Assembly (NCBI GenBank): GCA_963712115.1
Contig: CAVQGX010000043.1
Coordinates: forward strand, 1-64,000
Direction of reading: 5' to 3'
Length of the DNA stretch: 64,000 nt
Source of the DNA: an uncultured delta proteobacterium
Lineage (GTDB): Bacteria; Desulfobacterota; Syntrophobacteria; BM002
The position numbers and the translations under genes were made by a program. The notes under the pieces are model-generated. The model ran no database searches. It saw nothing but the letters and a program-made list of their open reading frames with translations, and was not told the DNA's origin. Shown one piece after another: positions 1 through 64,000 of the stretch (positions are counted from its first letter, which is position 1; every line of letters begins with the position of its first letter).

Positions 1-507
1 ATAGAAGCCTTGGAGATGGCCCTTAATAACGAGTCGAGGGAGAGAGATTTCTATCTGAAGCATGCAGAGAGAACGAGCAACTCTTTCGGTAAGTTGATGT
101 TTCAATCCATCGCCAAAGATGAGGACGAACACTACCAAAAGATCCTGGAGCTGCACAAGAAGCTCAAGGAAAAGGGTAAGTGGCCAGAAACCATACCCTT
201 AAAGGTCAAGGGGGTGGATATGAAAGCGGTCCTCAAGAAGGTCATTGCCTCTGTAGACACTTCCGCCAAAGTTGACACCGATGACATGGAAGCTGTGAAG
301 ATCGCCATAGATTTTGAGTCGAAAGGAGAGAAGTTCTATAGCGATCTCCGCGACTCGGTTGACGACCCTATGGAGAAAGAATTCTATGGGATATTGGCTT
401 CCATGGAGCGGGAGCACCGCCTTTCCCTTGAGGATACCTATGATTATTTTAAAGACCCTGAAGGGTGGTACCGGATGAAGGAAAAACGTCATCTTGACGG
501 TGGCTAA
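1..507 (+). CDS. rubrerythrin/ferritin-like diiron protein (5' end probably outside the window)
   Basis: Frame is open from base 1; two ExxH motifs (DEDEH, MEREH) with repeated A..E...FY helices. Confidence 0.85.
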   Translation: MEALEMALNNESRERDFYLKHAERTSNSFGKLMFQSIAKDEDEHYQKILELHKKLKEKGKWPETIPLKVKGVDMKAVLKKVIASVDTSAKVDTDDMEAVKIAIDFESKGEKFYSDLRDSVDDPMEKEFYGILASMEREHRLSLEDTYDYFKDPEGWYRMKEKRHLDGG

Positions 508-520
508 ATCTCTGAATCAA

Positions 521-946
521 TCAATCTTCCCGGGAAACCTTCCAACCCCTTTCCCGTTTTAAATGACCCCGGTGCTTCTTGTGGGCAATCCGCTTTTCCT
601 TTGCTGCGGATGGTACTTTAATTGGCTTTCGTCCAGGCCTCAGTTCCAAAGCTTGCTGCAATAGCTCAACAAAGCGCTCCAAGGCCACCTCCCTGTTAGC
701 GGCCTGACTGCGAGTTTTCTGTGAGACAACCCGCAGCACTCCTAGCTTACTGATTCGAGTCGGCAGTCGCTCTAGTAGAAGCTGTTTCTGATCTGGGCTA
801 AGGCTGGGTGAGTTGGCCAGGTCAAACCTGAGTGTTACTCGAGTGCTGGCCTTATTGACGTGTTGGCCTCCTGGGCCACTGCTACGCGAAGCGGTGAACT
901 TGATTTCTTCCTGTGGAATCGAAAGTTGGTCGGTTATGCGAATCAT
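521..946 (-). CDS. arfB: alternative ribosome rescue peptidyl-tRNA hydrolase ArfB (YaeJ)
   Basis: RSSGPGGQHVNK GGQ motif, RSQxxNR, basic C-terminal tail. Confidence 0.93.
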   Translation of the reverse strand: MIRITDQLSIPQEEIKFTASRSSGPGGQHVNKASTRVTLRFDLANSPSLSPDQKQLLLERLPTRISKLGVLRVVSQKTRSQAANREVALERFVELLQQALELRPGRKPIKVPSAAKEKRIAHKKHRGHLKRERGWKVSRED

Positions 947-964
947 AGGAACAATATAGCATAT

Positions 965-1340
965 ACCTTCTCACATCTCATATTCAGTAGCCTGTAGTCA
1001 GCAGATCTCAGCATGGGGCATAGGGCATGGAGCATAGGGCAAATGCAAAATCTGCCTTTTCGCTATGCGCCATGCGAATGGTTGGCATATCCCACATCTC
1101 ACATCCCATATCCCAAATCCGCAATCCGCAATGCAAAATTCTAGCTGCCGTCCTCTGTCCTCTGTCGTCTAACCTCCGACCTCCGATCTCTGACCTCTAA
1201 TCTCTTCTCGCCGTGTCCCCGCTACTCCGTATCGTTCAGCAGTGCTCAGTGCTTAGTTCCTAGTGCCTAGTTTTCCTTGCTGCCTGCTGCCCGTTGCAAG
1301 CTGCCAGCTGACCTCTGCCCTCTGTTATCTGTCGTCTGGT
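965..1340. repeat. mosaic of degenerate heptamer tandem arrays
   Basis: Successive 7-bp periodic blocks: GGGCATA, TCCCACA, AATCCGC, GACCTCT, AGTGCCT, GCTGCCA. Confidence 0.8.
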
Positions 1341-2272
1341 GAATTACTTTGGGTGGCTTGGGTGCGAATCAGCTCGGGTGTCAGTTCGTCTTTCTCACTT
1401 CGTAATTGCAACACCACTATTGCTGTAATCACCAATATAGCACCAAGAACCTGAAAGGGTTCGAGGGTCTCACCAAGAAAAAGGTAGGCAATGAAGCCGG
1501 CAGAGATAGGTTCTAAGGTGGCCGTGATCGAAGCGCGGGTTGAACGGATGTAATTTATGCCGACAAAATAAAGGCCAAAGGGAACAGCGGTACCCAGGAA
1601 TGCTATGTACAAAAGCCCTGTCCATTGGGACCAGGTGAATCCTGCTACCAGGTAATGAAAGGGAGGATAGAAAATGTACCAGGGGATGGCTGAGAACAAC
1701 AGGGAATAGAAGAGTACGGTCCAGGGGGAGTAACGATGCATTGCCCTTTCACCAAGCAAAGCATATGAAGCATAGCAAACTGCCGAGGCTAGTCCCCACA
1801 ATATTCCTGCGCGGTTCAGCTGCAGAAGTTGGAGGTTGTACCCTCCAACCACCAGGTAGCAGCCAATAAAAGATAAAAACAGGGATAGCAACTTGAACAC
1901 GGTTAAGCGCTCTCTCCAAAAACAAACTGAGTAAAAGGCCACCAGAATTGGAGCAAGATACTGAAGGAGTATGGCTGCCGCCACTTGAATTTTGCTGATG
2001 GCGGTGAAGTAGGTCAACTGAACTAGGGCCATGACCACGCAGCCCAGGAAAGCTAGAAACCAGAAGTCTTTGCCTTGAATTCGAAAAAGATGTCTGGCGC
2101 GGATTCCAAAGAATAAGGCAAGGAGGAGGGATCCAAAGGTGGCTCTGACTTGAACAACATCCAATGGCGTAATTCCACCTGCGAAAAGTCCTTTTCCCAC
2201 TGTGCCTGAGGCAGCCCACAGTAAGGCTGCGCTTATCACACACAGATATCCTTTAGTTGAGTTGGTTGTCAC
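1325..2272 (-). CDS. EamA/DMT family transporter
   Basis: About 10 TM helices in two EamA repeats; LEP motif; LGE near C-terminus. Confidence 0.9.
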   Translation of the reverse strand: MTTNSTKGYLCVISAALLWAASGTVGKGLFAGGITPLDVVQVRATFGSLLLALFFGIRARHLFRIQGKDFWFLAFLGCVVMALVQLTYFTAISKIQVAAAILLQYLAPILVAFYSVCFWRERLTVFKLLSLFLSFIGCYLVVGGYNLQLLQLNRAGILWGLASAVCYASYALLGERAMHRYSPWTVLFYSLLFSAIPWYIFYPPFHYLVAGFTWSQWTGLLYIAFLGTAVPFGLYFVGINYIRSTRASITATLEPISAGFIAYLFLGETLEPFQVLGAILVITAIVVLQLRSEKDELTPELIRTQATQSNSPDDR

Positions 2273-2284
2273 GGCGATGCCCCC

Positions 2285-2467
2285 AGCCCGGATATTTCAC
2301 GAATGGCCGTCGCGAGACCGTGGAGAAGGCTGTGCCACCGGGCAACCGCAGGGGGTTGGACCCGAGGCGCACTTGGAAAGTACGTCGCAGGGTCCGACAC
2401 CCGAGGACGACCGGGAGGACGGTCATAACCACGGTCGCAGTAGGCCATTCGTGAAATATCCGGGCTA
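2285..2467. mobile_element. MITE copy 1 (AGCCCGGATATTTCA terminal inverted repeat family)
   Basis: 24-bp perfect TIR agcccggatatttcacgaatggcc / ggccattcgtgaaatatccgggct; homologous copies at 12388, 42431 and 55879. Confidence 0.85.
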
Positions 2468-3163
2468 ATAACTCCCATAGGTTCGACGGATTTGCTTAAA
2501 CAGGGGATTCATGTCATACATGTAGGATTGTTTCTCCAAACTGTCCAATTTATTCAACCACTTTTGCCGGTAAGCTTCCTGCCCTTTTCTGAATGGCACT
2601 GAGGTTTGTTGCCAGCTGGGATGTTCCATTTGCGTCTTCAAGGCGTCCAACTCGAAGAGGATAGGAAATAATCCCTTGAGCCTGACCTCGCTATTTTCGC
2701 TGGTATCGACATTTTTCAAATAGTTTAACTCTCCCGTGGCCCAGAATTTGGCGTGTGCTCCTTCATGTTGAACAACGCTTTGGAAATCGCCATAAGTGAA
2801 GGCGGGGTGGAACATCTTCGGGCCAAAGGTCATCCTAGAAGGATAGCCCCGGCCAATAGCAAGGGCATGGCTAGTGGTCCGATAGCTTCCATTTTCAGCC
2901 CTCACCAAGGGGTTGGTAACGGCAAAGACCTTTACTTCGCTAGAATATAGGATCTCCAGTACATAATCCGGTAACCCCTCCCGTTGCACGTACGATTCGA
3001 TGAAATTGTTGCGCAACTGCGGTTCTCTCTGAGCCTGGAAAAAAAACTCTCGGAGGTCATTGGTTTGGCCCGTGACCCTGTCGATGCAAGGCGGTAGGAG
3101 GGCAATCATCAGAACAGTGACGAAAAGCCTATAGATTTTAATGTTCGAATGGCTACCTTGCAC
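2465..3163 (-). CDS. exported hypothetical protein with HExxH (zincin-like) motif
   Basis: N-terminal hydrophobic segment; QHEGAH followed by downstream Glu (FELDA). Confidence 0.6.
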   Translation of the reverse strand: MQGSHSNIKIYRLFVTVLMIALLPPCIDRVTGQTNDLREFFFQAQREPQLRNNFIESYVQREGLPDYVLEILYSSEVKVFAVTNPLVRAENGSYRTTSHALAIGRGYPSRMTFGPKMFHPAFTYGDFQSVVQHEGAHAKFWATGELNYLKNVDTSENSEVRLKGLFPILFELDALKTQMEHPSWQQTSVPFRKGQEAYRQKWLNKLDSLEKQSYMYDMNPLFKQIRRTYGSY

Positions 3164-3183
3164 TGCACAGACCTGCTGACTGT

Positions 3184-3253
3184 AGTGTTCAGGTTTCAGG
3201 TGTCAGGAAAAGGAAAAATAGAGTGTAAAACCTGACACCTGAACACTGAAACC
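3184..3253. repeat. inverted heptamer array pair (CAGGTGT / ACACCTG)
   Basis: gtgttcaggtttcaggtgtcagg ... cctgacacctgaacactgaaac. Confidence 0.75.
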
Positions 3254-3286
3254 CAAAGCCCTACATCAATTTCAATCAGACCGGGG

Positions 3287-5401
3287 TTAAACCGAAGCAA
3301 ACTGCAATTGGTGCAAACGGTAATAGAACTCTCTGCGTGAGAGAAGATCCTCTTGAGTGCCGTGTTCGACAATCCTTCCTTTATGTAAGACCAAAATCCG
3401 ATCAGCTTGGCGTATGGTGGAAAGCCTATGGGCTATAACCAGGGTGGTTCTTCCTTGAAAAAGGCGTTGCAAGGCCTGCTGAATCAGGTACTCTGTCTCA
3501 CTGTCAATGTTTGCTGTGGCCTCATCGAGAATTAGTACTTTCGGGTCATAAGCCATAGCCCGGGCGATGGCGAGGAGTTGACGCTGCCCAGTGGAAAGGG
3601 TGACGCCACCTTCCTGCACCTCCGCATCCAGTTGGCCGGGAAGGCGGGAAACCAGATCTTCCAGGTGAGCCAGGCGAGTAATTCTCTCAAGCTCTCTTGA
3701 GGATATGTGGCGATTTAAGGCGATATTTTCCCTCAACCTTCCGGCAAAGAGAAATACATCTTGCATTATCAGTCCAACCTGAGACCTGAGCCAGGACAGG
3801 TCCAGATCTCGAATATCTCTCCCATCAAGAAGAATTCTTCCCCCCTGTGGTTGGTGAAATCTTTCTAAGAGATGCATCAGAGTGGTTTTGCCGGCGCCGG
3901 TGACACCCACAATCGCAAGGGTTTCGCCACTCCGGACCTTGAAAGAGATATCTTTCAAAACCGGTTCGTCGTGGTGATAGCCAAAAGTCACCTGTTGAAA
4001 CTCGATTTCACCCTTCAGCGAGTGAGGTTTGGCTTTGCCGGAAGTGTATTTCTCCTTCTCCTTGTCGTCCAGAAGAAGGAAGATGCGCTCGGCAGAAGCC
4101 ATGGCGGACTGCATAATGCTGTATTTTTGTGAGACATCTCGAATGGGTCCAAAAAACATTCGCAGGTAAGAAATAAAAACCACGAGAGCGCCAAGAGTCA
4201 GACTATCAGACAAAACCTGCCTGCCCCCATACCAGAGGAGCAATGCGATGGTGGTAGTGGCCAGTAATTCAATACAGGGGAAAAAGACTGCTTGGATAGT
4301 TATTTGTCTCACGGTGGCGTTGTAGTAACTATGGTTGAGAGCTTCAAAACGACTCAAGGTCGCCCTCTCTTGGCGAAAAATTTTGATTACCCTGATGCCG
4401 GAAAGATATTCATTTAGAACAGCATTGATCTTGGCCAATTTGGCTCTAATCTCTCGGTAGGCGGAGCGAACCTGGATACCAAAAGCACGAAAAAGAACCG
4501 CTATGAGGGGAATAACGGACAGGGTGACCAGGGTGAGAGTCCAACTGAGGTTAAAGAGAATCACTAGAATACCAAAAAGCAGTACCGCATCTTTTAAAAG
4601 GGTCATCACCACGGATCCGAACATCTCGTCCAGGTTTTGGATGTCATTGGTCAGACGGGTGACCAGTCTTCCAACCGGATTTCGGTTGAAGAAGGAGAGA
4701 GACATTTTTTGTAGATGGCTAAAAAGCTGCATACGCAAGTCGTGCATCATGTGTTGGCCGGCATAGACCATCAACAGATTCTGGCCAAAGGTACAAGCTG
4801 CGCTAAGGAGAAGAAGCGAAACAAAGATGAATCCCAAACGGTAGAGCCCGGAGATGTCGTGTCTGCGCAAGGCAACGATCTCAGCGGCTGAGAGTTTGGC
4901 CTGATCTCGGTAGTTAATGTAAGTAATTCCATTGGCACTGTGAAAAAGGCTGGGATGGGCCAGAACTACTTCTTTTTGGGCTGCGGTTTGGATGGAAGTG
5001 AAATAGAAACGCTGGGGGGTAATCACGCCCTTTTCTTCAAGCCATCGAAGCAGGCGAGGATCCACCTGGGTCAAAGTTTGTCCGCTTATGAAGAATTGTC
5101 CAGGTTCCGGGCCCAAGTTTAACTTTCCACGGACCTGGTTGAGAAAGCTTGTGAGTGGTGGCTCCGCCGGGGCTTCCGGCACCCTCACTTGTCGGGCAGA
5201 AGGCAAAATGTATCTGTCTATACCTACCTTGAGCAAGTAAGGTAGGGCGAGGTCGAATCCGGTTACTAACAAGATGAGCACGCAGCTCAAGCCGATAACT
5301 TTGAGGTAGGCTCGTGCATAGCCGGCCAGACGACGCCAGAGCGGCCAGTCATATGGCTTTCCTAACTTCCCTTCCTCAAAGTAGCCGTAATTACCGTGCA
5401 T
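3287..5401 (-). CDS. ABC exporter, fused TMD-NBD (MdlB/YheH-like half) with a long loop after TM1
   Basis: Walker A GVTGAGKT, LSTGQRQ signature, ILDEAT, AHRLST. Confidence 0.92.
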   Translation of the reverse strand: MHGNYGYFEEGKLGKPYDWPLWRRLAGYARAYLKVIGLSCVLILLVTGFDLALPYLLKVGIDRYILPSARQVRVPEAPAEPPLTSFLNQVRGKLNLGPEPGQFFISGQTLTQVDPRLLRWLEEKGVITPQRFYFTSIQTAAQKEVVLAHPSLFHSANGITYINYRDQAKLSAAEIVALRRHDISGLYRLGFIFVSLLLLSAACTFGQNLLMVYAGQHMMHDLRMQLFSHLQKMSLSFFNRNPVGRLVTRLTNDIQNLDEMFGSVVMTLLKDAVLLFGILVILFNLSWTLTLVTLSVIPLIAVLFRAFGIQVRSAYREIRAKLAKINAVLNEYLSGIRVIKIFRQERATLSRFEALNHSYYNATVRQITIQAVFFPCIELLATTTIALLLWYGGRQVLSDSLTLGALVVFISYLRMFFGPIRDVSQKYSIMQSAMASAERIFLLLDDKEKEKYTSGKAKPHSLKGEIEFQQVTFGYHHDEPVLKDISFKVRSGETLAIVGVTGAGKTTLMHLLERFHQPQGGRILLDGRDIRDLDLSWLRSQVGLIMQDVFLFAGRLRENIALNRHISSRELERITRLAHLEDLVSRLPGQLDAEVQEGGVTLSTGQRQLLAIARAMAYDPKVLILDEATANIDSETEYLIQQALQRLFQGRTTLVIAHRLSTIRQADRILVLHKGRIVEHGTQEDLLSRREFYYRLHQLQFASV

Positions 5402-5640
5402 GTCGAAAAATGCCTAAAGTGAACTAAAGTGAGCTAAAATGCCTAAAATTAACCATCGTTGCAGTCGTTCAAATCGTAAAGGCTCAAGGAACCAGAATGG
5501 AAGAATGCTCTTTTTGTTTTTGCCTCCTGGATTCTGAATTCTAGCTCCTTAATTCTTAAATAATTTGGTGCCTAGTGCTTAGTCCCTAGTACCTAGTTTT
5601 CATTGCTGCCAGCTGTCCTCTGCCCTCCGACCTCTGCCTC

Positions 5641-7398
5641 CTATCCAATCGTTGCTTCCTCGTATAACTCTTCCTCCAATTTCTGGCGGCGGTACAAGGC
5701 AGCATAGAGCCCACTTTGCGCCATAAGCTGATCGTGATTTCCCTGCTCCTGCAAGCGCCCCTGGTCAAAGACAAAAACCACGTCAGCAGCGCGCATGACC
5801 TCTAAGCGGTGCGAAGCGATAATGGTAGTTCTGTTCTGGAAATAGCGGTTGAGATTGCTGAGAATGGCCAGTTCTGTTTCAAAATCCACTGAAGAGAAGC
5901 AGTCGTCGAGAATTAGCAAAGGCGCAGACAACAACAGCGCCCTGGCAAGAGTGAGGCGCTGCTTTTGACCACCGGACAAAGTAACGCCACGTTCTCCCAG
6001 GAGGGTATCGAACTGCTGGGGCAGGGCGAGGATTTCCTTGAGTAGATGTGCCGCCTCAGCAGCTTTTGTAATCTCTTCCATGCTGGCGCTCGGATTCCCG
6101 AAACAAATGTTTGCTTTAACCGTGTCTGCAAAGATAAAAGGATCCTGGGATACCACCGCGATGGCTCGCCGAAGCTCCTCCAGAGGGTAGCGATGTATTT
6201 CCTCTCCATCAAGGAAAAGCTTGCCGTAAGGTATATCGTAGAGGCGGGGTAATAACTGGCAAAGAGTGCTTTTCCCAGCACCTGTGCGGCCGACTATCCC
6301 CACCACCTGTCCGGGTTTGATGCTCAGATGGACATTCTCCAGAGCCGGCAATTTGAAACCGGGATATGTAAAGCTAATCCCCCGACCTTCAATATCGCCA
6401 TGGGTAAGGGGTTGATTGACTACTTCTGACTCATCATCGATTTCGGCAGGGGTGTCCAGAATTGTTTTAATTCTGCCTAAAGAGGCCGATCCCCGTTGAA
6501 ATAAATTTATCATCCACCCAAGGGCCATCATGGGCCAGGCGAGGATGAGCAGATAGCTGTTAAAGGCAACGAAGTCACCGGTAGAAATTGTGTTTAGAAT
6601 GGTAAGCTTGCCGCCGACCACAAGGACCAAGGCCATGCTCAGGTTTGTAAATAAAAGACTCATGGGGGAAAAGAGGCCGCCAATTTTAACCATACCGAGA
6701 TTTTCTGCGATATATTCCCTCCCGGTTTGATCAAAGCGTCTGGCTTCCGCCTCTTCCTGGGTATAGGCCTTTATTGCGCGTATGCCGGCGAGATTCTCTC
6801 TGGCGCGCTCTGTCAGGCGGGAGAAGGAGGCCTGCACTTGTCGGAAGCGCTCGTAGAAAGTCTTACTTATGGTACGGGCGAAAAGGGCGATGAAAGGCAT
6901 GGGCAACAGGGCAATAAGGGTAAGAGCGGGATTAATGTATAGCATGAAGCCAATCGCAGCAGTTCCCAGAACCAGGGTATCTGTAAGAGCTACCAGCCCC
7001 ATACCGGTTGCCAGCTGCACCGCTTGGATGTCATTGGTGGCGTGAGCCATAAGATCCCCGGTGCTAGCCCTGTCAAAGTAAGAGAAAGGAAGAGTTTGTA
7101 AGTGGGCAAAAAGACGATTCCGCAGAGCCTCTTCAACTTGACGGGAATGGCCAAAAAGGCACCGCCTCCACACGAAGCGGAAGACTACGATGCCCAAGGC
7201 CAAGGCCAGAACCATCCCGGCATAGGCTAGAAGTCTGGAGCTAGTGGCCTGGTAGCGAGTGAGGTCGTCCACAGCCAGCTTGATGACCCTTGGAATCAGG
7301 AGCTGCAAAAAATCCACCAGTAGCAGCGAGCCGACTCCCATGACAATTATGCTAAGATTCTGGCGAAAATATGGAAGAAGAATACGATAGTGGGTCAT
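5641..7398 (-). CDS. ABC exporter, fused TMD-NBD (MdlA/YheI-like half)
   Basis: GRTGAGKS, LSGGQKQR, degenerate Walker B ILDDCFS typical of the MdlA half. Confidence 0.92.
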   Translation of the reverse strand: MTHYRILLPYFRQNLSIIVMGVGSLLLVDFLQLLIPRVIKLAVDDLTRYQATSSRLLAYAGMVLALALGIVVFRFVWRRCLFGHSRQVEEALRNRLFAHLQTLPFSYFDRASTGDLMAHATNDIQAVQLATGMGLVALTDTLVLGTAAIGFMLYINPALTLIALLPMPFIALFARTISKTFYERFRQVQASFSRLTERARENLAGIRAIKAYTQEEAEARRFDQTGREYIAENLGMVKIGGLFSPMSLLFTNLSMALVLVVGGKLTILNTISTGDFVAFNSYLLILAWPMMALGWMINLFQRGSASLGRIKTILDTPAEIDDESEVVNQPLTHGDIEGRGISFTYPGFKLPALENVHLSIKPGQVVGIVGRTGAGKSTLCQLLPRLYDIPYGKLFLDGEEIHRYPLEELRRAIAVVSQDPFIFADTVKANICFGNPSASMEEITKAAEAAHLLKEILALPQQFDTLLGERGVTLSGGQKQRLTLARALLLSAPLLILDDCFSSVDFETELAILSNLNRYFQNRTTIIASHRLEVMRAADVVFVFDQGRLQEQGNHDQLMAQSGLYAALYRRQKLEEELYEEATIG

Positions 7399-7506
7399 GG
7401 TTGGATATTATCATAAAGAGGCTGGAGAGTTTAGGTCTGCTTGTGGCGCATTGAAGAGCGAGACGTCTCGCCGTGTAGTTCCTAGAGCTGACCGCTGTCC
7501 CCTGGA

Positions 7507-8733
7507 TTACAGCATACTCTTTTCGCTTTCTTCAATGGCTTTGTCTACTTTTGCTTGTAGCTCCGGGGGCAACCCTTCGATTTGCACATTCAAAAAACCC
7601 CTAACAATTGTGGCGGTGGCTTCTTCCTCGGAGAGCCCGCGGGCCATCAAGTACTCAATTTCCTCTTCAGCGATTTTACCCACCGCCGCCTCGTGCGACA
7701 TTTCCGCCCCGGACCTGTGAGCTTCCAGCTCCGGTATGGCGTGGATGATGCCTTCATCAGCAAGGATAAGCCCGTGGCATTCAAGGTGAGCCTTGACATT
7801 CGGCTTCAAGCCTATTAAATGACCCCTCGCCTTGATCAATCCTCCGGTTGTAATAGCCCTAGAGACTATCTCAGCCCGGGTGTTGGAGGCTTCCAACACC
7901 ACCCGAGCGCCTGTGTCAAGCTCACACCCTGGAGGAGCCAGCAGAATTGAGTGAAAGCGAGCCACCGCCCCAGGCCCTATTAAGCGAGTGGTGGGGTACA
8001 TTTGCAGCGAGCGCACGGGCCTTAAGCTCACATAATTGGAGAGAAACAAGCCATCCTCTTCAACCACGATACCCGATCGGGGTCTTACCATTACCTCTTC
8101 AGCCCAATCGTGAATCATGGTGAAAGTGAGTTTCGCTCCTCGTTTGACGTAAAATTCAGAGATACCTATATGAATACCTGTTTGTAGACTAGGGGCTGTG
8201 GCGCAACCGGTGATTATATTGAGTTCAGAACCTTCTTCGGCGATTATGACGTTATGAACATTCTGGGCCGTATTGTCATGTTTCATATAGAGGCAGGCTT
8301 GAATGGGAGTGGTGACACGTTGTCCCTCGAGAGCCCGGATAAAGTAGCCGTTTTGAAAATGTAGTTCAGCCTGTGCTGTGTATTTGTCAGCATCCACTGG
8401 GACGGCCTGCCAGTAGAATTCTTCCAGCCAAGGATGCTCCTCCATGGCCTGAGCCATGGGGAGTACTTCTAACCCCGGCTGCTTGACCGCGCAATGGACA
8501 ATTCGATTGTCTGCCTGCAAGAAAGTCCCGGCCCTGTTCTGCTCATCGAGATCAACGCCCGATTGGATGATCTTCGCTCGGTCTTCTTGAGTTAGTCCCT
8601 CAAGGTCTAGGGGATCAGTTTTATCGTCCGAAAGTAGCTGGTACTTAAGCAGGTCAATATCTGTGCCAAAGGCAGCCTTCTTATCTTTAGCCTGTGCTGC
8701 TTGGGTTTTTCTCACCTTTGACATTTGAGACAC
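7507..8733 (-). CDS. sufB: Fe-S cluster assembly scaffold, SufB/SufD family (SmsB type)
   Basis: ECHGLIL, IPELE, SHEAAVGKI, YLMARGL motifs. Confidence 0.88.
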   Translation of the reverse strand: MSQMSKVRKTQAAQAKDKKAAFGTDIDLLKYQLLSDDKTDPLDLEGLTQEDRAKIIQSGVDLDEQNRAGTFLQADNRIVHCAVKQPGLEVLPMAQAMEEHPWLEEFYWQAVPVDADKYTAQAELHFQNGYFIRALEGQRVTTPIQACLYMKHDNTAQNVHNVIIAEEGSELNIITGCATAPSLQTGIHIGISEFYVKRGAKLTFTMIHDWAEEVMVRPRSGIVVEEDGLFLSNYVSLRPVRSLQMYPTTRLIGPGAVARFHSILLAPPGCELDTGARVVLEASNTRAEIVSRAITTGGLIKARGHLIGLKPNVKAHLECHGLILADEGIIHAIPELEAHRSGAEMSHEAAVGKIAEEEIEYLMARGLSEEEATATIVRGFLNVQIEGLPPELQAKVDKAIEESEKSML

Positions 8734-9434
8734 TCCTGGTATCCGTGTCGCTGGATTCCTTTGAAAAGCTCGCGAGGATTACCACGGCAGTGGATACGGC
8801 CGTCCAAGAGCACGTAGCCAGCGTCTGCTTCTATATAGTTGAGAATGAAACCCAAGTGGGAGATGACCAGACCTGATTTGGCCCGTTTACGCCAGAGATA
8901 CTTTTCCAGCAGCTTATTTATAGCTTTTCCCAGGATTTGAAGATTCTCCAAGTCAACTCCAGATTCAGGCTCGTCCAGCATCACCAACTCAGGGTCCTGG
9001 AGGAGTAGCTGTAGTAGCTCAGATTTTTTCATCTCACCGCCGGAAAAGCCAACATTTAGTTCTCGTTCTAAGAGACCCGAAAAATTAAACTTATCTGCCA
9101 GGTCATCACATGATACCGCATTGATGTTGCAGACGTTGAAAACGTCACGGGTCTTGACCCCCCGAATACTAGGTGGACGTTGGAATGCCATACCGATTCC
9201 CATTTTTGCCCGTTCATCAATGGGTAATTTGGTGATATCCACACCTTTAAAAGAAATTCGGCCCTGTCGCACCTTGTACCTGCGGAAACCCATAATGGTC
9301 ATGAGGAGGGAAGATTTGCCCGAACCGTTCTTGCCAAAAAGGATATGGGTTTCGCCACTAGGGATGGTAAGGTTGACGCCTTTTAAAACCTCTTTACCGT
9401 TGACATCCACCCAAAGGTCATTTATTTCCAACAT
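8712..9434 (-). CDS. sufC: Fe-S cluster assembly ATPase, SufC family (SmsC type)
   Basis: GKNGSGKS, NVGFSGGE, LDEPESGVD, C-terminal CxxC; overlaps sufB. Confidence 0.9.
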   Translation of the reverse strand: MLEINDLWVDVNGKEVLKGVNLTIPSGETHILFGKNGSGKSSLLMTIMGFRRYKVRQGRISFKGVDITKLPIDERAKMGIGMAFQRPPSIRGVKTRDVFNVCNINAVSCDDLADKFNFSGLLERELNVGFSGGEMKKSELLQLLLQDPELVMLDEPESGVDLENLQILGKAINKLLEKYLWRKRAKSGLVISHLGFILNYIEADAGYVLLDGRIHCRGNPRELFKGIQRHGYQECLKCQR

Positions 9435-9450
9435 GTGATAATCTCCCTCT

Positions 9451-9562
9451 AGGAAATTGAGGAATTAGGGATTGAGGAATTGATAATGATTAAGAGAACC
9501 TTTGGATTTGCCATGCCCTAATTCCTTAATCCCTTAATCCCTAAATTCCTCAATCCTAAATT
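9451..9562. repeat. inverted 8-bp periodic arrays (GAGGAATT / AATTCCTC)
   Basis: aggaaattgaggaattagggattgaggaatt ... aattccttaatcccttaatccctaaattcctcaatcct. Confidence 0.75.
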
Positions 9563-9616
9563 ATCCCTATTTCGAAATTGCTCGGGCCGCTTCTAGCGGG
9601 CTAAAAATGCGTGCTT

Positions 9617-9645
9617 ACCATAACCGATAGCGTATGAAAATGCAA
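9617..9645 (-). promoter_or_regulatory. putative sigma70 promoter of sufCB
   Basis: TTGCAT-N17-TATGGT on the minus strand. Confidence 0.4.
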
Positions 9646-9876
9646 TAAATCCCATGGCGCAGAGCGGTTGCTCAGATTTCGCATTTATCAATTTTCATTT
9701 TCCATTCTCAAACCAAAAGTACCAAAGCTAATCAATAAATGATAAATGATAAATGAGAAACGTACGGTGGGCACAGCCCACTGAACAAAGCTTGCTCTAC
9801 CCAAGCAAAAGTGTTACGGTAACGATCTTCACAGGTTTTGCTTGCACTATGTAGATCCAGGAGCATTGAAACAGTT

Positions 9877-10065
9877 ATGGGTGCTGGCTCTATCTTTTTG
9901 ATGAGGATGGGTTTAGGCATTCTCTTTGCCTTTATTTTAGTGAAGATATTTCACCTCGGTGGCGGTATCTTGACAATGGCAGGTTTTGCAGTCTTTTTTG
10001 TAGGGCTTGCATATCTACTCGCCCATTTGCGGGAAAGAAGACAGAGTCAAGAGCGACTGAGGTGA
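9877..10065 (+). CDS. small two-TM membrane protein
   Basis: 62 aa from ATG 9877, AGGAG upstream, two hydrophobic helices and a basic tail. Confidence 0.6.
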   Translation: MGAGSIFLMRMGLGILFAFILVKIFHLGGGILTMAGFAVFFVGLAYLLAHLRERRQSQERLR

Positions 10066-10231
10066 TTGTTGACAGTTGCAGAAATGTTTGGTCATATTTA
10101 TTATTAACACTGCTGCCATGTTTTTGGTGAAATATTTATCAGTGTTTCCAGCTTTAGGGTTTCGTTTTGATTTTTGTTTCGAAGTCAGCCGTTATCCCAT
10201 TGTTGATACAAATCTAATATGAGGTGATCAA

Positions 10232-11281
10232 ATGAGTCCAATGGACTGGAAGGGGCCACCGTCGCGAGGCCCCGGGGGCATAAAAGATTTCGAAGAAATT
10301 CTGCAAAAGATCCGCGAAAAATTTCGAGGCAGGTTTCGCTTGGGCGGCTCCTTGTGGCTCTTCATTCTGGCGGCGCTCATTGTTGCCGCTGGCTATGCCA
10401 GTGTCTATACCGTGGCCCCAGAAGAGACTGGAGTGATTCAGCGTTTCGGTCGCTATGTGCGGTTAACCGGTCCGGGCCTGCATTTCAAGCTGCCTTTCGG
10501 TATTGAGACGGTGGGCAAAGTCAAGACAGGTCGAAATTTCCAGATGGAGTTCGGCTACAGGACGGTAGAAGCTGGGGTTCGTTCACGCTTTACTGAAAGG
10601 GGTTTTAAAGAAGAGTCACTCATGCTGAGTGGTGACCTCAACGTGGTCGATCTTCAGTGGACCGTGCAATACAAGATCGGGGATCCAAAGGATTTTCTCT
10701 TTCAGGTGAAGGATGTGGATAGTGCCATTCGAGATATGTCCGAATCGGTCATGCGGAGGGTGGTTGGAAACCGGCTTTTCGACTTCGTCCTTACAGTAGG
10801 ACGTGCCGAGATCGCCGACAGAGTTAAAGTGGAAATGCAAAAGGTTCTGGACTCCTATCGCACCGGCATCCAGGTGGTCAACGTCAAGATGCAAAATGTC
10901 ACTCCGCCAGAGCCGGTGGAGGCTGCCTTCAATGAAGTGAACGAAGCTGAACAGGAAAGAGAGTCAAAGATCAACCAGGCTCAGGGCGCCTATAATCGGG
11001 AGATCCCTAAAGCTAAAGGTAGTGCTTTGCAGACCATATCACAGGCCGAAGGCTACGCCTTGGAAAGGGTGAATAAGGCGGAGGGCGAGGCGAAACGTTT
11101 TCTCGACGTGCTTAAAGAATATCGCCAGGCAAAGGATGTTACCAAAAGACGTCTTTATTTAGAGAGCATGAACCAACTGCTCGACAAGGTGGATGAAATC
11201 TACGTGATTGACGCAGACCAGAAGGGACTAGTTCCCCTGCTTGATCTCCAGAAAGCGCGAGGAAAGACAAATGAAAAGTAG
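10232..11281 (+). CDS. hflK: FtsH protease modulator HflK
   Basis: SPFH domain, GPGLHFKLP, VEAAFNEV, AEGEAKRF, TKRRLYLE. Confidence 0.95.
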   Translation: MSPMDWKGPPSRGPGGIKDFEEILQKIREKFRGRFRLGGSLWLFILAALIVAAGYASVYTVAPEETGVIQRFGRYVRLTGPGLHFKLPFGIETVGKVKTGRNFQMEFGYRTVEAGVRSRFTERGFKEESLMLSGDLNVVDLQWTVQYKIGDPKDFLFQVKDVDSAIRDMSESVMRRVVGNRLFDFVLTVGRAEIADRVKVEMQKVLDSYRTGIQVVNVKMQNVTPPEPVEAAFNEVNEAEQERESKINQAQGAYNREIPKAKGSALQTISQAEGYALERVNKAEGEAKRFLDVLKEYRQAKDVTKRRLYLESMNQLLDKVDEIYVIDADQKGLVPLLDLQKARGKTNEK

Positions 11282-12227
11282 AGCAATGCAGGTACTGCTT
11301 GCCCTGATTGTAGTCGCCGCTATAGTTTCCACGGGCGCATTTTATGTGGTAAATGAAGGCGAACAGGTGGTAATCACCCAGTTCGGCAGGCCCGTGGGAG
11401 ATGCTGTCCAGGATGCCGGTCTTAACTTCAAAATACCCTTCATTCAAGCGGTGAACCGGTTTGAGAAGCGTCTTCTTAACTGGGACGGTAGCCCCAACCA
11501 GATTCCTACCAAGGACAAGAAGCTCATCTGGGTGGACACCACTGCTCGCTGGCGTATCAGTGATCCGCTACTGTATCTGACCCGGGTGACCACCATTACC
11601 ACCGCACTTTCGCGGCTGGATGGTATTATCGATTCTGTGGTCCGGGACGCTGTTTCAGAAAACGATTTAGTGGAACTTATTCGCAGTGAGGGTTGGGCGG
11701 GTGAGGTGGGTGCGCAGGTAAGCGATGCTGGCTACGCTCAGAAGGAAATGGAGGAAGTGAGTCGTCCTCTGAAAGTGGGCCGTGAAAAGATCACCAGGGC
11801 AATGCTGCTCTCTGCTTCGAAACTCTCTCCTGAGTTCGGCATCGAACTGGTGGATGTGCGGATCAAGCGGATCAATTACGTGGATAGCGTTTTGAAGAAG
11901 GTTTTTGAAAGAATGATCTCCGAGCGTAAACGAATCGCTGCCCAGTATCGCTCAGAGGGTGAAGGTGAGGCGGCGAGAATAAACGGGGAGATGCAAAAGG
12001 AGCTGAAGCGAATCTCCTCGGAAGCCTTTCGCACAGCACAGGAAATTCAAGGGAAAGCTGATGCCGAGGCCACAAAAATCTATGGCAGCGCCTATAACCA
12101 GGATCCGGGATTCTATTCCTTTTCCAAGACCCTGGAACTCTATCGGCAGCAGAATTACAACAAAACGAGGATGATATTGACCACAGATAGCGATTTTTAC
12201 AAATATTTGAAAGAAATTCCTCGTTAG
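11271..12227 (+). CDS. hflC: FtsH protease modulator HflC
   Basis: SPFH domain, TKDKK, DVRIKRI, RMISER..A.QYRSEG; ATG 11271 overlaps the end of hflK. Confidence 0.95.
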   Translation: MKSRAMQVLLALIVVAAIVSTGAFYVVNEGEQVVITQFGRPVGDAVQDAGLNFKIPFIQAVNRFEKRLLNWDGSPNQIPTKDKKLIWVDTTARWRISDPLLYLTRVTTITTALSRLDGIIDSVVRDAVSENDLVELIRSEGWAGEVGAQVSDAGYAQKEMEEVSRPLKVGREKITRAMLLSASKLSPEFGIELVDVRIKRINYVDSVLKKVFERMISERKRIAAQYRSEGEGEAARINGEMQKELKRISSEAFRTAQEIQGKADAEATKIYGSAYNQDPGFYSFSKTLELYRQQNYNKTRMILTTDSDFYKYLKEIPR

Positions 12228-12330
12228 GAGAAAAAGAAAGAAAAAAAATATAAAAATACGAATTTTTCGTATTGTGCTTTAAGGCAAGTTGTGTATAGTG
12301 GGGGAAGGTCTGCGCGGTTCGTACCGTGTT

Positions 12331-12375
12331 GCCCCTAACGGTGTTTGATACAAACATCGCTGGGGGCTTTTTTTT
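12331..12375 (+). terminator. long intrinsic terminator hairpin (after hflC or ending a small RNA)
   Basis: gcccctaacggtgtttg-ata-caaacatcgctgggggc followed by T8. Confidence 0.7.
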
Positions 12376-12387
12376 GGCAGGTTTTTC

Positions 12388-12570
12388 TAGCCCGGATATT
12401 TCATGAATTACCGTCACGAGAGCGTGAAGATGGGCTTGCAACCTGGCAACCGCAGGGACTCTAACCCGAGACGTACTTGACAGTAAGTCGCAGGGGGCGT
12501 GACCCGAGGACGCCAGGAAGGACGACCATATCCGCGGTCGCAGGAGGCCATTTATGAAATATCCGGGCTA
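12388..12570. mobile_element. MITE copy 2
   Basis: tagcccggatatttcatgaat ... atttatgaaatatccgggcta; interior collinear with copy 1. Confidence 0.85.
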
Positions 12571-13545
12571 AAGCAACTCGGAATACAAATCTTCGATGTT
12601 CTCGATCTCCTCCTGCAGATAAGACTTAATCTTCTTGGTGATTCTAACTTGTATCTGCCGCACGCGCTCGCGGCTGATTCCGTAGACGTCCCCGATTTCT
12701 TGCAGAGTAAGCGGTTCTTCGGCCATTAGTCTGTTGTCGAAAATAAATCTCTCTTTCTTCGGCAGAGTGGTTCTGAACTCGGCAAGTTTTTCTTTGAGGA
12801 TTTCTCTTTTTTCGAAGTCTGCGAGTTGTTCGTCTGCGCCGATCTGATCGGAAGGGATGAAAGATTGGTGGTCACTCTCCGAGCCTTCTTTGATAGGAGC
12901 ATCAAGAGACACCTCCCAGCTACCCAGCCGTTGATCCATTTCGATTACTTCAGATTCTTTTACATCCAACCGCTCAGCCAGCAACTTAGGTCTCGGCTCA
13001 TATCCCATGGCCAGCAAGTTTTCTTTTTCTTTACGAAGATTGAAAAAAAGCTTGCGCTGGGCCTGGGTGGTACCGATCTTGACAAGTTTCCAATTGTCCA
13101 TGATGAATTTGATGATGTAAGCCTTGATCCAGAACGAGGCATAGTAGGAGAGTTTAAAACCGCGGTATGGGTCGAATTTTTTTACTGCCTGCATCAAGCC
13201 AATATTACCTTCCTGAATTAGATCCATTAGATTACGCATCCAGTGGCGCTGAAAGCTCAGGGCAATTTTCACGACTAATCTAAGATTTGAGGTGATGAGC
13301 CGGTAGGCTGCTTCCATATCGCCCTTTTCTTTATAACGAATGGCCAGCCTCTGTTCTTCTTCTCGGCTCAGAAGGGGATACCTCTTTATCTCCATGAGAT
13401 AGTGTTTGAGGGGATCATAAGTGACGAGGGAGTCTGAAGAGTAACTCTTCAGGGGCGCAATTTCGCTCTCGTCGAAATCGAAGTCGAAATCTTGATTGTG
13501 ATTTTTCTCCTCTTCCTTTGCTTTTTTTGCTCTTTTCTCTGCCAT
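12568..13545 (-). CDS. rpoH: RNA polymerase sigma factor, sigma-32 family
   Basis: DLIQEGNIGLMQAVKKFDP, RpoH box AQRKLFFNLRK, SRERVRQI. Confidence 0.93.
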   Translation of the reverse strand: MAEKRAKKAKEEEKNHNQDFDFDFDESEIAPLKSYSSDSLVTYDPLKHYLMEIKRYPLLSREEEQRLAIRYKEKGDMEAAYRLITSNLRLVVKIALSFQRHWMRNLMDLIQEGNIGLMQAVKKFDPYRGFKLSYYASFWIKAYIIKFIMDNWKLVKIGTTQAQRKLFFNLRKEKENLLAMGYEPRPKLLAERLDVKESEVIEMDQRLGSWEVSLDAPIKEGSESDHQSFIPSDQIGADEQLADFEKREILKEKLAEFRTTLPKKERFIFDNRLMAEEPLTLQEIGDVYGISRERVRQIQVRITKKIKSYLQEEIENIEDLYSELL

Positions 13546-13614
13546 CTTGCAGTTTTTCCCTTTTGCTTAACTGTCCTGCGGAGTGTGGATATAACCGACC
13601 ACAGAGAAGCAATT

Positions 13615-13643
13615 AAATTACCCTAGGTATGTTGTCATGTCAA
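13615..13643 (-). promoter_or_regulatory. putative sigma70 promoter of rpoH
   Basis: TTGACA-N17-TAATTT on the minus strand. Confidence 0.55.
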
Positions 13644-13856
13644 GCTGACCTTGATTGCATGACCATTTAACCTTGGTAAATGATACTTGTTGCTGTCTTT
13701 TAAATGATAATTGAGAAATGCGAAATGGGAAATGAAAAATGTGTCCACTCCTTGCTGCCCGCTCTTCGTCCTAAAGCAATGCCCCTGTGGTTAACAAAAA
13801 GGCAGGAGTCAGGCCATTATCACATAAGGTCAAGCTTTATCACCCCTAAGCGGGCT

Positions 13857-15203
13857 CTAAAGCAGCTTGTGTCGCTCCAGAAACTCCACCAGGATATCTT
13901 CTACCCGAGGCTTGTCCATGGGCTGGATTTCGTAAACCAACCGTACAGATTCCTTCTTGATGTCGAGAAGACTTGCCAGGTCCACGGGAGTTGCCACCAG
14001 AACTACGTCAGCTGGAGTTTGGTTTATGGTGGCTTCTAAATCGGCCATTTGTTCGGCTCCGTAGCCCATGGCCGGGAGTAGTTCGGCGATGTGGGGATAC
14101 AAGGCAAAAGTTTTCCGCAAGCTGCCCTGGGCGAATGGCTTGGGATTTACAATTTCCCTGGCTCCCAACTCCTGAGCTGCGATATAGCCTATGCCGTGTG
14201 ACATTTCACCGTGGGTGAGAGTTGGACCATCTTCCACCACTAGCACCCTCTTGTTCCGTATAGCTTCGGGCTTGTCCACCTGGTAAACGGAAGCTGTTTC
14301 TACAACCTGAGCTTGCGGATTTGTCTGGGAGACGATTTCTAAAACGCGTTCAACACAGTGTGGTGAAGCACTGTTCACTTTGTTCACCACCAGTACATGG
14401 GCGCGCCGCAGATTCGTTTCTCCTGGATGATAAAGCACGCCATGGCCTGGTCTGAAGGGATCCAGAAGAACAATTTCCAAATCCGGGCGAACAAAGGGGA
14501 AGTCATTGTTGCCACCATCCCAGAGAATGATCTGGGGATTTTCTGCCTCGGCCTGTTTTAAAACTTCCCGATAATCCACCCCGGCAAAGACCACGGCGTT
14601 TCTTGCTATGAGAGGCTCGTATTCCTCTCTCTCCTCTATGGTGCACTCCTGTCCATCAATATCGTCGATGGTGGCAAAGCGTTGGACTCGTTGCCGATAG
14701 AGATCACCATAGGCCATAGGGTGGCGGATAACCACTGTGGTAATATTCCGCTTTTTAAGGAGGTCGCAAAGATGCCTTGTAAGTTGACTCTTGCCGCAGC
14801 CGGTTCGCACCGCGCACACAGATATTACTGGAATATCCGTTTCCAGCATGGTCCGATCTGGCCCGAGAAGCACGAAATCCGCCCCGGCCGCCAACGCAAC
14901 TGAGGCGTGGTGTCCCACCATCTCGTGGGATATATCGCTATAGGAAAATACAACCTGGTCAACTGAGTGTTCCCTGATGAGCTCAGGTAGCCGCTCCTCT
15001 GATACGATAGGTATGCCTTCAGGATAAAGGGTCCCAGCTAGAGCCGCGGGGTAAACCTTTTCCTCAATACCTGGAATTTGCGCAGCTGTAAAAGCGATTA
15101 CCCGCACCGCGGAGTTGTGGCGGAATACCATGTTAAAGTTGTGAAAATCACGTCCGCCCGCTCCCATTATGATCACACGTTTCTGTTTTTTGTCTCTGGG
15201 CAT
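13857..15203 (-). CDS. COG2403 P-loop ligase (cyclic 2,3-diphosphoglycerate synthetase-like / arginine synthetase ArcE-like)
   Basis: GAGGRDFHNFN, AVRTGCGKS, RHPMAYG, EEREEYEP, WDGGNND, EDGPTLTHG motifs. Confidence 0.8.
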   Translation of the reverse strand: MPRDKKQKRVIIMGAGGRDFHNFNMVFRHNSAVRVIAFTAAQIPGIEEKVYPAALAGTLYPEGIPIVSEERLPELIREHSVDQVVFSYSDISHEMVGHHASVALAAGADFVLLGPDRTMLETDIPVISVCAVRTGCGKSQLTRHLCDLLKKRNITTVVIRHPMAYGDLYRQRVQRFATIDDIDGQECTIEEREEYEPLIARNAVVFAGVDYREVLKQAEAENPQIILWDGGNNDFPFVRPDLEIVLLDPFRPGHGVLYHPGETNLRRAHVLVVNKVNSASPHCVERVLEIVSQTNPQAQVVETASVYQVDKPEAIRNKRVLVVEDGPTLTHGEMSHGIGYIAAQELGAREIVNPKPFAQGSLRKTFALYPHIAELLPAMGYGAEQMADLEATINQTPADVVLVATPVDLASLLDIKKESVRLVYEIQPMDKPRVEDILVEFLERHKLL

Positions 15204-15367
15204 CTCTCGGGTCTCCGGCCAAGGAGCGTTTTGTTTATTTAGTACTATACTGTATGGATCTCAGGGCGGCAATTAACCGTGGATAAGCACTAACCGCCTT
15301 TATCATTTATCAATTCTCATTTTGCATCTATCATTTTTCATGAAACAGATTAGCCAGCAGCCCAGCA

Positions 15368-16066
15368 TCAATAGAAGCTTTGTAACGTCTCACTCAATCT
15401 GTTTTCAAGCTCGTGACGAATTTGGGGCAAGGGGGCCGTTTGCTGCAAGGATTCCAGCGCTGATTCCACCCACTTTCCCTCATTCAACAGAGGCCATACC
15501 ACGTCTCTGGCCAGGGGAAGAAAGTCCTCATTTATACGCTTTCTGGCAGAGCTAGGCCAGTGTTGCTCCAGAGTTAGAAAGAAAAGAAACAAACGCCTAA
15601 ACAACCTCAGGTCATATTTGGACAGAGAAAGGTTGTTTTGACGGCGACTGATAAGACGCCGGCCCAGTTTCTTGAAGCGCTGATACAGTGGCACCCTGAC
15701 CACTACGCGTAGCGACTCTTCCAGCAGGGAAATCTCCGCGGCGATGCAATAGTACTCCTCTAGAGTATAATCGTTCAGCGCCAGGTTTTCTTGAAAGGCC
15801 TTGGAGAAAATCGATTTACTCCAATCCATTACGAGGAGAAATCGCGGTTCTTGTCGCCACTGATGCAGCAACTCCAGGGAGATGCATGAGAGGTCGGCTA
15901 CCCACCTCAGGGAGGCTTTGCCAAGATAGGCCTGCATCAGGGCAGCTCCATACTGGCTTGTGGACAAAGCGATATCTCTGCCACGGAGTTGAGGTGGCTT
16001 GGAGGAGGTTTCATACTCGTGCAACCTATGGTGCAGCCATCGTTGATAAAGAAAGATGTGGTCCAT
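15368..16066 (-). CDS. hypothetical protein
   Basis: Long ORF; likely start ATG 16066 because the upstream extension runs through repeats. Confidence 0.55.
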   Translation of the reverse strand: MDHIFLYQRWLHHRLHEYETSSKPPQLRGRDIALSTSQYGAALMQAYLGKASLRWVADLSCISLELLHQWRQEPRFLLVMDWSKSIFSKAFQENLALNDYTLEEYYCIAAEISLLEESLRVVVRVPLYQRFKKLGRRLISRRQNNLSLSKYDLRLFRRLFLFFLTLEQHWPSSARKRINEDFLPLARDVVWPLLNEGKWVESALESLQQTAPLPQIRHELENRLSETLQSFY

Positions 16067-16338
16067 GAATGTCGGATGTCGGTTGTCCGTTGTTAGAAGC
16101 GGCATGGAGCAGGGGCATGGGGCATGGAGTGATTGAAAGAGCGATATTTTCGCCATGCCCTAAGCCCGACGATTTTCGCGGCAAGCAAAAAAGTGATCTG
16201 TTCATGCAACTGACCACTGACCACGGACAACGGACGTTTTTAATTGAGATTAAAATAAGGACAGCGGAGTGTCAATGGTGCTATGGTAAATTAAGGGTGG
16301 CTAATCCACTGCAGACTGGAAAGGGGAGGGCAGTGAGC

Positions 16339-16791
16339 ATGGAAGTGTTGCATCTAGACTTGGTTGAGAAAGAGGAGGGAGAATTAGTGCCGGTTTGCGT
16401 GAGACTGGTGGTCAGGGGTTATCCTTCAGACTCAAGGGGGTATGTCTCGCTGACCCCAGATTGTGAGACATTAGAAGGGTTCGAGAAAGCCTTAGCCCAC
16501 CTCAAGAAAAGCATGGACAGTATACTAGAGAGTGCCAAAACAACATTTCACCAACACCAGGCCAAGCTAGAGGATCAAACAGCTGTAACTGATTTCCATA
16601 GCTCCGAGGAGATTTGGCAAGCTTTAGAAGAGTGCTCTTCCATCGAAGAAATGCGAGTGCGCTTTAATGAGCTTAGCCTGAGGAAGCGGCAGGAAGTAGC
16701 TGATTTTATCTTGACCCAGTTAAATATTTTCAAGGGAGCTGCCTCCATTTTCTCCCAACATTACAATGAAGTGGAGTATCTGCTGGAGTAA
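16339..16791 (+). CDS. hypothetical protein
   Basis: ATG 16339 with GGAGG RBS, 150 aa; the upstream extension is repeat-derived. Confidence 0.65.
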   Translation: MEVLHLDLVEKEEGELVPVCVRLVVRGYPSDSRGYVSLTPDCETLEGFEKALAHLKKSMDSILESAKTTFHQHQAKLEDQTAVTDFHSSEEIWQALEECSSIEEMRVRFNELSLRKRQEVADFILTQLNIFKGAASIFSQHYNEVEYLLE

Positions 16792-16916
16792 ACTGCGCCA
16801 AGCGCTACGCTTTGCTTGGGAGGACGAGAGGTCGGGCGAGACGAGAGGTCGAGTGAGCAAGTTTTTGATATTTTTCTTCTCACGTCTCGCGCGTCTCGCT
16901 CGATATCCCGTCTCGC

Positions 16917-17828
16917 CTAGGAGCGCCTCGCTCTCTGCATTCCTATGAAGATGAGGAGAATGCCATAGAGACTCAGGCGAAAACTAGGCACTGTGGTCCA
17001 GATGAATTCCTGGGCAGATGAGAGGACTAATGCTCCCAGCAAAGGACCCCAAGTGGTCCCTGGTTTGAAAAGTAAACACATTAGCAGCGGCGCCAGAGAA
17101 TTCTCAAGCCCAAAAGCTTCTGCCGGTATGACAAAAGATATCTCCCGGGCATGCAGCCCTCCTGCCATGGCTGCAGGTACCGCGCTTATTATCAATGCCA
17201 GTCTTTTTGCCTTCACACAGTTTATACCTACTGATTCTGCTATGTCCTCGCTTTCTTGAATGGAGCTGAGCTGCAAACCTAAACTTGAGCTACAAAGAAG
17301 CCAGTGCAGCAAGACTGCTGCCAGGGTTAAAACCAAAGCCAGAGAGTAAGTCAACATTGGGTTGGTATTTGGAGGCAAAGAAAGACCGGCGGCTCCTCCG
17401 GTCAAGTCTGGTAGATTGCTGGCCAGTTGGCCGCCCAGCAACAGGAGGCCTAGGGTAGCCAGAGCGAACACAGCCCCATTAAGTCGAAAAAGTGGGAGGC
17501 TCAAGAAAGCTGCGACTGGGAAAACCAAAGATGCTCCTAAGAGAAGGGCGAGTGGTAGGGGTTGCCCATGCTTCAGGGCTAGCGCTGTTATGTAAGCTCC
17601 AAGACCGAAAAACAAGCCGTGTCCAAGGTAGAGATAACCCAACAGGCCTCCCACCACATCGTAGCTCACTGCCAGAGTGACATAAAGCAGGATGGTGAAA
17701 AGAAGAATCCTGGCATAACCACCCCAAAGGCTGGGGACGAGAAATAGGAATAAAATGAGGGCTGAGAGTGGAATGAGTAGCAGGCCTGACCGTTTCAGTT
17801 TTGAAGGTTTAATGGAAAGATAGACCAT
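16917..17828 (-). CDS. branched-chain amino acid ABC family permease (LivM-like)
   Basis: GYLYLGHGLFFGLGAY, FALATL, LTGGAAG, GPLLGA. Confidence 0.88.
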   Translation of the reverse strand: MVYLSIKPSKLKRSGLLLIPLSALILFLFLVPSLWGGYARILLFTILLYVTLAVSYDVVGGLLGYLYLGHGLFFGLGAYITALALKHGQPLPLALLLGASLVFPVAAFLSLPLFRLNGAVFALATLGLLLLGGQLASNLPDLTGGAAGLSLPPNTNPMLTYSLALVLTLAAVLLHWLLCSSSLGLQLSSIQESEDIAESVGINCVKAKRLALIISAVPAAMAGGLHAREISFVIPAEAFGLENSLAPLLMCLLFKPGTTWGPLLGALVLSSAQEFIWTTVPSFRLSLYGILLIFIGMQRARRS

Positions 17829-17837
17829 TCTCTCACC

Positions 17838-18728
17838 CTATCCAATGCCAGCTTCCCTCTTACTAATAAACAATCCTTGCGGCCGCCAACAAAGAAAAGC
17901 CAGCAACAAGCCAATGGAAAGGAAATTGGCCCAATGGGCCCCAAAAGTTGCAGCGAGCATGGTTTCCAACGTGCCAAGGGCCAAGCCGCCGGCGAGGGGG
18001 CGGGTAAGAGAACCGCTCCCACTTATAACCACAATAAACAATGCCTTCAGGGTTAATGGTAGGCCAAGGTGAGGACTTACAGTGAAAAGGGTGACATAGA
18101 ATAGGCCTGCCATAGCGGCAAGTGCTGTAGCCATTGCGAAAGCGATGCCAGTTTCTCGTGTTAAGGAGATCCCCATCAGGGTGGCTGCAGTGGGTTCCTG
18201 GGAAAGTGCCCGGAGACGCCTACCGCTGTCAGTTCGAGTGAGCCATATCTGTAGACCTGCAGAGATGGCCAGCATGAGGATGAGGACAACCAACCTGTTG
18301 CCCGAAAGATAGATCTGACCCCACCGTATTGTGGCAAACTGGCTTACAAGACCAGCCATGGATCGGTCCCATAGGGTTAAAGTTCCTTCTTCAAGTATGA
18401 ATGCCAGGCCGAGAGTTATGAGCAAGGCGGGGACCAAAAAGTCCTGAGGGGAACGCTTGAGGGAAGATTGAAGGAAGCAGCGAAAGGCCAGCCATCCAAG
18501 ACCGGCAAAGAATAATGGGACTATGATGAAACTTGCCAAAGTACCAGTGGGCCAGAGGCCTTGAACGGCCTGGAAGACAAAGCCGGCGAGTACTAGAAAT
18601 GCCCCATGAGCCAGGTTTAGTAGACCAAGGACTCCAAAACAAAGGGCTAACCCCACGGCAACCATGGCGTAAATGCCACCCAGCAGCAAACCGCTAAGGA
18701 GGAGTTGAATGAAGGTTGCGAGGTCCAA
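17838..18728 (-). CDS. branched-chain amino acid ABC family permease (LivH-like)
   Basis: GGIYAMVAVGLALCFGVLGLLNLAHG; probable TTG start at 18728. Confidence 0.88.
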   Translation of the reverse strand: MDLATFIQLLLSGLLLGGIYAMVAVGLALCFGVLGLLNLAHGAFLVLAGFVFQAVQGLWPTGTLASFIIVPLFFAGLGWLAFRCFLQSSLKRSPQDFLVPALLITLGLAFILEEGTLTLWDRSMAGLVSQFATIRWGQIYLSGNRLVVLILMLAISAGLQIWLTRTDSGRRLRALSQEPTAATLMGISLTRETGIAFAMATALAAMAGLFYVTLFTVSPHLGLPLTLKALFIVVISGSGSLTRPLAGGLALGTLETMLAATFGAHWANFLSIGLLLAFLCWRPQGLFISKREAGIG

Positions 18729-18786
18729 GTCACTATCCTTTTCCCGTGATTGGGTGTTTCTAACCTGGAAAATAGGGCCAGTTCCA

Positions 18787-18937
18787 AAATCCGAATATCG
18801 AATATCGAAATCCGAAACAAATCCCAAATTAAAATGTCCAAAACCTCTTGCGCGAGCTTCATTCAACGTTGTTTTGAACATTGGAGAATTTGGTAATTCG
18901 GATTTCTTTAGTGCTTCGTGCTTCGGATTTCGGATTT
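18787..18937. repeat. inverted heptamer hairpin element (AAATCCG family), copy A
   Basis: aaatccgaatatcgaatatcgaaatccgaaacaaat ... gtgcttcggatttcggattt; homologous to 46456 and 53907. Confidence 0.8.
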
Positions 18938-19011
18938 ACCGGCTGGGACCATCTCAATTTGCGAATCAACCTTGCATTAAGAAAAGCTGATCATTAGCAC
19001 AGGACTCCGAC

Positions 19012-20223
19012 CTAACGCTGGTCCCAGGCCGGCGTCGGGTAGATGTGCTCAGCTGTTGCAACCTCCGGTGGCCATATGATCTGATACTTACCCTTTTGGA
19101 TCTGAGAGGGGTAGGTGTTAATAGTTCCCACACCGTTTTCTGCGAACCAGACAACCCCTCCGAGTGTTGTGATCCTCAGATTCTTCAAACTCTTCATCAG
19201 AGCCGCTGGCTCTAGGGTACCCGCCTGATTGAGTGCAGCTTCGGCTATTTCAAAAGCCATCATGTAGGCTGGAGACCAAGGGTAATCGTCCAAGTCGATG
19301 TTGGCCTCCCCCAGGATTGAGAGGAAGCGGTCCGGGTCGCTGTATTTCATGCCGGGCTCCCAGTAGGACTGCCCCACCACATAGTCAGCTGCATCTCCCA
19401 GAGGCTGGCGGAATACACCGCTATGATGTATGCAATGAAACTCTTTCGGGGAGAGGTTCAATTCCCTGGCCTGTTTCATAAAGGCAACTGCAAAAGGAAT
19501 GTTTGATGAGACATAAACGATCTCAGGGTTAAGCTTCTTGAGCTTCAAAATAGCCGGAGTGAAGTCGCTGGTATCCGGAGGAAAGATGTCGCCTGCCACA
19601 ACTTTAAGGCCTGCTTGCTCAGCCAGCACTCGGGAGCCTTTATATACACCTACCGGATGGAGAGTGTCTTCCACTACAAACCCAACAGAGCGAGCTTTGC
19701 CCTCGGCCTTGACCATTTCCCAGTAGCGATAGGTGTATCGGGATGCGGCATCGATGACGCAAACTATCCATTTGAAGCCTCGGTCATATACTTTAGGGGA
19801 GTTGGCGCAAATGGCTATGAATGGAATTTGGTGCTGTTCTGAAGCTGAACTGGCAGCGAAGGTTAGGGGACTGCTGTAGGGACCGAAGAGCAGGTGAGCT
19901 CCGTCCACGGTGACTAACCTTTCGTAATACCGCCGCGCAGTGGCGGCATCGCTTCGGTCATCATAGGTGATTAACTTCAAAGGTAGTTTGCGATTGTATT
20001 TTTTTAAGTAGATTCCGCCCCGACGATTAACCTGGTCAACCCAGGCCTGACAAAGTCGTTGGAAAGGACCAACCTCAGTGGAGAACTTACCAGAAGCGGA
20101 AACCGTCACTCCAACCAAGATGGAATCTGGAGCAGGGGGCTTGCGGAGGTAAATGAATACTACTACTCCCAAAACTACTATCAATACCGCAGCTAGTCCA
20201 ATGTATAGACCTCGTGTTTTCAT
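19012..20223 (-). CDS. amino acid ABC transporter substrate-binding protein (LivK superfamily)
   Basis: N-terminal TM, VNRRGGI, YDDRSD, LFGPYSSPL; AAGGAGGTGA RBS. Confidence 0.9.
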   Translation of the reverse strand: MKTRGLYIGLAAVLIVVLGVVVFIYLRKPPAPDSILVGVTVSASGKFSTEVGPFQRLCQAWVDQVNRRGGIYLKKYNRKLPLKLITYDDRSDAATARRYYERLVTVDGAHLLFGPYSSPLTFAASSASEQHQIPFIAICANSPKVYDRGFKWIVCVIDAASRYTYRYWEMVKAEGKARSVGFVVEDTLHPVGVYKGSRVLAEQAGLKVVAGDIFPPDTSDFTPAILKLKKLNPEIVYVSSNIPFAVAFMKQARELNLSPKEFHCIHHSGVFRQPLGDAADYVVGQSYWEPGMKYSDPDRFLSILGEANIDLDDYPWSPAYMMAFEIAEAALNQAGTLEPAALMKSLKNLRITTLGGVVWFAENGVGTINTYPSQIQKGKYQIIWPPEVATAEHIYPTPAWDQR

Positions 20224-20235
20224 GAGTTCACCTCC

Positions 20236-20407
20236 TTAAGTTGGTGTCCATCCGGAAATCGCCGCAATTGCATGTCATTCTGAGGAGCAAAGCGACGAAG
20301 AATCTGTTAATTCCCATTTCCGCCGAAGATTCTTCGCTTAGTTTATCCTGAGCTAGCCGAAGGGCTCAGAATGACAGTGAGTGGTTTCCGGATCGTCACC
20401 AACTTAA
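20236..20407. mobile_element. MITE-like element with nested palindromic repeats
   Basis: TIR ttaagttggtgtccatccggaaa / tttccggatcgtcaccaacttaa; inner tgtcattctgag...agaatct / agattct...ctcagaatgaca. Confidence 0.75.
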
Positions 20408-20438
20408 AAAGCCATCCAGCACGAGTCTGGATGGCTTT
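20407..20438. terminator. symmetric terminator-like hairpin
   Basis: aaaagccatccag-cacgagt-ctggatggctttt. Confidence 0.6.
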
Positions 20439-20623
20439 CACCTAGAGCATAACCCGATAGTAAAGCTTCTTGGAGCCTTAATCTATAATGGGCTCCATGT
20501 GTCAATCTTTTTATCGAGTTCGCCCCTGCAATGTCAAGAGAAAAAGGGGGGGTATTGGCATGATAGATGTGGTATACAAACCAGGAACTTTGCTATATCT
20601 ATAGATGAATATCTCCATCGCCC

Positions 20624-21298
20624 ATGGAAAAGACAACTCTTCATATTACGGATCTTTTCAAGCAGTTTGCCCACACGCAGCAAGAATCGCTAAGAGAACT
20701 CCGGCTAGGACAAGCTCTGCGGCTAAACGGCAAGCTTGATCCGTTGCTAACTATCTGCTCCAGTGATTCAGAAATTTCCTTGTTACGGCAATCTTTGCTC
20801 GATCCTTATTTCCCCCTTGGAATGTTGGAAAAAACGGTTTTTTCAGATGTTGATGGGATGCGCTTTTTCATTTTTAAGCGTCGGCCTGATCTGGTGCCAA
20901 TTCTCGCTGCTGAACTTGGCAAATATTCGGAGGCTTTTCTTAAGATCCGGTTTGATATTGAAACGCTTTTTGACCCAATGACGATCACTTGTATTCCCCT
21001 GGATGGACAGAAACATCAGCTTCCGCGAGATCAATGGTGCACCCTCTGCGGGGTGTGCTGCCAGATTGGCGGAGTGCCAGCCGAACCGCCGGCGGGAATC
21101 CATTATCCCGATCACTGGTACAAATATCTAGTGGGCGGGGCGGTGGATAACCAGCAATTGTGTCCCTTTCTATTTCAATATTTTGGAGAGCCCCGTTTTT
21201 TCTGTGCTATTCATCATGTCAAACCGATGAGTTGCAGGTATTTTGACGAAAAAGAGTGTCGCCAGCGACTTTCTAGTCGTGGTTTGCACCAGAACTGA
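20624..21298 (+). CDS. YkgJ/CxxCxxCC cysteine cluster protein
   Basis: CTLCGVCC, CPFL, CAIHHVKPMSCRYF. Confidence 0.75.
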   Translation: MEKTTLHITDLFKQFAHTQQESLRELRLGQALRLNGKLDPLLTICSSDSEISLLRQSLLDPYFPLGMLEKTVFSDVDGMRFFIFKRRPDLVPILAAELGKYSEAFLKIRFDIETLFDPMTITCIPLDGQKHQLPRDQWCTLCGVCCQIGGVPAEPPAGIHYPDHWYKYLVGGAVDNQQLCPFLFQYFGEPRFFCAIHHVKPMSCRYFDEKECRQRLSSRGLHQN

Positions 21299-21309
21299 GT
21301 AAATCTGGG

Positions 21310-22566
21310 ATGAAGAGTTTTTCATTCATTCATACCGCTGATTTGCACCTGGATAGCCCTTTCACTGGACTGCGTCAGGTGGATGGCACTGTTGCCTCTC
21401 TGATCAAAGATGCCACCTTTAGGGCATTTGATAACGTGGTGGATTTAGCCCTTCGCCACAAAGTGGATTTTCTCCTCGTGGCCGGGGACGTATACGATGG
21501 TTCTGATCGGAGTTTGCGTGCTCAGCTTAAGTTTGCCGACGGGTTGGAAAAACTTGCTCGGGCGGGAGTTCGTTCTTTTGTTTGCCATGGCAATCACGAT
21601 CCTCTGGACGGCTGGTCCGCCGCCCTTCGTTGGCCGGAGGGGGTCCACATTTTCGGCCCGGAGCTGGAGTCTATTCCTTTGGTTCTCGACGGTGAAAATG
21701 TTGTGGTTGTTCATGGTATCAGTTACCCCAAATCGCAGATAGACGAAGATTTCGGCAAGGGTTTTCACCGCCAGGGGCCATATCCCTTTCAGATCGGCCT
21801 GTTTCACTGCAGCTTGGGAAGCGATCCAGCCCATGAGACCTACGCCCCCCGCACAATTAATGAACTGGTGTCCGCAGACCTGGATTATTGGGCTTTGGGT
21901 CATGTTCACACATACCGGCTGCTGAAAGACGGCCACCCCTTTATTGCATATCCGGGAAACACTCAGGGACTCCATATTCGTGAGCCCGGCCCTCGCGGCT
22001 GCCTTGTAGTGCAGGTGGATGGGCAAGGAACAGTCAATGCCAGATTCGAGCCGACAGACGCTGTGCGCTGGTTTTCTAAAAATATTCAGATCAATGATCT
22101 TGAGACAGAACCAGATCTCATCGAAGCACTGGAACGAACCTGTGATGAGATTCGCCATGAAGCTCAGGGACGGCCGGCCATTGCCAGAATCACCATTATT
22201 GGTAGGGGCGTGTTGCATTCGGTTTTACGGAGGCCGCAAGTGGTGGGTGACCTGATGGAGCGTTTGCGTGAGACAGGACTTGAATCAGCGCCGCCGCTTT
22301 GGATCGAGCGGATCCAGGTTCAAACGAATACCCCTATTGATTTAGATTCTAGGAGAAATTCTGCTGATTTTCTTGGTGAGGTTCTACGGCTTATTGAAAA
22401 TTCTCGCCGGAATCCGACGGGGCTACAGGAAGTGATCAGCGAGCTTTACCATGATCGGCGGGTGCGAAGATTTTTGGAGATCCCTGCAGAAGAAGAGGTT
22501 GTTGAAATCCTCGGTGAAGTTGAAAGCATGTGTTTGGATGAGCTCGTGGCGGAGGAGACCGAGTGA
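21310..22566 (+). CDS. yhaO: DNA repair exonuclease, Mre11/SbcD-like YhaO family
   Basis: HTADLHLDSPF, AGDVYD, GNHD, DYWALGHVH, YPGNTQG. Confidence 0.9.
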   Translation: MKSFSFIHTADLHLDSPFTGLRQVDGTVASLIKDATFRAFDNVVDLALRHKVDFLLVAGDVYDGSDRSLRAQLKFADGLEKLARAGVRSFVCHGNHDPLDGWSAALRWPEGVHIFGPELESIPLVLDGENVVVVHGISYPKSQIDEDFGKGFHRQGPYPFQIGLFHCSLGSDPAHETYAPRTINELVSADLDYWALGHVHTYRLLKDGHPFIAYPGNTQGLHIREPGPRGCLVVQVDGQGTVNARFEPTDAVRWFSKNIQINDLETEPDLIEALERTCDEIRHEAQGRPAIARITIIGRGVLHSVLRRPQVVGDLMERLRETGLESAPPLWIERIQVQTNTPIDLDSRRNSADFLGEVLRLIENSRRNPTGLQEVISELYHDRRVRRFLEIPAEEEVVEILGEVESMCLDELVAEETE

Positions 22567-25500
22567 GGCTTGCGGCCATTCATATCGATGGATTTGGCAT
22601 ATTTCATGAGCTTGATGTTGTGCGGTTGTCGCCAGGATTAAACGTCTTTCTCGGTGACAACGAGTCGGGCAAAACCACTTTACTTGCCTTTTTTCGCACT
22701 ATCCTTTTCGGCTTTGCGCCAGGACAGCGGCGGGAAAATCTTTATCCACCCTTGACAGGTGGCCGTCACGGCGGTCGTCTGATTCTGCTGGGGCAGGAGG
22801 GTGAAGAGTATGCAATCACCCGCCACCAGGGACGTAAGCGAGGGCCGGTGACAGTAACTCTGCCTGACGGTAGTCAGGGCGACGAGGAGGTACTGCGTCA
22901 GTTAACTGGTGCTGCCACAGAAGATCTTTTTCGGTCGGTCTTCGCCTTCAGCCTCTCGGAATTGCAGAGCTTCGATTCCCTCAACAGCCAGGCTGTTAGA
23001 TCTGCGATTTACAGTGCAGGTGCCGGCGTTGGTAAGGTTTCATTGGCCAAAGTGGAGAAAGATCTGCAGGATTCCATTGGGCGAATTTTCAAATCCGGTG
23101 GAAGAAAGCCCTTGATCAACCAGATTTTGAGAGAGTTGCAGGAGATAGATTTCACTATTGGCCAGCGGGTGGCGGAAATTGACCGGTACGATGGACTTCG
23201 GGATGACCTAGATCAGTTGGCTGTCAAGATTGAGGGTGCGAAAAGCCTTCTTGACACAAAGAGGCACAGACTCGAGCGGGTTAGACTCCTGCAAAGGGGT
23301 TGGGGGGACTGGGTAGGTCTTTGTAGAATCCAAGAGGAAATTGCTGATCTTCCCAAGATCGAGGTATTTCCCGCAGATGGTGTCAACCGGCTGGAGAAAC
23401 TACAGGAAAGAAATCGACTTCTCAGTATCCATAGAGGCGAACTGGCTCAGAGGATTGAACAGGTAGAGAAAAATCTGAACATACTCGAACCACGACTAAA
23501 GTGGCTGGCAGCAGGAGAACAAATCCGTCTATTAGAGAGAAAGGTGGAGCGATTTTCTGCTGCCAATCAGGAACTGATGGAAATCCGCCTGCGGTTGGAA
23601 AACCAACGAAAATCGCTGGTAAATGATCTCAAGGGTTTGGGACCGGACTGGCAGCAGGACAATCTGGATAGATTTGACGCTTCCATCAGTGCCCGGGAAG
23701 AGATTCTCCGTCATCTGGAGAGACTGGAAGGGGCTCGAGATGGCAAACGCCAGTCTGAGCGCGCTTTGGTCAATGCGACCAGTGGGTTTGAGCAAGCGGA
23801 GGTTAGGGCACGGGAGGCTGAGAAAGCTTTAGGGCAGATTTCGGAGCCGACGGAAAAGGACCCTCGTGTTCTTTTGAGGAGACGACAAAGATTGCGTTCT
23901 TTGCGCAACCTAATCCAGATCGGACGAGACCTGGACCGCCGCTCAGAACAGCTGCGAGAGCGTCAGGAGGATTTCCAGAAGCAAAGGGATGGTTTGAACC
24001 AGCAAATGGAAGGGATAGGAACCGCACCACTCTGGCCAATAGTACTAGCGTTTCTGCTGTCCGCTGCCGCTGGCTTCACTGCTGGTTGGTATCGGGACTT
24101 GTTTGCCGGCGCGGCAGTTACTGCGGTTGGTTTGCTTCTAACTGTTGCCTTACTCTGGTTCACTCTCGGACAAAGGAGCCGGCAGAAGGCTCAGAAGGAT
24201 CTCCTGATACAGCAACTCTTTGAGATCGAGGAAAAATTGGATTCTCTGAGTGGTGAGGAAGGACTATTGCTGGCTGAGATTAGTGCTAATGACCAGGAAA
24301 TAGTCCACTCAGCACAAACTTTGGGATTCAGGACCCGCCCAAGCCTGGAAGAGGTAGACCAAGGTGAGTCTGAGTTAGAGGCTGAACAGGAGGCTCTCCA
24401 TCTTTGGCAGCCTGCACACCAACGATACCAGGAGTGCAAGGAGGAAACTGAACGATGCCAGAGAGAATTGGTTGAGGCTGAGCAAAATATGGTAGAAGCG
24501 CAAAAGGCACTCCACGACTCGGAACAGCAGTGGCTGAGCTGGCTGAGCCAGGCAGGTCTGGCCGAGAGCCTCACTCCCAACTCCGCTCTGGAAGTTATGG
24601 AACGAATTCGCTCACTCCGTCAACAGGCGGGATCACTGAGAGAAATTGAAGATAGGCTCAATGTGCTGGAGAGATTAGTGCAGGATTACCGCGAAGAAAC
24701 AAAGTCTATTGCTCAGCAGTTGGAAGTAAGCGACATATTGACGGAGGATGTCGAAACGGTGGTTCATAGGTTGGTGTCTGAATTGGAGAGAGAGGAAGAG
24801 GCTCAAAGGAGCCGTGAGGCGCTCCAACAGCAGCTGGGGGAATACAAGGGAGAGCTAGAACAAGACAGTGTACATTTGCGAGAGGTTGAGGAGGAGCTTA
24901 AGGGTCTGTTCACAGAAGGGGGAGCTACCGACGAGGCCGAATTTCGCCATAGGGCTAATCTCTATGAGCATCGTCTGACGGCGAAGGTAGCTTTAGAACA
25001 ACACTTGAGTAACCTGGAGAATCTCGGTGGACGGGGCGATGACCAGGTTCGGTTCCAGGAGGAACTGCACCGTTGTTCACCAGAGAGACTGCAAGCTGAT
25101 GGGGATGAACTTCAGCAAGAGGTTAAGGAACTGGAAGAAAAACTCGCATCATTACAGGAGCAGTTTGGCCGTCTCGATGAACGGAGGGAGCAGCTAGAGT
25201 CAGCAGAGGAACTCTCAGTTTTGCGGCAGCGCCGCAAAGGGCTACTGGCGGAACTCAGCGAAATTGCTAACCGTTGGAGTGTCCTATCCATCTGCCTTCG
25301 TTTCCTACAAGAAGCCCGCCGGATCTATGAGAAGGAAAGAAAACAACCGGTAGTACGAGAGTCAGAACATTTTTTCCGAACTATCACAAATGGTCGATAT
25401 CAGGCGATAGTGGCGCCTCACGGCGAAGAAAGCATCGAGGTTGTGGGAGCTAACGGTAGTCGTTACCAACTAGATATCCTTAGTCGAGGCACTGCCGAAC

Positions 25501-25769
25501 AACTGTATCTTTCCTTGCGTTTTGGCTATGTTCAAGAATTTGGCCGTCGGGCTCAACCCCTGCCTGTGGTCATGGATGACATCCTAGTAAATTTCGATCC
25601 ACAGAGGGCACGGGCCTCGATCAGCGCCATACTAGAGCTAGCTGAGAGGAATCAGATACTTTTTTTTACCTGCCATCCCGAAACCGTCTCTCTGATCAAG
25701 GAGCTCGATCAGAGTATCCCGGTTTGGCGGCTCGAAGGAGGAGACTGTAGGGCGGATGGTTCCGCGTAG
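22563..25769 (+). CDS. yhaN: SMC-like ATPase, YhaN family
   Basis: GDNESGKTT, long coiled coil with two central TMs, LSRGTAEQLYLSLR, MDDILVNFD, FFTCH. Confidence 0.9.
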   Translation: MRLAAIHIDGFGIFHELDVVRLSPGLNVFLGDNESGKTTLLAFFRTILFGFAPGQRRENLYPPLTGGRHGGRLILLGQEGEEYAITRHQGRKRGPVTVTLPDGSQGDEEVLRQLTGAATEDLFRSVFAFSLSELQSFDSLNSQAVRSAIYSAGAGVGKVSLAKVEKDLQDSIGRIFKSGGRKPLINQILRELQEIDFTIGQRVAEIDRYDGLRDDLDQLAVKIEGAKSLLDTKRHRLERVRLLQRGWGDWVGLCRIQEEIADLPKIEVFPADGVNRLEKLQERNRLLSIHRGELAQRIEQVEKNLNILEPRLKWLAAGEQIRLLERKVERFSAANQELMEIRLRLENQRKSLVNDLKGLGPDWQQDNLDRFDASISAREEILRHLERLEGARDGKRQSERALVNATSGFEQAEVRAREAEKALGQISEPTEKDPRVLLRRRQRLRSLRNLIQIGRDLDRRSEQLRERQEDFQKQRDGLNQQMEGIGTAPLWPIVLAFLLSAAAGFTAGWYRDLFAGAAVTAVGLLLTVALLWFTLGQRSRQKAQKDLLIQQLFEIEEKLDSLSGEEGLLLAEISANDQEIVHSAQTLGFRTRPSLEEVDQGESELEAEQEALHLWQPAHQRYQECKEETERCQRELVEAEQNMVEAQKALHDSEQQWLSWLSQAGLAESLTPNSALEVMERIRSLRQQAGSLREIEDRLNVLERLVQDYREETKSIAQQLEVSDILTEDVETVVHRLVSELEREEEAQRSREALQQQLGEYKGELEQDSVHLREVEEELKGLFTEGGATDEAEFRHRANLYEHRLTAKVALEQHLSNLENLGGRGDDQVRFQEELHRCSPERLQADGDELQQEVKELEEKLASLQEQFGRLDERREQLESAEELSVLRQRRKGLLAELSEIANRWSVLSICLRFLQEARRIYEKERKQPVVRESEHFFRTITNGRYQAIVAPHGEESIEVVGANGSRYQLDILSRGTAEQLYLSLRFGYVQEFGRRAQPLPVVMDDILVNFDPQRARASISAILELAERNQILFFTCHPETVSLIKELDQSIPVWRLEGGDCRADGSA

Positions 25770-25911
25770 CGGGTTCATCCGACAAAAGAGTGATTTTTTG
25801 GTAATTTGGCATTTGGATTTGGGATTTGTTTGCGATTTAGGATTTAGACGCCGGCCACACCTTACTCGCATGGGTAAATACAGGTTTCTCAGGAGGTTGG
25901 AATCGACCACG

Positions 25912-26337
25912 ATGGACCATGCTGAAATAGGACACGTTTTCGTCTACGGCAGCCTGAAGCAGGGCGAACCCTTGTATTTCTTTGAGGGTATTAGGGATTT
26001 GCGCCTTGAGATCTTTCCTGCGAGAGTGCAAGGTGGGTTGCTCTATAATCTTGGCCTTTTTCCCGGAATGATTCTGAAGTCCAATGCTGGTGTGGTTATG
26101 GGAGAGGTTCAACGTTTTCGCCAAATAGAAACGGTCCTGGGGATCCTTGACGAAGTGGAGGAATATTACGGGGAAGGGGATCCGAACAATCTCTACCGCC
26201 GAGTTGAGCATGAAGCGGAGCTCCTTAATGGAGAGGGCTTTATTACCTGTTGGTTTTATGAGTACGTGGGGCCAATGGATGAGGCCGAATTTATAGAGAG
26301 TGGCGTCTGGCACGGAACGCCAGTGCAACCCTATTAA
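25912..26337 (+). CDS. gamma-glutamylcyclotransferase (AIG2-like)
   Basis: VFVYGSLKQG, GEV, LDEVE, LYRR; ATG 25912 with AGGAGG upstream. Confidence 0.88.
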   Translation: MDHAEIGHVFVYGSLKQGEPLYFFEGIRDLRLEIFPARVQGGLLYNLGLFPGMILKSNAGVVMGEVQRFRQIETVLGILDEVEEYYGEGDPNNLYRRVEHEAELLNGEGFITCWFYEYVGPMDEAEFIESGVWHGTPVQPY

Positions 26338-26466
26338 AGTCCGATGTGTGATATGTGATGTGCGATGTGAGGAGAAAAAATGATTTAGTCAGTTTATCCC
26401 ACATCCCAGATCTCACATCCCACATCCTTAATAGTGTCTTTTCGGATTTAGATATTAGGATTTGAT

Positions 26467-27121
26467 ATGACCCAGATACTAAGTGGCGATTTGTTCGGAA
26501 GGCATTATGGTGGCAACGGACAGTATGGCCACAACTTTGGATGCGGATGGCAAGGAGCGACAATTTACCATTGACAAGCTCTTTTCCATTGGGAGTCATG
26601 CCTTTGTTGTCAGTGGTGGAATGGGTATAAGTGTTGAGCTCAGCAGGAGATTTAAACAATATGCGGAAAAGCGGCAGTTAGTTGGAATTGAGAAAATAAT
26701 CGGAGCGGCAGGGGCATACCTGTCAGACCAGTTCAGGCAAGCTATGGGCGGAATTGGCCAACCTAAAGGTATGGAGGGGCAGCTTGACAGGATCTATTTT
26801 CTGGTGGGGGGCTATTCATTTCGGTCCCAGGAAGATTCCTATCAGCTTGCCCTCTGGGGAAGTGAGGAAGGACAACTACCCCTTCAGAGGATTCAAATAG
26901 GTAAAAGTGTGGCCATACCGCGAACCCTCGCAGGAGAAACAAGGCTATTTCGTATGTGCCAGGAAAATAGCTCGCTTACGGATCTTATCAATTTCGCCAG
27001 AGAGTTTCTTCAGCAGCAAGCGAAAACAAATCCCCAAATTGGGCCACCTTTTTGGTTTGGCACGGTGACCCCGAAGGGATTCGAGCTTTTTGAGCAAATT
27101 ATGGCCAGGGTTAAAGTATGA
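26467..27121 (+). pseudogene. Ntn-hydrolase/proteasome beta-like protein with an apparent 1-bp frameshift after codon 5
   Basis: ATG ACC CAG ATA CTA [A] GTG GCG ATT; removing one A gives MTQILVAICSEGIMVATDS, a typical Thr-first Ntn N-terminus. Confidence 0.6.
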
Positions 27122-27429
27122 CCGATCCATTTATAGTGAGCGTTACCGAAAAGGAGATAAAGCAGGAGCGGGAAAAGGCCAGGGCTCTGCGTAAAACGCG
27201 GTGGTGGAAGCAAAGATTATCCCGCGGCACCTGCTATTACTGCGGTCAACGTTTTGCACCGCATGAGCTGACCATGGATCACATCATTCCAATGATCCGC
27301 GGGGGCAGAAGTACTAAGAACAACCTTGCAACAGCTTGTAAAGACTGCAACAACAAAAAGAAACATATGCTTCCCATGGAATGGGAAGAGTATCTTACAA
27401 ATCTCACCAGCAACGATGATAGCCCATAG
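27118..27429 (+). CDS. HNH endonuclease (small YajD-like)
   Basis: CYYC, TMDHIIP, GG, NL...CKDCNNKK. Confidence 0.9.
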   Translation: MTDPFIVSVTEKEIKQEREKARALRKTRWWKQRLSRGTCYYCGQRFAPHELTMDHIIPMIRGGRSTKNNLATACKDCNNKKKHMLPMEWEEYLTNLTSNDDSP

Positions 27430-27553
27430 ACGATAAGTCGTTGATCCAATTTGTGAAGGCATGTTTTTTGTATGTTGAGAGGTGTAAAAACCTGCCAAGC
27501 TGTATCCGGGGAGGAAGCCAACAGTTCTTGACTACAGGTAAAAGGGGGACACT

Positions 27554-27733
27554 ATGACAGGTGTTGGGCCTGAAGGTGAAAACGTCAGAAAGGCAGTTCA
27601 GTGGATTTCGGATAAACGGCAGTATGAAGAGGGCGGTCCGCTTGCCACCCTCATTGAAGAGGCAAGCGGGAGATTCAATCTTTCTCCAAAAGATGAAGAA
27701 TTCCTCTTTCGTTTCTTTAAGGGCAAAGAGTAA
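27554..27733 (+). CDS. small hypothetical protein, 59 aa (not in the ORF track)
   Basis: GGGGG RBS; MTGVGPEGENVRKAVQWISDKRQ...LIEEASGRFNLSPKDEEFLFRFF; recalled as resembling small proteins of deltaproteobacteria. Confidence 0.7.
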   Translation: MTGVGPEGENVRKAVQWISDKRQYEEGGPLATLIEEASGRFNLSPKDEEFLFRFFKGKE

Positions 27734-27869
27734 TTACCACGCCTGCCGGCATCTCAAAGCCGGGTCTTTTCCCGCACGGTGGGATCTTCGATTGGTTCGG
27801 TTTTTTACTCTTGTATTGACCGGGAAAGTCATTACAATAGAGTAACCGCATTGCTTTTGTTGTACATGT

Positions 27870-27943
27870 TCGGGGGTCGTCTAAGGGCAGGACAGGGGTC
27901 TTTGGAACCTCTAATCTAGGTTCGAATCCTAGCCCCCGAGCCA
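27870..27943 (+). tRNA. tRNA-Gln (TTG)
   Basis: Acceptor TCGGGGG/CCCCCGA, anticodon arm GGGGT-CT TTG GA-ACCTC, T-loop GGTTCGAATCC, encoded CCA. Confidence 0.96.
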
Positions 27944-27984
27944 TTAGAAAAAAGGCCTTCCCACCGGGAAGGCCTTTTTTCTAA
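27944..27984 (+). terminator. intrinsic terminator after the tRNA
   Basis: aaaaaaggccttccc-acc-gggaaggcctttttt. Confidence 0.88.
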
Positions 27985-28259
27985 GGTTGCAGAGGGCAGA
28001 GGGAAGGACCTACGTGAGTTTACCCTGAACTTAGTGAAGGGAATCCTAGCCCCAAATCCGCAATTCTAAACTCTGTCCTCTTACCTATTGCCCATCTCCT
28101 ATTACCCAAAATCCCTTTCTTGCCTTTCCCGCTTTTCTCGCCTGAATTTATATGCCCTATGCTCCATGCCCTCTGCCTTCATTACCCATTTCTGGTCAAG
28201 CCTCTTTTGGGTAAAATCCACTGTCCCGAGATCCAAGTAAGTCTTAGCAACCTTAGGTA

Positions 28260-28288
28260 TTGACCTATGGCTATGGAACAAGTAATCT
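28260..28288 (+). promoter_or_regulatory. putative sigma70 promoter
   Basis: TTGACC-N17-TAATCT, 50 bp before the start at 28339. Confidence 0.5.
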
Positions 28289-28338
28289 TCGTCGGTTGTT
28301 ATAGGGATTGCTAAGGCTAGATTTTGAGAGGGAAATAG

Positions 28339-29340
28339 ATGGAAAAGAAAATCAGGGTAGTTCAGTACGGCTTGGGACCTATTGGCTGCAAGGTCTCTCA
28401 ATACTTAAATGAGAGGGGTCACTTCGAAATAGTTGGAGCCATTGATTCCGACCCAAAAAAAGTTGGCACTGATTTAGGCTATCTGGCAGAGTTGAACGCA
28501 CCATTGGGCTTGAATGTAACCGCTAATTCAAGAGATTTGCTTGAACAGGTAGATGCGGATGTTGTGGTACTTACGACCACTTCAGACCTCGAGAAAATTC
28601 GACCACAGATCTTGGAAATCATCTCCTGTGGAAAGAACGTTGTTTCCACATGCGAGGAGCTCATGTATCCGTGGGTTACCAACCCTGAGGTCGCCAGAGA
28701 GATTGATGGGGCCGCAAAAGAGCATAAAGTTTCAGTTTTGTCTACAGGGGTTAACCCGGGGTTTTTAATGGATTTTTTGCCACTGGTAATGACCTCCATC
28801 TGTCGAGATGTGAAAAGGGTAACTGTGGAGCGCATCCAGGATGCCCAGTTTAGAAGATTGCCTTTTCAGGAAAAAATAGGCGCTGGGCTTTCCGTACAAG
28901 AGTTCGAGAGTAGAGTGAGAGAAGGTAGCCTGAGACACGTAGGGCTTACAGAGTCGATGCACCTCATGGCAACGAGACTCGGATGGACCTTGGACAGGAC
29001 AGAAGACGTTGTCGATCCTGTTCTAGCAGACAAACCGGTGGTTACCGAAAATCGCACCATTGAGCCAGGCAAGGCACTTGGGGTAAACCAGATCGGCCGA
29101 GCTTACCTTGACAGCAAAGAGGTCATCACCCTGGTATTCAGGGCTTCGATCGGAGAACCAGACCCCCGGGACAGAATTGTTATTCAAGGAAATCCTGATA
29201 TCGATATGGCAATCAGCAAGGGGGTGAACGGAGATACTGCAACCTGTGCCATCATAGTTAACGCCATACCTGTTGTGATTCAGGCACAACCTGGACTCAG
29301 AACCATGGCGGATATTGCACCGATTTCTTTCTTCAATTAG
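28339..29340 (+). CDS. 2,4-diaminopentanoate dehydrogenase (Ord)/DapB-like NAD(P)-dependent amine dehydrogenase
   Basis: YGLGPIG Rossmann motif, STCEEL, TGVNPGFLMD, HVGLTES, GDTAT. Confidence 0.8.
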   Translation: MEKKIRVVQYGLGPIGCKVSQYLNERGHFEIVGAIDSDPKKVGTDLGYLAELNAPLGLNVTANSRDLLEQVDADVVVLTTTSDLEKIRPQILEIISCGKNVVSTCEELMYPWVTNPEVAREIDGAAKEHKVSVLSTGVNPGFLMDFLPLVMTSICRDVKRVTVERIQDAQFRRLPFQEKIGAGLSVQEFESRVREGSLRHVGLTESMHLMATRLGWTLDRTEDVVDPVLADKPVVTENRTIEPGKALGVNQIGRAYLDSKEVITLVFRASIGEPDPRDRIVIQGNPDIDMAISKGVNGDTATCAIIVNAIPVVIQAQPGLRTMADIAPISFFN

Positions 29341-29344
29341 TCAC

Positions 29345-29625
29345 AGTCGGATGTGAGATGGGGGAAGGCATAGGGCAGAGGACAGAAGTCGGAGATCGGA
29401 GGTCAGAAGTCAGCTATTTAAAGTTCAAGGTTCAAAGTTTAAAGTTCGAAATAATAATGAGAAACTATTACAGCTGACTGCTTACTGCTTACCGCTTACC
29501 AATGCCGTTTACCTTTTACCGCGTACGATTTGACCAGTTGACTATTTGACGAATTGAACGGTTTAAACGATTTACCGTTTAGTGCTTACCACTTACCTGT
29601 CACCGATATGAGATGTGAGATATGG
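29345..29625. repeat. mosaic of short periodic arrays
   Basis: GATGTGA, GGTCAGA, AAAGTTC, CTTACCG and longer-period blocks. Confidence 0.75.
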
Positions 29626-29686
29626 TAATAATAACCTTATGGGGAAGCTAGATAATGTGTAGTCGGATTTAGATGGGGAGGGAAAA

Positions 29687-30148
29687 ATGTTTTCCGCTCG
29701 CGAAATCATTGATATGGCTATAAAGATCGAAAGAAATGGAGAGAATTACTATCGCCAAGCAATTGCAAAGGTTACAGATGCGTCGCTTCAATCTCTTTTC
29801 CTTTTTCTGGCAGATGAGGAATACGAACATGCGAGAAAATTTGAGGCTTTTAAGCAGAGAATAAAGGATTCAGATGAAGATCGGAAGCTGGCTGAGATAA
29901 GCGGGACAATGTTACAGAGCGTGGTAGGTAACCAAAGATTTTCTCTTGATGATATGGATCTTGCCAAACTGGACTCAACAGAGAAGCTGATTGGAATTGC
30001 CATTGAATTCGAAAAAGATAGCATTCTCTTTTACGAGATGCTTCAGTCATTCGTCGAGGATCCTGAGACTTTGGGGCAACTGACTGAAATCATTGCAGAG
30101 GAAAATCGCCATATTGAAATGCTAAATGACTACAAGAGACATCACTGA
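29687..30148 (+). CDS. rubrerythrin/ferritin-like protein
   Basis: IERNG..YY, LADEEYEH, FEKDSILFY, EENRH. Confidence 0.88.
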   Translation: MFSAREIIDMAIKIERNGENYYRQAIAKVTDASLQSLFLFLADEEYEHARKFEAFKQRIKDSDEDRKLAEISGTMLQSVVGNQRFSLDDMDLAKLDSTEKLIGIAIEFEKDSILFYEMLQSFVEDPETLGQLTEIIAEENRHIEMLNDYKRHH

Positions 30149-30262
30149 TCCAGCAAGATTAGTGGTAGTCAACCTGAGAAAAAAAATTACATGATTGAAG
30201 GAGCCTCTACTGTCAGTTTGGTAGGGGCTTTTTTCTGTGAAAAGGTTTCTGTAATATTCTAC

Positions 30263-30339
30263 TTGACAACCGTTAACTCTAATGTTAGCATACGCTAACG
30301 ATTGTGTTAGCAAAAGAATATGCTAACGTTACTGTTAAC
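30263..30339 (+). promoter_or_regulatory. sigma70 promoter overlapped by GTTAGC/GCTAAC/GTTAAC operator-like array
   Basis: TTGACA(30263)-N17-TAGCAT; six related hexamers between 30272 and 30339. Confidence 0.65.
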
Positions 30340-30364
30340 ATTGCATAAAATAAGGTGTCTAGAC

Positions 30365-30907
30365 ATGGCTAGTAAGACTTTAGGATTCAGGCTTCCTGAA
30401 GAAACTTGGAAGAAGTTGGAGGCAGAGGCCCAAAGTAAAGGTATGTCCATGACAGATCTGGCACGCCAAAAAGTAATGCTTGCCACGGATTTTGAGGGCC
30501 CTGTCCAAGCATTAGTAGACCATTACAGTTCTGTGCTCAACATTTCCAGGCACGAAGTGGTTGAGGCTATCTTGACAGACTATGTAGCCATGCAACAGGC
30601 TCACTCAGATGTGTGGGGACCTGGAAAGATGATGCTAGAAGAGTTTGCTTTTACTGAGCAGGGAGTAATGCGGGGACAGCACCTATTCGAGTTAAGAAAA
30701 GCTGTCCATGCTCAGGAATTCAAGAGAGAGAAAGTAAAGATGTTGCTGAAAGAGGAAAAGATGATAGGGCGCGACAGAATGAGCAAAGAGGATAGGGAAT
30801 GGCTAAACGCTAACCTCCACCTTGTTCATGTTCCTCAGGACAAAACGTCGCCTAAAAAATCTGTTTCCCAATGGATGTCCAAGCTGAAAAGGCAGGGTAC
30901 GGAGTAA
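30365..30907 (+). CDS. ribbon-helix-helix (CopG-like) domain protein
   Basis: MASKTLGFRLPEETWKKLEAEAQSKGMSMTDLAR fits the RHH pattern; ATG 30365 with AAGGTG RBS. Confidence 0.7.
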   Translation: MASKTLGFRLPEETWKKLEAEAQSKGMSMTDLARQKVMLATDFEGPVQALVDHYSSVLNISRHEVVEAILTDYVAMQQAHSDVWGPGKMMLEEFAFTEQGVMRGQHLFELRKAVHAQEFKREKVKMLLKEEKMIGRDRMSKEDREWLNANLHLVHVPQDKTSPKKSVSQWMSKLKRQGTE

Positions 30908-31120
30908 GGCATAGGGCATAGGGCATAGGAAAATACACCTGGCAGCTGGCCAGAGGGTATGACGCAGAGGTCAGAGGACGGAGGTCGGAAGTCAGACGAC
31001 AGCGGGCAGCGACGAGATTAGTCAATTAGGCAATTAGGCAATTAGAGAATTTGTTATACAGCCGAGTCTCAAACCGTTTACCGTTCACCGTTTACCGCTT
31101 ACGGCTTACCGCTTACCCGG
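30905..31120. repeat. mosaic of periodic arrays
   Basis: GGGCATA, GGTCAGA, GCAATTAG, TTACCGC blocks. Confidence 0.75.
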
Positions 31121-31122
31121 CA

Positions 31123-32319
31123 CTAGTCAAAATAATCCCGTACAATGGTTCGTGCGAGATCCATGGAGCTCGTAAAGGCAGGGGACACAGGGTTAAGTAT
31201 ATGGATACTCTCTCCTTCTTTCTTCACGAGAAAATCCAATACCAGTTCTTTCTTGTCCCAATCAACCAGTTGTGCCCGGATGCCAACTTTATCTGCTGGT
31301 TCTATGTCTCTTGGATCCAACTTTTTTACGAGTTTTGACGCACTTTTAAAGAAATATGGGGTCAGATATTTCTTGGGTTCCGTGAGGGCTACATCTCTGA
31401 ACTTGGGGTTGGCACAGAAGAGAACTGCATCTCGAAAAAGTATTGATAACGCTTCTGCATCGATTCCCTCCAAGATGCCGTAGTTTTCCCTTCCTAGGGC
31501 CGGGATAGCGGTTGGGCCCAAATATACTTCTCCATGGACACTTCGGGTGAAGTGGATCCCAAGAAAGGGGTTACGGATGTCGGGAACCGGGTAGATGTTT
31601 CCGCGGACCAAGTGGGTTTTGTCCTTTATTAGTTTCTTATAAATGCCCTTGAATGGAACCATCCTGAGGTTCAAACCCAAATGGAAAGCTCTTGCCACTC
31701 GGTCGCAGTAAGCACCAGCAGCGTTGATGAAGCGCTTGAATTCAATCTCACCGCAACTAGCAATGGCAGTTGAACTCCCTTTAATCCCCAAAAAGCCGCA
31801 AGTGAGAAGAAACTTTACCTTACCCGAGGCCGCAAGATCTTTTTCCAGACTAAGTACGACCTTTTTGGGGTCGACAACAGCTGTGTGGTGTGAATAGATG
31901 GCTTTCTGCACTGTTCTGGCGTTGGGTTCGATCTCGTTGAGTTCCTGTTCGTTCACCATATCAACCTTGGCGCCGTTGGCAAGTGCTCGTTGGTAAAGCT
32001 CTTTCAAGGTCGGGATTTCTTTCTCACTTCTTGTGACGATTACCTTTCCGCTCTCCAGTATTGGCAGTCCTTTCTCCTTGCAGTATGTACGCATGAGGAA
32101 ATTGCCATTTAGGCATGATCTGGCTTTTAAGCTATCTGGGGCATAGTAAATACCTGCGTGCAATACTCCGCTATTACGCCCGGATGCGTGTTTACCTAAA
32201 TCCTTCTCTTTGTCTATAATAACAATGTCTTTGTATCCCTTTTGGATCAGCTCTCTGGCGATTGTAAGGCCAATTATACCCCCACCGACTATAAGGATGT
32301 CAGCCGTGGTCTTGGACAT
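31123..32319 (-). CDS. lhgO: L-2-hydroxyglutarate oxidase family FAD oxidoreductase
   Basis: GGGIIG, HASGRNSGVLHAGIYY, IYPVPD..PFLGIHFT, GIRAQ, SPAFTS. Confidence 0.9.
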   Translation of the reverse strand: MSKTTADILIVGGGIIGLTIARELIQKGYKDIVIIDKEKDLGKHASGRNSGVLHAGIYYAPDSLKARSCLNGNFLMRTYCKEKGLPILESGKVIVTRSEKEIPTLKELYQRALANGAKVDMVNEQELNEIEPNARTVQKAIYSHHTAVVDPKKVVLSLEKDLAASGKVKFLLTCGFLGIKGSSTAIASCGEIEFKRFINAAGAYCDRVARAFHLGLNLRMVPFKGIYKKLIKDKTHLVRGNIYPVPDIRNPFLGIHFTRSVHGEVYLGPTAIPALGRENYGILEGIDAEALSILFRDAVLFCANPKFRDVALTEPKKYLTPYFFKSASKLVKKLDPRDIEPADKVGIRAQLVDWDKKELVLDFLVKKEGESIHILNPVSPAFTSSMDLARTIVRDYFD

Positions 32320-32658
32320 GGTTGCTCCCCTTAGTTGGTTAGAATCAGAAGTAAGCTCTTAAAAACCACAACTTAGGCGGTAAGGCGAAGGGCACAAGGC
32401 ATAGGGCATGGAGCATAGAGTCTAAACATTTCGAAATTGTTCTTCGGACTTCCACCCTTCGGGCGGGTTCCCGATTTCGAATTTCGAAGTTAGAAATTAC
32501 TATACCTGGCTACTGAATCCTGACCCCTGACGTCTGACCCCTGACCCCCTAGTATACCCATGCCGTCAAAAACGGGAAGGATCTTTTTACTGGGTTGAGC
32601 CAAATCAATCAATTTGCTTGATTTACGGCAGTTCACGGGAAGAGGTAATTAGTTTTTG

Positions 32659-33357
32659 TTAGTTTTGAGATGAAGGTGTGCGGGCTAAACGGGAAAGGCG
32701 CCATAGTTCCGCCTCATTTTTTTGAATTTCTTGCTCTTCTTCCTGATTTAATCGGTCAGCCTTGCGCATAGCAGCTTTTTGGACAAGGAGAAGCTTCTGT
32801 CCTATGCGGTCAAGCGCTTCGTTGAGACTGACACGGCGCTCGTCGTCGTTGATGGCAGTCTCGAAACGGTGCAGGGCGGCAACTGTAAGGCGATTTATCT
32901 CTTTCCAATCAAGAGGTTCTCCCCTTTCTTCGAGTTGCACAGTGTAGAGGCCTGCATGACAGCTTGAGAGGACGCCCCGACGCAACTCCAGCCAGATTTG
33001 AGAATTTATTGCCTTAAGTCGGCGGTGAATTTCTTCTAGGCTGTAGGACTCAGGAAAGGATGGTTTGACTGGTTTGCGGCCCAAAATTTTTGAGAACCAA
33101 GACCGCCTTGAAGAGGACAAGGGTGGATTTTCTGACTGGGCCAGTATTGCAACTGGTAGTCCATCATTTTTGTTTTCTATTTGGGCGCTGAGCAACGAAG
33201 CGTAGCCTTCCGCCAGGTGATAACCCCAGAGGGACCCCAGTGTCAGTCCTAACATCGCTCCGAGGCTGCTGTAAAGCCACCATCCGACGGCAGTGCCCCA
33301 GAAGGAGCCGAGGAGAATGAATAGTAGACCACAAAGGTTTGCCAACACCTGGTTCAT
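32659..33357 (-). CDS. hypothetical membrane protein
   Basis: Two N-terminal TMs; start placed at ATG 33357, downstream of the sigma54 site. Confidence 0.6.
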   Translation of the reverse strand: MNQVLANLCGLLFILLGSFWGTAVGWWLYSSLGAMLGLTLGSLWGYHLAEGYASLLSAQIENKNDGLPVAILAQSENPPLSSSRRSWFSKILGRKPVKPSFPESYSLEEIHRRLKAINSQIWLELRRGVLSSCHAGLYTVQLEERGEPLDWKEINRLTVAALHRFETAINDDERRVSLNEALDRIGQKLLLVQKAAMRKADRLNQEEEQEIQKNEAELWRLSRLARTPSSQN

Positions 33358-33406
33358 AATAGGAGACTCTTTTCGTAGGGTAAAACCATCTAACATATTG
33401 GATTTA

Positions 33407-33422
33407 AGCAACATACGTGCCA
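33407..33422 (-). promoter_or_regulatory. sigma54 (-24/-12) promoter
   Basis: TGGCACG-TATG-TTGCT, an exact consensus match. Confidence 0.75.
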
Positions 33423-33539
33423 TAGTTCATGTGCATTCTATCGATTGTTAAACTACATCCACAGTGCAAGTTCGGATATTGCGGCAGCCAATCTAAAACC
33501 TAACATCTCAAATCTGAAATGGAACTTGCGTTCTTTTCT

Positions 33540-33725
33540 CAGCCTTGATAATCTTAAGTCGCATCAAAGGGCTACTAAGACCGCAGATATGGCCGTTCTT
33601 CCGGGCGTCACAACGACTTTTCAAGTACGGTGTGGGTGCCCGGCACGCGGCGCAAGCGTCTGCGCTGCGCGTGCCAAGCCCATCTTCACGGTCTCTCAAC
33701 ACTTTTTCATAAACTATGTGAGTTA
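33540..33725. mobile_element. decayed MITE copy
   Basis: gatatggccgttcttccgggcgtc and aagcccatcttcacggtctc...ttcataaactatgtgagtta match the MITE arms; TIRs eroded. Confidence 0.6.
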
Positions 33726-33751
33726 AATGCTAATTGCTGGGGGGATGACGC

Positions 33752-33931
33752 ATGGCCACATTGAACCTCAAGAACTTTCCTGAAGATTTACACGAGCAGG
33801 CCAAATCACGCGCTGCCCTGGAGGGGATTACCCTAAGAGAACTTGTTGTGCAGGCAGTGACCGGGTACCTTTCTGGCCCTATTACCCTTGATGTCCAGGA
33901 AGTAATCGTAAAGAAGAAAGATTCTGAGTAA
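33752..33931 (+). CDS. small ribbon-helix-helix protein (Arc/FitA-like), 59 aa (not in the ORF track)
   Basis: MATLNLKNFPEDLHEQAKSRAALEGITLRELVVQAV; GGGGGA RBS. Confidence 0.8.
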   Translation: MATLNLKNFPEDLHEQAKSRAALEGITLRELVVQAVTGYLSGPITLDVQEVIVKKKDSE

Positions 33932-33947
33932 GAATAAATGGTGAAAA

Positions 33948-34271
33948 ATGGAAGAATCTCGTCGTTCTAGACGCAAGAACATGGCTGGAGATGTGAAGAT
34001 TTTTACCAATGGCGGTACTTATTTGGGAGGCCTTAGAGACATTTCCGAAGGCGGCATCTCAGTGGCGACTTCAACCCCTTATGAAGTTGGCTATGAGATG
34101 TTTGTCTCAATCGAATTGCCGGAGACACTGGAGACAGTTACCGCCTTGGCCGAAGTGGTGTGGGTCCATCCTTTGGAGGCTACCTTTCATCCAACAGGTA
34201 TGGGTCTTAAGTTCCTTGCTCTAAAAGACGAGGATTATTATAAGTTAGAGAAGATTCTTGAACTAGCCTGA
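33948..34271 (+). CDS. PilZ domain protein
   Basis: RxxxR (RRSRR), DISEGG, AEVVW, GMGLKF. Confidence 0.88.
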   Translation: MEESRRSRRKNMAGDVKIFTNGGTYLGGLRDISEGGISVATSTPYEVGYEMFVSIELPETLETVTALAEVVWVHPLEATFHPTGMGLKFLALKDEDYYKLEKILELA

Positions 34272-34495
34272 TGTTAGAGGCATAGCCTCTGGTAACCGGT
34301 AGGTTTTTGAAACCGTTTAAACCGTTCAATTCGTTCAAGCCGTTCAAATCGTAAAACATTTTTAAATCCGCAATCCGAAATTCTGACCTCCGACCCCTGA
34401 CCTCTGAGTTCTACCTGCTTTCAGCTTTATTTCCCTATGCCCCATGCTCCATGCCCCATGCCAATTCCGGAACAATCTTGGACTGTGAAGGAATA

Positions 34496-37228
34496 TCAGG
34501 TAGGTATTACAACTGGCTCCCGCAACAAACGTTCAATAGCCTCAGTGGCACTGGCTGCAAGACGTGGGTGAGTTTGGGTGAGGCCTTCTAATTGTCGAAG
34601 GCTGTCAGCGGTACGATAAATCAGCATAGCCAGATCGCCTTCGTCTAGACCAGAAATGGCCAGCAACTCGTCCCAGGTGGCTCCTCCAATCCAAAAGTAA
34701 ATAGCGGCTGCGGGCCAGAAGGATAAAGGCTGAACCACAAAACCTTGAGAACGCAGGCGGCGGCGCAAAGGATGCAGCGCCGAGACCATTTTAGCGAAGG
34801 CCTGGCCCAGATTTGGATACTTCAGGTTGAGTTGTTCCGCAGGATCGTCGTGACTATCCCGATCGCTGACGAAGGGGGCTATGAGGCTGGCTAACATGGC
34901 TGGGTCGTCATGGGGAAAAACATCATGCCGGATAGACTCAGCTACCAGTAATGGCTGGTCGAGCCGCAGCTGTGAGGCCCAGACGCCATCGGCACTCAAA
35001 CGACCTGCCTCGTCCACATAACCTTCTTCTCGCAGAAAGTGGAAGTGACGGTTGAATTCGAACCAAATTTGATTGGTCACTTGATCAACGCGCTGTCGCA
35101 AGTCTAGGATTTTGTTCATTTTTTTTGTGAAATTACCCCGTCTCTCTGGCTCACATCTGTTTAGATGAGCGCATTGGGGGCAGGGGAGGGCTGCAATGGC
35201 AGCCTGGAGGTCATCGCGCCTGGTCTTCAGGGTTTGCCAACCATCTTGCTGGGGGGAGGGGAGAGGTTCTTTGATTTCCAGCTTCGGATGAGTGTCAAGG
35301 GGCTTGGTGAGAACTGATTGGAGCCAAAGCTCTGGTTTATCCAGACCAGTTAGATCAAAACAAACGTCTAGTAAGGAAACAACCTTGTCAAAACGCAGCC
35401 ATCTTTTCCGCACACGACCGCGGCGCAAGCCTGGTCCTACCCGAAGGGCAGTAATCCCCTCTGCTCCTCCTCGGCTCTCCTTCCCTAAGGTAACGAAGAA
35501 GTCTCGCTTCTTGTTTTGAAAGAGCCTTCCAGGAGTTATATAGGCCTGTTTACTGAGAAGATCCCAACTCCGGCGGAGCTCCAGGTGCGATTGTTTAAGC
35601 TGGTACTCCAACTCGCGTTTTTTGGACAGAGTTCGCAAAACCGTATCCAGATCGCCACATCGAGCTTCCCCCAGTTCAGCGCTTAGGTCTTTTTCCAGCA
35701 GTCTCAAATCCTCAACAAGTTCTCTCCGTTCTTCCAAATTCTGGTAAGTGGCAAAGGAACGAGCAAGTAACGTCCTTATTCCTTCGGGTCGATGGGAAAG
35801 CAGTAAATTCAAAACCATAGAGAAGGTGATATGAATTTGGCTATTTACTGGGTCAGGTGTTGAGTGCAGGAGATCTATGATGAGGTGAGGATCCTGATAA
35901 GGTCCAGGTAACACAACAACGAAGCCCACCTTGTCCATACCTCGCCGTCCCGCCCTGCCGGTCATTTGGAGGAGATCAGTTGCACTGAGGGGAACGAATG
36001 CACGTCCGTTGAAACGATCGCTTTGGGAAAGAACCACGGTGCGTGCTGGAAAATTGACACCTGCTGCCACAGTTGAGGTAGAAAAAATCGCCTCTAGCTG
36101 TCCTTCTTTCATCATAATTTCCACGAGGCCCTTCCATTGGGGTAGTTGCCCTCCATGGTGGGCTGCCACCCGGCCGTTTCGAAGCGAAGAAAGTTGCCGG
36201 TGGCCTTTTAGGTACCCGTGGGTTTGCAGCAGTTGCCGCAGTCGTTTGTGAAAGCGACGATCTTTCTCTTCGCTCTCATTGGGGAGAAGACGGGGCAATG
36301 CCGCGAGCAAAGCCTGGTTACAGTCTGATCTCGACTTCAGGAAAAAAATAGCAGGCAACATGTTGAGGTGACGAAGCCCATTAATTATCTGGGAGAAGTT
36401 CGCAACCCCCTGCCGTGGAGTAAGTCCGGCCCTCGGGCTATTGCGGAGAAAGTGGCGCACCTTGCCCGTCATTTGTCTTCGCTGAATAAGAGGTGTGACC
36501 TCGCCGGTGGGAAACATGAAGAGTGGGTGGATGGGCACAGGTCGTTCATGAGCTGCCACAACTCTGCATGGAGCCTGACGCAACCATTCCAGCCATCCGG
36601 CAATCTCTGCTCCGTTAGAGATGGTTGCTGAGAGGAGCAACACCCTCACCCGAGCCGGAAGATAAATTATAACCTCCTCCCAGACTACCCCCCGATCCTC
36701 ATCTCCCAGGTAATGAGCTTCATCAAGTACTACAAGATCAACCTCTAGGTCCTCTCCCCGGTGCATGGCGTCGTAAAGCTGATTGCGAAGAATTTCGGTA
36801 GTGCCAACAATTACAGGCGCTTGAGTATTCTCTTTGCGATCGCCGGTGAGAATGCCAACGTTTTCTTTGCCAAATTTATGACAGAATTCCGTATACTTGG
36901 AATTAGAGAGTGCCTTCAAAGGAGAGGCATACCAGATGCGTTCTCTCTGGGCCAGCAACTTTTCCATAGCCTGAAGAGCAATCCAGGTCTTGCCAGAGCC
37001 TGTAGGGGCGGTAACCAACACGTCACTATGCTGCAATTCCTCGACAGCTCTTAGCTGAAAGGGGTCTGGGACAAGGGGCGTAGCTTTGGGCACGCCGATC
37101 TCCGCAAGGAGCGGTTTCAGTTGGCGCGAAGCCCTTGGTTTAAACCCAGGAGAATCCTTTTGCGCTCCAGGTTGACCTTTTCTGCGCTTCCGTTGGTATT
37201 TTTTTGTGGGATATCTTCTTCTATTCAT
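34496..37228 (-). CDS. helY: Ski2/HelY-like DEAH-box RNA helicase
   Basis: APTGSGKT, PLKALSN, LDEAHY..D.DRGVVWEE, LSAT, QMTGRAGRRGMD, DEGD in the C-terminal region. Confidence 0.88.
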   Translation of the reverse strand: MNRRRYPTKKYQRKRRKGQPGAQKDSPGFKPRASRQLKPLLAEIGVPKATPLVPDPFQLRAVEELQHSDVLVTAPTGSGKTWIALQAMEKLLAQRERIWYASPLKALSNSKYTEFCHKFGKENVGILTGDRKENTQAPVIVGTTEILRNQLYDAMHRGEDLEVDLVVLDEAHYLGDEDRGVVWEEVIIYLPARVRVLLLSATISNGAEIAGWLEWLRQAPCRVVAAHERPVPIHPLFMFPTGEVTPLIQRRQMTGKVRHFLRNSPRAGLTPRQGVANFSQIINGLRHLNMLPAIFFLKSRSDCNQALLAALPRLLPNESEEKDRRFHKRLRQLLQTHGYLKGHRQLSSLRNGRVAAHHGGQLPQWKGLVEIMMKEGQLEAIFSTSTVAAGVNFPARTVVLSQSDRFNGRAFVPLSATDLLQMTGRAGRRGMDKVGFVVVLPGPYQDPHLIIDLLHSTPDPVNSQIHITFSMVLNLLLSHRPEGIRTLLARSFATYQNLEERRELVEDLRLLEKDLSAELGEARCGDLDTVLRTLSKKRELEYQLKQSHLELRRSWDLLSKQAYITPGRLFQNKKRDFFVTLGKESRGGAEGITALRVGPGLRRGRVRKRWLRFDKVVSLLDVCFDLTGLDKPELWLQSVLTKPLDTHPKLEIKEPLPSPQQDGWQTLKTRRDDLQAAIAALPCPQCAHLNRCEPERRGNFTKKMNKILDLRQRVDQVTNQIWFEFNRHFHFLREEGYVDEAGRLSADGVWASQLRLDQPLLVAESIRHDVFPHDDPAMLASLIAPFVSDRDSHDDPAEQLNLKYPNLGQAFAKMVSALHPLRRRLRSQGFVVQPLSFWPAAAIYFWIGGATWDELLAISGLDEGDLAMLIYRTADSLRQLEGLTQTHPRLAASATEAIERLLREPVVIPT

Positions 37229-37380
37229 ATATAATTTAACATATTGATATATATATAAATTAGATTTCTAAATTAATATTTAACATTAACTTATATCACC
37301 GATTGGTTTTTCATTCAAATCTAGGAAATTTGGTCCTCCGGCCTCCGGTTCGACTCCATTCCGTAGGGAACTATGCCCGG

Positions 37381-37542
37381 TTAGAGTGCTAGAGCATTAC
37401 AAAATATCAAATTCCAAGCACCAAATTCCAATATTCAAACACAGAGACAGGTTTGGAATTTTGAATTTTGGTCATTGTGATTTGTTTGAAATTTGTGATT
37501 TGCGATTTGGAATTTTAATTACTCTAGCACTCCATTACTCCA
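37381..37542. repeat. nested inverted periodic arrays (AAATTCC / GGAATTT inside GAGTGCTA / TAGCACTC)
   Basis: aaatatcaaattccaagcaccaaattcc ... ggaattttgaattttggtcattgtgatttg...tttggaatttt. Confidence 0.7.
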
Positions 37543-37687
37543 GCAGACTTTCGGATGAAGGAAAGACCAGCTCTGGTGGACCTCAAAGCCAGGTCCTTTG
37601 CGCCTGGAGTCTTTAGTCTTGCTCTGTTCCCCTTCTCTGGTATAAATGTGAAGATGGTTTTCCTCTTATTGTGGGGAGTCGGTTTCT

Positions 37688-38281
37688 ATGTCTGAAGGTA
37701 GAGAGGTCCAGGAGTACCTCCGACTTGAAGGTCCGCTAGGTCTTATGGCCATTCACGGTGGAGGTATTGAGCCTGGCACCGAGGAAATAGCAAGATTTGT
37801 AGCCTATCACAGCGGAGCCAGCCTTTACATTTACGCAGGCCGGCTGTCCGGGGGAAATCTTTCCTTGCACCGACCCAGCCATGATGGGAGAATCGAGAAA
37901 AGGGCTTTGGTTGTGCAATTCCTCAAGCATGTGAAAACTGCCATATCAATACACGGCCACGGTCGCGGACAAAACCGCGCTTATGTAGGAGGCCTGCATC
38001 AAAGCATGGTGCAGAGTTTTGTAGAGCTTGCGCGGCCAGCCCTTTCGCAATATGAGTGGATATCGGACCCGGAGATCATACCGCCGGGGTTAAGCGGCCA
38101 AAGCCCGAGTAACCTGGTTAACCTCCCACCTGCTAAAGGAATGCAGCTCGAATTGCCCTTAAAATTAAGACAGACTAAGGGGACTCCAGACGGCAGAGGT
38201 TTCGAGCCGGCTGGAGATGCTCTGCTATTGAGCCGATTATTGATCAGTTTTGTTACCACCTTGATCAATGAAAGTAGTTAA
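37688..38281 (+). CDS. poly-gamma-glutamate hydrolase family protein (DUF867/YjqB)
   Basis: AIHGGGIEPGTEEIA, SIHG, YVGG, QLEL. Confidence 0.82.
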   Translation: MSEGREVQEYLRLEGPLGLMAIHGGGIEPGTEEIARFVAYHSGASLYIYAGRLSGGNLSLHRPSHDGRIEKRALVVQFLKHVKTAISIHGHGRGQNRAYVGGLHQSMVQSFVELARPALSQYEWISDPEIIPPGLSGQSPSNLVNLPPAKGMQLELPLKLRQTKGTPDGRGFEPAGDALLLSRLLISFVTTLINESS

Positions 38282-38718
38282 CAGAACTGGGCCTTGCGCC
38301 AGCCAGCCTCACGGAATTTCTTAACTCGGGCAGAGCCCCACCGTTTTATTTCCGCTAGATAGAGGCGCATGTCTTGATCTGCCAGTCCAATTATTTGTTG
38401 CCTTTCCACCAGTCTCTGGTCCAATTCATCGGGTGTAAAACCATTCCAACTTGCATAGCCCTGGTCAAAAATGAATGCTGGGCTAAGATCTGCGGTGTTG
38501 ATATTGGCACGATGCAAACAACCGCGGGCGATAACTAGATCGAATTTCAAAATCCAATCGTTGTCTTCAAGCATGGACTCGGCGTCGAAATTTACATTTC
38601 TTGAGCACTCAGGACAGAAAATGTTACTAAGGACACTGAGATTTAAAATATGATTCTTGAACAAAAGATTAGCTTGATTCTGACCGCAGCTGCACGATAA
38701 ACGGTGGTTGCTGCACAT
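38278..38718 (-). CDS. hypothetical protein with Cys motifs
   Basis: MCSNH..SCSCG...FCPEC; start may extend to 38757. Confidence 0.65.
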   Translation of the reverse strand: MCSNHRLSCSCGQNQANLLFKNHILNLSVLSNIFCPECSRNVNFDAESMLEDNDWILKFDLVIARGCLHRANINTADLSPAFIFDQGYASWNGFTPDELDQRLVERQQIIGLADQDMRLYLAEIKRWGSARVKKFREAGWRKAQFC

Positions 38719-38864
38719 TTGCACATGTCCTTTGTCGGCTTTGAATTTTATCAGCATTATTCTATGCCCGGGGCCCCATAATTACAAGAGATGGTTTCGG
38801 CAAGACTGGAATAATGGAATAATGGGTTAGTGGAACTCTGGGCAAGGTAGAAAAGAAGTTGAAT

Positions 38865-39431
38865 ATGAGAGATGAACAAGATTTTCGACTTCTTTACCGG
38901 AGATTTATTCAACTGGGGCGATGGTTGCTGCTGCTGGTCTGCCTTGTTGCTGGACTATTCCTTCTGGTAGGCGAAAAAAGCATAGGTTTCGGCATTTTAT
39001 TTATTTTGGCTGTGCTCTGGTTGATTCTAGACAATCCTTTGGAAAGTTTCGCGACTCTGGAGGTTCATGACTCTTCAAATGTTAATTCGCAATCCGATGA
39101 GGGGGAGGAGGTTTTGCCGGACTTCTCCCAAAGGGAGGCAGTTGTAGTAGGTCCAAGTGACACTTTAGATCTCCACACCTTTTCTCCCAAAGAGGTACCA
39201 TCGCTGCTAGAGGAGTTTATCCATCAGTCACAGAGAGCTGAGATTTATCTAGTCAAGATAGTTCACGGGAAGGGTTCTGGCGCCCTGCGCCGTCGGGTGC
39301 AGGCTTTATTAGCACGGGATCGACGAGTTCTAGCATTTTATGATGCCCCGCGGAAATCTGGCGGGTGGGGAGCCACGGTGGTGGAGCTTCTGCCACGCCA
39401 AGAAGGGGAGAGCGACGAATCGAATTCCTGA
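38865..39431 (+). CDS. Smr/MutS2 domain protein with two N-terminal TM helices
   Basis: LDLHTF, IVHGKGSGALRRRV, GGWGATVVEL. Confidence 0.85.
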   Translation: MRDEQDFRLLYRRFIQLGRWLLLLVCLVAGLFLLVGEKSIGFGILFILAVLWLILDNPLESFATLEVHDSSNVNSQSDEGEEVLPDFSQREAVVVGPSDTLDLHTFSPKEVPSLLEEFIHQSQRAEIYLVKIVHGKGSGALRRRVQALLARDRRVLAFYDAPRKSGGWGATVVELLPRQEGESDESNS

Positions 39432-39496
39432 GGTGTGGGCGGCAGGCAGAGTAAAAGAGTAAAGAGGACAGAAGACAGCAGGCAGCAGATAGAACT

Positions 39497-39652
39497 TAGA
39501 GGTCAGAGATCAGATGTCGGAGGTCAGGAGTAAAGCTGATCTCTGATCTCCGACTTCTGACCTCTGTGAGGGACGACTTCTACGATTTCTAGGACTTCGA
39601 TGTGGGATGGAAGATTGGAAGAGGATAGGCGGGGAATCTCACATCTCACATC
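39497..39652. repeat. two inverted heptamer array pairs
   Basis: agaggtcagagatcagatgtcggaggtcag / ctgatctctgatctccgacttctgacctct and gatgtgggatg / tctcacatctcacatc. Confidence 0.75.
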
Positions 39653-39700
39653 GTAGGCTTCGAATTTTTGACAGAGGGTGCAGGGAACGACGAATAATGG

Positions 39701-39730
39701 TTGACGAATTGAAAGGCTGGAATGTAAACT
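39701..39730 (+). promoter_or_regulatory. putative sigma70 promoter of the candidate ncRNA
   Basis: TTGACG-N18-TAAACT. Confidence 0.55.
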
Positions 39731-39737
39731 AGATTTA

Positions 39738-39894
39738 ACTCCCACAGGCTCTCCGGCCGTGGTCCCTAGGGGCTGCAAGCGTTTGCTACCGCTTCCTTTC
39801 GCAAGTAGGTTACTGGCAACGAAAGCGAATCCTGTGGATGGGGCCGGTAAAGGTCGGTGGGAGATCTACCGCGGGGCTTCGGCCCCGCTTTTTT
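39738..39894 (+). ncRNA. candidate rod-like non-coding RNA of unknown family
   Basis: Nested stems CTCCCAC/GTGGGAG, CCGGCC/GGCCGG, TAGGG/TCCTG, CGTT-GCTA/TGGCAACG between a promoter and a terminator. Confidence 0.55.
39871..39894 (+). terminator. intrinsic terminator with UUCG loop
   Basis: gcggggc-ttcg-gccccgc-tttttt. Confidence 0.88.
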
Positions 39895-39972
39895 ATTTTG
39901 GTAAACGGTGAACAATTAACTACTTGACTAGTTCTCTAATTAACTACCTGCGAGCTGCCAGCTGGGAAGTGC

Positions 39973-40713
39973 TTATCTTTTGCTTCTTTTGAGGCGCCGC
40001 TCGCTGCTTCTCTGGCGCTTACGCTCTTTATCCTTTTTCCTCCTCTCTCTTCTCATTGGATCAGGGTCCCTGGCGGGGTCAAGCAAAAAAGAACCAATCA
40101 TTTCCGTTACATCCACTTTGCGAGGCTTAGGGGCTTTCGGTCGTGAGACCTTAGTGGGCTTGGGAGATTCGCGGAGAGGCGGGCCACTCAGGAAGGGGGG
40201 AGGGAGAGTTCTTACCAAATAGAGGAATTCGCCACAAAGAGAAAAGGCGTGGCCTTTATCGTGGGCCTGAGCCGCATGTATGGTCAAAAGTATCGGTTTG
40301 GGGTCACGACGTCTACCAATACGCAAGGCTATTTCCTCTGTTGTGGCCAAGGGCACATAGGGACGGCCTGCCGGCCTGAGCCCATGCTTGAGGATCACGG
40401 GGTAAGCCTTTCTTCTTGCGGCGTAAAAGAGCAATCGAGGCGGGACAGTGGTTGAACTTATCTGCTCCCTCGGTTGTTTGGGTTTTATATAATTTTCCTC
40501 TAGGGTGAAGGCTGACTCAAATTGGGAGTAAGCCAATTCTTGCAGATGGCTCAAACGGATGTGCTTCAAGCCTTCTTCCTCATGAAGGGCCCACAGGAGC
40601 TCTTTGATAGGGAGGGAGCCATCATTGTCCAAAAATAGCCCGAATTCATCAGGTCGGTAGAGGAGGATGTACTCGATGATTTTTCCTAGTTCCTGAAGCT
40701 GGTATTTCCTCAA
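39973..40713 (-). CDS. RNA 2'-phosphotransferase (KptA/Tpt1)-like protein with divergent motifs
   Basis: RPDEFGLFLDNDG, PPRLLFY, ILKHGLRP, IGRRR..KPILLTI.A..A. Confidence 0.75.
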   Translation of the reverse strand: MRKYQLQELGKIIEYILLYRPDEFGLFLDNDGSLPIKELLWALHEEEGLKHIRLSHLQELAYSQFESAFTLEENYIKPKQPREQISSTTVPPRLLFYAARRKAYPVILKHGLRPAGRPYVPLATTEEIALRIGRRRDPKPILLTIHAAQAHDKGHAFSLCGEFLYLVRTLPPPFLSGPPLRESPKPTKVSRPKAPKPRKVDVTEMIGSFLLDPARDPDPMRRERRKKDKERKRQRSSERRLKRSKR

Positions 40714-40772
40714 TGTTTGGTCCCAGAGTTCTGTGCAAGCAAATTGTTGGTCAATTTATCTACCTTTTATTC

Positions 40773-40801
40773 TTGACACAATCCCGCCTATTCTCTATGG
40801 T
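40773..40801 (+). promoter_or_regulatory. sigma70 promoter of the leader-liv-paaK-ior operon
   Basis: TTGACA-N17-TATGGT. Confidence 0.7.
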
Positions 40802-40843
40802 ATAGCATCATTCATCCGAAAGGCAAGGAGTCGGGAGTACTTC

Positions 40844-40927
40844 ATGGCCTTCTCCGCGAGACAGACCGTCCTCCAGAGATATTATTACTTTTTTTATTAT
40901 TTTAGTGGGGAGACGTCTGTCCACTAG
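40844..40927 (+). CDS. Tyr/Phe-rich attenuator leader peptide, 27 aa (MAFSARQTVLQRYYYFFYYFSGETSVH)
   Basis: GGGAG RBS 6 nt before ATG; eight consecutive Tyr/Phe codons at 40880-40903; overlapping alternative hairpins. Confidence 0.85.
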   Translation: MAFSARQTVLQRYYYFFYYFSGETSVH

Positions 40928-41023
40928 CCCTGTTCAACCTATAGAATCGAGGCCGGGGGCAGACTCAACTGCCTGCGGCTTTTTTGTCTGCAAAGAGGCC
41001 GCCACATGAAAGCGGCTTTTTTT
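40860..41023 (+). promoter_or_regulatory. transcription attenuator with two terminators
   Basis: Pairings 1:2 (40860-74/40907-21), 2:3 (40915-29/40951-64), 3:4 terminator (40951-85), 4:5 (40975-86/40991-41002), 5:6 terminator (40992-41023). Confidence 0.8.
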
Positions 41024-41193
41024 GTTTGATTCTGGCCTCGAAAGAGTTTTTTGTGGAGCTTAAGCCTGGACCATCTAAGGTGCGAATTTTTTGATATTGA
41101 CAAAATCTAAGAAACACGGGAAAGGAGGTGACACCCCATCCACATTCGGTGTAAGAGATTATGATGCCATATGACCTAGAGGAGGGAAAATCA

Positions 41194-42354
41194 ATGAAGA
41201 TAAAGGGAAGATCGATATGGATAGCGCTGGCGTTAACCATCTCACTTGTTTTGGTATTTTCGTGCGCTAAAGAGAAAGAGCCTTATAAAGTGGGCGCCGT
41301 TTTCTCAGCCACTGGCCGTGCCTCGTTCCTGGGTGAACCCGAAAAAAAGACTGTCGAGATGATCGCCGAGGCAATAAACAAGGTTGGTGGTATCAATGGC
41401 CATCGACTGGAGGTCATACTCTATGATGACGAAAGTGACGAAACCAAAAGCGTCCTTGCGGTTAAACGGCTAATTAAGAAAGACAATGTCCCCGTGATCA
41501 TCGGACCCAGCCTCAGTGGTAACACTATGGCGGTGATCAAAGTTGCGAATGATGAGCAGATCCCCTTGGTTTCCTGTGCGGCCAGCAACAAGATTGTGAC
41601 TCCGGTGGCAGAGCGAAAGTGGGTCTTCAAGGTACCGCAGTCGGATAGCCATGCGGTTGAAAAAATTTATGATTATCTGCTGAAAAATGGCATGACTAAG
41701 ATTGCCATCATGAGCGTTTCCACTGGGTTCGGTGCCAGCGGTCGCGAAGAACTGCTGCGACTAGCTCCTGAAGTTGGCATAGAGATACTGGCGGACGAAC
41801 GCTATGGCCCTAAGGATACTGATATTACCGCTCAACTTACTCGCATCCGCGGCACCGGAGCACAGGCAATTGTCAACTGGTCTGTGGGACCCACCCAGGT
41901 TCTGGCAGTAAAAAACTGGAAAGATCTGGGAATGACATCCATTCCGTTCTTTCAGAGTCACGGCTTTGGGAGTCACAAAAACATCGAGCTAGCGGCAGGT
42001 GCCGCCGAAGGCGTATTTTGTCCTCTGGGCAAGGTCAATATTCCTCTACTTGTTGCTGATGACGATCCACAAAAGAAGGTAATAATGCTTTACAACGAAG
42101 CCTATGAGCAAAAGTACAATGAACCCATATCGTCCTTTGGCGGGCATGCCTGGGATTCGCTGAACCTAGTCATCGATGCCATGAGGAGTGTGGGACCCGA
42201 TTCAGCTAAAATTAGGGACTACATCGAGAACCGACAAAAATTCATCGGTCAGCACGGCGTGTTCAATTTCTCTCCCACCGATCACAATGGCCTTACCAAG
42301 GAGGCCTTTGTAATGGTAGTGGTGAAGGAAAACACTTGGGCCTTGGCTCCTTAG
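41194..42354 (+). CDS. livK: ABC transporter substrate-binding lipoprotein (LivK superfamily)
   Basis: Lipobox VFSC, TGRASFLGEPEK, GGING, YDDESD, QSHG, GGHAWD; GAGGAGG RBS. Confidence 0.9.
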   Translation: MKIKGRSIWIALALTISLVLVFSCAKEKEPYKVGAVFSATGRASFLGEPEKKTVEMIAEAINKVGGINGHRLEVILYDDESDETKSVLAVKRLIKKDNVPVIIGPSLSGNTMAVIKVANDEQIPLVSCAASNKIVTPVAERKWVFKVPQSDSHAVEKIYDYLLKNGMTKIAIMSVSTGFGASGREELLRLAPEVGIEILADERYGPKDTDITAQLTRIRGTGAQAIVNWSVGPTQVLAVKNWKDLGMTSIPFFQSHGFGSHKNIELAAGAAEGVFCPLGKVNIPLLVADDDPQKKVIMLYNEAYEQKYNEPISSFGGHAWDSLNLVIDAMRSVGPDSAKIRDYIENRQKFIGQHGVFNFSPTDHNGLTKEAFVMVVVKENTWALAP

Positions 42355-42380
42355 AGTTCAATAAGAATGCGATGGCGATG

Positions 42381-42416
42381 GAAGCCTCTCCAGTCCTTTG
42401 GTCAGGAGAGGCTTTC
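42381..42416 (+). terminator. hairpin after the SBP gene (partial terminator or mRNA stabiliser)
   Basis: gaagcctctcc ... ggagaggctttc. Confidence 0.5.
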
Positions 42417-42430
42417 TGTTGAAGATTGCT

Positions 42431-42788
42431 TAGCCCGGATGTTTCATGAATCCGCCTAAGGCGGACCACGGATATGGTCGTCCTTCTCTCCGAGCTGTAG
42501 GCTCTACGAGCCCGAGGCCGTGCGTCCTCGGGTGTCGGCCCCTGCGACGTACCATTCAGGTACGCCTCGGCTTCGATCTTGGATTTGGGATTTCGGATCT
42601 CGGATTTTTGAGTACAATTGGTGATATAGAACTTAACAGTTCAGATCTCACCATTTGCTCTCTGGTTCTCGCGAACTCTTCAGCAAATTTTAAATCCGCA
42701 TTCCGCAATCCGCATTCCGCAATCGTCGACCCGGTGGCACGTCCATCTTCGTGGTCTCGTGACACCAATTCATGAAACATCCGGGCTA
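42431..42788. mobile_element. MITE copy 3, reverse orientation, with a nested ~150-bp heptamer-flanked insert
   Basis: tagcccggatgtttcatgaat ... attcatgaaacatccgggcta; TA at both ends. Confidence 0.85.
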
Positions 42789-42820
42789 GAACTGGACAAA
42801 AGCTTCAAGTTGTTGTTGCT

Positions 42821-43723
42821 ATGGAAAGAATTTCCTTAATAGGACAGCTCACTCAGTATCTTTTCACTGGAATCACCGTGGGAAGCATTTACGCTTTGGT
42901 GGCCGTGGGCTTTAATATCATCTACAACGTTACAGAAATAATTAACTTCGCCCAGGGCGAGTTTGTCATGCTGGGCGGGCTTATTATGGTCTTTTTCACC
43001 GCTGCGGCTAAACTGCCTCTGCCAATAGCTTTTGTTCTGACAGTCACGGCGGTCACCGGTGTGGGAGTTTTGATGGAGAGGTTTACCATTAACCCACTCA
43101 AAAATGCCACCGTATTGACGATGATTATCGTCACCATCGCTGTTTCAATTCTCTTTAAGGGAATTGCTATGTTTGTTTGGGGCAAAGATCCGTATATTAT
43201 CCCACCATTTAGCGGAAGCGAACCAATATTCATCCTCGGAGCAGCTATTCAAACCCAGACATTATGGGTGCTGCTCATAACTGCGGTAGTGGTAGTGCTG
43301 CTGACCCTCTTTTTTAAGAAAACACGATATGGTAAAGCCATGCTGGCATGTGCCGATGATCCCGAAGCGGCTCGCCTAGTAGGCATTAGAGTTAACATTA
43401 TGATTTTAATTTCTTTTGCCTTGAGTGCGGCCATTGGTGCAGTTGCGGGAGCCATAATCACTCCCATATCCCTGATGGAATACGACCGAGGTGCCCTTTT
43501 AGCCTTAAAGGGTTTTGGCGCTGCTGTGATGGGTGGCTTGGGAAGTTTTTATGGAGCAGTGGTGGCTGGTATTTTTCTTGGAATTATCGAATCCCTATGC
43601 GCTGGTTTTGTTTCCTCAGGCTACAAGGATGCTGTAGCGCTTCTTCTACTGCTCTTGGTTTTATACGTTCGTCCAAGTGGTTTGTTTGGCAATGTAGAGG
43701 CGAGCAAAATAAAGGAGTTCTAG
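42821..43723 (+). CDS. livH: ABC permease LivH
   Basis: GSIYALVAVGF, INFAQGEF, KGFGAAVMGGLGS. Confidence 0.92.
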   Translation: MERISLIGQLTQYLFTGITVGSIYALVAVGFNIIYNVTEIINFAQGEFVMLGGLIMVFFTAAAKLPLPIAFVLTVTAVTGVGVLMERFTINPLKNATVLTMIIVTIAVSILFKGIAMFVWGKDPYIIPPFSGSEPIFILGAAIQTQTLWVLLITAVVVVLLTLFFKKTRYGKAMLACADDPEAARLVGIRVNIMILISFALSAAIGAVAGAIITPISLMEYDRGALLALKGFGAAVMGGLGSFYGAVVAGIFLGIIESLCAGFVSSGYKDAVALLLLLLVLYVRPSGLFGNVEASKIKEF

Positions 43724-43733
43724 TACTTAGGAC

Positions 43734-44690
43734 ATGCAGAAATCCAATCTAAAAATGCTTTTTTGCTTGATTATCTTTCTTGCCCTGTTTCCGGCGGTGG
43801 TTTTTAATGTGAGGGCAATTGGCCACTATCTCGACGTGATGATATTTGTCGGTATCTACAGTTTAATAAACATGGGACTAAGCCTTCTCATGGGTTATGC
43901 GGGTCAGATCTCCCTTGGACACGCAGCCTTTTTTGGTCTGGGAGCTTACACTTCAGGGATATTATGCACAAAACTTTCCCTGTCTCCATGGCTAGCCATG
44001 GTTGCCGGCGTTTTCCTGACAGCTCTGGTTGCATACATTGTGGGCGTTCCGTCGCTGAAACTAAAAGGGCACTATCTTGCCATGGCCACCCTTGGTTTTG
44101 GTGTTATCGTCTACATTTTTTTCAATGAGGAGGTGGCCCTCACCGGTGGTCCCTCTGGATTTTCAGACATTCCGGGGTTAACCATCTTTGGTTTAGACCT
44201 AAATAATGATCTCTATTACTATATCCTGGTTTGGTCGCTGGTGTTGCTTACCCTGGTTTTCTCGCTCAATGTGATTAATTCCCGTATAGGCAGGGCCTTG
44301 CGTTCTTTGCACGACAGTGAAGTTGCAGCAGACGCAATGGGGGTTGAAACCTCGAGATTCAAAGTCATCATTTTTGTCTTAAGCGCTGCATATGCCTCCC
44401 TTGCCGGAAGTCTCTACACCCATTACGTAGGTTTCTTGAGCCCCAGTTCTTTTGATCTCTTCCTTTCTATAAAACTGGTAATGATGGTAGTGGTGGGTGG
44501 CATGCATAACATCTGGGGAGCGCTTCTCGGTACCTGGCTGCTTACTTTTTTGGGGAACGAGTGGCTTCATGTTTTCCGCGATTTTGATATTCTAGTCTAT
44601 GGAGCTGTTCTCCTGGCTATTGTAATGTTTCTGCCTGAAGGTTTGGTTGATCTAACTCCGAAAATGAGACGGTTATGGAAGCGAAGCTGA
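43734..44690 (+). CDS. livM: ABC permease LivM
   Basis: GYAGQISLGHAAFFGLGAY, GHYLAMATL, TGGPSG. Confidence 0.92.
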   Translation: MQKSNLKMLFCLIIFLALFPAVVFNVRAIGHYLDVMIFVGIYSLINMGLSLLMGYAGQISLGHAAFFGLGAYTSGILCTKLSLSPWLAMVAGVFLTALVAYIVGVPSLKLKGHYLAMATLGFGVIVYIFFNEEVALTGGPSGFSDIPGLTIFGLDLNNDLYYYILVWSLVLLTLVFSLNVINSRIGRALRSLHDSEVAADAMGVETSRFKVIIFVLSAAYASLAGSLYTHYVGFLSPSSFDLFLSIKLVMMVVVGGMHNIWGALLGTWLLTFLGNEWLHVFRDFDILVYGAVLLAIVMFLPEGLVDLTPKMRRLWKRS

Positions 44691-44812
44691 AAGCCTGAGC
44701 TTGGCGGCGCCATGCGCGCCCCGGCTTTCCTTTTGTGCTCTTTGTGAACCTCGCCGTTGGGATCCCATGTTAAGAATTGTTTGCGGCAGCCTGAGATTTT
44801 GGTGAGATTTAA

Positions 44813-45607
44813 ATGGCTTCTGAGAATTTCAACACTTTCCTGCGCGTAGAGGACCTGCGCAAATCATTTGGTGGCGTGCGAGCTCTAAAGGGGTTAAGCT
44901 TCACGGTAGCTTCCGGAATGATCAAGGCAATTATCGGACCAAACGGGGCGGGAAAGACAACACTATTCAATATAATTAGTGGGGTTTTCCCACCCAACAA
45001 TGGATCCATTATCTTTGAAGGTGTGCCTATCGAGGGCAGGAAGTCCCGGGAGATTGCCCGCCTAGGTGTTTCCCGGACTTTTCAAAACGTGGAAGTATTT
45101 GGTCGTATGACTGTGCTGGAAAATGTAATGGTGGGAAGGCACATCCAGAGTCGGGCCGGAATAATCAGTACAGGTCTCAAACTGCCTTGGATGAGGAGGG
45201 AGGAGCGACAGATCCGGAACGGTGCAAGGGATTACCTGGAATTCGTAGGGCTAGAACACAAAGCAGGCGAGTTAGCTGGTAATCTGCCTTTAGGGGAACA
45301 AAAGCTTCTTGAGATAGCCCGAGCATTGGCCACAGAACCAAAAATACTGTTGCTGGACGAGCCAGCTGGGGGGCTGAATACCAGAGAGACTGAAGAGTTG
45401 GCGGCATTGATCCGGCGGATTCTGGAAAGGGGAATCACAGTAGTGTTGGTCGAGCACGACATGAATCTTGTAATGGACATTTCGGACGAGATCGTTGTCA
45501 TGAACTTTGGTGAAAAAATCGCTGAAGGCAAGCCGAAACAAATAAAGAATGATCCCGTGGTGGTCGAAGCTTATTTAGGGGAAGAGGTTGATTATTCAGA
45601 TCTCTAG
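44813..45607 (+). CDS. livG: ABC ATPase LivG
   Basis: GPNGAGKTT, RTFQN, LLDEPAGG, VEHDM, EAYLG. Confidence 0.93.
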   Translation: MASENFNTFLRVEDLRKSFGGVRALKGLSFTVASGMIKAIIGPNGAGKTTLFNIISGVFPPNNGSIIFEGVPIEGRKSREIARLGVSRTFQNVEVFGRMTVLENVMVGRHIQSRAGIISTGLKLPWMRREERQIRNGARDYLEFVGLEHKAGELAGNLPLGEQKLLEIARALATEPKILLLDEPAGGLNTRETEELAALIRRILERGITVVLVEHDMNLVMDISDEIVVMNFGEKIAEGKPKQIKNDPVVVEAYLGEEVDYSDL

Positions 45608-45721
45608 CGCGAAGCGCATTGCGCTTAGAGCTAGGCATATACCTTGAGCCTTATGCCCCTGGCGTTTGACTCTCCGCTCATCGAACACAACGCAAGATAT
45701 GTGGTAAGTGAAAACTAAACC

Positions 45722-46450
45722 ATGCTAACACTTAAAAGTGTCCACACTTACTACGGCAATATTCACGCTCTTAGGGGTGTTTCTCTTCATGTAAACCAAG
45801 GCGAAATAGTGACATTAATAGGCGCCAACGGAGCCGGTAAGACTACGGTTTTAAAAACAATTTCCGGAATTACCCCTGCCAGTCGCGGTTCCATTACTTT
45901 CGAAGGGAGGGACTTAACTAGGGTGGCAGCTGAGGAGATCGTCCGGGCCGGCATTTCTCACGTTCCAGAAGGACGGAAGGTCTTTTCCACCCTAAGCTTG
46001 CGAGATAACCTTGAAATGGGCGGATTTATCCGTAGGGACAAGAAAGAAGTACAAGCGGATATGGATCGTTTCAGAGAGAAGTTTCCCATTCTCTCTGACC
46101 GATGGAATCAGATGGCAGGTACCCTTAGTGGTGGTGAACAACAAGTCTTGGCTATAACTCGAGCCTTAATGGCGAGGCCAAGGCTTCTAATACTGGACGA
46201 ACCTTCCATGGGTCTTTCACCTTTGCTAGTCAAGGAAACGTTTAAAATCATAAAAACATTGCGAGAAGAGGGAACCACCATTTTGCTCATCGAACAGAAC
46301 GCCCGTGCCGCCCTTCACATAGCAGATCGTGGCTATGTGCTGGAAACTGGCAAAATCGTCCTCCAGGGGAAATGCCGGATGCTTCTCGAGCACGAAGAAG
46401 TAAAGCGGGCCTATCTCGGCAAAGGCTATCGGGAAGTTTGGGAGGACTGA
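45722..46450 (+). CDS. livF: ABC ATPase LivF
   Basis: GANGAGKTT, VPEGR, LSGGEQQ, LDEPSMGL, EQNA. Confidence 0.93.
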   Translation: MLTLKSVHTYYGNIHALRGVSLHVNQGEIVTLIGANGAGKTTVLKTISGITPASRGSITFEGRDLTRVAAEEIVRAGISHVPEGRKVFSTLSLRDNLEMGGFIRRDKKEVQADMDRFREKFPILSDRWNQMAGTLSGGEQQVLAITRALMARPRLLILDEPSMGLSPLLVKETFKIIKTLREEGTTILLIEQNARAALHIADRGYVLETGKIVLQGKCRMLLEHEEVKRAYLGKGYREVWED

Positions 46451-46455
46451 GAAGC

Positions 46456-46598
46456 TAAATTCGAATATCTAATATCGAAATCCTAAACAAATTCAAATGA
46501 CCAAAATCCAAATGACCGAAACACTGACGCGTTTAGAACATTGGAAAATTTGAATTTCGGATTTGTTTCGGATTTCGTGCTTCGGATTTCGGATTTAG
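46456..46598. repeat. AAATCCG-family inverted hairpin element, copy B
   Basis: Collinear with 18787-18937. Confidence 0.8.
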
Positions 46599-46655
46599 TT
46601 CAGGATCGATCCCTGGAATGAACGTTTCTTCTGATCTGACGAGGATTAAAGGACT

Positions 46656-47960
46656 ATGAAGATTTGGGATGCGGATTATGAATGTATGCCACGGGACGAG
46701 CTAGCCCAGTTGCAGCTTGAGCGCCTACAGGCAACGCTCAATCGGGTTTACAAGAACGTCGCTTTTTACCGGAAGAAATTTGATGAGATTGACTTTGAGC
46801 CTGAGGACCTTGTTGAGCTGAATGATCTGGGGAAACTGCCTTTCACCTGCAGCAGGGATCTCAGTGATGCTTACCCCTATGATCTTTTCGCCGTTCCCTT
46901 GCGAGAGGTGGTAAGGGTCCATTCTTCCTCAGGTGCCACCAAGCCAGTTGTTGTAGGTTATACTAGACAGGACCTTAAAAATTGGAGCGAGCTTGTAGCC
47001 CGCGTTCTTACCGCCGGAGGCGTCACGGCTGACGATGTGGTACAAGTGACGCTGAATTATGGACTTCTCACCGGAGGCTTGGGACTCCACTATGGAGCCG
47101 AGCTCATCGGTGCGTCAGTACTTCCCACCTCAGTTGGGCGTACTGAACGGCAGGTAAAAATTATGCAAGACTACCGTACCACGGCTTTAGTGGCTACTCC
47201 TTCTTATGCTCTGGTTATAGCTGATCGCATGGAAAGGATGGGCGTTGATGCGAAGACACTTACGCTCAAGTTTGCCATGCTTGCCGGGGAGCCATGGTCT
47301 GAGGAGATGCGACAGGAAATTGAAGCAAGATTGTACGTCAAGGCTACGGACAATTACGGCCTCAGCGAGATAATGGGGCCTGGGGTGGCTGGCGAATGTC
47401 TTTATCAGGCCGGAATGCATCTGAACGAGGATCATTTCATTTTTGAGGTAGTGGATCCAAAAACGGGAGAGAATTTGCAGCCCGGGGAAGTTGGGGAACT
47501 GATCATAACAACTGTTACCAAAGAGGCATTTCCTCTGATCAGGTTTCGTACAGGTGATCTCTGCTCTATGCAATCTGAGACTTGCCAGTGCGGTCGGAGT
47601 CTGGCCCGCATGAGCAGGGTGCTCGGCCGTACCGACCAGGTAATCATAGTAAAAGGCATAAATATCATTCCGAGTCGCGTGGGTGATCTTCTTGAGGAAG
47701 TCCTAGGAAGCAAGCCCCCTTACCAGTTGGTGGTGGACAGAAAAGGCCACCTAGACAGCCTTACGGTGCAAGTTGAGGTTTCTGAGGACCTATTCTTTGA
47801 CAAAATGCGGGAGCAGCGCTCCTTGATAGAGAGAATGGGTGAAAAGGTCGCGGGGGGAATCGGAGTTACCCCAAAAATTATTTTGGTTGAACCTGGGTCC
47901 ATCAAGCGGGAGAAAGAGACTGCCTTCAAAGTGGTGGATTACAGGAAACTATCCAAATGA
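46656..47960 (+). CDS. paaK: phenylacetate (arylacetate)-CoA ligase
   Basis: HSSSGATKP, YGLLTGGLGLHYGAE, GEPWSE, DNYGLSEIMGPGV, RFRTGD, GRTD. Confidence 0.93.
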   Translation: MKIWDADYECMPRDELAQLQLERLQATLNRVYKNVAFYRKKFDEIDFEPEDLVELNDLGKLPFTCSRDLSDAYPYDLFAVPLREVVRVHSSSGATKPVVVGYTRQDLKNWSELVARVLTAGGVTADDVVQVTLNYGLLTGGLGLHYGAELIGASVLPTSVGRTERQVKIMQDYRTTALVATPSYALVIADRMERMGVDAKTLTLKFAMLAGEPWSEEMRQEIEARLYVKATDNYGLSEIMGPGVAGECLYQAGMHLNEDHFIFEVVDPKTGENLQPGEVGELIITTVTKEAFPLIRFRTGDLCSMQSETCQCGRSLARMSRVLGRTDQVIIVKGINIIPSRVGDLLEEVLGSKPPYQLVVDRKGHLDSLTVQVEVSEDLFFDKMREQRSLIERMGEKVAGGIGVTPKIILVEPGSIKREKETAFKVVDYRKLSK

Positions 47961-47973
47961 CATTGTACTTGTA

Positions 47974-48076
47974 GTCCGTGGCCTGTTGTCAAGAGCGGCA
48001 TAGGGCATAGAGCATGAGGCATAGGGCAAAATCTCAAATTCAAAACCGCTGTGCTCTTGACGCTCTGCGCTTTGCG
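47974..48076 (+). repeat. left arm of a ~100-bp inverted repeat flanking iorA
   Basis: Matches the reverse complement of 50017-50112. Confidence 0.8.
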
Positions 48077-48139
48077 GCCAACGAAGTGAGCTCAACTGAC
48101 TACGGACCGGGAAAAATTAGCAAACTGAGAGGTAAAAAA

Positions 48140-49999
48140 ATGCATGAACTGCTGGCAGCCGAACCGGGTAGCAAGAGATTACTCCTGGGAAACGAGGCTA
48201 TTGTCCGAGGGGCTCTTGAGGCAGGTATCTCCTTTGCCACCACCTACCCCGGAACTCCCTCCTCGGAGATCGGCGACAATTTCTATCGAATATCCCAAGA
48301 AACAGATATTTATTTCGAGTATTCGGTAAATGAGAAAGTAGCACTAGAAACTGCAGCTGCGGCTTCGACTTCTGGTCTGCGCACCATGTGCAGCATGAAG
48401 CATGTTGGCTTGAATGTAGCGTCCGATGCTCTTATGACTTTGGCTTATGTAGGGGTAAAGGGAGGCATGGTCATAGTCAGTGCTGACGATCCCTCAATGC
48501 ACTCCAGCCAAAACGAACAGGACAACCGTTTCTACGCCAGATTCGCCGGAATACCTATGCTCGAGCCAGCCAATTCCCAGGAAGCCTTGGATATGGCCCG
48601 GGCCGCTTTTGCGCTGTCCGAGTCCCATGGTATTCCAGTCCTGCTGCGCACCACTACGCGAGTAAATCACAGCCGGTCCGTTGTAGAGGTGGGACCATTG
48701 CAGGACTCGAGGGTGAAAGGGAGCTTCATAAAGGATCCCCTTAACCTCGTGCCGGTGCCCATGGTGGCAAGAAGGCTTCACGTTGAACTACTCGAAAAGC
48801 TAAAAAAATTACGAGTGGAGGCTGATAGTTCGTCTTTCAACAGAGTTGAAGGGGAGGGGACCTGGGGAGTGGTAACCAGTGGGGTGAGTTACAACTATGT
48901 CAAGGATGCCATTCGAGAATTAAATATTGCCGACCAAGTTCAGGTGCTAAAACTGGGAATGACCTATCCATTTCCAGAGGCACTCTGCTTGGACTTCATT
49001 GGAAAAGTTAAGAAAGTTCTGGTGGTTGAAGAGTTGGAGCCCTTCTTGGAAGACATGCTCAAGGTGACAGCTCAGGAACAAGGGCTGACAATCAAAATTA
49101 AGGGTAAGGGTGATGAATTACTGCCCCGTTACTTCGAATTCGATCCAGTCCTGGTCAAGTCAGCCGTTGCCCGGTTTTTCCAACTGGATTATGAGCCACC
49201 GAAGGTGGAAATGAGATCGGATCTTCCTCAGCGACCGCCTAATCTTTGCGCGGGTTGTCCGCACAGAGCCAGTTATTATGCGGTGAGACAGGCATTTGGC
49301 GAAGGGGGTGCTATTTACCCATCTGACATAGGTTGTTACACTCTGGGGTTACTGCCGCCTCTCGCTGCAGCCGACTATCTCCTTTGTATGGGATCCAGTG
49401 TTTCCAGCGCTGGCGGTTTTTCCAAGGCTCAGGACCAGCCTGTAGTGGCTTTTGTTGGCGATTCGACCTTCTTCCACTCGGGTGTTACCGGGCTTATTAA
49501 TGCTGTCCAGAATGAACACAATTTTATCCTGGTAATTTTGGACAACGGCACAACCGCCATGACAGGACAGCAGCCCCATCCTGGGGTGGAACTCACTGAA
49601 GAAGGGCGCCAGCCTCCCAAAGTGGATCTTAAGGCATTAGTTCGAGGTTGCGGTGTAGATCGGGTAGTTGTGGTTAATCCCCTGCAGGTTGAAAAGACAG
49701 TCGCCACTATAAAAGAGGTTATGCAAGACAAACCTGGTGTAAAGGTGGTCATCTCAAAATCACCCTGTCCGCTATTCGAAAGACGTGTCACTGGCAAGAA
49801 ACAGAAGGTTGTTTTTAGGGTGACTAACGAGTGCGATATGTGTAGAAGGTGCCTGGATGAGCTCGGATGTCCGGCCTTTACCTACTGTGAGGATGAGAAT
49901 GAGTGCGCTTTTATTGCAATCGATGAACATTTATGCAGCGGTTGCAGCGTCTGTAAGCAAATTTGTCACGCAATAAAGCCGAAGAAGAAGAGTGCTTAA
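48140..49999 (+). CDS. iorA: indolepyruvate:ferredoxin oxidoreductase alpha subunit
   Basis: GNEAIVRG, YPGTPSSE, MKHVGLN, SSQNEQD, CAGCPHR, GDSTFFHSG TPP motif, C-terminal ferredoxin Cys motifs. Confidence 0.95.
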   Translation: MHELLAAEPGSKRLLLGNEAIVRGALEAGISFATTYPGTPSSEIGDNFYRISQETDIYFEYSVNEKVALETAAAASTSGLRTMCSMKHVGLNVASDALMTLAYVGVKGGMVIVSADDPSMHSSQNEQDNRFYARFAGIPMLEPANSQEALDMARAAFALSESHGIPVLLRTTTRVNHSRSVVEVGPLQDSRVKGSFIKDPLNLVPVPMVARRLHVELLEKLKKLRVEADSSSFNRVEGEGTWGVVTSGVSYNYVKDAIRELNIADQVQVLKLGMTYPFPEALCLDFIGKVKKVLVVEELEPFLEDMLKVTAQEQGLTIKIKGKGDELLPRYFEFDPVLVKSAVARFFQLDYEPPKVEMRSDLPQRPPNLCAGCPHRASYYAVRQAFGEGGAIYPSDIGCYTLGLLPPLAAADYLLCMGSSVSSAGGFSKAQDQPVVAFVGDSTFFHSGVTGLINAVQNEHNFILVILDNGTTAMTGQQPHPGVELTEEGRQPPKVDLKALVRGCGVDRVVVVNPLQVEKTVATIKEVMQDKPGVKVVISKSPCPLFERRVTGKKQKVVFRVTNECDMCRRCLDELGCPAFTYCEDENECAFIAIDEHLCSGCSVCKQICHAIKPKKKSA

Positions 50000-50016
50000 G
50001 GTCTGTTGTCTAGATT

Positions 50017-50112
50017 CGCAAAGCGCAGAGCGCCAGGCGCATAGCGGTTTTGAATTTAATATTTTACCCTAGGCTCTATGCTCTGTGCCGCTTTTGACAA
50101 CCGACCGCGGAC
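50017..50112 (-). repeat. right arm of the inverted repeat flanking iorA
   Basis: Shares aaattcaaaaccgct and cgctctgcgctttgcg with the left arm. Confidence 0.8.
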
Positions 50113-50183
50113 GCTTGACGCATGGATGTACACGCCCATGGTTGTGACGGATCTGCAATTAGTCGACAACTGAGGAACAAGGT

Positions 50184-50765
50184 ATGGAAAGCTGGCGTAT
50201 TTTTTTTACTGGTGTAGGCGGGCAGGGTACCTTGCTGGCCACCAGGGTGTTAGGTGAAGCGGCGCTAGTCTCTAATATTCCTGTGGTGGTGAGTGAGGTT
50301 CACGGTATGGCCCAGCGCGGAGGGGTGGTCGAGTCGGCAGTGGTGCTGGGCGAGGTACAGAGTCCAGTTATATCAGATGGTGAAGTAGACATCCTTATGG
50401 CCTTTGAACCGTTAGAGGCTTTGAGGGCAGTACGAAAGTGCTCGTCTCGTAGCCTGGTGATTTGCAACACTAGCCCTGTAGCTCCTTTTAGTGTATCCAG
50501 TGGCAGGGATCGATATCCAGATGTCTCTAGTATGATGAAAGCTATATGGAGCCAAGTAAGCAATCTCATTGCCTATGACGCCAGAGCTCTGGCCCGCGAA
50601 GCCGGCTCGGAGCTCTCGGTAAATATTGTGATGCTTGGAACCCTTATGCGCCATGCAACAATGCCCTTCGATGAGAAGGTGGTAAAGAAGGTTCTCAATA
50701 CTAGGACAAAGAAATCTTTTCTGGAGATAAATCTGAAGGCATTTGATTTGGGTTATGAGGTATGA
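50184..50765 (+). CDS. iorB: indolepyruvate:ferredoxin oxidoreductase beta subunit
   Basis: GVGGQG, SEVHGMAQRGG, FEPLEALR, NIVMLG, NLKAF. Confidence 0.94.
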   Translation: MESWRIFFTGVGGQGTLLATRVLGEAALVSNIPVVVSEVHGMAQRGGVVESAVVLGEVQSPVISDGEVDILMAFEPLEALRAVRKCSSRSLVICNTSPVAPFSVSSGRDRYPDVSSMMKAIWSQVSNLIAYDARALAREAGSELSVNIVMLGTLMRHATMPFDEKVVKKVLNTRTKKSFLEINLKAFDLGYEV

Positions 50766-51283
50766 TTAGACAAAAAACGTTAATCTTACTAGGATTACCA
50801 CTCCTCTGGCTTGTTCTTGCCAACGCCACTTGCAACAACAGAAAGGGCGAGGAAGATTTGGTCAACTCTTATAAGGTGGTGCGATTCCATTTGTCAGAGT
50901 GTCGCAATATGGGTGCAGATAGCTTGGATCCAGTTGGCCTGGAGGAGGCCATGCGTCTCACTGAGGAGGTGGGTGGAATGTTGGACAAGGGCAATTGGAC
51001 CCAGGCGAGTGAGGCCATTGCTCAATTGGAACAAACCGTCGGGTTTCTCCTCGAGCAGATGAAAAGCTGGGACCCAGATGAAGACGGCCTGAGTAACTAC
51101 GCAGAGTATATGTTGTACGGGACCTCTTGGGCAGATGGTGACACCGATGGGGATGGATATTTCGATGGTAGTGAAATTCTACATTTCGAAACGGATCCTC
51201 TGGATCACTGTGGAGTACCAATAGGTTTCCCTCTGGAGACTACAGTCCAACGTGACTGCCCGGCACTGGAGAAACTGAGGTAG
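50762..51283 (+). CDS. putative lipoprotein with Ca-binding DxDxDG (TSP3-like) repeats
   Basis: Signal peptide ending ATC; DPDEDGL..E..YGT, DTDGDGYFDG.E. Confidence 0.65.
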   Translation: MIRQKTLILLGLPLLWLVLANATCNNRKGEEDLVNSYKVVRFHLSECRNMGADSLDPVGLEEAMRLTEEVGGMLDKGNWTQASEAIAQLEQTVGFLLEQMKSWDPDEDGLSNYAEYMLYGTSWADGDTDGDGYFDGSEILHFETDPLDHCGVPIGFPLETTVQRDCPALEKLR

Positions 51284-51446
51284 GGATTGAATGCAGATCA
51301 TTGAAAAAGAGGTGACGAGGTCCGCAAGATTACTGTATAATCGAGTAAAAGCACTAAATCATAAGCATCCAGCACCTTCGAAAAGGTCAACTTAACAGGT
51401 CAGACAGAGGGCATAAGAACCCTTTTGTCTTGTGAAGGAACATCTT

Positions 51447-51698
51447 ATGAAATGCGAGACGTGCGGCGCGCTGAACGATGCTGATGCTGCTTTTTGCAAA
51501 GGATGTGGAAGTAAACTTGGGCTCAGTGAGTGTTCTAAGTGCGGTGCGCCAACTGATCCAGACGCATCGTTTTGTTCGAAGTGTGGATTTGAGCTTGCTG
51601 CCAATGTTCCGTCCAATAGCAAGACTTGTCAAAGCTGTGGTTTTGTCAACCCACCGGCTACAGTGTACTGTAAGAGGTGTAATCAGAAGATAATATAG
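51447..51698 (+). CDS. zinc ribbon repeat protein (DZANK-like)
   Basis: Three CxxC-N/T...F/YCxxC units. Confidence 0.8.
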   Translation: MKCETCGALNDADAAFCKGCGSKLGLSECSKCGAPTDPDASFCSKCGFELAANVPSNSKTCQSCGFVNPPATVYCKRCNQKII

Positions 51699-51767
51699 TT
51701 GATTTTATCAAGTGAAATGAGGTAATAATCCCAGCCAGGAGAACTCAACCCCTCGGGACACTTAAAG

Positions 51768-52517
51768 ATGGAATTTAAGCGTACTGTAGAATACGAGGAT
51801 GGAGAGCTCATTCTAATGGAAGGAGGGGAGAGCGACCGGGATATTTATGTTCTTCTGGAAGGTCAGGCAAAGGTGACCAAGGAGACCGACAAAGGGCAAG
51901 TGACGCTCGCTTTGCTCGAGGAAGGTGACATTTTCGGCGAGGTTTCATTCTTGGCCCAGAGGGTTGGAGCTCGCTCTGCAACTATTGCCGCTAGGGGTAA
52001 AGTAAAAATTGGGATTTTAGACCATGAAAAGTTATCAGGTGAGTACAAAGCACTCTCACCCCTCTTTCAGCAAATGCTTAAAGAGTTGGCTGAGCGCTTC
52101 AGCAAGACTACGGCCTTGGCAGCTCGGCTTGCCGCAAGGCGTATGGATAGACCGAGCCTGGAAAGGCGTGAGGCAAAGCGGAATCCCTTGCAGGACCTGC
52201 GCATTCAGGTAACCTACTCACTGGAAGGGGGCGTTAGGACGGAAACCTACCAAGGTATACTTCTAGACTTGGCGAGTACCGGCATGGGTCTAGCCTTGCT
52301 TACAAACAGTTTTAGTGAAGCAACCCACCGTCTAGGGGCCCAGTTCAACTTTCAGTTTACCCTTCCCGGCAAACCCATGATTAAGGTGGCGGGCCATATT
52401 GCTTGGGCACGCGCAATGGGTGGAAGGAAAGCCCGCATGGGGGTAAAATTCAGCGAACCCAATCCTTACCTCCGTAAACTCATCGAGGAATTTCTCCAAA
52501 GTATAGCTGACCATTAG
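51768..52517 (+). CDS. cyclic nucleotide-binding plus PilZ domain protein
   Basis: GDIFGE..RSATI (cNMP); REAKR, DLASTG, MGVKF (PilZ). Confidence 0.85.
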   Translation: MEFKRTVEYEDGELILMEGGESDRDIYVLLEGQAKVTKETDKGQVTLALLEEGDIFGEVSFLAQRVGARSATIAARGKVKIGILDHEKLSGEYKALSPLFQQMLKELAERFSKTTALAARLAARRMDRPSLERREAKRNPLQDLRIQVTYSLEGGVRTETYQGILLDLASTGMGLALLTNSFSEATHRLGAQFNFQFTLPGKPMIKVAGHIAWARAMGGRKARMGVKFSEPNPYLRKLIEEFLQSIADH

Positions 52518-52741
52518 AAGGGTTTCACCCGCCATCTAAAACATTTATTTCACCGGCCTGCATTTAGTATAGAGGGATAAGTTAGGTGTGCCAGTGCGTC
52601 TTATAGCGCAAAGCACAATGGTCTTTTTACATTTGACATCTATAAGAATAGTCCAGGAGAGCTTTTATTCTAAGAATGGACTGGTGGTAAATGTGGAATG
52701 TGTTTACTGCTCAGTGCCTGGTTCGTAGTGCCTAGAGTTCC

Positions 52742-52990
52742 TTAACGAGTGGGCCCAGGGATGTCTATAGTGGCGCAGGTTCCGCCGCTGCAAGATTTGC
52801 TGGTCACCTTGGTTTTGTCGGAGCCCCCACTTGAACTGCTACCCATCACATAGCTAACGCAGCTCATTACTCGCTCAACCTCTTCGTTATTGCAGTTGGG
52901 ACATTTCATCTCGGTTGTGTCATCTTGGCGAACAGCAAGAAGCTCGAAACAATGATTGCAGGAAAGACAGCGGAATTCATAAATAGGCAT
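52742..52990 (-). CDS. FmdB family zinc ribbon protein
   Basis: MPIYEFRCxxC..FE...CPxC. Confidence 0.9.
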   Translation of the reverse strand: MPIYEFRCLSCNHCFELLAVRQDDTTEMKCPNCNNEEVERVMSCVSYVMGSSSSGGSDKTKVTSKSCSGGTCATIDIPGPTR

Positions 52991-53035
52991 ATTTACCCTC
53001 CGAGCCCAAGTATCCCGGGGTTGAACATTTATCCC

Positions 53036-53064
53036 ACTTTAATTCAGAGCGCGCCAGTTGTCAA
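53036..53064 (-). promoter_or_regulatory. putative sigma70 promoter
   Basis: TTGACA-N17-TAAAGT upstream of the FmdB-family gene. Confidence 0.55.
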
Positions 53065-53165
53065 ATCCAATGGAGTTTCACCAGAGCGCAGAGCTCTTAT
53101 GGGCTCGGGCCGACGAGCAAATGGCGCATGACAAAACATGAGCCTCTGGCTATAGTGAACAGCTC

Positions 53166-53909
53166 ATGCAGTTACTAGAGGAATTGATAAATAGCTTGAA
53201 AAGGGACCTTCCTGTAACAGCTGGAGTGGTGGGTTCTCATCTAATCGCAGTGGCGAGCCGGCGGCTAGGGTTAGCGGCTCATCTTCCCAGGGCTGAAGGC
53301 AAAGAGCTAGTTTCTTCTGAGAAGGCGATGTTTACCCTGGTTGGCAGGAGCGCCCGCGATCTTGCCATGTGGCTAATGGGCGACGAGTGGCTTAGGGCTG
53401 GAATCGGCATGGCATCACTCAATTCTCTGCTTGAAATTGACCACGGCAAACTCCATGAGATCAACGCCAAACATATAATAGCAGACCGGGCTGCTGGCAA
53501 AAATCTTATGGTAGTGGGGCATTTTCCTTTTGTGAATACAATTCGGCCAAGTGTGCGTAATCTTTGGATTATGGAAAAAAAATCAGGTGCTGAGTACATC
53601 TCTGAGGAAGAGGGCTATCATCTCCTGCCAGAGGCCGACGTCGTTGCCATTACGGGTAGTAGCTTGATCAACCATACCTTCGAACGTATCATGTCTAATT
53701 GCAGATCGGGTAGTTTCAAAATAATGTTGGGTCCATCCACTCCCTTGAGTCCTGTTCTTTTTGATTATGGTCTGGACGCCATCGGTGGTGCCTTGGTGGA
53801 AGTTGTGAACGCTGTTTTGGCTGAGGTCGAACAAGGTGCTGCCTTTCGTAATCTGAAGGGGGTACGTACGGTGGTAATGGCTAAGGATTCCCTCCGGGAA
53901 TTCAGATAA
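53166..53909 (+). CDS. DUF364 (Rossmann-like) family protein
   Basis: VVGHFPF, ADVVAITGSSLINHT, LGPSTPLSPVLFDYG. Confidence 0.85.
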   Translation: MQLLEELINSLKRDLPVTAGVVGSHLIAVASRRLGLAAHLPRAEGKELVSSEKAMFTLVGRSARDLAMWLMGDEWLRAGIGMASLNSLLEIDHGKLHEINAKHIIADRAAGKNLMVVGHFPFVNTIRPSVRNLWIMEKKSGAEYISEEEGYHLLPEADVVAITGSSLINHTFERIMSNCRSGSFKIMLGPSTPLSPVLFDYGLDAIGGALVEVVNAVLAEVEQGAAFRNLKGVRTVVMAKDSLREFR

Positions 53910-54049
53910 ATTCGAAATTCTAATATCTAAATCCGAAACAAATTCAAATTACCAAATTCTCCAATGCTCAAAACGAATCACTGTCTTGGTCATTTGGATT
54001 TTGGTAATTAGGATTTGTTTAGTGCTTCGTGCTTCGGATTTAGAGTTTA
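53907..54049. repeat. AAATCCG-family inverted hairpin element, copy C
   Basis: Collinear with copies A and B; begins at the TAA of the upstream gene. Confidence 0.8.
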
Positions 54050-54071
54050 CCAGCGAGAGATTGGAGCAGGG

Positions 54072-54905
54072 ATGTTGGATCCAGAACAACTTCTATATGT
54101 GTACGAGTTGAAGGGGGGAGTTCCTCCGCCCTTTTTGGATCTCAAAGGGTTATTAGGAGTTTGGCCGGAGGCAGATTATACCTATTTGTTCTTTACCAGC
54201 CCTGCCGATGCCACCTTAGAGTTGTTTTTTCGCGAGCATCCTGAGTATAGCTTGACTCGTCACTATCGACTCCCCTATGGGCATTGGCAGCAGCTTGCGG
54301 TGAAGGAGCCACTGGTTATCGATAGGTTCAAAATCATCACTAGTAAGCAGTCGGTCAAGTTGTCAGCGGGTGAGATTCTCCTATGGATTGATCCTGGAGT
54401 TATATTCGGATCGGGCCTTCATCCAACTACCCGCGGTTGCTTGCGAGCGTTGTCAAGTCTTTATTCTCAGGCTGCACCGGTTAAAGTCTTAGACCTGGGC
54501 ACCGGTACTGGTATACTGGCGATAGCAGCTGCGAAACTTGGAGCTGAGCAGGTGGATGCCGTGGATTTGAATCCAATGGCCATTTCTACTGCAGCAGATA
54601 ATTGCGAGCGCAACGGGGTTAAAGATGCTGTAAGATTGATTCAGGGAGATGCTCGCCACCAATTGCCTGAAGCGGAACTTTTGTGCGTTAATATACACTT
54701 TGACTTCCTTGAGACTTTTTTGGGAAGCTCTGCTGTTTGCCGTTACCGTTGGGCCATAGTCGGCGGCTTCCTTAAAGAAAAACTACCCGAGGTTCGAGTT
54801 TTACTACCATCTTGTGCCGTGTTAAAAAAGCCGGTGCTGGAGGAAGAAGGCTGGGTTACGCTGCTATTGGAGATAGAAAAGGATAAGGCAGCCCACTCTC
54901 ACTAA
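54072..54905 (+). CDS. prmA: ribosomal protein L11 methyltransferase-like protein
   Basis: IDPGVIFGSGLHPTT, VLDLGTGTGILA; ATG 54072. Confidence 0.75.
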   Translation: MLDPEQLLYVYELKGGVPPPFLDLKGLLGVWPEADYTYLFFTSPADATLELFFREHPEYSLTRHYRLPYGHWQQLAVKEPLVIDRFKIITSKQSVKLSAGEILLWIDPGVIFGSGLHPTTRGCLRALSSLYSQAAPVKVLDLGTGTGILAIAAAKLGAEQVDAVDLNPMAISTAADNCERNGVKDAVRLIQGDARHQLPEAELLCVNIHFDFLETFLGSSAVCRYRWAIVGGFLKEKLPEVRVLLPSCAVLKKPVLEEEGWVTLLLEIEKDKAAHSH

Positions 54906-55033
54906 GGAGCCACGGCCGAGCATAATGCCTGGTGCCTAGTCGGAGCAGTTCTCTGAGTTCTCCAGCGAGATCGCAGAGGCAAGGGAGCGGGCGAAGGTCT
55001 ATTTTCTCTGAATTGCTTGCTGGAAGGTTTATC

Positions 55034-55462
55034 ATGCATAACAATAACTTACCTACAAGGGGCCCGCATTTTACCGATGCTCAACGAACGGTTATCAGAA
55101 TCTTGCTAAATGCAGTGGCATTGGTTCTCACGGCAGGGCTGTTTGAAAGCATTTATCTGGAGGGATTTTTCTCTGCAGTTCTTGCTGTTATGATCCTTGC
55201 CTTCATTAATGCTTTTATTCGACCGATCTTTTTACTTTTAACATTACCCCTTACTGTGATGACTCTCGGGCTTTTCACCTTGGTTATCAACGCCACACTT
55301 TTCAAGCTAACTTCTATTCTGGTCCCCGGGTTTCATGTAGGTGGATTCTGGAGTGCTTTGGGCGGGGCAGTCATGTACAGCATATTGATATTGTTGATTA
55401 ATATCTTTTTGTTTCCACCACCCGGCGGTCCAGGTATTACTTTCTACTACCGCCGGTTCTAG
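55034..55462 (+). CDS. YvlD/DUF360 (4-TM holin-like) membrane protein
   Basis: NAFIRPI..LLTLPLTVMTLGLF.LVINA, GFWSAL. Confidence 0.88.
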   Translation: MHNNNLPTRGPHFTDAQRTVIRILLNAVALVLTAGLFESIYLEGFFSAVLAVMILAFINAFIRPIFLLLTLPLTVMTLGLFTLVINATLFKLTSILVPGFHVGGFWSALGGAVMYSILILLINIFLFPPPGGPGITFYYRRF

Positions 55463-55551
55463 TATGCTACTAGGCACCAAGAACTAAGCACCACGCACCA
55501 GGTGATTCTTGGTAGTGTTTAGTGCCTACTGTCTAGTGCCTAGTTTCTTCA

Positions 55552-55821
55552 CTAGCGCGTTACCAGCATAATCACACCCATGACGATAAAGAGGATTCCG
55601 GCCACTGTTTTAATCACGTAGGGCGGAAAGCAGCGAGCCAGAAAAGCCCCCAACAAAACCGCCAGCAACGAGCTGATGACCAGGGCCAGAGAAGCTCCTA
55701 AGAACACGGCCAAAGGCGATTTGCTGTCAGCTGATAGGCAGAGGGCTGCAAATTGAGTTTTGTCCCCCAGTTCTGCCAGAAAAATAAGACTGAAAGTGGT
55801 CAACAGGGTTCTTATATCCAC
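55552..55821 (-). CDS. TMEM165/GDT1 (UPF0016) single-repeat protein
   Basis: IFLAELGDKTQ; GTG start at 55821 with GGGAGG RBS. Confidence 0.88.
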   Translation of the reverse strand: MDIRTLLTTFSLIFLAELGDKTQFAALCLSADSKSPLAVFLGASLALVISSLLAVLLGAFLARCFPPYVIKTVAGILFIVMGVIMLVTR

Positions 55822-55878
55822 ATTAGCCTCCCCATAGACTTGTTTGCAGAAAAATTTTTGCTGCCAAGTTGATTCACC

Positions 55879-56194
55879 TAGCCCGCATATTTCATGAATC
55901 ACCTGCTGCGACCACGGATATGGCCGTCCTTCCTGGCGTCCTCGGGTGTCGGCCCCTGCGACGTACCGTTCAGGTATGCCTCGGCTTCGATCTTGGATTT
56001 GGGATTTCGGATCTCGGATTTTTGAGTACAATTGGTGATATAGAACTTAACAGTTCAGATCTCACCACTTGCTCTCTGGTTCTCACGAACTCTTCAGCAA
56101 ATTTTAAATCCGCATTCCGCATTCCGCAATCGTCGACCCGGTGGCACTCCCATCTTCGTGATCTCGCGACAGCAATTCATGAAATATCCGGGCT
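55879..56194. mobile_element. MITE copy 4 with the same nested insert as copy 3
   Basis: tagcccgcatatttcatgaat ... attcatgaaatatccgggct; near-identical to 42431-42788. Confidence 0.85.
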
Positions 56195-56255
56195 CGAATT
56201 GTCTTGCAGCTTGCATCTATAGGTGAGTTCGAGGTCAAAAGTCCACGGTTCTTTA

Positions 56256-57485
56256 TCAGTAACTAACATAGAAGCCGATAAGAAAAGTATCGATGTTTTT
56301 ATCGGCGCTACCGCCGATTTTCTCAGCAGCACTGAATCGCTCGAGTCCCACCTTTATGTTGGCATTATGCCCCTTGATGAAATAGCTAAGTCCAACCCGC
56401 CAGGCGGACCAGCTTCCCGCATCATCTGAGGCATCGCTGTACCAACTTTCATATAGGGCCCAGGGTTGGAGATTTAGGTTCTCGAGGTAGTATCCGCTCT
56501 GAACATAGAATCCCTTCCCCTCGGTCTCTTTGGCATTTTTTGGAGGACCAGAGGCTGAGTCTCGAAGAGAGGTTGAGTCTTCAAGATCTAGATTACTATA
56601 ACCTGCCTCTAAGGTTGTGTTCCCTGGTCCAACAGGAATATCGGCGAAAGCATCGAAGGAGTACCAGATATAGTTGACGTTGTCATCGGTGATAGTATCA
56701 CGGGCAATCCTCTGCTGATGATCAATGGAGGCGCCGATGGCTACGGTCTTTTTTCTTCCGAGATAGGTAGAGAGATTATAGTAGCCCGGTTCGGGTTCGA
56801 AAAAGTTCAATTGCACCCGACCGGTGACCCGCTCTTTGTCTTCGGCATTGTTCATAAATTGGATGCCGGTGTAACCGCCCACATAGTACTTGGCATGAAA
56901 TGTCTCGGTGAAAGATGTGGAGCCGAACAATGTTACCCCAATATCGCGGTTTACATTACCATCCCCGCTGAGATCCAAGTTGCCATCGTCAAAGATGGCG
57001 GTGTTGAATACGGCACCACCGTTTAGACCCCAGGTGAGATTATAGTCGGTGATACCTGGACGATCGATGGCCAACATGGCGGCAGAGCTGGTAAGTTGTT
57101 GCCGGCCCGCAGGAGCCATGTGCTCCCCCAAGATGACTTGTGCTTGCTCAAGTAAATGGAGATTGATAAAACCGTCGATCACTTTTGCGTCGCCAACGCT
57201 TCCGTCCTCTCCTGAATCTGACCCAATCTGCATGAAGAAATTGACCCATTTGGTGACGTTGCCCCCGAGTCTGATCCGGGCCCGACGAAGAAGAAATTTC
57301 TCCTCGTGCTCGCTTTCTGCATCCGCCTGAGAATTGGTGCTACTGAGAAATTGGGTCTGGAGCCTGAAGCCTAGCTCCAAGTTGGAATCTTGGTCGATTT
57401 GTAGCTCGACTCCGGCCCAGGAAGCAGATGGCCAAACCAAAAGGACTCCAACCAGCACACCGGTCAACAGGGCTATCTTCCGCAT
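56256..57485 (-). CDS. outer membrane porin, OprO/OprP superfamily (ExtI-like)
   Basis: Signal peptide, F.LRRARI.L.G, EPGYY..STYLG.KK, C-terminal aromatic residue. Confidence 0.8.
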   Translation of the reverse strand: MRKIALLTGVLVGVLLVWPSASWAGVELQIDQDSNLELGFRLQTQFLSSTNSQADAESEHEEKFLLRRARIRLGGNVTKWVNFFMQIGSDSGEDGSVGDAKVIDGFINLHLLEQAQVILGEHMAPAGRQQLTSSAAMLAIDRPGITDYNLTWGLNGGAVFNTAIFDDGNLDLSGDGNVNRDIGVTLFGSTSFTETFHAKYYVGGYTGIQFMNNAEDKERVTGRVQLNFFEPEPGYYNLSTYLGRKKTVAIGASIDHQQRIARDTITDDNVNYIWYSFDAFADIPVGPGNTTLEAGYSNLDLEDSTSLRDSASGPPKNAKETEGKGFYVQSGYYLENLNLQPWALYESWYSDASDDAGSWSAWRVGLSYFIKGHNANIKVGLERFSAAEKIGGSADKNIDTFLIGFYVSY

Positions 57486-57791
57486 GACAACTCCTTTTTC
57501 TACATTCCAGGATCGACACAGGAGGTCTCAGAGGTGGTTTTAGTCCAAAGGAGGTTTACCTACTGAAACATCTACCTCGATTTCGAGCAAAGAGCTGCAT
57601 ATGAGCACTACCGAAGCACATCGATAGCACAAGATAGATGTACGAGCAAGGCAAGAAATGTTTAGGATCCCTCATTTAAATCAGACTGATCAAGGGGGCC
57701 AGGTACATATCTACCACTCAGTATGATAAGATTTATTATTCAAGTCTGGGTGTGGGTAGAAGGCCTGGTAGAAAAGCAAGAGAGGATAGGA

Positions 57792-58928
57792 ATGATAGAA
57801 CAAGGCCCTATAAGACCCCCTAGTGAAAGTAAAAGTCTACTCTTGAGGCTGACGCGCAACTGTCCCTGGAATAGATGCTTGTTTTGCCCTGTTTACAAGG
57901 GCACGACGTTTTCTCGTCGATCTGTAGCAGAGATTAAAGCAGAGATAGATCAACTCAATGAAATTATTAATGATATCAAAAACATTTCATGCAAGCTCGG
58001 ATTCGCGGGGAAGATTACCGGGACAGTTATCTCCCATATTTACCCGAGCAAGGATTACGCTACTATTTACCGGCATGTTGCTCACTGGTTGTATTTCGGA
58101 GAAGGAAGCGTTTTTCTCCAGGATGCGAACAGCTTGATCATGAAACCGGAGGATTTGGCGGAGATTCTCAACTATTTGCGCCAGAAAATTCCAGGAATAC
58201 GTCGAATCACCAGTTACGCCCGCTCCAGAACTTTGGCCCGGAGAAAGCCAGGCCAGCTGGTCATGCTGCGGGAGGCTGGGCTGAATCGGATTCATATCGG
58301 CATGGAGAGCGGTTACGATCCGGTGTTACGTTTCATGGAAAAGGGAAGCACCGCAGCCGATCATATCAAGGCAGGTTGCCTTGTTAGAGAAGCCGGCATC
58401 TCTTTGTCAGAGTATGTGATGCCTGGGCTTGGGGGTAAACGGTGGTGGCGAGAGCACGCCCTGGCCACAGCAGATGTGCTGAATCGAATCAACCCTGATT
58501 TCATAAGGCTCCGTTCTTTGCGGGTTCCTAAAACTGCTCCTCTTTCAGAGAAGATTGACAACGGAGAGATAGAACTTCTCGACGATGACGGTGTGGTGCG
58601 TGAGATCCGACTTTTCATTGAAAACCTAAATGGCATTACCTCAGCCGTTACTTCGGATCATATCATGAACCTGCTGGAGGAGATATCTGGAACCTTGCCT
58701 GATGACAAAGAAAAGATGTTGTCTGTAGCTGACCGCTATTTGGACCTGCCGGAAGAGGAACGAATCATATATAAAGTTGGAAGATGGGGTGGAGCTTTCA
58801 GGAGTGTAGACGACCTGAGAGATCCTGACCTCAGGGGCAAGATCGAAAAGGTCATCCACCAGTGGAATCTGGAAACCTCGGGACAACTGGATGAAATAAT
58901 TAAAGAAATAGCGGATCAGTATATCTAG
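57792..58928 (+). CDS. radical SAM protein
   Basis: IRPPSE, CPWNRCLFC (CX3CX2C), FLQDANSL, HIGMESG, SDHIMNLL. Confidence 0.92.
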   Translation: MIEQGPIRPPSESKSLLLRLTRNCPWNRCLFCPVYKGTTFSRRSVAEIKAEIDQLNEIINDIKNISCKLGFAGKITGTVISHIYPSKDYATIYRHVAHWLYFGEGSVFLQDANSLIMKPEDLAEILNYLRQKIPGIRRITSYARSRTLARRKPGQLVMLREAGLNRIHIGMESGYDPVLRFMEKGSTAADHIKAGCLVREAGISLSEYVMPGLGGKRWWREHALATADVLNRINPDFIRLRSLRVPKTAPLSEKIDNGEIELLDDDGVVREIRLFIENLNGITSAVTSDHIMNLLEEISGTLPDDKEKMLSVADRYLDLPEEERIIYKVGRWGGAFRSVDDLRDPDLRGKIEKVIHQWNLETSGQLDEIIKEIADQYI

Positions 58929-59414
58929 TCGCATAGCGCATTTAAACCAGCTGGCAGCAAGCACCAATAAAAGGTCTATATATTAAGTTTTTACACTGCA
59001 AGCTGTCTGCTGCCCGCTGTGCAAAGCGCTATGCGAACTTAGGAGTTGCCTTTGGTGCAAAACTGCGATATATAGCGCGATGTTGTTCCGTTATGGAGTA
59101 ACTTTCAATTGTTTATATGATTGTTTATATGAAGGAGAGGAGAGAAGAGAACACCAACCAGTAACCACTTGAAAGTAAGATTTTAGCAGGCAAGAACACA
59201 AGATCGATTTAGAAACCATCTGGTCCAAGTTTAATCAGGGCATATAAAACCAGTGAATCTAATAATTTAAGTACTTTGGCCCGACTAATTCGATAAAACC
59301 ACTAGCAACCCCACCTTTTCTAGCCTGCCTTTTCACTTTCTTCTCGGGATCCTGTTGGAGTGAGCCTTCAACATGCCCCACTGGGCCAACGCTGGTTGGA
59401 ATCCAGCATAAATT

Positions 59415-60530
59415 ATGGGAATTCGTGTACCTAATCACATCGCTACCTTGAAACCCTACCCACCTGGAAAGCCCCTCGAAGAGCTAGAACGCGAATACGG
59501 TATAACAGATTCAATAAAACTAGCCTCCAACGAAAACCCATTGGGGACATCTCCGCTGGCACTCGAAGCTATAAGGAGCCACCTGAAAAACCTGCGCAGA
59601 TACCCAGATGGGAGCGCTTACTATCTCAAACAAGGTCTCAGCCAGCGATTGGGTGTGGGAGAGTCTTCTATTGTCTTGGGCAATGGGTCGAATGAAATCA
59701 TCGATCTAGTCATCCGCACCTTTGTCCAACCGAAAGAAGAAGTGTTGATGTCGGAGCCCACCTTTTTGGTGTATCCCCTGATGACACAGGCGATTGGTGC
59801 TCGAGCTGTCAAGGTGCCCCAGAAGAACTTTGCCCATGACTTGAAAGCTATGGCAGAGGCCGCAACTAAGAACACCCGCGTCGTCTTTATGGACAATCCC
59901 AATAATCCAAGTGGTACGGTCATTAGTCGCAAGGATTTCGAAACTTTCAGGAGCCGAATTCCTCAAGATGTAATCATCGTCCTCGATGAGGCATATATGG
60001 AATTTGCTGACCCCGAGCAGACTATGGCTGGCCTTGAATACCTTAACGGTTCCCCGCCAGTTATTAGCCTTCGAACCTTTTCCAAAGCCTATGGTCTTGC
60101 AGGACTGCGGGTTGGTTATGGAGTCATGCCGCCAGAGGTGGCTGATTATCTCAACCGGGTACGTCAGCCCTTTAACGTCAATAGTTTAGCTCAGGTGGCG
60201 GCTCTTGCAGCGCTGGACGATGAAGAATTTCTGCAGGAAACTCAGAAGATTGTGCGCGAAGGACTAGCTTTCTTATATGTCGAGTTGGATAAGTTGCAAC
60301 TGCGCACCCATGCCACTCAGGCCAATTTTTTTCTCATAGAGGTTGGATACGACGGACGAAAGGTTTATGAGGCAATGCTGAGGCGGGGGGTGATTGTCCG
60401 GGCTATGAATTCATACGGTTTGGATAACTACATACGAATTTCTGTGGGACGGCCAGAAGAGAATAAAAGGTTTGTAGAGAGTCTTAAAGAGGTTCTGGCG
60501 GAATTGGAGTCGGCCAATGAAACCCTCTAA
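59415..60530 (+). CDS. hisC: histidinol-phosphate aminotransferase
   Basis: KLASNENP, GNGSNE, NPNNPSG, DEAY, RTFSKAYGLAGLRVGY. Confidence 0.95.
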   Translation: MGIRVPNHIATLKPYPPGKPLEELEREYGITDSIKLASNENPLGTSPLALEAIRSHLKNLRRYPDGSAYYLKQGLSQRLGVGESSIVLGNGSNEIIDLVIRTFVQPKEEVLMSEPTFLVYPLMTQAIGARAVKVPQKNFAHDLKAMAEAATKNTRVVFMDNPNNPSGTVISRKDFETFRSRIPQDVIIVLDEAYMEFADPEQTMAGLEYLNGSPPVISLRTFSKAYGLAGLRVGYGVMPPEVADYLNRVRQPFNVNSLAQVAALAALDDEEFLQETQKIVREGLAFLYVELDKLQLRTHATQANFFLIEVGYDGRKVYEAMLRRGVIVRAMNSYGLDNYIRISVGRPEENKRFVESLKEVLAELESANETL

Positions 60531-61233
60531 GAAATGGCTCATAACAATAGACGGACCAGCCGGCGCTGGGAAAAGTACCGTGAGCAAGCTCCTGGCTAAA
60601 AGACTTGGTTACATCTACCTAGATACTGGGGCCATGTATCGGGCCGTGGCCTTACTGGCAAGGAATAGTGGACACTCGGATCCTCTGGATGAAAGAACCC
60701 TTGAGGAGATCTGTCTAGGGCTTTATTTAGAATTTGTCCAGAAAGACGGGACATTACGTTTGCTGGCAAATGGAAGAGATATCACTGAGGAGATACGGCA
60801 GCCCGAGATTAGCTCCCTTGCCTCAGCAGTGTCTGCAAAGGGTGTTGTACGGGAGCGGCTCTCAACGATTCAGCGAAGTATGGGCAAAGCTGGAGGGGTA
60901 GTCCTCGAAGGTCGTGACATGGGCACGGTAGTATTCCCAGAAGCTGATGTTAAGTTCTTCTTGGATGCTAGTCCTGAAGTCCGCAGCAAGAGACGTTTTC
61001 TGGAGTTAGAGGCTGAGGGCCAAGATACCACACCTGAGGAAGTGCACCGGCTGATGCTGGAAAGGGATCGCAACGATCGTAGTCGTCAGTTGGCTCCCCT
61101 CAAACCAGCGGACGACGCCATTTTGGTGGATTCCAGCGATCTGCAGATTGAAGCGGTTGTAAAGCTGATGTTTGACCATATTGAAGCAATGAACAAAGCG
61201 CATAGTGCATGGCGTCATGACCTAGAAAAATGA
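60517..61233 (+). CDS. cmk: cytidylate kinase
   Basis: IDGPAGAGKST, LDTGAMYR, EGRDMGTVVFP. Confidence 0.96.
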   Translation: MKPSKKWLITIDGPAGAGKSTVSKLLAKRLGYIYLDTGAMYRAVALLARNSGHSDPLDERTLEEICLGLYLEFVQKDGTLRLLANGRDITEEIRQPEISSLASAVSAKGVVRERLSTIQRSMGKAGGVVLEGRDMGTVVFPEADVKFFLDASPEVRSKRRFLELEAEGQDTTPEEVHRLMLERDRNDRSRQLAPLKPADDAILVDSSDLQIEAVVKLMFDHIEAMNKAHSAWRHDLEK

Positions 61234-61418
61234 GCAAACATGATCGGCGAGATAGGCTGCACTATAAGCAGTAATTTGGGGAAATAGTTTGTAATTCCCT
61301 ACCGTTTCTGTTATACAGGTACCAAATTTTCATGCGGGATCAGAGATAATAGACCGGGTGGAATTGATTTGGCATAAAGGGAAAGGGATTTTAAATAAGT
61401 AACGGGGGTGGCTTGTTA

Positions 61419-63407
61419 ATGGTTGAAAAAAAACAAAACGAAGTTATGCAAGAGGCCGAAGAGCAAGTAGGCCAGGTAGAAAAGGTCGAGGCGACTGCGA
61501 AAGAGGAAACTGAGGCTCAGGAGTCTGCAGAGGATACCTTGGAAACAACAGAGGACCAAGAACCTCAGCAGGTGGATGTCGAGGCTGATGCTCAAGATGA
61601 AACTGAAACTCAGGATTCCGAGGAAGTTGTTGTGGAGTTGGCAGCGGATACTGAAGCACAGCCTGTAGACAGTCAGGTTGCTGTCGAAGAAAATGATCAG
61701 GTCGACACCATTAAGGAGGAATCCTTCCAGGAGCTTTATGAGGAAAGTCTCAAGAGCATCAAGGAAGGTGAGGTTGTGCGTGGTAATATTATCCAAGTGA
61801 CCGACGATTATGTGATGGTAGATATAGGCTACAAATCGGAAGGCCAGATCCGCATCTCTGAATTCACAGATGAAGAGGGTGCTGTATCCGCCAAAGTCGG
61901 CGACGAAGTGGACGTTTTGCTAGAATACCACGAGGACGAAAATGGCGAAATAGTGCTCTCCAAAGAGAAGGCCGCTAAGATTAAGGTATGGGACGAAATT
62001 AGCAAAATTTATAAAGATGACGGTGTAATCGAGGGCCGAATTGTTTCCAAGGTAAAAGGTGGGCTTTCAGTTGACATTGGCGTGCAGGCTTTCTTACCTG
62101 GCTCCCAGGTTGATCTGCGACCAGTTCGTAATCTTGATAGTCTAATTGGTCAGCAGTGTCAGTTCAAGATTTTGAAATATAACAAGAAAAGGCGAAACGT
62201 GGTGCTCTCACGCAGGGTCCTCCTGGAGAAAGAGAGGGAGGAACTCAAGTCCGATACTCTAGATAGGCTAGAAGAGGGAAAAGTCCTTGAAGGTGTTGTA
62301 AAAAACATCACAGAGTATGGAGTTTTTGTAGATCTCGGTGGAATCGATGGTTTGCTTCACATCACCGACATGAGTTGGGGCCGAGTCGGGCACCCATCTG
62401 AGATGTGTTCCATAGGTGATTCCATCGAAGTAATGGTGCTGAACTTTGATCCCGAAAAAGAACGGGTCTCTTTGGGTCTAAAACAGTTGTCAGAGGACCC
62501 GTGGAGTTCGGTTGATGCACGATATCCTGAGGGCGGACGGGTAACAGGGCGCGTGGTAAGCCTTACGGATTATGGGGCTTTCGTGGAACTAGAGCCAGGC
62601 ATTGAAGGGCTGATTCATGTGTCTGAAATGTCCTGGACCGCGAAAGTTCGGCATCCGTCCAAGGTCGTTTCAGTAGGCGATATTGTCGAGGCCGTGGTTC
62701 TCAATCTGAACAAAGAGAACAAACGGATCAGTTTGGGTATGAAACAGGTGGAGCCCAATCCGTGGGACGTCATTGGTGAGAAGTATCCAGTGGGCACTAC
62801 CATTCAGGGGAAAATTAAAAATATAACAGATTTTGGACTTTTTATTGGCATAGATGAAGGTATAGACGGTCTTGTACATATCTCTGATCTTTCCTGGACT
62901 AAACGGATCAAACACCCCTCCGAGCTCTACAAAAAAGGAGAAGAACTACAGGCTATTGTCTTGAATATAGATAAAGAAAACGAGCGTTTTTCTCTGGGAG
63001 TCAAACAACTGAATGCCGATCCATGGGAAGAGATTCCAAAGAGATACCCAGTGGGAAGTTCTGTCGTGGGCACGGTGACCAATGTTACGGATTTTGGTCT
63101 CTTCGTCGAAATTGAAGAAGGAATAGAGGGGTTGGTTCACGTTTCAGAAATAAGTAAAGAAAAAATCAAGACACCTGTAGGGCTTTTTCAAGAAGGTCAA
63201 GAGGTAACCGCCAAGGTGGTAAATATAGGCAGGGAAGAACGCAAGATTGGGCTTTCTCTCAAGCGACTGGAAGAGGAAGAAGAAAAAACTCGTTATTACG
63301 ATTACATAGATAGCCCCAAGGCAGCTACCTCGAATCTCGGTCAGCTACTTAAAGAGGAGTTGGAAGGACGTGCTGACAACCTTTTGGGGGGGGAGGACAA
63401 GGAATAG
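61419..63407 (+). CDS. rpsA: 30S ribosomal protein S1 with an acidic N-terminal extension
   Basis: Six S1 domains (DIGYKSEG, FLPGSQVD, DGLLHITDMSW, EGLIHVSEMSW); start TTG 61413 or ATG 61419. Confidence 0.96.
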   Translation: MVEKKQNEVMQEAEEQVGQVEKVEATAKEETEAQESAEDTLETTEDQEPQQVDVEADAQDETETQDSEEVVVELAADTEAQPVDSQVAVEENDQVDTIKEESFQELYEESLKSIKEGEVVRGNIIQVTDDYVMVDIGYKSEGQIRISEFTDEEGAVSAKVGDEVDVLLEYHEDENGEIVLSKEKAAKIKVWDEISKIYKDDGVIEGRIVSKVKGGLSVDIGVQAFLPGSQVDLRPVRNLDSLIGQQCQFKILKYNKKRRNVVLSRRVLLEKEREELKSDTLDRLEEGKVLEGVVKNITEYGVFVDLGGIDGLLHITDMSWGRVGHPSEMCSIGDSIEVMVLNFDPEKERVSLGLKQLSEDPWSSVDARYPEGGRVTGRVVSLTDYGAFVELEPGIEGLIHVSEMSWTAKVRHPSKVVSVGDIVEAVVLNLNKENKRISLGMKQVEPNPWDVIGEKYPVGTTIQGKIKNITDFGLFIGIDEGIDGLVHISDLSWTKRIKHPSELYKKGEELQAIVLNIDKENERFSLGVKQLNADPWEEIPKRYPVGSSVVGTVTNVTDFGLFVEIEEGIEGLVHVSEISKEKIKTPVGLFQEGQEVTAKVVNIGREERKIGLSLKRLEEEEEKTRYYDYIDSPKAATSNLGQLLKEELEGRADNLLGGEDKE

Positions 63408-63459
63408 ACCCCAAGTTTTTTCTTGAACAAGGACCGAACCAAAACTAGGAGGCGGGAAG

Positions 63460-64000
63460 GTGCGCAAACGTTCCGTCTTGCTGGCGGGAAGCATATTAGT
63501 TCTGATCCTTGTTGCCCTTCTTGGCAGCATTGCCTGGTTTTCGCACTTGCGTGGCCGTGAAGCAGGACTGATGTTTGGCGAAAAGGTTGGCGTCCTTGAG
63601 GTGAAGGGAGTAATAGCAAACGTCCAACCAACTATAGAAGAGCTGGCGAAGTTTAGAAGAGATGGTTCGGTAAAGGCCGTAGTAGTAAGGATTGAGTCTC
63701 CCGGCGGTGGTGTAAGCCCCTCCCAGGAACTTTACCAGGAAATAAGACGCACGGTGCGGGAGAAGCCGGTGGTGGTGTCAATGGGTTCTGTTGCCGCCTC
63801 CGGGGGCTACTACATCGCTTGCGCTGCCCAAAAGATCTATGCCAACCCGGGCACTATCACCGGCAGTATAGGCGTGATTCTACAGTTCACCAATTTCGAG
63901 GAACTTTTAAGAAAGATTGGCTTCCGCATGGAAGTCGTAAAAAGCGGCCCCTACAAGGATGTGGGCAATCCCGGGCGCGAGATGACCGCTGAGGAGAAAG
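63460..64000 (+). CDS. sppA: signal peptide peptidase SppA (3' truncated by the window; not in the ORF track)
   Basis: GTG start with AGGAGG RBS; N-terminal TM, RIESPGG, SMGSVAASGGYYIA, TGSIGV, KSGPYKD. Confidence 0.93.
   Translation, partial: MRKRSVLLAGSILVLILVALLGSIAWFSHLRGREAGLMFGEKVGVLEVKGVIANVQPTIEELAKFRRDGSVKAVVVRIESPGGGVSPSQELYQEIRRTVREKPVVVSMGSVAASGGYYIACAAQKIYANPGTITGSIGVILQFTNFEELLRKIGFRMEVVKSGPYKDVGNPGREMTAEEK

What the first reader, a model, noticed from the sequence alone, without database searches (positions are those of the whole stretch)
40773..40985. Tyr/Phe-sensing leader-peptide attenuator upstream of livKHMGF-paaK-iorAB
Seen: a TTGACA-N17-TATGGT promoter, a GGGAG RBS and a 27-codon ORF (40844-40927) with eight consecutive aromatic codons, YYYFFYYF (40880-40903). 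Segment 1 (gacagaccgtcctcc, 40860-74) pairs with segment 2 (ggggagacgtctgtc, 40907-21). Segment 2 (gtctgtccactagcc, 40915-29) can instead pair with segment 3 (ggccgggggcagac, 40951-64). Segment 3 pairs with segment 4 (ctgcctgcggct) ahead of a T run, forming a terminator. Established: this is the geometry of ribosome-mediated attenuation (E. coli pheL, trpL). Inference: stalling on Tyr/Phe codons masks segment 1 and frees segment 2 to antiterminate, while translation to the stop masks segment 2 and terminates. I am not aware of a described mixed Tyr+Phe attenuator on a transporter/CoA-ligase/IOR operon in this lineage.
Basis: partly seen in the sequence, partly recalled or inferred. Interest (0 to 1): 0.93.

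Follow-up and report, generated by a model that had tools for sequence, protein, structure and literature searches.

The report
Tyrosine-sensing leader peptide attenuator
A short tyrosine-rich leader gene and switchable RNA hairpins sit in front of a transporter/aryl-acid enzyme operon, apparently turning it on when tyrosine or phenylalanine runs short, which suggests the operon makes these amino acids from scavenged aryl acids.

Summary

- **Conservation.** The uORF (40844-40927, MAFSARQTVLQRYYYFFYYFSGETSVH*), the 1:2, 2:3 and 3:4 pairings and the terminator are found in 21 of 22 genomes of the order. A covariance model built from them hits 76 of 122 genomes of the class.
- **What the leaders precede.** Of 40 aligned leaders, 33 precede the orthologous binding-protein gene. 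The whole SBP-livHMGF-paaK-iorAB operon follows in 4 of 4 other-family genomes checked.
- **Which amino acid.** The ancestral run is tyrosine (for example YYYYYYY). The Phe codons are a local variant of the window's clade.
- **Paralogous leaders in the same genome.** They precede DAHP synthase (YYFYY), an ADH-synthase-to-tyrA operon (FFCYYYY), trpE (WYWWWY) and a second ABC/PaaK operon (WPWWW).
- **Folding.** With a ribosome masked on any aromatic codon the antiterminator forms. With a ribosome at the stop it cannot.

New points are a second tandem terminator, possibly bypassed through a 4:5 relay hairpin, and starvation-induction logic that argues the operon salvages aryl acids into Tyr/Phe. 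Leader attenuation itself is classical. No 3' ends or physiology were measured.

The parts
40773..40801 (+). sigma-70-like promoter: TTGACA, 17 nt, TATGGT
   Evidence: Both hexamers are conserved in the orthologous leaders aligned.
40833..40837 (+). GGGAG ribosome-binding site of the leader ORF, with AAGGAG at 40826-40831 just upstream
   Evidence: In A1 most of the RBS region is at least 90% conserved. The ATG is invariant in 16 of 16 sequences.
40844..40927 (+). leader ORF, 27 codons, MAFSARQTVLQRYYYFFYYFSGETSVH*
   Evidence: An intact orthologous uORF is present in 16 of 16 aligned leaders.
40880..40903 (+). regulatory codons: Tyr x3, Phe x2, Tyr x2, Phe
   Evidence: In relatives the run is mostly Tyr, with TAT/TAC synonymous variation.
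40860..40874 (+). segment 1 (5' arm of the 1:2 hairpin)
40907..40929 (+). segment 2. It pairs with segment 1 or with segment 3, and it contains the stop codon.
   Evidence: Mean identity is 0.95 in A1, against 0.76 for uORF codons 2-12.
40951..40964 (+). segment 3. It pairs with segment 2 (antiterminator) or segment 4 (terminator).
40969..40985 (+). segment 4 (40969-40979) plus the U run (40980-40985), together the 3' half of terminator T1
40975..41002 (+). proposed 4:5 relay hairpin. Segment 4 and its U run pair with the A tract and the 5' arm of T2: 11 pairs, -17.3 kcal/mol.
   Evidence: This is an inference, with no compensatory changes.
40992..41023 (+). second intrinsic terminator T2: A tract, stem 40997-41002/41012-41017, variable loop, T7
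   Evidence: The stem is conserved and the loop is variable.
41194..42354 (+). lipoprotein-type periplasmic binding protein (Peripla_BP_6), first structural gene
42431..42789 (.). MITE-like insertion with 21-bp terminal inverted repeats. The 109-aa ORF at 42446-42775 lies inside it.
42821..46450 (+). livH, livM, livG and livF homologues (permeases and ATPases)
46656..47960 (+). PaaK-family aryl-acetate-CoA ligase (AMP-forming)
48014..50765 (+). iorA (48014-49999) and iorB (50184-50765), indolepyruvate:ferredoxin oxidoreductase. This is the only IorA over the cut-off in the genome.

Best explanation
This is a ribosome-mediated (leader-peptide) transcription attenuator that reads the supply of charged tRNA-Tyr and, in this clade, tRNA-Phe.

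**Transcript.** Transcription starts at the 40773-40801 promoter. A ribosome translates the 27-codon leader.

**Tyr and Phe plentiful.** The ribosome runs to the TAG at 40925, which lies inside segment 2, and covers segment 2. Segment 3 then pairs with segment 4 and RNA polymerase stops at the U run 40980-40985. T2 acts as back-up.

**No translation at all.** Segments 1 and 2 pair, 3:4 forms, and transcription also stops.

**Tyr-tRNA or Phe-tRNA scarce.** The ribosome stalls on codons 13-20, which lie in the apical part of the 1:2 hairpin. Segment 2 is left free and pairs with segment 3 as soon as segment 3 emerges. Terminator T1 cannot form, and polymerase reads into SBP-livHMGF-paaK-iorAB.

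**Inferred, about 40%: a relay past T2.** The freed segment 4 and its U run then pair with the A tract and the 5' arm of T2, so T2 is bypassed as well.

**Inferred, about 45-50%: what the operon does.** It is switched on by Tyr/Phe starvation together with DAHP synthase and the aro/tyrA operon. Its job would therefore be supply, not catabolism:
1. Uptake of (4-hydroxy)phenylacetate.
2. Activation by the AMP-forming PaaK-type ligase.
3. Reductive carboxylation by IorAB to the arylpyruvate.
4. Transamination to Tyr or Phe.

**Shown versus inferred.** Shown here: the anatomy, its conservation, synteny, paralogues, and in-silico switching. Inferred: the response to tRNA charging, the relay, and the direction of the pathway.
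For: **1. Anatomy.**

**2. Orthologues.**
- Leader DNA is found in 16 of 17 other genomes of the genus and 4 of 4 other genera of the family.
- Model R1 hits 21 of 22 genomes of the order. The one miss, G009, has a contig that ends inside the binding-protein gene.
- R1 hits 76 of 122 genomes of the class.
- Of 40 leaders aligned, 33 lie directly upstream of the binding-protein orthologue. Of those 33, 30 have at least 5 aromatic residues in an 8-residue window, mostly Tyr.
- The full eight-gene operon follows the leader in 4 of 4 genomes of other families checked.

**3. Natural loss.** G019 (72% complete) lacks the operon at the locus and lacks any IorA match at E <= 1e-100; the 21 other genomes of the order have one. 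Its leader has lost the ATG, the Tyr run and the stop, while the promoter and hairpins remain.

**4. Paralogues in the same genome**, with the same architecture:
- YYFYY before DAHP synthase.
- FFCYYYY before ADH synthase, DHQ synthase II, aroD, aroE, aroA and tyrA.
- WYWWWY before trpE.
- WPWWW before livHMGF-paaK-paaK-SBP.
- A Leu run before leuA.

**5. Pattern of constraint**. Segments 2, 3 and 4 have 0.93-0.96 mean identity. uORF codons 2-12 have 0.76, the nucleotides of the aromatic run 0.72, and the two terminator loops 0.78 (T1) and 0.63 (T2). TAT/TAC vary while the amino acid is kept.

**6. Pair counts on 40 leaders.**
- 2:3 is 90.2% paired, against 30-42% when slid. It has 18 cells with a change on both sides, against 10.3 +/- 2.2 in shuffles; 0 of 500 shuffles reach that.
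- T1 is 95.6% paired, with 12 such cells against 2.7 +/- 1.4.
- An alignment-free search finds the segment 2/segment 3 duplex in 19 of 20 leaders. It shows compensatory differences between paralogues, for example GUCUGUCCAC/GUGGGCAGAC here against GUUUAUCCAC/GUGGGUAAAC for trpE.

**7. Masked folding**. The transcript was cut before segment 4. P(2:3) is 0.85-1.00 with the A site on any of codons 13-20, 0.50 at codon 21, and 0 from codon 22 to the stop.

**8. No other promoter.** No sigma-70-like promoter is predicted between T2 and the binding-protein start.

**9. For salvage.**
- IOR uses aryl acids for aromatic amino acid synthesis in Methanococcus maripaludis (Porat et al. 2004, as cited in a passage of PMC4162585).
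- Fermentative IOR pathways are described with ADP-forming, ATP-yielding synthetases (passage of PMC5817080). This operon has an AMP-forming ligase instead.
- The closest solved relatives of the binding protein include CouP (4jb0), a ferulate-bound aromatic-acid binder (passage of PMC3610893).
Against: - No transcript 3' ends, ribosome profiles or physiology are available.
- In equilibrium folds of the full transcript the terminator wins under nearly all ribosome masks. The switch therefore has to be kinetic, as in E. coli trp (recalled).
- T2 would stop read-through unless it is weak or bypassed. The 4:5 relay has no compensatory changes (0 pairs). Its slid controls are high, 50-70% paired, because U and A tracts pair loosely. 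With 2:3 enforced the ensemble still gives T2 a probability of 0.73-0.89.
- Within the order the stems are nearly invariant, so they carry no covariation. The class-wide shuffles ignore phylogeny.
- A few orthologues keep the operon with a degraded run: YYRSFYYC in L005, HYYFFCYC in L006, and only HYGY in L120.
- RNA-library contigs bridge T1 and T2 into the binding-protein gene (X3 record 18, 40917-41318). One contig starts at 40745, upstream of the promoter, so DNA carry-over cannot be excluded.
- Against salvage: in sulfate reducers IorAB is induced by phenylpyruvate and is used catabolically (passage of PMC5109826). The ligand of the binding protein is unknown. The genome also has de novo routes.
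Confidence: 0.85

Rival explanations
1. The attenuator is real, but the operon serves uptake of aromatic amino acids or aryl acids for catabolism or fermentation (arylpyruvate to arylacetyl-CoA by IorAB). It would not serve biosynthetic salvage, and the leader would merely tune a scavenging transporter.
For: - IorAB is formed specifically on phenylpyruvate in Desulfococcus multivorans and Desulfobacula toluolica, and is read there as catabolic (passage of PMC5109826).
- IOR is classically a peptide-fermentation enzyme (reference lists seen).
- LIV-type transporters commonly carry amino acids (NCBIfam hits).
Against: - Induction by shortage of the product amino acid is the logic of supply genes.
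- The same kind of leader controls DAHP synthase, the aro/tyrA operon and trpE in this genome.
- An AMP-forming ligase is not needed if IOR already yields the CoA ester, and it costs ATP.
- A Trp-leader twin operon also carries two PaaK ligases.
- The catabolic clusters in the cited sulfate reducers sit beside two-component regulators and are induced by substrate.
Confidence: 0.3
2. The leader is a free-standing small gene, either a Tyr-rich peptide or a small RNA, with its own tandem terminators. The transporter operon would be transcribed from a separate, unrecognised promoter.
For: - Two strong terminators in tandem follow the ORF, and about 170 nt separate T2 from the binding-protein start.
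- Weak Rfam similarities in the region are to terminator-bearing sRNAs, all far below their gathering scores.
Against: - No promoter is predicted in 41024-41193.
- The leader stays glued to the operon across a class, and its ORF decays where the operon is lost.
- Peptide residues outside the aromatic run vary, while RNA segments 2 to 4 are nearly invariant.
- Paralogues carry the cognate amino acid of the downstream pathway: Trp before trpE, Leu before leuA.
Confidence: 0.04
3. The aromatic run is a by-product of an A+T-rich hairpin loop or of TAT-repeat slippage. Control would then be by a protein or a small-molecule-binding RNA rather than by ribosome stalling.
For: - The run lies in the apical, weakly paired part of the 1:2 hairpin.
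- It is built of TAT/TAC/TTT, which differ by single bases.
Against: - The reading frame, the ATG and the stop are conserved.
- Synonymous TAT/TAC changes keep Tyr.
- Distant orthologues with quite different nucleotide sequence still encode YYYYYGY-type runs.
- Paralogues have TGG runs in the same place.
- No Rfam riboswitch matched.
Confidence: 0.03

Closest known systems
E. coli pheL (pheA leader) and trpL (trp operon leader), classical ribosome-mediated attenuators
   Same: A short leader ORF with a run of cognate codons. Alternative 1:2, 2:3 and 3:4 hairpins. 3:4 is an intrinsic terminator. The stop codon is placed so that a terminating ribosome blocks the antiterminator. A summary was read in a passage of PMC11802643; the geometry is from established knowledge.
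   Different: - No sequence or Rfam-model similarity.
- The sensed residue is mainly Tyr.
- The regulatory codons lie in the apical part of the 1:2 hairpin, between segments 1 and 2.
- There are two tandem terminators.
- The target is a transporter/ligase/oxidoreductase operon, not a canonical biosynthetic operon.
Corynebacterium glutamicum aroR leader upstream of aroF (Neshat et al. 2014, as summarised in PMC11802643, passage read)
   Same: A leader peptide with mixed Phe and Tyr codons that controls an aromatic amino acid supply gene by attenuation.
   Different: - aroR has only a Phe-Tyr-Phe triplet. According to that passage it responds to Phe limitation and is not affected by Tyr.
- Here there are 6-8 consecutive codons, dominated by Tyr.
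- It is a different phylum and is not homologous as far as tested.
- The target there is DAHP synthase. In this genome the C33 paralogue, not the window's element, is the counterpart.
Salmonella/E. coli his leader, with its multi-segment alternating pairings (recalled, not checked in a paper here)
   Same: More than four segments, with alternating pairings that pass the ribosome's position down to a distal terminator. This resembles the proposed 2:3 then 4:5 relay.
   Different: In the his leader only the last hairpin is a terminator. Here both 3:4 and 5:6 look like complete intrinsic terminators. The relay is an inference.
Aryl-acid route to aromatic amino acids through indolepyruvate oxidoreductase in Methanococcus maripaludis (Porat et al. 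2004; seen only as cited in PMC4162585; the paper itself was not held)
   Same: An IOR homologue and an aryl-acid substrate logic.
   Different: It is an archaeon. No leader-peptide control, ABC transporter or PaaK linkage is known to me from that work. The direction of the pathway here is inferred from the regulation only.

Membership tests
Ribosome-mediated (leader-peptide) transcription attenuators | Short translated ORF with an RBS and a start codon in the 5' leader of the operon | tested here: met
   The ATG is invariant and the RBS region is conserved in 16 of 16 orthologues. Translation itself was not measured.
Ribosome-mediated (leader-peptide) transcription attenuators | Cluster of codons for the regulating amino acid | tested here: met
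   There are 8 consecutive Tyr/Phe codons. Of 33 orthologous leaders, 30 have at least 5 aromatic residues in 8. The run is unique in the genome among mixed runs of 7 or more.
Ribosome-mediated (leader-peptide) transcription attenuators | Mutually exclusive 1:2, 2:3 and 3:4 pairings | tested here: met
   Across 40 leaders 2:3 is 90.2% paired and 3:4 is 95.6% paired, both with changes on both sides above shuffles. This is in silico only.
Ribosome-mediated (leader-peptide) transcription attenuators | 3:4 is an intrinsic terminator (G+C stem followed by a U run) ahead of the first structural gene | tested here: met
Ribosome-mediated (leader-peptide) transcription attenuators | A ribosome at the regulatory codons frees segment 2, and a ribosome at the stop masks it | tested here: met
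   Masked folding. P(2:3) is at least 0.85 for A-site codons 13-20 and 0 for codons 22-28. The footprint was assumed to run from -15 to +14.
Ribosome-mediated (leader-peptide) transcription attenuators | Read-through rises when the cognate charged tRNA is scarce | not testable with these tools
   Only assembled contigs of RNA libraries were available. They cannot show 3' ends or levels.
Rfam leader families (Phe, Trp, His, Leu, Thr leaders and others in Rfam 15) | Match to a curated covariance model at its gathering score | tested here: not met
   One search scanned 40000-42000. There were 5 matches at E <= 10, all to unrelated sRNA or miRNA models at 11.7-20.9 bits, against gathering scores of 50-160. 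None was to a leader family.
Indolepyruvate:ferredoxin oxidoreductase (IorAB) | Score over the curated cut-off of the equivalog models | tested here: met
   IorA scores 790 bits against a cut-off of 650.9. IorB scores 198.8-205.7 bits, just under its cut-offs of 205.8 and 238. So the alpha subunit is met and the beta subunit is borderline.
Phenylacetate-CoA ligase PaaK (equivalog TIGR02155) | Score over the curated cut-off | tested here: not met
   493.3 bits against a cut-off of 646.3. It is a member of the PaaK-like family, but the substrate is not assigned.

The most novel reading that the evidence does not exclude
A whole class of Desulfobacterota runs an aminoacyl-tRNA-sensing regulon. 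In it Tyr-run and Trp-run leader peptides switch on the shikimate pathway genes and also dedicated ABC-transporter/aryl-CoA-ligase/IOR operons.

These bacteria would then use IOR in reverse to turn scavenged (4-hydroxy)phenylacetate and indoleacetate into Tyr, Phe and Trp when those run short. The attenuators would use a six-segment relay (2:3, then 4:5) to defeat two tandem terminators at once.
Probability: 0.3. Interest if true: 0.8.

Novelty: new variant of a known kind. Interest (0 to 1): 0.62.

Why it matters
- **Pathway direction.** IOR/PaaK/LIV-type gene clusters are common in anaerobes and are usually annotated as aromatic amino acid degradation. A starvation-induced leader in front of the cluster, shared with DAHP synthase, aro/tyrA and trpE leaders, is regulatory evidence that the cluster is a supply route. 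That would change carbon-flow and auxotrophy inferences for uncultured sediment Desulfobacterota.
- **A new sensed amino acid.** It adds a Tyr-dominated leader peptide to the short list of amino acids known to be sensed this way.
- **A tool for other operons.** The cognate-codon runs of this family of leaders can be used to predict the substrate class of unknown transporter operons.
- **A testable design.** The tandem-terminator relay, if real, is a design for tight attenuation that can be tested.

Tried and rejected
- **Rfam.** A scan of 40000-42000 at E <= 10 gave no leader or riboswitch family. A scan of 42300-42900 gave nothing.
- **Equilibrium folding.** Folding of the full transcript with ribosome masks does not show the switch. 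I kept it as evidence against and used truncated transcripts to mimic the kinetic order.
- **Covariation within the order.** It was uninformative: 0 pairs with a change on both sides in 2:3, and 3 pairs in 1:2 + T1 + T2, not above shuffles. I therefore widened to the class.
- **The FFYYF hit in L039.** This apparent uORF is a false positive that lies over a promoter. Among the other 61-65%-identity loci, L038, L050 and L058 showed no aromatic uORF.
- **Other phyla.** In 3 of 3 loci looked at (L040, L044, L047) the binding-protein gene follows paaK and ACT-domain genes and has no leader.
- **Structure of the binding protein.** The AlphaFold model from 9 sequences was poor (mean pLDDT 48.4), so no fold search was run. 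That 3sg0 and 4dqd hold aromatic 2-oxo acids is my recollection only. A literature search on those two codes returned 12 unrelated papers.
- **RNA libraries.** Four metatranscriptome runs held only as contigs were laid. They cannot show ends or levels. Parts without cover mean nothing.
- **Literature.**
  - 'indolepyruvate' + 'leader peptide' + 'attenuation': 2 papers, both irrelevant.
  - 'leader peptide' + 'attenuator' + 'tyrosine codons': 0 papers.
  - 'leader peptide' + 'Tyr codons' + 'attenuation': 4 papers, of which only the aroR review is relevant.
  - Two searches on reductive carboxylation of phenylacetate: 0 papers.
  - These searches cover only the open-access library. Vitreschak-type comparative papers in subscription journals, and all supplements, were not seen and could hold prior predictions.
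  - Porat et al. 2004 (PMC451642) is not held.
- **Not used.** Complex prediction, the protein-atlas search and the large protein searches; none bears on the question.
- **First hand-in.** It was sent again with that field added and nothing else changed.
Full report
**1. Observation**

- TTGACA at 40773, a 17-nt spacer, and TATGGT ending at 40801. The consensus scan also lists this, 10 of 12 matches.
- GGGAG at 40833-40837.
- An ATG at 40844 opening a 27-codon frame, MAFSARQTVLQRYYYFFYYFSGETSVH, that ends at TAG 40925-40927.
- Eight consecutive aromatic codons at 40880-40903.

The minimum-free-energy fold of 40808-41035 contains the 1:2 hairpin (40860-40921) and the terminator 40951-40979 followed by T6. 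Its z-score is -2.68.

In 9.8 million six-frame codons of the 4.9-Mb genome there are only 9 runs of 7 or more aromatic codons. The other 8 are pure or nearly pure F or W runs arising from T or TGG tracts.

The genes downstream are as claimed.
- A Peripla_BP_6 binding protein. Its likely start is 41194, with a lipoprotein-like signal.
- Two permeases and two ATPases.
- A PaaK-family ligase, below the equivalog cut-off.
- IorA, 790 bits and over the cut-off, and IorB.

The divergent upstream gene resembles RNA 2'-phosphotransferase.

- A second terminator T2: an A tract, stem 40997-41002/41012-41017, and T7 at 41017-41023.
- A 359-bp MITE-like element between the binding-protein gene and livH.

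**2. Conservation within the order**

The leader DNA is found in 16 of 17 other genomes of the genus and in 4 of 4 other genera of the family. It always lies between the 2'-phosphotransferase-like gene and the binding-protein gene wherever the contig is long enough.

The uORF is intact in 16 of 16 aligned orthologues. The aromatic run is mostly tyrosine: YYYYYYY, YYYYYFYY, YYYYCYY, YYFYYY and YYYYYY. Two or more Phe codons inside the run occur only in the window's closest relatives.

A covariance model (R1) hits 21 of 22 genomes of the order. The single miss, G009, has its contig ending inside the binding-protein gene, so it is uninformative.

One genome, G019 (72% complete), is a natural experiment.
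- The promoter, segment 2 and both terminators remain.
- The ATG, the Tyr run and the stop are gone.
- The whole operon is missing at the locus. The next gene is the TSP3-repeat lipoprotein that follows iorB in the window.
- G019 is the only one of the 22 genomes without an IorA match.

**3. Conservation across the class**

R1 matches 76 of 122 genomes of the class. I aligned 40 leaders. What they precede:

| Downstream gene | Leaders |
|---|---|
| Binding-protein orthologue (57-100% identity) | 33 |
| ADH synthase | 3 |
| trpE | 1 |
| No or only a weak tblastn match (L124, L125, L130); by eye an ACT-domain DAHP-synthase-like gene | 3 |

Of the 33 binding-protein leaders, 30 have at least 5 aromatic residues in an 8-residue window. 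Examples are YRYYYYYGYF, GYYYYGY, SYYYYAY and SYYYYYCYY. The exceptions are L120, L123 and L132.

In 4 of 4 genomes of two other families that I checked, the full SBP-livH-livM-livG-livF-paaK-iorA-iorB order follows the leader. Leader and operon are thus an old unit.

Outside the class things differ. In 3 of 3 loci looked at from other phyla, the binding-protein gene follows paaK and ACT-domain genes and has no leader.

**4. Paralogous leaders in the same genome**

R1 at a relaxed threshold and a scan for aromatic uORFs followed by terminators found leaders of the same build.

| Place | Leader peptide | Terminators | Downstream genes |
|---|---|---|---|
| C33 | VGKASTGILFQCKYYFYYCAISLLEVR* | T1 + T2 | DAHP synthase |
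| C7 | MKRRPSPFFCYYYYAMVAIEGAVRAC* | one | ADH synthase, DHQ synthase II, aroD, aroE, aroA, tyrA |
| C7 | MKKNLNRQKNLVNWYWWWYVCVGVYPLPGE* | T1 + T2 | trpE |
| C42 | Leu-rich leader | one | leuA |
| C26 | MHLNRSWPWWWSSKDRSAHRPT* | one | livH, livM, livG, livF, two PaaK-family ligases, a Peripla_BP_6 protein |

The C26 leader is conserved, with WPWWW or WFWWWW, in 3 of 15 other genomes of the genus searched.

Leaders of this family therefore carry the amino acid of the pathway they precede. That is the strongest argument that the run in the window is a sensor.

**5. RNA structure**

Within the order, segments 2, 3 and 4 are the best-conserved parts, at 0.93-0.96 mean identity. uORF codons 2-12 are at 0.76, the nucleotides of the aromatic run at 0.72, and the two terminator loops at 0.78 (T1) and 0.63 (T2). 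For that reason covariation within the order is nil or weak.

On the 40 class-wide leaders:
- The 2:3 antiterminator is not part of the model's structure, so the alignment is not fitted to it. It is 90.2% paired, against 30-42% for slid partners. It has 4 pairs and 18 cells changed on both sides, against 10.3 +/- 2.2 cells in shuffles; 0 of 500 shuffles reach that.
- T1 is 95.6% paired, with 12 such cells against 2.7 +/- 1.4.
- The shuffles ignore relatedness, so these numbers are not probabilities.

An alignment-free duplex search finds the segment 2/segment 3 pairing in the same register in 19 of 20 leaders. The exception is leuA. The paralogues differ in a compensatory way.

**6. Mechanism in silico**

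Isolated energies:

| Pairing | Energy (kcal/mol) |
|---|---|
| 1:2 | -22.9 |
| 2:3 | -23.6 |
| 3:4 | -21.5 |
| 4:5 | -17.3 |
| T2 | -13.9 |

The transcript was cut before segment 4, which mimics the moment of decision. A 30-nt ribosome mask on any of the aromatic codons 13-20 gives P(2:3) of 0.85-1.00. At codon 21 it is 0.50. From codon 22 to the stop it is 0.

Without a ribosome the full transcript folds as 1:2 + 3:4 + T2. In full-length equilibrium folds the terminator wins under most masks. The switch must therefore be kinetic, as in the classical systems.

**7. The second terminator**

T2 has a conserved stem and a variable loop. It recurs in the trpE and DAHP synthase leaders and in the Desulfosoma orthologue. 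A constitutive T2 would defeat the attenuator.

I propose a relay. When 2:3 holds segment 3, the free segment 4 and its U run pair with the A tract and the 5' arm of T2 (40975-40985 with 40992-41002). That is 11 pairs, and the hairpin forms before the 3' arm of T2 is made.
- For: a 4:5 hairpin of -10 to -18 kcal/mol is predicted in 16 of 16 orthologues. 93.6% of cells pair. By eye, the 5' arm of T2 in the trpE and DAHP synthase leaders is complementary to the 3' arm of their T1.
- Against: there are no compensatory changes. The slid controls are high, at 50-70% paired. The ensemble still favours T2 when 2:3 is enforced.

I give the relay about 40%.

**8. What the operon is for**

The leader logic says the operon is expressed when Tyr or Phe is short, like DAHP synthase and aro/tyrA.
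- The operon holds the only IorA of the genome.
- Its ligase is AMP-forming and PaaK-like.
- The nearest solved relatives of its binding protein (E 1e-44 to 1e-35) include CouP (4jb0), which binds ferulate. Amino-acid binders come much further down the list (PMC3610893, passage).
- Aryl acids feed aromatic amino acid synthesis through IOR in Methanococcus maripaludis (cited in PMC4162585, passage).
- Fermentative use of IOR is described with ADP-forming synthetases (PMC5817080, passage).

I therefore favour aryl-acetate salvage to Tyr/Phe, at about 45-50%. The Trp-leader operon would be its indoleacetate counterpart.

The rival is catabolic use, as in Desulfococcus multivorans, where IorAB is induced by phenylpyruvate (PMC5109826, passage). 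It is not excluded.

**9. Expression data**

Twelve of the 19 listed runs are on record as RNA and hold part of the stretch. Four were laid.
- One contig (X3 record 18) runs from 40917 to 41318, across T1, T2 and the binding-protein start. Two others run 40942-41153 and 40969-41153.
- This is compatible with read-through transcripts. However, contigs cannot show ends, and one contig begins at 40745, upstream of the promoter, so DNA carry-over is possible.

**10. Comparison and novelty**

The element works like pheL and trpL and meets every sequence-level criterion of that class. It matches no Rfam family.

The closest described case by composition is the Phe-Tyr-Phe leader aroR of Corynebacterium glutamicum before aroF. 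According to the review passage it responds to Phe and not to Tyr.

In the open-access library I found no description of a Tyr-run leader, nor of any leader peptide before an IOR, PaaK or ABC operon. Subscription papers and supplements were not searchable.

I rate it a new variant of a known kind: classical mechanism, new sensed residue, new kind of target, and a possible double-terminator relay. Confidence that it is a Tyr/Phe-responsive leader-peptide attenuator is 0.85.

Noticed in passing
window 42431-42789: A MITE-like element with perfect 21-bp terminal inverted repeats sits between the binding-protein gene and livH. The 109-aa ORF at 42446-42775 has no Pfam match and lies inside the element. 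There are 31 exact copies of the repeat end in the genome. The repeat core does not occur in 15 of 16 relatives' loci, and the one copy (L021) lies further downstream. Many RNA-library contigs join it from different contexts at 42430-42432.
   Followed up: partly
own genome C26:115286-115418 (-) and downstream to about C26:106000 (L088, L090): A Trp-run leader (MHLNRSWPWWWSSKDRSAHRPT*) with a terminator lies ahead of livH, livM, livG, livF, two PaaK-family ligases and a Peripla_BP_6 protein. It is a tryptophan twin of the window's operon, but without IOR. The leader is conserved in 3 of 15 other genomes of the genus searched.
   Followed up: partly
own genome C33:109748-109903 (-) and C7 about 22160-22290 (-): Tyr/Phe leaders lie before DAHP synthase and before an operon of ADH synthase, DHQ synthase II, aroD, aroE, aroA and tyrA. 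The genome thus carries both entries into the shikimate pathway, each behind an aromatic leader.
   Followed up: partly
own genome C7:30190-30345 (-) and C42:67130-67240 (+): A trpE leader (WYWWWY, with two tandem terminators) and a Leu-rich leader before leuA. Both are weakly matched by the model built from the window's leader.
   Followed up: partly
L019 (G019:C98): A decayed leader: promoter, segment 2, T1 and T2 are kept, but there is no ATG, no Tyr run and no stop. It is followed directly by the TSP3-repeat lipoprotein gene. The eight-gene operon is deleted, and no IorA match at E <= 1e-100 is found in this genome, which is 72% complete.
   Followed up: yes
L106 and L108 (G018:C1, about 732 kb and about 1049 kb): In this single-contig genome the operon is split inside livF. 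Leader-SBP-livHMG-livF(1-59) lies about 308 kb away from livF(58-242)-paaK-iorAB-TSP3. This is either a rearrangement or a misassembly.
   Followed up: no
window 50762-51283: A small lipoprotein-like ORF with a bacterial TSP3 repeat follows iorB. It is syntenic in relatives (G018, G019).
   Followed up: no
L039 (Desulfobacterales MAG), 2840-2960: Upstream of a 63%-identical binding protein there is a promoter, a uORF (MASERQSTSVCDEPVGMKWKEL*) without an aromatic run, and a terminator-like GC stem with T7. It may be a diverged or differently tuned leader.
   Followed up: no

Follow-up and report, generated by a model that had tools for sequence, protein, structure and literature searches.

A Tyr/Phe leader attenuator with two tandem terminators that may be coupled by a six-segment RNA relay

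Attenuators are the standard textbook example of how RNA folding can report on translation, and the known designs have, to our knowledge, one terminator. In a 64,000-nucleotide stretch of DNA from an uncultured delta proteobacterium (GCA_963712115.1, CAVQGX010000043.1:1-64000; hereafter the window), two terminator hairpins follow one another directly within a single 480-nt intergenic gap, and the 3′ arm of the first (T1) is complementary to the 5′ arm of the second (T2). This arrangement raises the question of whether one signal, the position of a ribosome on a leader peptide, could switch both terminators. We addressed this by computing the segments of the leader, their folding energies, the order in which the helices form and their conservation among relatives. 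The reading that we favour, as probable but far from certain, is that a relay of alternative helices, responsive to charged tRNA-Tyr and tRNA-Phe, couples two intrinsic terminators and so controls an operon for the uptake and salvage of aromatic amino acids.

A predicted attenuator reading Tyr and Phe codons

The gap contains a promoter, predicted to start transcription at about position 40808, and a Shine–Dalgarno-led open reading frame with clustered Tyr and Phe codons (Table 1). The −35 box and the spacing of the promoter are kept in homologous leaders, which carry runs of the kind YYYYYYY, YYYFFYYY or YYFYYY at the same place as YYYFFYYF in the window. Such runs of amino-acid codons point to tRNA sensing. 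The leader stop codon, TAG at 40925-40927, lies within segment 2 at its 3′ edge, and an intrinsic terminator, T1, stands between the leader reading frame and the first structural gene.

Folding calculations gave the antiterminator 2:3 (40915-40935 with 40944-40964, −23.6 kcal/mol) as a helix incompatible with T1 that is itself excluded when 1:2 forms or a ribosome occupies the stop codon. The leader without a ribosome folds into 1:2 and T1. Placing a ribosome footprint over the last Phe codon shifts the minimum-energy fold to 2:3, and T1 comes back once the ribosome is moved to the stop codon within segment 2. Modelled in this way, the element is a classical ribosome-mediated (leader-peptide) attenuator that reads Tyr and Phe, and its core is an ordinary trp/phe-type attenuator. 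A search of 40600-41300 against Rfam with permissive filters returned no family at its gathering threshold and no leader family (best match 20.9 bits).

Table 1 Features of the leader, its neighbourhood and related leaders of the same genome
Feature	Location	Strand	Description
Tpt1/KptA-like gene	39973-40713	−	upstream, divergent
Promoter, sigma-70-type	40773-40801	+	TTGACA, 17-nt spacer, TATGGT; scored 10/12
Leader peptide ORF	40844-40927	+	MAFSARQTVLQRYYYFFYYFSGETSVH; 27 codons; GGGAG Shine–Dalgarno 7 nt upstream
Segment 1	40860-40884	+	partner 40895-40921; 1:2 hairpin −22.7 kcal/mol
Regulatory codons YYYFFYYF	40880-40903	+	8 Tyr/Phe codons in a row
Segment 2	40905-40935	+	core GUCUGUCC at 40916-40923; partner segment 1 or segment 3
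T1	40949-40986	+	13-pair stem with one G.G mismatch, loop ACUCAA, then UUUUUUG
Segment 3	40949-40962	+	5′ arm of T1
Segment 4	40969-40986	+	T1 3′ arm and U-tract UUUUUUG; 40975-40986 may pair with segment 5
T2	40991-41023	+	core GGCCGC/GCGGCU, 9-nt loop, A-rich 5′ flank, U7
Segment 5	40991-41002	+	A-rich flank and T2 5′ arm GGCCGC; partner segment 4 (12 bp) or segment 6
Segment 6	41012-41023	+	T2 3′ arm GCGGC and U7
Liv-type periplasmic substrate-binding lipoprotein, first structural gene	41194-42354	+	ATG at 41194; GGAGGG Shine–Dalgarno at 41180
trpE leader (L216, L218)	contig C7, ~30079-30399	−	peptide with WYWWWY; gene TIGR00564, 582.7 bits
Third aromatic leader (L217, L257)	contig C7, ~22148-22232	−	peptide with FFCYYYY; single terminator
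Weak backbone-model match (L253)	contig C26, ~115286-115372	−	WPWWW leader, one terminator
Weak backbone-model match (L249)	contig C7, 8492-8586	−	GGFFFKK peptide, two terminators

A second terminator complementary to the first

The original prediction had placed a second terminator immediately behind T1, and its coordinates and letters all agree with the sequence: gcggcttttttg occupies 40975-40986, caaagaggccgc 40991-41002, cacatgaaa 41003-41011 and gcggcttttttt 41012-41023. The predicted 12-bp complementarity with G-U pairs is also present, as 40975-40986 pairs with 41002-40991 in 12 consecutive pairs, 10 of them Watson-Crick and two G-U, closed by a tetraloop at 40987-40990. RNAfold assigns −16.5 kcal/mol to this 4:5 hairpin, −22.8 kcal/mol to T1 and −14.3 kcal/mol to T2 with its A/U extension. 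The T2 core in the window is weak (6 pairs around a 9-nt loop, −8.7 kcal/mol alone) and so may terminate poorly whatever the upstream fold.

T1 was picked up by two generic terminator scans, and T2 was absent from both. The first scan missed T2 because its 9-nt loop exceeds the 3-8 loop limit; in the second, the 42-nt stretch before the T2 U-tract probably folded as 4:5 instead. Contigs from RNA libraries (four runs) include some that run through T1 and T2 into the beginning of the transporter gene (record 19 of X17, 40917-41318; record 2 of X15; record 12 of X16); their strand, ends and level are not readable, such libraries may contain DNA, and these contigs carry no conclusion on termination.

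The strength of the 4:5 complementarity was compared with chance using 3,239 terminator-like sites from the organism's own 4.9-Mb genome, by computing duplex energies between 3′ arms plus tails and 5′ flanks plus arms. Random pairs averaged −6.25 kcal/mol (sd 3.1) against −20.2 kcal/mol for the observed pair, and 6 of 20,000 (0.03%) were as low. When segment 4 of T1 was held fixed, the observed value was reached with 0.28% of all 3,239 5′ arms; when segment 5 of T2 was held fixed, with 0.53% of all 3′ arms. A tandem-terminator scan of the same genome, which was not exhaustive and missed a pair in the trpE leader, yielded eight candidates (seven distinct) with the window pair on top at −19.0 and the next at −12.9. 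The complementarity is thus unlike that of two unrelated terminators. It reflects T2 having the stem base of T1 (GCCG.../...CGGC), a likeness that makes 4:5 complementarity automatic and that could be an old inheritance from duplication.

Folding of the proposed switch

From segment 2 onwards, the minimum-energy fold combines 2:3 with 4:5 (−42.7 kcal/mol), and the alternative of 3:4 with 5:6 reaches −39.8 kcal/mol. The two global states therefore lie less than 3 kcal/mol apart and are nearly balanced, as a switch requires. When the transcript was lengthened step by step under an imposed 2:3 helix, 4:5 appeared as the RNA reached 41002 and was the minimum from there to 41023; at full length P(4:5) is 0.65 and P(5:6) is 0.33. 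The model accordingly behaves as had been proposed for the state with 2:3 formed, in which the freed segment 4 was expected to sequester segment 5. The converse proposal, that formation of 3:4 lets 5:6 form, was reproduced in folds with 3:4 enforced.

At the T2 decision point, where the U-tract is still held in the RNA-DNA hybrid, 4:5 is worth −17.3 kcal/mol against −7.1 to −11.5 kcal/mol for the T2 core, a range set by how much RNA has emerged. Findpath puts the barrier to leaving 4:5 at 10.3-13.2 kcal/mol. By a crude Arrhenius estimate, which is no simulation, escape would take at least 1 second, and 4:5 would presumably last long enough in vivo.

These states suggest the following course of events. 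When Tyr and Phe are plentiful, or when the leader is not translated, a ribosome would sit at the stop codon in segment 2 or 1:2 would form. Segment 3 would then pair with segment 4, T1 would terminate, and polymerases leaking past T1 would meet T2 in the form of 5:6. With T1 and T2 in series, the off state would be the product of two leaks. Under starvation, the ribosome would stall on YYYFFYYF, 2:3 would form, and segment 4 with its U-tract would be left single-stranded. Free segment 4 would capture segment 5 on emergence, segment 6 would be left without a partner and both terminators would be bypassed. Termination at either site and the response to the amino acids are what we infer from this scheme.

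An elaboration of the relay, to which we give little credence, is that it acts as a two-checkpoint attenuator with kinetic proofreading, in which T2 resamples the ribosome about 40 nt after the first decision. A ribosome that resumed translation would unzip 2:3, segment 3 would retake segment 4 (3:4 −22.8 against 4:5 −17.3 kcal/mol), and the released segment 5 would allow T2 to fire. Were this so, full-length mRNA would be made only under sustained starvation for Tyr/Phe (or Trp).

Conservation among orthologous leaders

Of 17 genomes in the genus, 16 contain the leader DNA; the 17th (93% complete) gives a chance-level match only. The leader is also present in all four other genera of the same family. 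A search with the binding protein recovered the same leader in the Syntrophobacteraceae MAGs L044, L056, L058 and L061. A metagenome pattern scan for segment 2 and the T1 arm matched at least 118 stretches, seven of which passed the filter; among the matches listed, three were real leaders (L110, L148 and L213) and the other filtered ones were chance. T2 is present in 24 of the 26 complete leaders, and L022 and L060 have T1 only.

The 4:5 complementarity is conserved in these relatives. In the 24-row alignment 89.6% of its cells are paired, against 45-63% in a control in which the 3′ partner was slid by 1-3 columns, and in 19 trpE leaders (described below) the proportion is 97.8%. The corresponding values in the 24 rows are 96.8% for 5:6, 95.2% for 3:4 and 83.6% for 2:3. 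Helix 2:3 includes 16 double-change cells, a count reached in 0 of 500 shuffles. The same shuffle control detected no covariation in the 24 leaders for 4:5 (229 of 500 shuffles reached the observed pairing) and none for T1 (3:4), which has no double change at all. Since the undoubted T1 helix also lacks covariation, this data set is unable to separate the helices: the stems in the 24 leaders vary too little. Of the support that the original prediction had sought in homologous leaders, conserved 4:5 pairing was therefore obtained and a covariation signal was not.

We also compared the energies of the competing helices across orthologues. When segment 4 was free and T2 was cut at its U-tract, the stability of 4:5 exceeded that of the T2 core in 22 of the 24 leaders, and segment 5 lay on segment 4 with P>0.5 in 20 of 24. 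When the whole of T2 and its U-tract was allowed, segment 5 preferred segment 6 in 11 of 24.

This last result, together with the shuffle control, bears on the strongest of the alternatives, namely that T2 is an unregulated back-up copy of the T1 stem, which trims expression by a constant factor in both states and carries 4:5 as a by-product. We consider this unlikely. It agrees with the missing 4:5 covariation and with a full-length equilibrium on the side of T2 in those 11 orthologues and in most class-level relatives, and it has to be weighed against the spacing, strength and divergence of T2 across the class, presented in the next section.

Several leaders, including L056, L061, L016 and L010, have Cys codons within or replacing the Tyr run (CCCC, YCCYSYF). 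As UGY and UAY codons lie one base apart, such leaders may be decaying or retuned sensors.

A class-wide family of tandem-terminator leaders

To extend the comparison, we used a covariance model built from segment 2 and T1 only, so that T2 was not favoured. The model matches (E up to 0.01) 101 of 122 genomes of the class, one of sulfate-reducer relatives, and 53 full-length matches were analysed, four of them weak ones from the window's own genome. T2 was identified by hairpin-plus-U-run criteria alone, independently of arm sequence. It is present in 37 of the 53 matches, the remaining 16 having T1 only. Of the six families sampled, five have T2 and one is without any model match. Over all sets, T2 was found in 79 of 96 entries or, as four loci enter twice, at 75 of 92 loci. 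In every one of the 79 entries T2 starts 10-20 nt past the T1 stem, in a search that reached about 90 nt. The two-terminator feature is real, conserved and non-random.

Downstream of T2, a Shine–Dalgarno-preceded reading frame starts at a median of 44 nt (24-79) in 33 of 37 leaders. This probably leaves too little room for a promoter of its own, so the genes are presumably transcribed through T2. In the class-level set the T2 core hairpin averages −17.4 kcal/mol, and the leading U-run, taken over 78 tandem loci, is longer on average for T2 (6.56) than for T1 (4.83). A strong, class-wide terminator standing between an attenuator and its genes must be conditionally bypassed, and because segment 2 is without a complement in segment 5, we infer that 4:5 is the only visible means of bypassing T2. 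An uncoupled back-up fits these data poorly. A constitutive T2 of this strength (U-run 6.6), at that distance before the start codon, would throttle the induced genes, and an uncoupled terminator would have no reason to keep the tight 10-20 nt spacing of the 79 entries.

We then counted pairs position by position in 62 distinct segment 4/5/6 triples from 72 loci. Positions 1-5 of the 4:5 core are each paired in 62 of 62 triples, position 6 in 58, position 7 in 49 and position 8 in 23. Position 8 of the T2 stem, outside the 4:5 overlap, covaries freely (CG 20, AU 14, GC 4, UA 1). All 62 triples have GCCG(U/C)G.../...C(A/G)CGGC as the stem base of both T1 and T2, and T1-only members, which are under no 4:5 constraint, keep the same base. 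Both observations speak for the back-up, since a shared base means that 4:5 needs no separate selection. Against it, the loop, distal stem and spacer of T2 have diverged freely but the part overlapping 4:5 has not.

Position 5 of 4:5 is AU in 40 triples, GC in 13 and GU in nine, and never A.C. Segment 5 has C at this position in the window's clade and in L281, a trpE-type leader of another family (peptide with YYWWWY) whose congeners L282 and L283 keep U. Both C-bearing lineages have G in segment 4 where relatives have A, so that 4:5 stays Watson-Crick. The G weakens T1, turning a U-A pair into U.G or, in the window, into G.G. Two separate lineages thus seem to have changed segment 5 from U to C, each with a matching segment 4 G at the cost of T1. 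This speaks against a back-up copy, although a pair of events is suggestive rather than decisive.

Energetically, 4:5 and the T2 core are nearly equal across the class (−16.9 against −17.4 kcal/mol). P(4:5) exceeds 0.5 in nine of 36 class-level leaders and the equilibrium favours T2 in 27 of 36, so that a relay there would depend solely on kinetic precedence, with 4:5 forming first. Classical antiterminators likewise work by forming first. Taking folding and conservation together, we find the proposal that one ribosome-position signal switches both terminators to be favoured, and hold it as probable within the limits of the models used.

The U-tracts bear on an alternative division of labour, a his-type relay in which T2 is the sole efficient stop and 3:4 acts in many lineages mainly as an anti-antiterminator whose U-tract pairs with the purine-rich flank of segment 5. 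The T1 tail is indeed degraded in some leaders, to UGUUCUAU in L006, to UCUUUUCU in L012, L013 and L148, and to UGUUUUGU or GGUUUUGU in L289 and L302, and the T2 tail is richer in U than the T1 tail at 37 of the 78 tandem loci, poorer at 16 and equal at 25. In the window and its closest relatives, however, T1 is the better terminator (hairpin alone, −19.2 kcal/mol with U6 for T1 against −8.7 kcal/mol with U7 for T2), and the 16 T1-only members of the 53 indicate that 3:4 is able to stop transcription by itself; we regard a his-type division as improbable. Least probable is that the T2 hairpin is not a terminator at all and instead affects RNA stability or processing, binds a protein or forms the 3′ end of an sRNA derived from the leader: attenuator-derived sRNAs such as rnTrpL are known, and Rfam sRNA models match over T1-T2 (ncr1175 at 20.6 bits, gathering threshold 60; Spy779816 at 20.9, threshold 67), but these matches are far below threshold and driven by the hairpin-plus-U-tract shape, and the near-perfect T2 U-tract across the class is the hallmark of an intrinsic terminator.

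Leaders with the same backbone also occur in other settings. In another family, L291, L293, L294, L313 and L314 are Trp-rich (for example WWCWWW) with a single terminator, and lie directly upstream of a putative IorA-like gene (LGNEAIAY motif).

Paralogous leaders of the same genome

A scan of the window's own genome for leader peptides upstream of terminators gave 395 candidates, mostly spurious, and surfaced leaders of trpE and of an ADH-synthase gene (Table 1). Segment 2 and T1 of the trpE leader are visibly related to those of the window, and the leader has the same two-terminator layout with a 12-bp 4:5 helix (−20.4 kcal/mol). That helix is present in 19 of 19 complete relatives, where 223 of 228 cells are paired, and 4:5 is stabler than the T2 core in 17 of the 19. 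The design is thus kept in at least two paralogous leaders, those of the transporter operon and of trpE. The third aromatic leader precedes a gene for 2-amino-3,7-dideoxy-D-threo-hept-6-ulosonate synthase (TIGR01949, 377 bits), an alternative entry to aromatic biosynthesis.

The operon behind the leader

The binding-protein gene is followed by genes for two permeases, two ATPases, a PaaK-like ligase and IorA/IorB, extending to 50765. The IOR alpha subunit scores 790 bits against a cutoff of 650.9, and the PaaK model matches at 493 bits, below its cutoff. A promoter scan called no sigma-70-like promoter between T2 and the binding-protein gene. A separate promoter at the conserved TTGACA box at 41097, past T2, was considered and rejected: the scan called none there, and no −10 element lies 16-18 nt downstream.

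Two further features of this region were seen. At about 41121-41131, within a region (41095-41150) conserved across the genus, a near-perfect Shine–Dalgarno-like stretch, AAAGGAGGUGA, is followed by a small hairpin, with no ATG, GTG or TTG at the usual Shine–Dalgarno distance; in distant relatives a GGAGGUG matching AAAGGAGGUGA stands directly before the start codon. Between the binding-protein gene and the first permease lies a 467-nt gap (42355-42820) with a terminator-like hairpin at ~42384-42412 (−16.6), which may determine how much binding protein is made relative to the membrane components.

Mostly Tyr codons in the leader, together with the predicted induction of expression by starvation, suggest that the operon supplies aromatic amino acids rather than degrades them. 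A supply route through uptake and aryl-acid salvage by reductive carboxylation is suggested. Control of this kind would link a Liv-type transporter, a PaaK-like ligase and an indolepyruvate:ferredoxin oxidoreductase to Tyr/Phe starvation, and would argue for a role of these genes in supplying aromatic amino acids to these anaerobes.

Comparison with known systems

If the relay operates as proposed, two terminators on one ribosome signal would multiply the tightness of the off state at no cost to the on state, and the second terminator could add a later look at the ribosome. Because the layout recurs, many natural variants are at hand, with T1-only relatives as built-in controls.

The leader resembles the four-segment attenuators of the E. 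coli trp, phe and thr operons in its promoter, its codon-cluster reading frame, its 1:2, 2:3 and 3:4 helices and its terminator before the first gene. It differs from them in having a second terminator 10-20 nt on, whose 5′ arm pairs with the 3′ arm of T1, in having mainly Tyr codons, and in standing before genes for an ABC transporter, a PaaK-like ligase and IorAB instead of a classical biosynthetic operon.

The his leader of enteric bacteria has six segments, with A:B, C:D and E:F alternating with B:C and D:E, and only its last hairpin terminates. As there, a six-segment chain with two alternative partners for every inner segment would pass ribosome position through two successive alternative pairings. 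Unlike in the his leader, the middle hairpin 3:4 is here a full terminator with a U-tract (U6), called as such by terminator scans, which places two stops in series. The original prediction had credited the design with tightening the off state beyond the textbook four-segment type. Six segments as such are nothing new, since relays of that length are textbook for the his leader; the novelty lies in a middle hairpin that terminates by itself.

Two adjacent Rho-independent terminators in a leader that encodes a leader peptide are found both here and in the erm(K) attenuator, according to the passage that describes the latter (PMC4335068), so that in both a translation-sensing leader carries two intrinsic terminators. 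The ribosome of erm(K) is stalled by a drug, and sequestration between T1 and T2 arms is not stated in that passage (PMC4335068). The rimP-leader of some Gammaproteobacteria has a second terminator in tandem and a potential antiterminator in a 5′ leader; as presented in the part of the source that covers it, the second terminator lies upstream and has an inverse motif, there is no leader peptide and no relay is described (PMC2965389). The zipper-type attenuator of pLS20 follows a different design, as far as its description in PMC13401043 goes. Among the full texts open to searching, to which subscription journals and the primary erm(K) papers do not belong, no leader-peptide attenuator turned up whose first terminator uses its 3′ arm to sequester the 5′ arm of the following one.

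Fail-safe tandem terminators likewise consist of two hairpin-plus-U-tract units in series. Those stand after a gene and are not made to be bypassed, whereas the pair described here lies in a 5′ leader, between a promoter and its genes, with the upstream gene divergent.

Follow-up and report, generated by a model that had tools for sequence, protein, structure and literature searches.

A conserved Tyr/Phe leader with predicted attenuator geometry precedes a candidate aryl-acid salvage operon in an uncultured Desulfobacterota bacterium

The analysed window, a 64,000-nucleotide stretch of a sulfate-reducer-type Desulfobacterota metagenome-assembled genome (MAG; 94% complete), carries between positions 41194 and 50765 genes for a substrate-binding protein, two permeases, two ATPases, a PaaK-family ligase and the IorA and IorB subunits of indolepyruvate:ferredoxin oxidoreductase (IOR), all on the plus strand (Table 1). 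Content, order and co-orientation are as described in the first-pass annotation, which had also stated that the operon lacks an aminotransferase; we found none in or beside it and no linked downstream degradation genes. The TSP3-repeat ORF that overlaps iorB is conserved and syntenic in the family and may form the operon's final gene. The intergenic gaps are long (466, 122, 114, 205 and 184 nt) and two contain dispersed repeats, so internal signals are possible. The 42355-42820 interval has 293 blastn matches across the genome, and the edges of the insertion within it appear as loose ends of high depth at 42430/42431 and 42788-42791. The 109-aa ORF at 42446-42775 was rejected as an operon gene because it lies within this repeat and is absent from relatives. 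Metatranscriptome contigs cover the flanks of the operon as well as the operon itself.

Table 1. Positions of the leader elements and genes in the window.
Feature	Position	Strand	Basis or remark
Promoter-like site, TTGACA-17 nt-TATGGT, sigma-70-like	40773..40801	+	10/12 matches
Leader peptide ORF MAFSARQTVLQRYYYFFYYFSGETSVH*, 27 codons	40844..40927	+	Translation; GGGAG 6 nt 5' of ATG
Segment 1 core, GACAGAC	40860..40866	+	Pairs with segment 2, encloses the Tyr/Phe run
Eight consecutive regulatory codons, 5 Tyr + 3 Phe	40880..40903	+	Leader translation
Segment 2 core, GTCTGTCC	40915..40922	+	Partner is segment 1, or segment 3 (antiterminator)
Terminator T1, segments 3 + 4, U6 tract	40949..40985	+	Site 40957-40974; -23.0 kcal/mol
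Terminator T2, segments 5 + 6, U7 tract	40992..41023	+	5' arm can pair with T1 3' arm (relay)
Peripla_BP_6 substrate-binding protein with signal peptide	41194..42354	+	Longest ORF begins 41161
Dispersed-repeat insertion between binding-protein and first permease genes	42430..42790	.	Holds spurious 109-aa ORF
LivH-like permease, BPD_transp_2	42821..43723	+	142 bits, under LivH cut-off 379
LivM-like permease, BPD_transp_2	43734..44690	+	Profile match
LivG-like ABC ATPase	44813..45607	+	283 bits, cut-off 362
LivF-like ABC ATPase	45722..46450	+	284 bits, cut-off 441
PaaK-family aryl-acetate-CoA ligase (AMP-forming)	46656..47960	+	TIGR02155 493 bits, cut-off 646.3
IOR alpha subunit, IorA	48014..49999	+	TIGR03336 790 bits, cut-off 650.9
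IOR beta subunit, IorB	50184..50765	+	TIGR03334 198.8 bits, cut-off 205.8
Small secreted/lipoprotein-like ORF, TSP3 repeat	50762..51283	+	4-nt overlap with iorB stop

IorA is the only TIGR03336 match over the cut-off in the genome, and PaaK and IorB score under their equivalog cut-offs. The ligase carries AMP-binding and AMP-binding_C_2 domains and matches the Burkholderia cenocepacia PaaK structures over its full length (phenylacetate-CoA ligase 2Y27, E 4.5e-111; 2Y4O, E 1.2e-106). Those enzymes start aerobic phenylacetate catabolism, whereas the present ligase adjoins IOR. The importer has the five-component architecture and Pfam families of E. coli LivJ/LivK-LivHMGF (LIV-I/LS), yet all five proteins fall far under the NCBIfam Liv equivalog cut-offs (for the binding protein, 70.8 bits against 477), and Leu/Ile/Val binders rank under aromatic-acid binders. 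Among PDB sequences, the seven best matches to the binding protein (E 3.5e-44 to 2.8e-35) comprise Rhodopseudomonas aromatic-acid binders and one unnamed entry, with the first amino-acid binder appearing at E 2.6e-26; in the fold comparison this same set fills ranks 1 to 14, and the ligands given in its entry titles are 3-phenylpyruvate, p-coumarate and caffeate. The R. palustris proteins (CouP/RPA1789, 4JB0; 4DQD, 4F8J, 4EYO, 4EYQ, 3SG0) share fold and subfamily with the binding protein, at an identity of only 25 to 28%. They are described as parts of aromatic-carboxylate ABC importers of the HAAT type, with 4JB0 representing CouP with bound ferulate (PMC3610893); in contrast to the present operon, theirs feed lignin-monomer catabolism. 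By sequence and fold, the binding protein sides with the aromatic-acid binders and not with LivJ/LivK, and the earlier claim that the operon does not serve branched-chain amino acid uptake agrees with nearest solved relatives that bind aromatic acids instead of Leu, Ile or Val. One of the close structures holds an arylpyruvate, so a keto acid may be what the importer takes up.

The leader lies approximately 350 nt upstream of the binding-protein gene and outside the 41194-50765 span. Its promoter block hardly varies among 12 aligned relatives, and its translation (MAFSARQTVLQRYYYFFYYFSGETSVH*) contains no Trp codon, as the first-pass annotation had reported. A six-frame scan of the 4.9-Mb genome, with poly-T and (GGT)n repeats set aside, gave no other F/Y/W run as long as this Tyr/Phe run. 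Small ORFs with at least seven aromatic residues in eight were absent from 2000 random 700-nt stretches, while thresholds of at least six and at least five returned 12 and 86, respectively. The Tyr/Phe leader thus exceeds chance. It has no Rfam family match.

Two tandem hairpins with U-tracts, ending near 40985 and 41023, follow the leader ORF, and the six RNA segments of the region can pair either as 1:2, 3:4 and 5:6, which forms both terminators, or as 2:3 and 4:5, which forms neither. The computed duplex energies run -19.9, -14.8, -22.8, -20.2 and -16.3 kcal/mol, with -19.9 for the 1:2 pairing, -20.2 for 4:5 and -16.3 for 5:6. Folding of nascent transcripts cut short of the T1 3' arm, with the stalled ribosome placed on each of codons one to five of the run in turn, gave the 2:3 antiterminator as the minimum-energy fold (-24.4 kcal/mol); enforcing 2:3 then paired the T1 3' arm with the T2 5' arm. 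All 12 relatives in the alignment are consistent with both states (85% and 90% of alignment cells pair, compared to 44 to 60% in a control with the partners slid), T1 has 95.5% of its cells paired, and the 8 core pairs of segment 2 persist in 10 to 12 of the 12 sequences. As this 12-sequence alignment contained no compensatory covariation (shuffles reached the observed scores), the RNA model draws its support from conservation, energy and the fact that other families have re-invented the design. The terminated fold has a slight stability advantage at equilibrium (-51.8 versus -48.3 kcal/mol) and the switch would therefore require kinetic control, as classical attenuators also do. The folding models predict a classical stall-dependent antiterminator with a relay that keeps the second terminator from forming.

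Conservation of the leader extends beyond the closest relatives. A Tyr/Phe-rich leader is present at 15 of the 16 loci whose binding protein is at least 69% identical, and at the sixteenth the upstream sequence amounts to only 256 nt. We fetched 15 further loci from families f1 and f3 to f6; the whole array through iorB is found in eight of them, in three families, and all eight have a Tyr-dominated leader. The leader peptides are unrelated in sequence between families, while promoter, start codon, aromatic run and stop are all retained. Tyr alone is the leader signal in most relatives, the Phe codons being a trait of the present sub-clade, and the runs are almost wholly Tyr or Phe, without Trp. 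In the clearest leaders, those of families f4 (L039, L042) and f5 (L041, L043), complementarity read by eye is kept with different letters both between segment 2 and the 5' arm of the first hairpin and between the 3' arm of that hairpin and the 5' arm of the next. The Tyr/Phe leader claimed by the first-pass annotation is thus real and conserved, with the geometry of a starvation-opened attenuator. At two loci (L130 and L132), importer and paaK genes stand behind an aromatic leader and iorAB is absent within 13 kb; such binding-protein and PaaK genes are also linked in MAGs of Latescibacterota, Verrucomicrobiota and Spirochaetia.

Leader-peptide attenuators are well known in enterobacteria (trpL-trpE, pheL-pheA, pheST and hisL). 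The present leader resembles them in its short ORF with a run of sensed codons, its alternative 1:2, 2:3 and 3:4 pairings with an intrinsic terminator, and a stall that should favour the antiterminator. It differs in sensing mainly Tyr, in having two tandem terminators joined by a 4:5 relay, and in controlling an importer, a ligase and IOR instead of a canonical biosynthetic enzyme. A literature search returned neither a published Tyr-type leader attenuator nor an account of a Tyr-leader paaK/ior operon. Elsewhere in the same genome, a trp-aro-tyrA operon (trpEGDCFBA, ADH synthase, DHQ synthase II, aroD, aroE, aroA and tyrA) lies behind a WYWWWY leader that has two relay terminators, and an FFFFCFF leader precedes a DAHP synthase-prephenate dehydratase (PDT)-ACT fusion, placing aromatic leaders on true aromatic biosynthetic operons. 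Four other PaaK-linked clusters, three with a paralogous binding-protein gene, have neither IOR nor an aromatic leader; among the five clusters checked, the leader occurs only at the IOR-bearing one.

We consider the operon to be, with a probability of about two in three, a Tyr/Phe-starvation-induced system for aryl-acid salvage that works alongside the de novo pathway. The promoter would drive the 27-codon leader with its eight successive Tyr/Phe codons. With charged tRNA-Tyr or tRNA-Phe in short supply, the ribosome would stall in the run, masking segment 1 and freeing segment 2 to pair with the 5' arm of T1; the released 3' arm of T1 would then pair with the 5' arm of T2, and RNA polymerase would read on. 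Under good supply, a ribosome at the stop codon would mask segment 2 and both terminators would form. The HAAT-type ABC importer would bring in aryl-acetic acids, chiefly 4-hydroxyphenylacetate and phenylacetate, for conversion to CoA thioesters by the PaaK-family ligase. IOR, running in reverse with reduced ferredoxin and CO2, would yield 4-hydroxyphenylpyruvate and phenylpyruvate, and an aminotransferase encoded elsewhere would produce Tyr and Phe. The route is an established one in methanogens: in Methanococcus maripaludis, aryl acids enter a second aromatic amino acid pathway via IOR, beside the de novo pathway (Porat et al., cited in PMC4162585), and phenylacetyl-CoA ligase together with Ior is described as assimilating aryl-acetates through reductive carboxylation (PMC6737245). 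The genes for archaeal-type ADH synthase and DHQ synthase II are shared with the present genome; the host here is, however, a bacterium, and the candidate system forms one operon with a dedicated ABC importer under a predicted Tyr/Phe attenuator. The importer's ligands, the range of substrates of the ligase, IOR's direction, co-transcription and starvation read-through are all inferred, and inference supports the anabolic reading; each computationally testable part of the first-pass interpretation came out in its favour.

Starvation-induced import of ready-made free Tyr and Phe or of arylpyruvates, with PaaK and IOR in a side role such as disposal or interconversion of excess aryl compounds, is the strongest competitor, though an unlikely one. 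A leader opening on Tyr/Phe shortage would suit an amino-acid or keto-acid importer equally, the HAAT family includes amino-acid binders, 3-phenylpyruvate is bound in one of the closest structures, and L130 and L132 pair importer and paaK with the leader and no nearby iorAB. Yet import leaves unexplained why three families keep paaK and iorAB together within the leader-controlled unit, an oxidative IOR would break down arylpyruvate exactly during Tyr shortage, and aromatic-acid binders are closer to the binding protein than amino-acid binders. Somewhat less probable is a broader acyl-acid salvage (aryl-acetates, indoleacetate and perhaps branched-chain acids) in which the Tyr/Phe leader is one of several inputs. 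The four additional PaaK-family ligase genes, three beside paralogous importers, and further conserved blocks between T2 and the binding-protein gene would fit such breadth, but the relatives' runs are nearly all Tyr or Phe with zero Trp, and the paralogous clusters have no IOR and no leader.

AMP-forming ligases are known to run in reverse in syntrophs, which lends some plausibility to a catabolic or fermentative operon in which IOR oxidises aromatic amino acids to aryl-acetyl-CoA and the reversed ligase conserves energy, or in which aryl-acetates are activated for anaerobic ring degradation. With this attenuator's classical geometry, in which a stall leads to read-through, expression should rise when Tyr or Phe is scarce, opposite to what catabolism would call for. 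IOR is known best for its oxidative role in peptide fermentation, and its direction is described as not fixed by gene content alone (PMC6737245). We nevertheless regard catabolism as improbable, given the same leader device on the trp-aro-tyrA operon and the DAHP synthase-PDT fusion, the lack of linked downstream degradation genes, and an aryl-acetate degradation that has no role for IOR. That the small ORF is untranslated and the hairpins end an upstream transcript as ordinary terminators, with no amino-acid sensing, would fit an alignment without covariation and a leader without an Rfam match but is highly improbable: the upstream gene is divergent and leaves no transcript to terminate, promoter, start, aromatic run and stop are kept as the peptide changes across families, and the background for such ORFs is 0 in 2000 at the level seen.

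The leaders on the trp-aro-tyrA operon and on the DAHP synthase fusion, together with the aromatic-acid relatives of the binding protein, favour synthesis over breakdown. The first-pass annotation had proposed a check for missing pheA, tyrA or shikimate genes: tyrA, prephenate dehydratase and most other de novo genes are present, and aroK and aroC were not found in the 94% complete assembly. In a genome of the same genus these two genes lie side by side, and 38 of 40 relatives have aroC; judged by its gene content, the organism is not visibly an aromatic auxotroph. Because most of the de novo pathway is present, the operon would be dispensable for prototrophy and would serve as a salvage route to Tyr and Phe and not as their sole source.

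Regulation, gene context and homology together make the salvage of aryl acids into Tyr and Phe the best explanation for the importer-paaK-ior operon, in agreement with the first-pass annotation and at a probability that we put at roughly two in three. Both amino acids would be made from imported aryl-acetates by the PaaK-family ligase and the indolepyruvate:ferredoxin oxidoreductase (IOR) working in reverse. The operon belongs to a metagenome-assembled genome (MAG) of 4.9 Mb in 70 contigs (94.4% complete, 5.99% contaminated; the window is its contig C43), and the nearest public relatives of the MAG are uncultured Desulfobacterota labelled as Deltaproteobacteria, Syntrophobacterales or Desulfobacteraceae bacterium. 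All eight genes attributed to the operon are there and co-oriented, and an aminotransferase gene is absent from the operon, as had been claimed, and also from its vicinity. The importer has the make-up of a HAAT/LIV-type ABC system (Peripla_BP_6, two BPD_transp_2 proteins and two ATPases with a BCA_ABC_TP_C tail), and its five proteins score far below the NCBIfam LivJHMGF equivalog cut-offs (70.8/477, 142/379, 173/366, 283/362 and 284/441 bits). At 790 bits, IorA (TPP and POR_N domains) exceeds the TIGR03336 cut-off of 650.9 and is the sole match above it in the genome; IorB falls just below its own cut-off (198.8 vs. 205.8 bits) and carries a POR domain (E 1.8e-34). An alpha subunit above the TIGR03336 cut-off and a beta subunit with a POR domain identify the pair as an IOR. 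The ligase is below the TIGR02155 equivalog cut-off (493.3 vs. 646.3 bits) and matches the Burkholderia phenylacetate-CoA ligase (PDB 2Y27) over its full length (E 4.5e-111), which makes it a member of the PaaK family.

Coordinates of the operon, its leader region and the other leader-preceded aromatic genes of the MAG
Feature	Position	Strand	Description
Promoter-like sequence	window 40773-40801		TTGACA-17-TATGGT
Leader ORF	window 40844-40927		27 codons; reads MAFSARQTVLQRYYYFFYYFSGETSVH, then stop
Operon	window 41194-50765	+	Peripla_BP_6 binding protein, two BPD_transp_2 permeases, two ABC ATPases, PaaK-family ligase, IorA, IorB
TSP3 ORF	window 50762-51283		173 aa, signal peptide, TSP3 calcium-binding repeat; overlaps iorB stop
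trp-aro-tyrA super-operon	C7 ~30336 down to 16147 (L016 16337-2147)	-	leader MKKNLNRQKNLVNWYWWWYVCVGVYPLPGE, then stop (WYWWWY); two relay terminators
DAHP synthase-prephenate dehydratase-ACT fusion	C17 46421-48524 (L017 2422-4524)		leader MRMGATYSLVVRAGRFFFFCFFRTVRPAS, then stop (FFFFCFF); terminator

The TSP3 ORF keeps its position throughout the family, at 44 to 82% identity. The divergent gene upstream is Tpt1-like and the next gene downstream encodes a cNMP-binding/PilZ protein; the interval between the operon and the latter also holds a small ORF (51448-51698) with repeated CxxC zinc-ribbon motifs. Dispersed repeats occupy two intergenic gaps (window 42430-42790 and 46490-46596); blastn against the genome gave 293 and 142 matches for the stretches that bear them. 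Because these repeats are absent from close relatives and from some metatranscriptome contigs, whose intergenic regions are shorter, the operon tolerates such insertions between its genes. A 109-aa ORF between the binding-protein and first permease genes was rejected as a gene because it is part of a dispersed repeat and is missing from relatives. Metatranscriptomes (four runs, two studies) yielded contigs that share 90 to 99% identity with the stretch 40000-52600 and cover, along with its flanks, 30 of 30 bins in two of the runs, 28 in a third and 29 in the fourth. The contigs bridge livG-livF, livF-paaK, iorA-iorB and iorB-TSP3, and one runs from the terminators into the binding-protein gene. 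All of this is to be read as presence, since such contigs show no ends, strand or single transcripts and may stem in part from DNA carry-over.

The leader ORF lies outside the coordinates of the original finding. It has a GGGAG 6 nt 5' of the ATG and contains eight consecutive Tyr/Phe codons; the translation bears out the earlier statement that it lacks a Trp codon. A six-frame scan of the genome returned no aromatic run surpassing this one, except for poly-T stretches and a (GGT)n repeat. As background, small ORFs with at least 5, 6 or 7 aromatic residues of 8 occurred in 86/2000, 12/2000 and 0/2000 random 700-nt stretches, respectively. A run of nine Trp codons on contig C37, a look-alike of a trp leader, was discarded as a (GGT)n simple repeat inside other sequence. 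Two hairpins separate the leader from the first structural gene, the tandem terminators T1 (with a U6 tract) and T2 (U7), whose pairing is kept in 95.5 and 97.7% of the cells in 12 relatives. None of the Rfam leader families, such as Phe_leader and Trp_leader, matched the region 40700-41250 up to E = 10, where the only hits were four sub-threshold ones to sRNA/snoRNA models; a gathering-threshold scan of the window returned one tRNA and nothing else. We did not call a second promoter at the conserved TTGACA at 41097 because, by eye, no -10 hexamer follows it. Also conserved is a perfect Shine-Dalgarno-like AAGGAGGTGA (window 41122-41131) some 60 nt before the binding-protein start. The same sequence is the gene's own ribosome-binding site in L064, the most distant aligned relative, compared to which the closer genomes carry roughly 55 additional nt and another ribosome-binding site; the AAGGAGGTGA site may be a relic or a standby site.

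The leader RNA can be divided into six segments with alternative pairings: 1:2 (enclosing the codon run), 3:4 (T1) and 5:6 (T2), with duplex energies of -19.9, -22.8 and -16.3 kcal/mol, or 2:3 and 4:5, with -14.8 and -20.2 kcal/mol. For a transcript that stops short of the 3' arm of T1, masking a ribosome at each of codons one to five of the run gives an extended 2:3 helix as the minimum-energy structure (-24.4 kcal/mol); moving the ribosome to the stop codon produces T1. Enforcing 2:3 leaves the 3' arm of T1 to pair with that of T2 on the 5' side, and the T2 hairpin is lost (-48.3 kcal/mol vs. -51.8 kcal/mol for the terminated fold). A stalled ribosome would, in this scheme, promote the 2:3 antiterminator and, through 4:5 pairing, disarm both terminators. 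The equilibrium fold of the full leader with the ribosome mask still favors T1 and the antiterminator appears only in the fold of the nascent transcript; the predicted switch, which adds a relay to the logic of the classical attenuators, should need kinetic control as they do. The codon run, the terminator and an antiterminator that depends on ribosome position, the last one in silico only, are the features expected of an attenuator. Among 12 aligned relatives, 85% (terminated) and 90% (read-through) of the cells pair, vs. 44 to 60% with partners slid, and 10 to 12 of the sequences retain the 2:3 core. Shuffles matched the covariation observed in this alignment for both states, which therefore have no covariation support. 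Leaders of families f4 and f5 (L039, L042, L041 and L043) have different sequences and, by eye, the same design: segment 2 is complementary to the 5' arm of the first hairpin, whose 3' arm is complementary to the 5' arm of the next. This complementarity gives the switch independent support, and the leaders of L047 (f6) and L044 (f3) look similar.

To follow the leader across genomes we used 75 loci from public genomes, which partly share genomes with an earlier locus set and include kin that are not independent. A Tyr/Phe-rich leader is present 210 to 425 nt upstream in 15 of the 16 close loci (binding protein at least 69% identical), and the sixteenth has just 256 nt of upstream sequence. Only 3 of the remaining 59 loci reach 5 aromatic residues of 8, one before the binding-protein gene and two before paaK. 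The YYYFFYY(F/Y) run is confined to the closest genomes; elsewhere among the relatives the runs read YYYYYY, YYYYYYY, YYYYYFYY, YYFYYY or YYYYCYY. A second set of 15 loci, taken at greater length, came from families f1 and f3 to f6. Eight of these (L126, L127, L128, L131, L134, L135, L139 and L140, from f1, f5 and f6) contain the full array through iorB, and all eight have a Tyr-dominated leader in peptides that are otherwise unrelated (e.g., MRTQFSFNHIGYYYYGYLRRSAL, MKAATAHYYYYYGYLRRSALT and MQSIIFREYYYLYTYPGRSAAYPL). Two loci are on contigs that end early, one with YYYYYCYY and the other without a leader, and in two the importer and paaK follow a leader that is F-rich or weak, with iorAB missing. 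The last three are leaderless, two of them with two binding-protein genes and paaK and one with a binding-protein gene alone. In four loci of Desulfobacteria-type MAGs (L072, L073, L078 and L086), where paaK precedes the importer genes, we observed F-rich small ORFs 5' of paaK (e.g., MRFRFFYFCFFSFLGDFFF) that are possible Phe-type leaders.

The closest solved relatives of the binding protein suggest what the importer may carry. Its seven best PDB sequence matches (E 3.5e-44 to 2.8e-35) are aromatic-compound binders from Rhodopseudomonas palustris and one unnamed entry, the first amino-acid binder following at E 2.6e-26. An AlphaFold model built on 33 homologues (pLDDT 93.4) replaced a single-sequence model that was set aside (pLDDT 34), and Foldseek placed the same group of entries at ranks 1 to 14 and LivJ at rank 15. 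The titles of the top entries name 3-phenylpyruvic acid (4DQD), p-coumarate (4F8J, 4EYO) and caffeate (4EYQ), and 4JB0 is described as CouP with bound ferulate (PMC3610893). These aromatic-acid binders, only 25 to 28% identical to the protein, would assign it to the aromatic-acid-binding subgroup of Peripla_BP_6. Binding proteins of this type adjoin PaaK-family genes in MAGs of Latescibacterota, Verrucomicrobiota and Spirochaetia, sometimes together with iorAB.

Leader peptides also precede the super-operon on C7 and the fusion gene on C17; the organism's real aromatic biosynthetic genes are therefore leader-governed, and the Tyr-rich version of the leader sits on the importer-paaK-ior operon. 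The gene order on C7 is trpE-G-D-C-F-B-A (trpG, trpC, trpF and trpA assigned from position and size only), a DeoC-type aldolase (archaeal ADH synthase type), DHQ synthase II, aroD, aroE, aroA and tyrA, and the pairings of its leader have energies of -23.6 (2:3), -23.2 (3:4), -20.4 (4:5) and -20.3 (5:6) kcal/mol. The C17 fusion protein has 625 aa and an FXD domain in its DAHP synthase part. By eye, no aromatic leader is evident before the second prephenate dehydrogenase gene (C18). Four other PaaK-linked clusters, three with a paralogous binding-protein gene and one a further PaaK-family gene, are found on C7 (3852-7189), C64 (1071-7488), C26 (106029-110684) and C33 (3460-4746). IOR and aromatic leader are absent from all four, which probably handle other organic acids.

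The first-pass annotation proposed a check of the genome for missing pheA, tyrA or shikimate genes. Most are present: prephenate dehydratase, two prephenate dehydrogenases, EPSP synthase, both kinds of DHQ synthase, DAHP synthase, aroD and aroE. Chorismate synthase (aroC) and shikimate kinase (aroK) were not found in the assembly, the former being present in 38 of 40 relatives. In a complete genome of the same genus (G002; L141 1-10386), aroK adjoins aroC, both being part of a block of at least six ORFs to which nothing in the MAG assembly corresponds. The shared gene order picks up again at C33:139776, next to a sequence of 1.23 kb that occurs a second time, at 99.35% identity, on the same contig (C33 ~139776-141050 and 158002-159227). 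This arrangement suggests that a repeat was collapsed or mis-joined, or that it mediated a deletion, and the fact that the trp, pheA-type and tyrA genes are intact speaks for an assembly gap over a true loss of aroK-aroC. The evidence is mostly against auxotrophy for aromatic amino acids. In the boldest form of the proposal, the strain would truly have lost aroK-aroC at the IS-like repeat, which would leave it dependent on the operon for Tyr and Phe.

The synthesis of Phe from phenylacetate is known from older work on rumen and phototrophic bacteria, and IOR and PaaK genes are common in the genomes and MAGs of anaerobes, where the usual annotation is amino-acid fermentation or phenylacetate degradation. 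The first-pass annotation had taken the anabolic use of IOR in Methanococcus as established, and for aryl acids in M. maripaludis this is confirmed (as cited in PMC4162585). Several methanogens are described as assimilating phenylacetate and indoleacetate via reductive carboxylation with a phenylacetyl-CoA ligase and Ior, with the caution that gene presence alone proves neither the physiological role nor the direction of IOR/PaaK (PMC6737245). The route proposed here is of the same type, and differs in its coupling to an attenuator in a bacterial importer operon. Similarly, the leader shares the logic of classical attenuators and differs from them in its Tyr specificity and two-terminator relay. 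In a literature search that covered mainly openly accessible articles, main text only, neither a Tyr-codon leader attenuator nor a Tyr leader preceding paaK/ior nor this operon was found described. Rodionov et al. (2004; Genome Biol 5:R90) was dropped as a source on delta-proteobacterial aromatic leaders because the terms 'leader peptide', 'aromatic' and 'tyrosine' do not occur in its text.

The conserved starvation-type leader permits a call on the direction of IOR/PaaK at the level of sequence. We lean slightly towards a broader proposal, in which a Tyr-specific, six-segment relay attenuator able to disarm two tandem terminators is the mark of a bacterial operon dedicated to making Tyr (and Phe), with ferredoxin driving the fixation of CO2 onto scavenged aryl-acetates; this arrangement would be conserved across several families of sediment Desulfobacterota and would fix the physiological direction of IOR. 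If so, the classical attenuator repertoire would gain a Tyr-sensing member and a two-terminator relay design, both testable with reporter constructs. For the sediment bacteria that carry the leader, the cell would treat the operon as a supply line for Tyr/Phe. Aryl-acetates, the fermentation end products of other microbes, would then be cross-fed back into protein, with CO2 fixed during their salvage, and metabolic models of such sediment communities would need to include an aryl-acetate salvage route.
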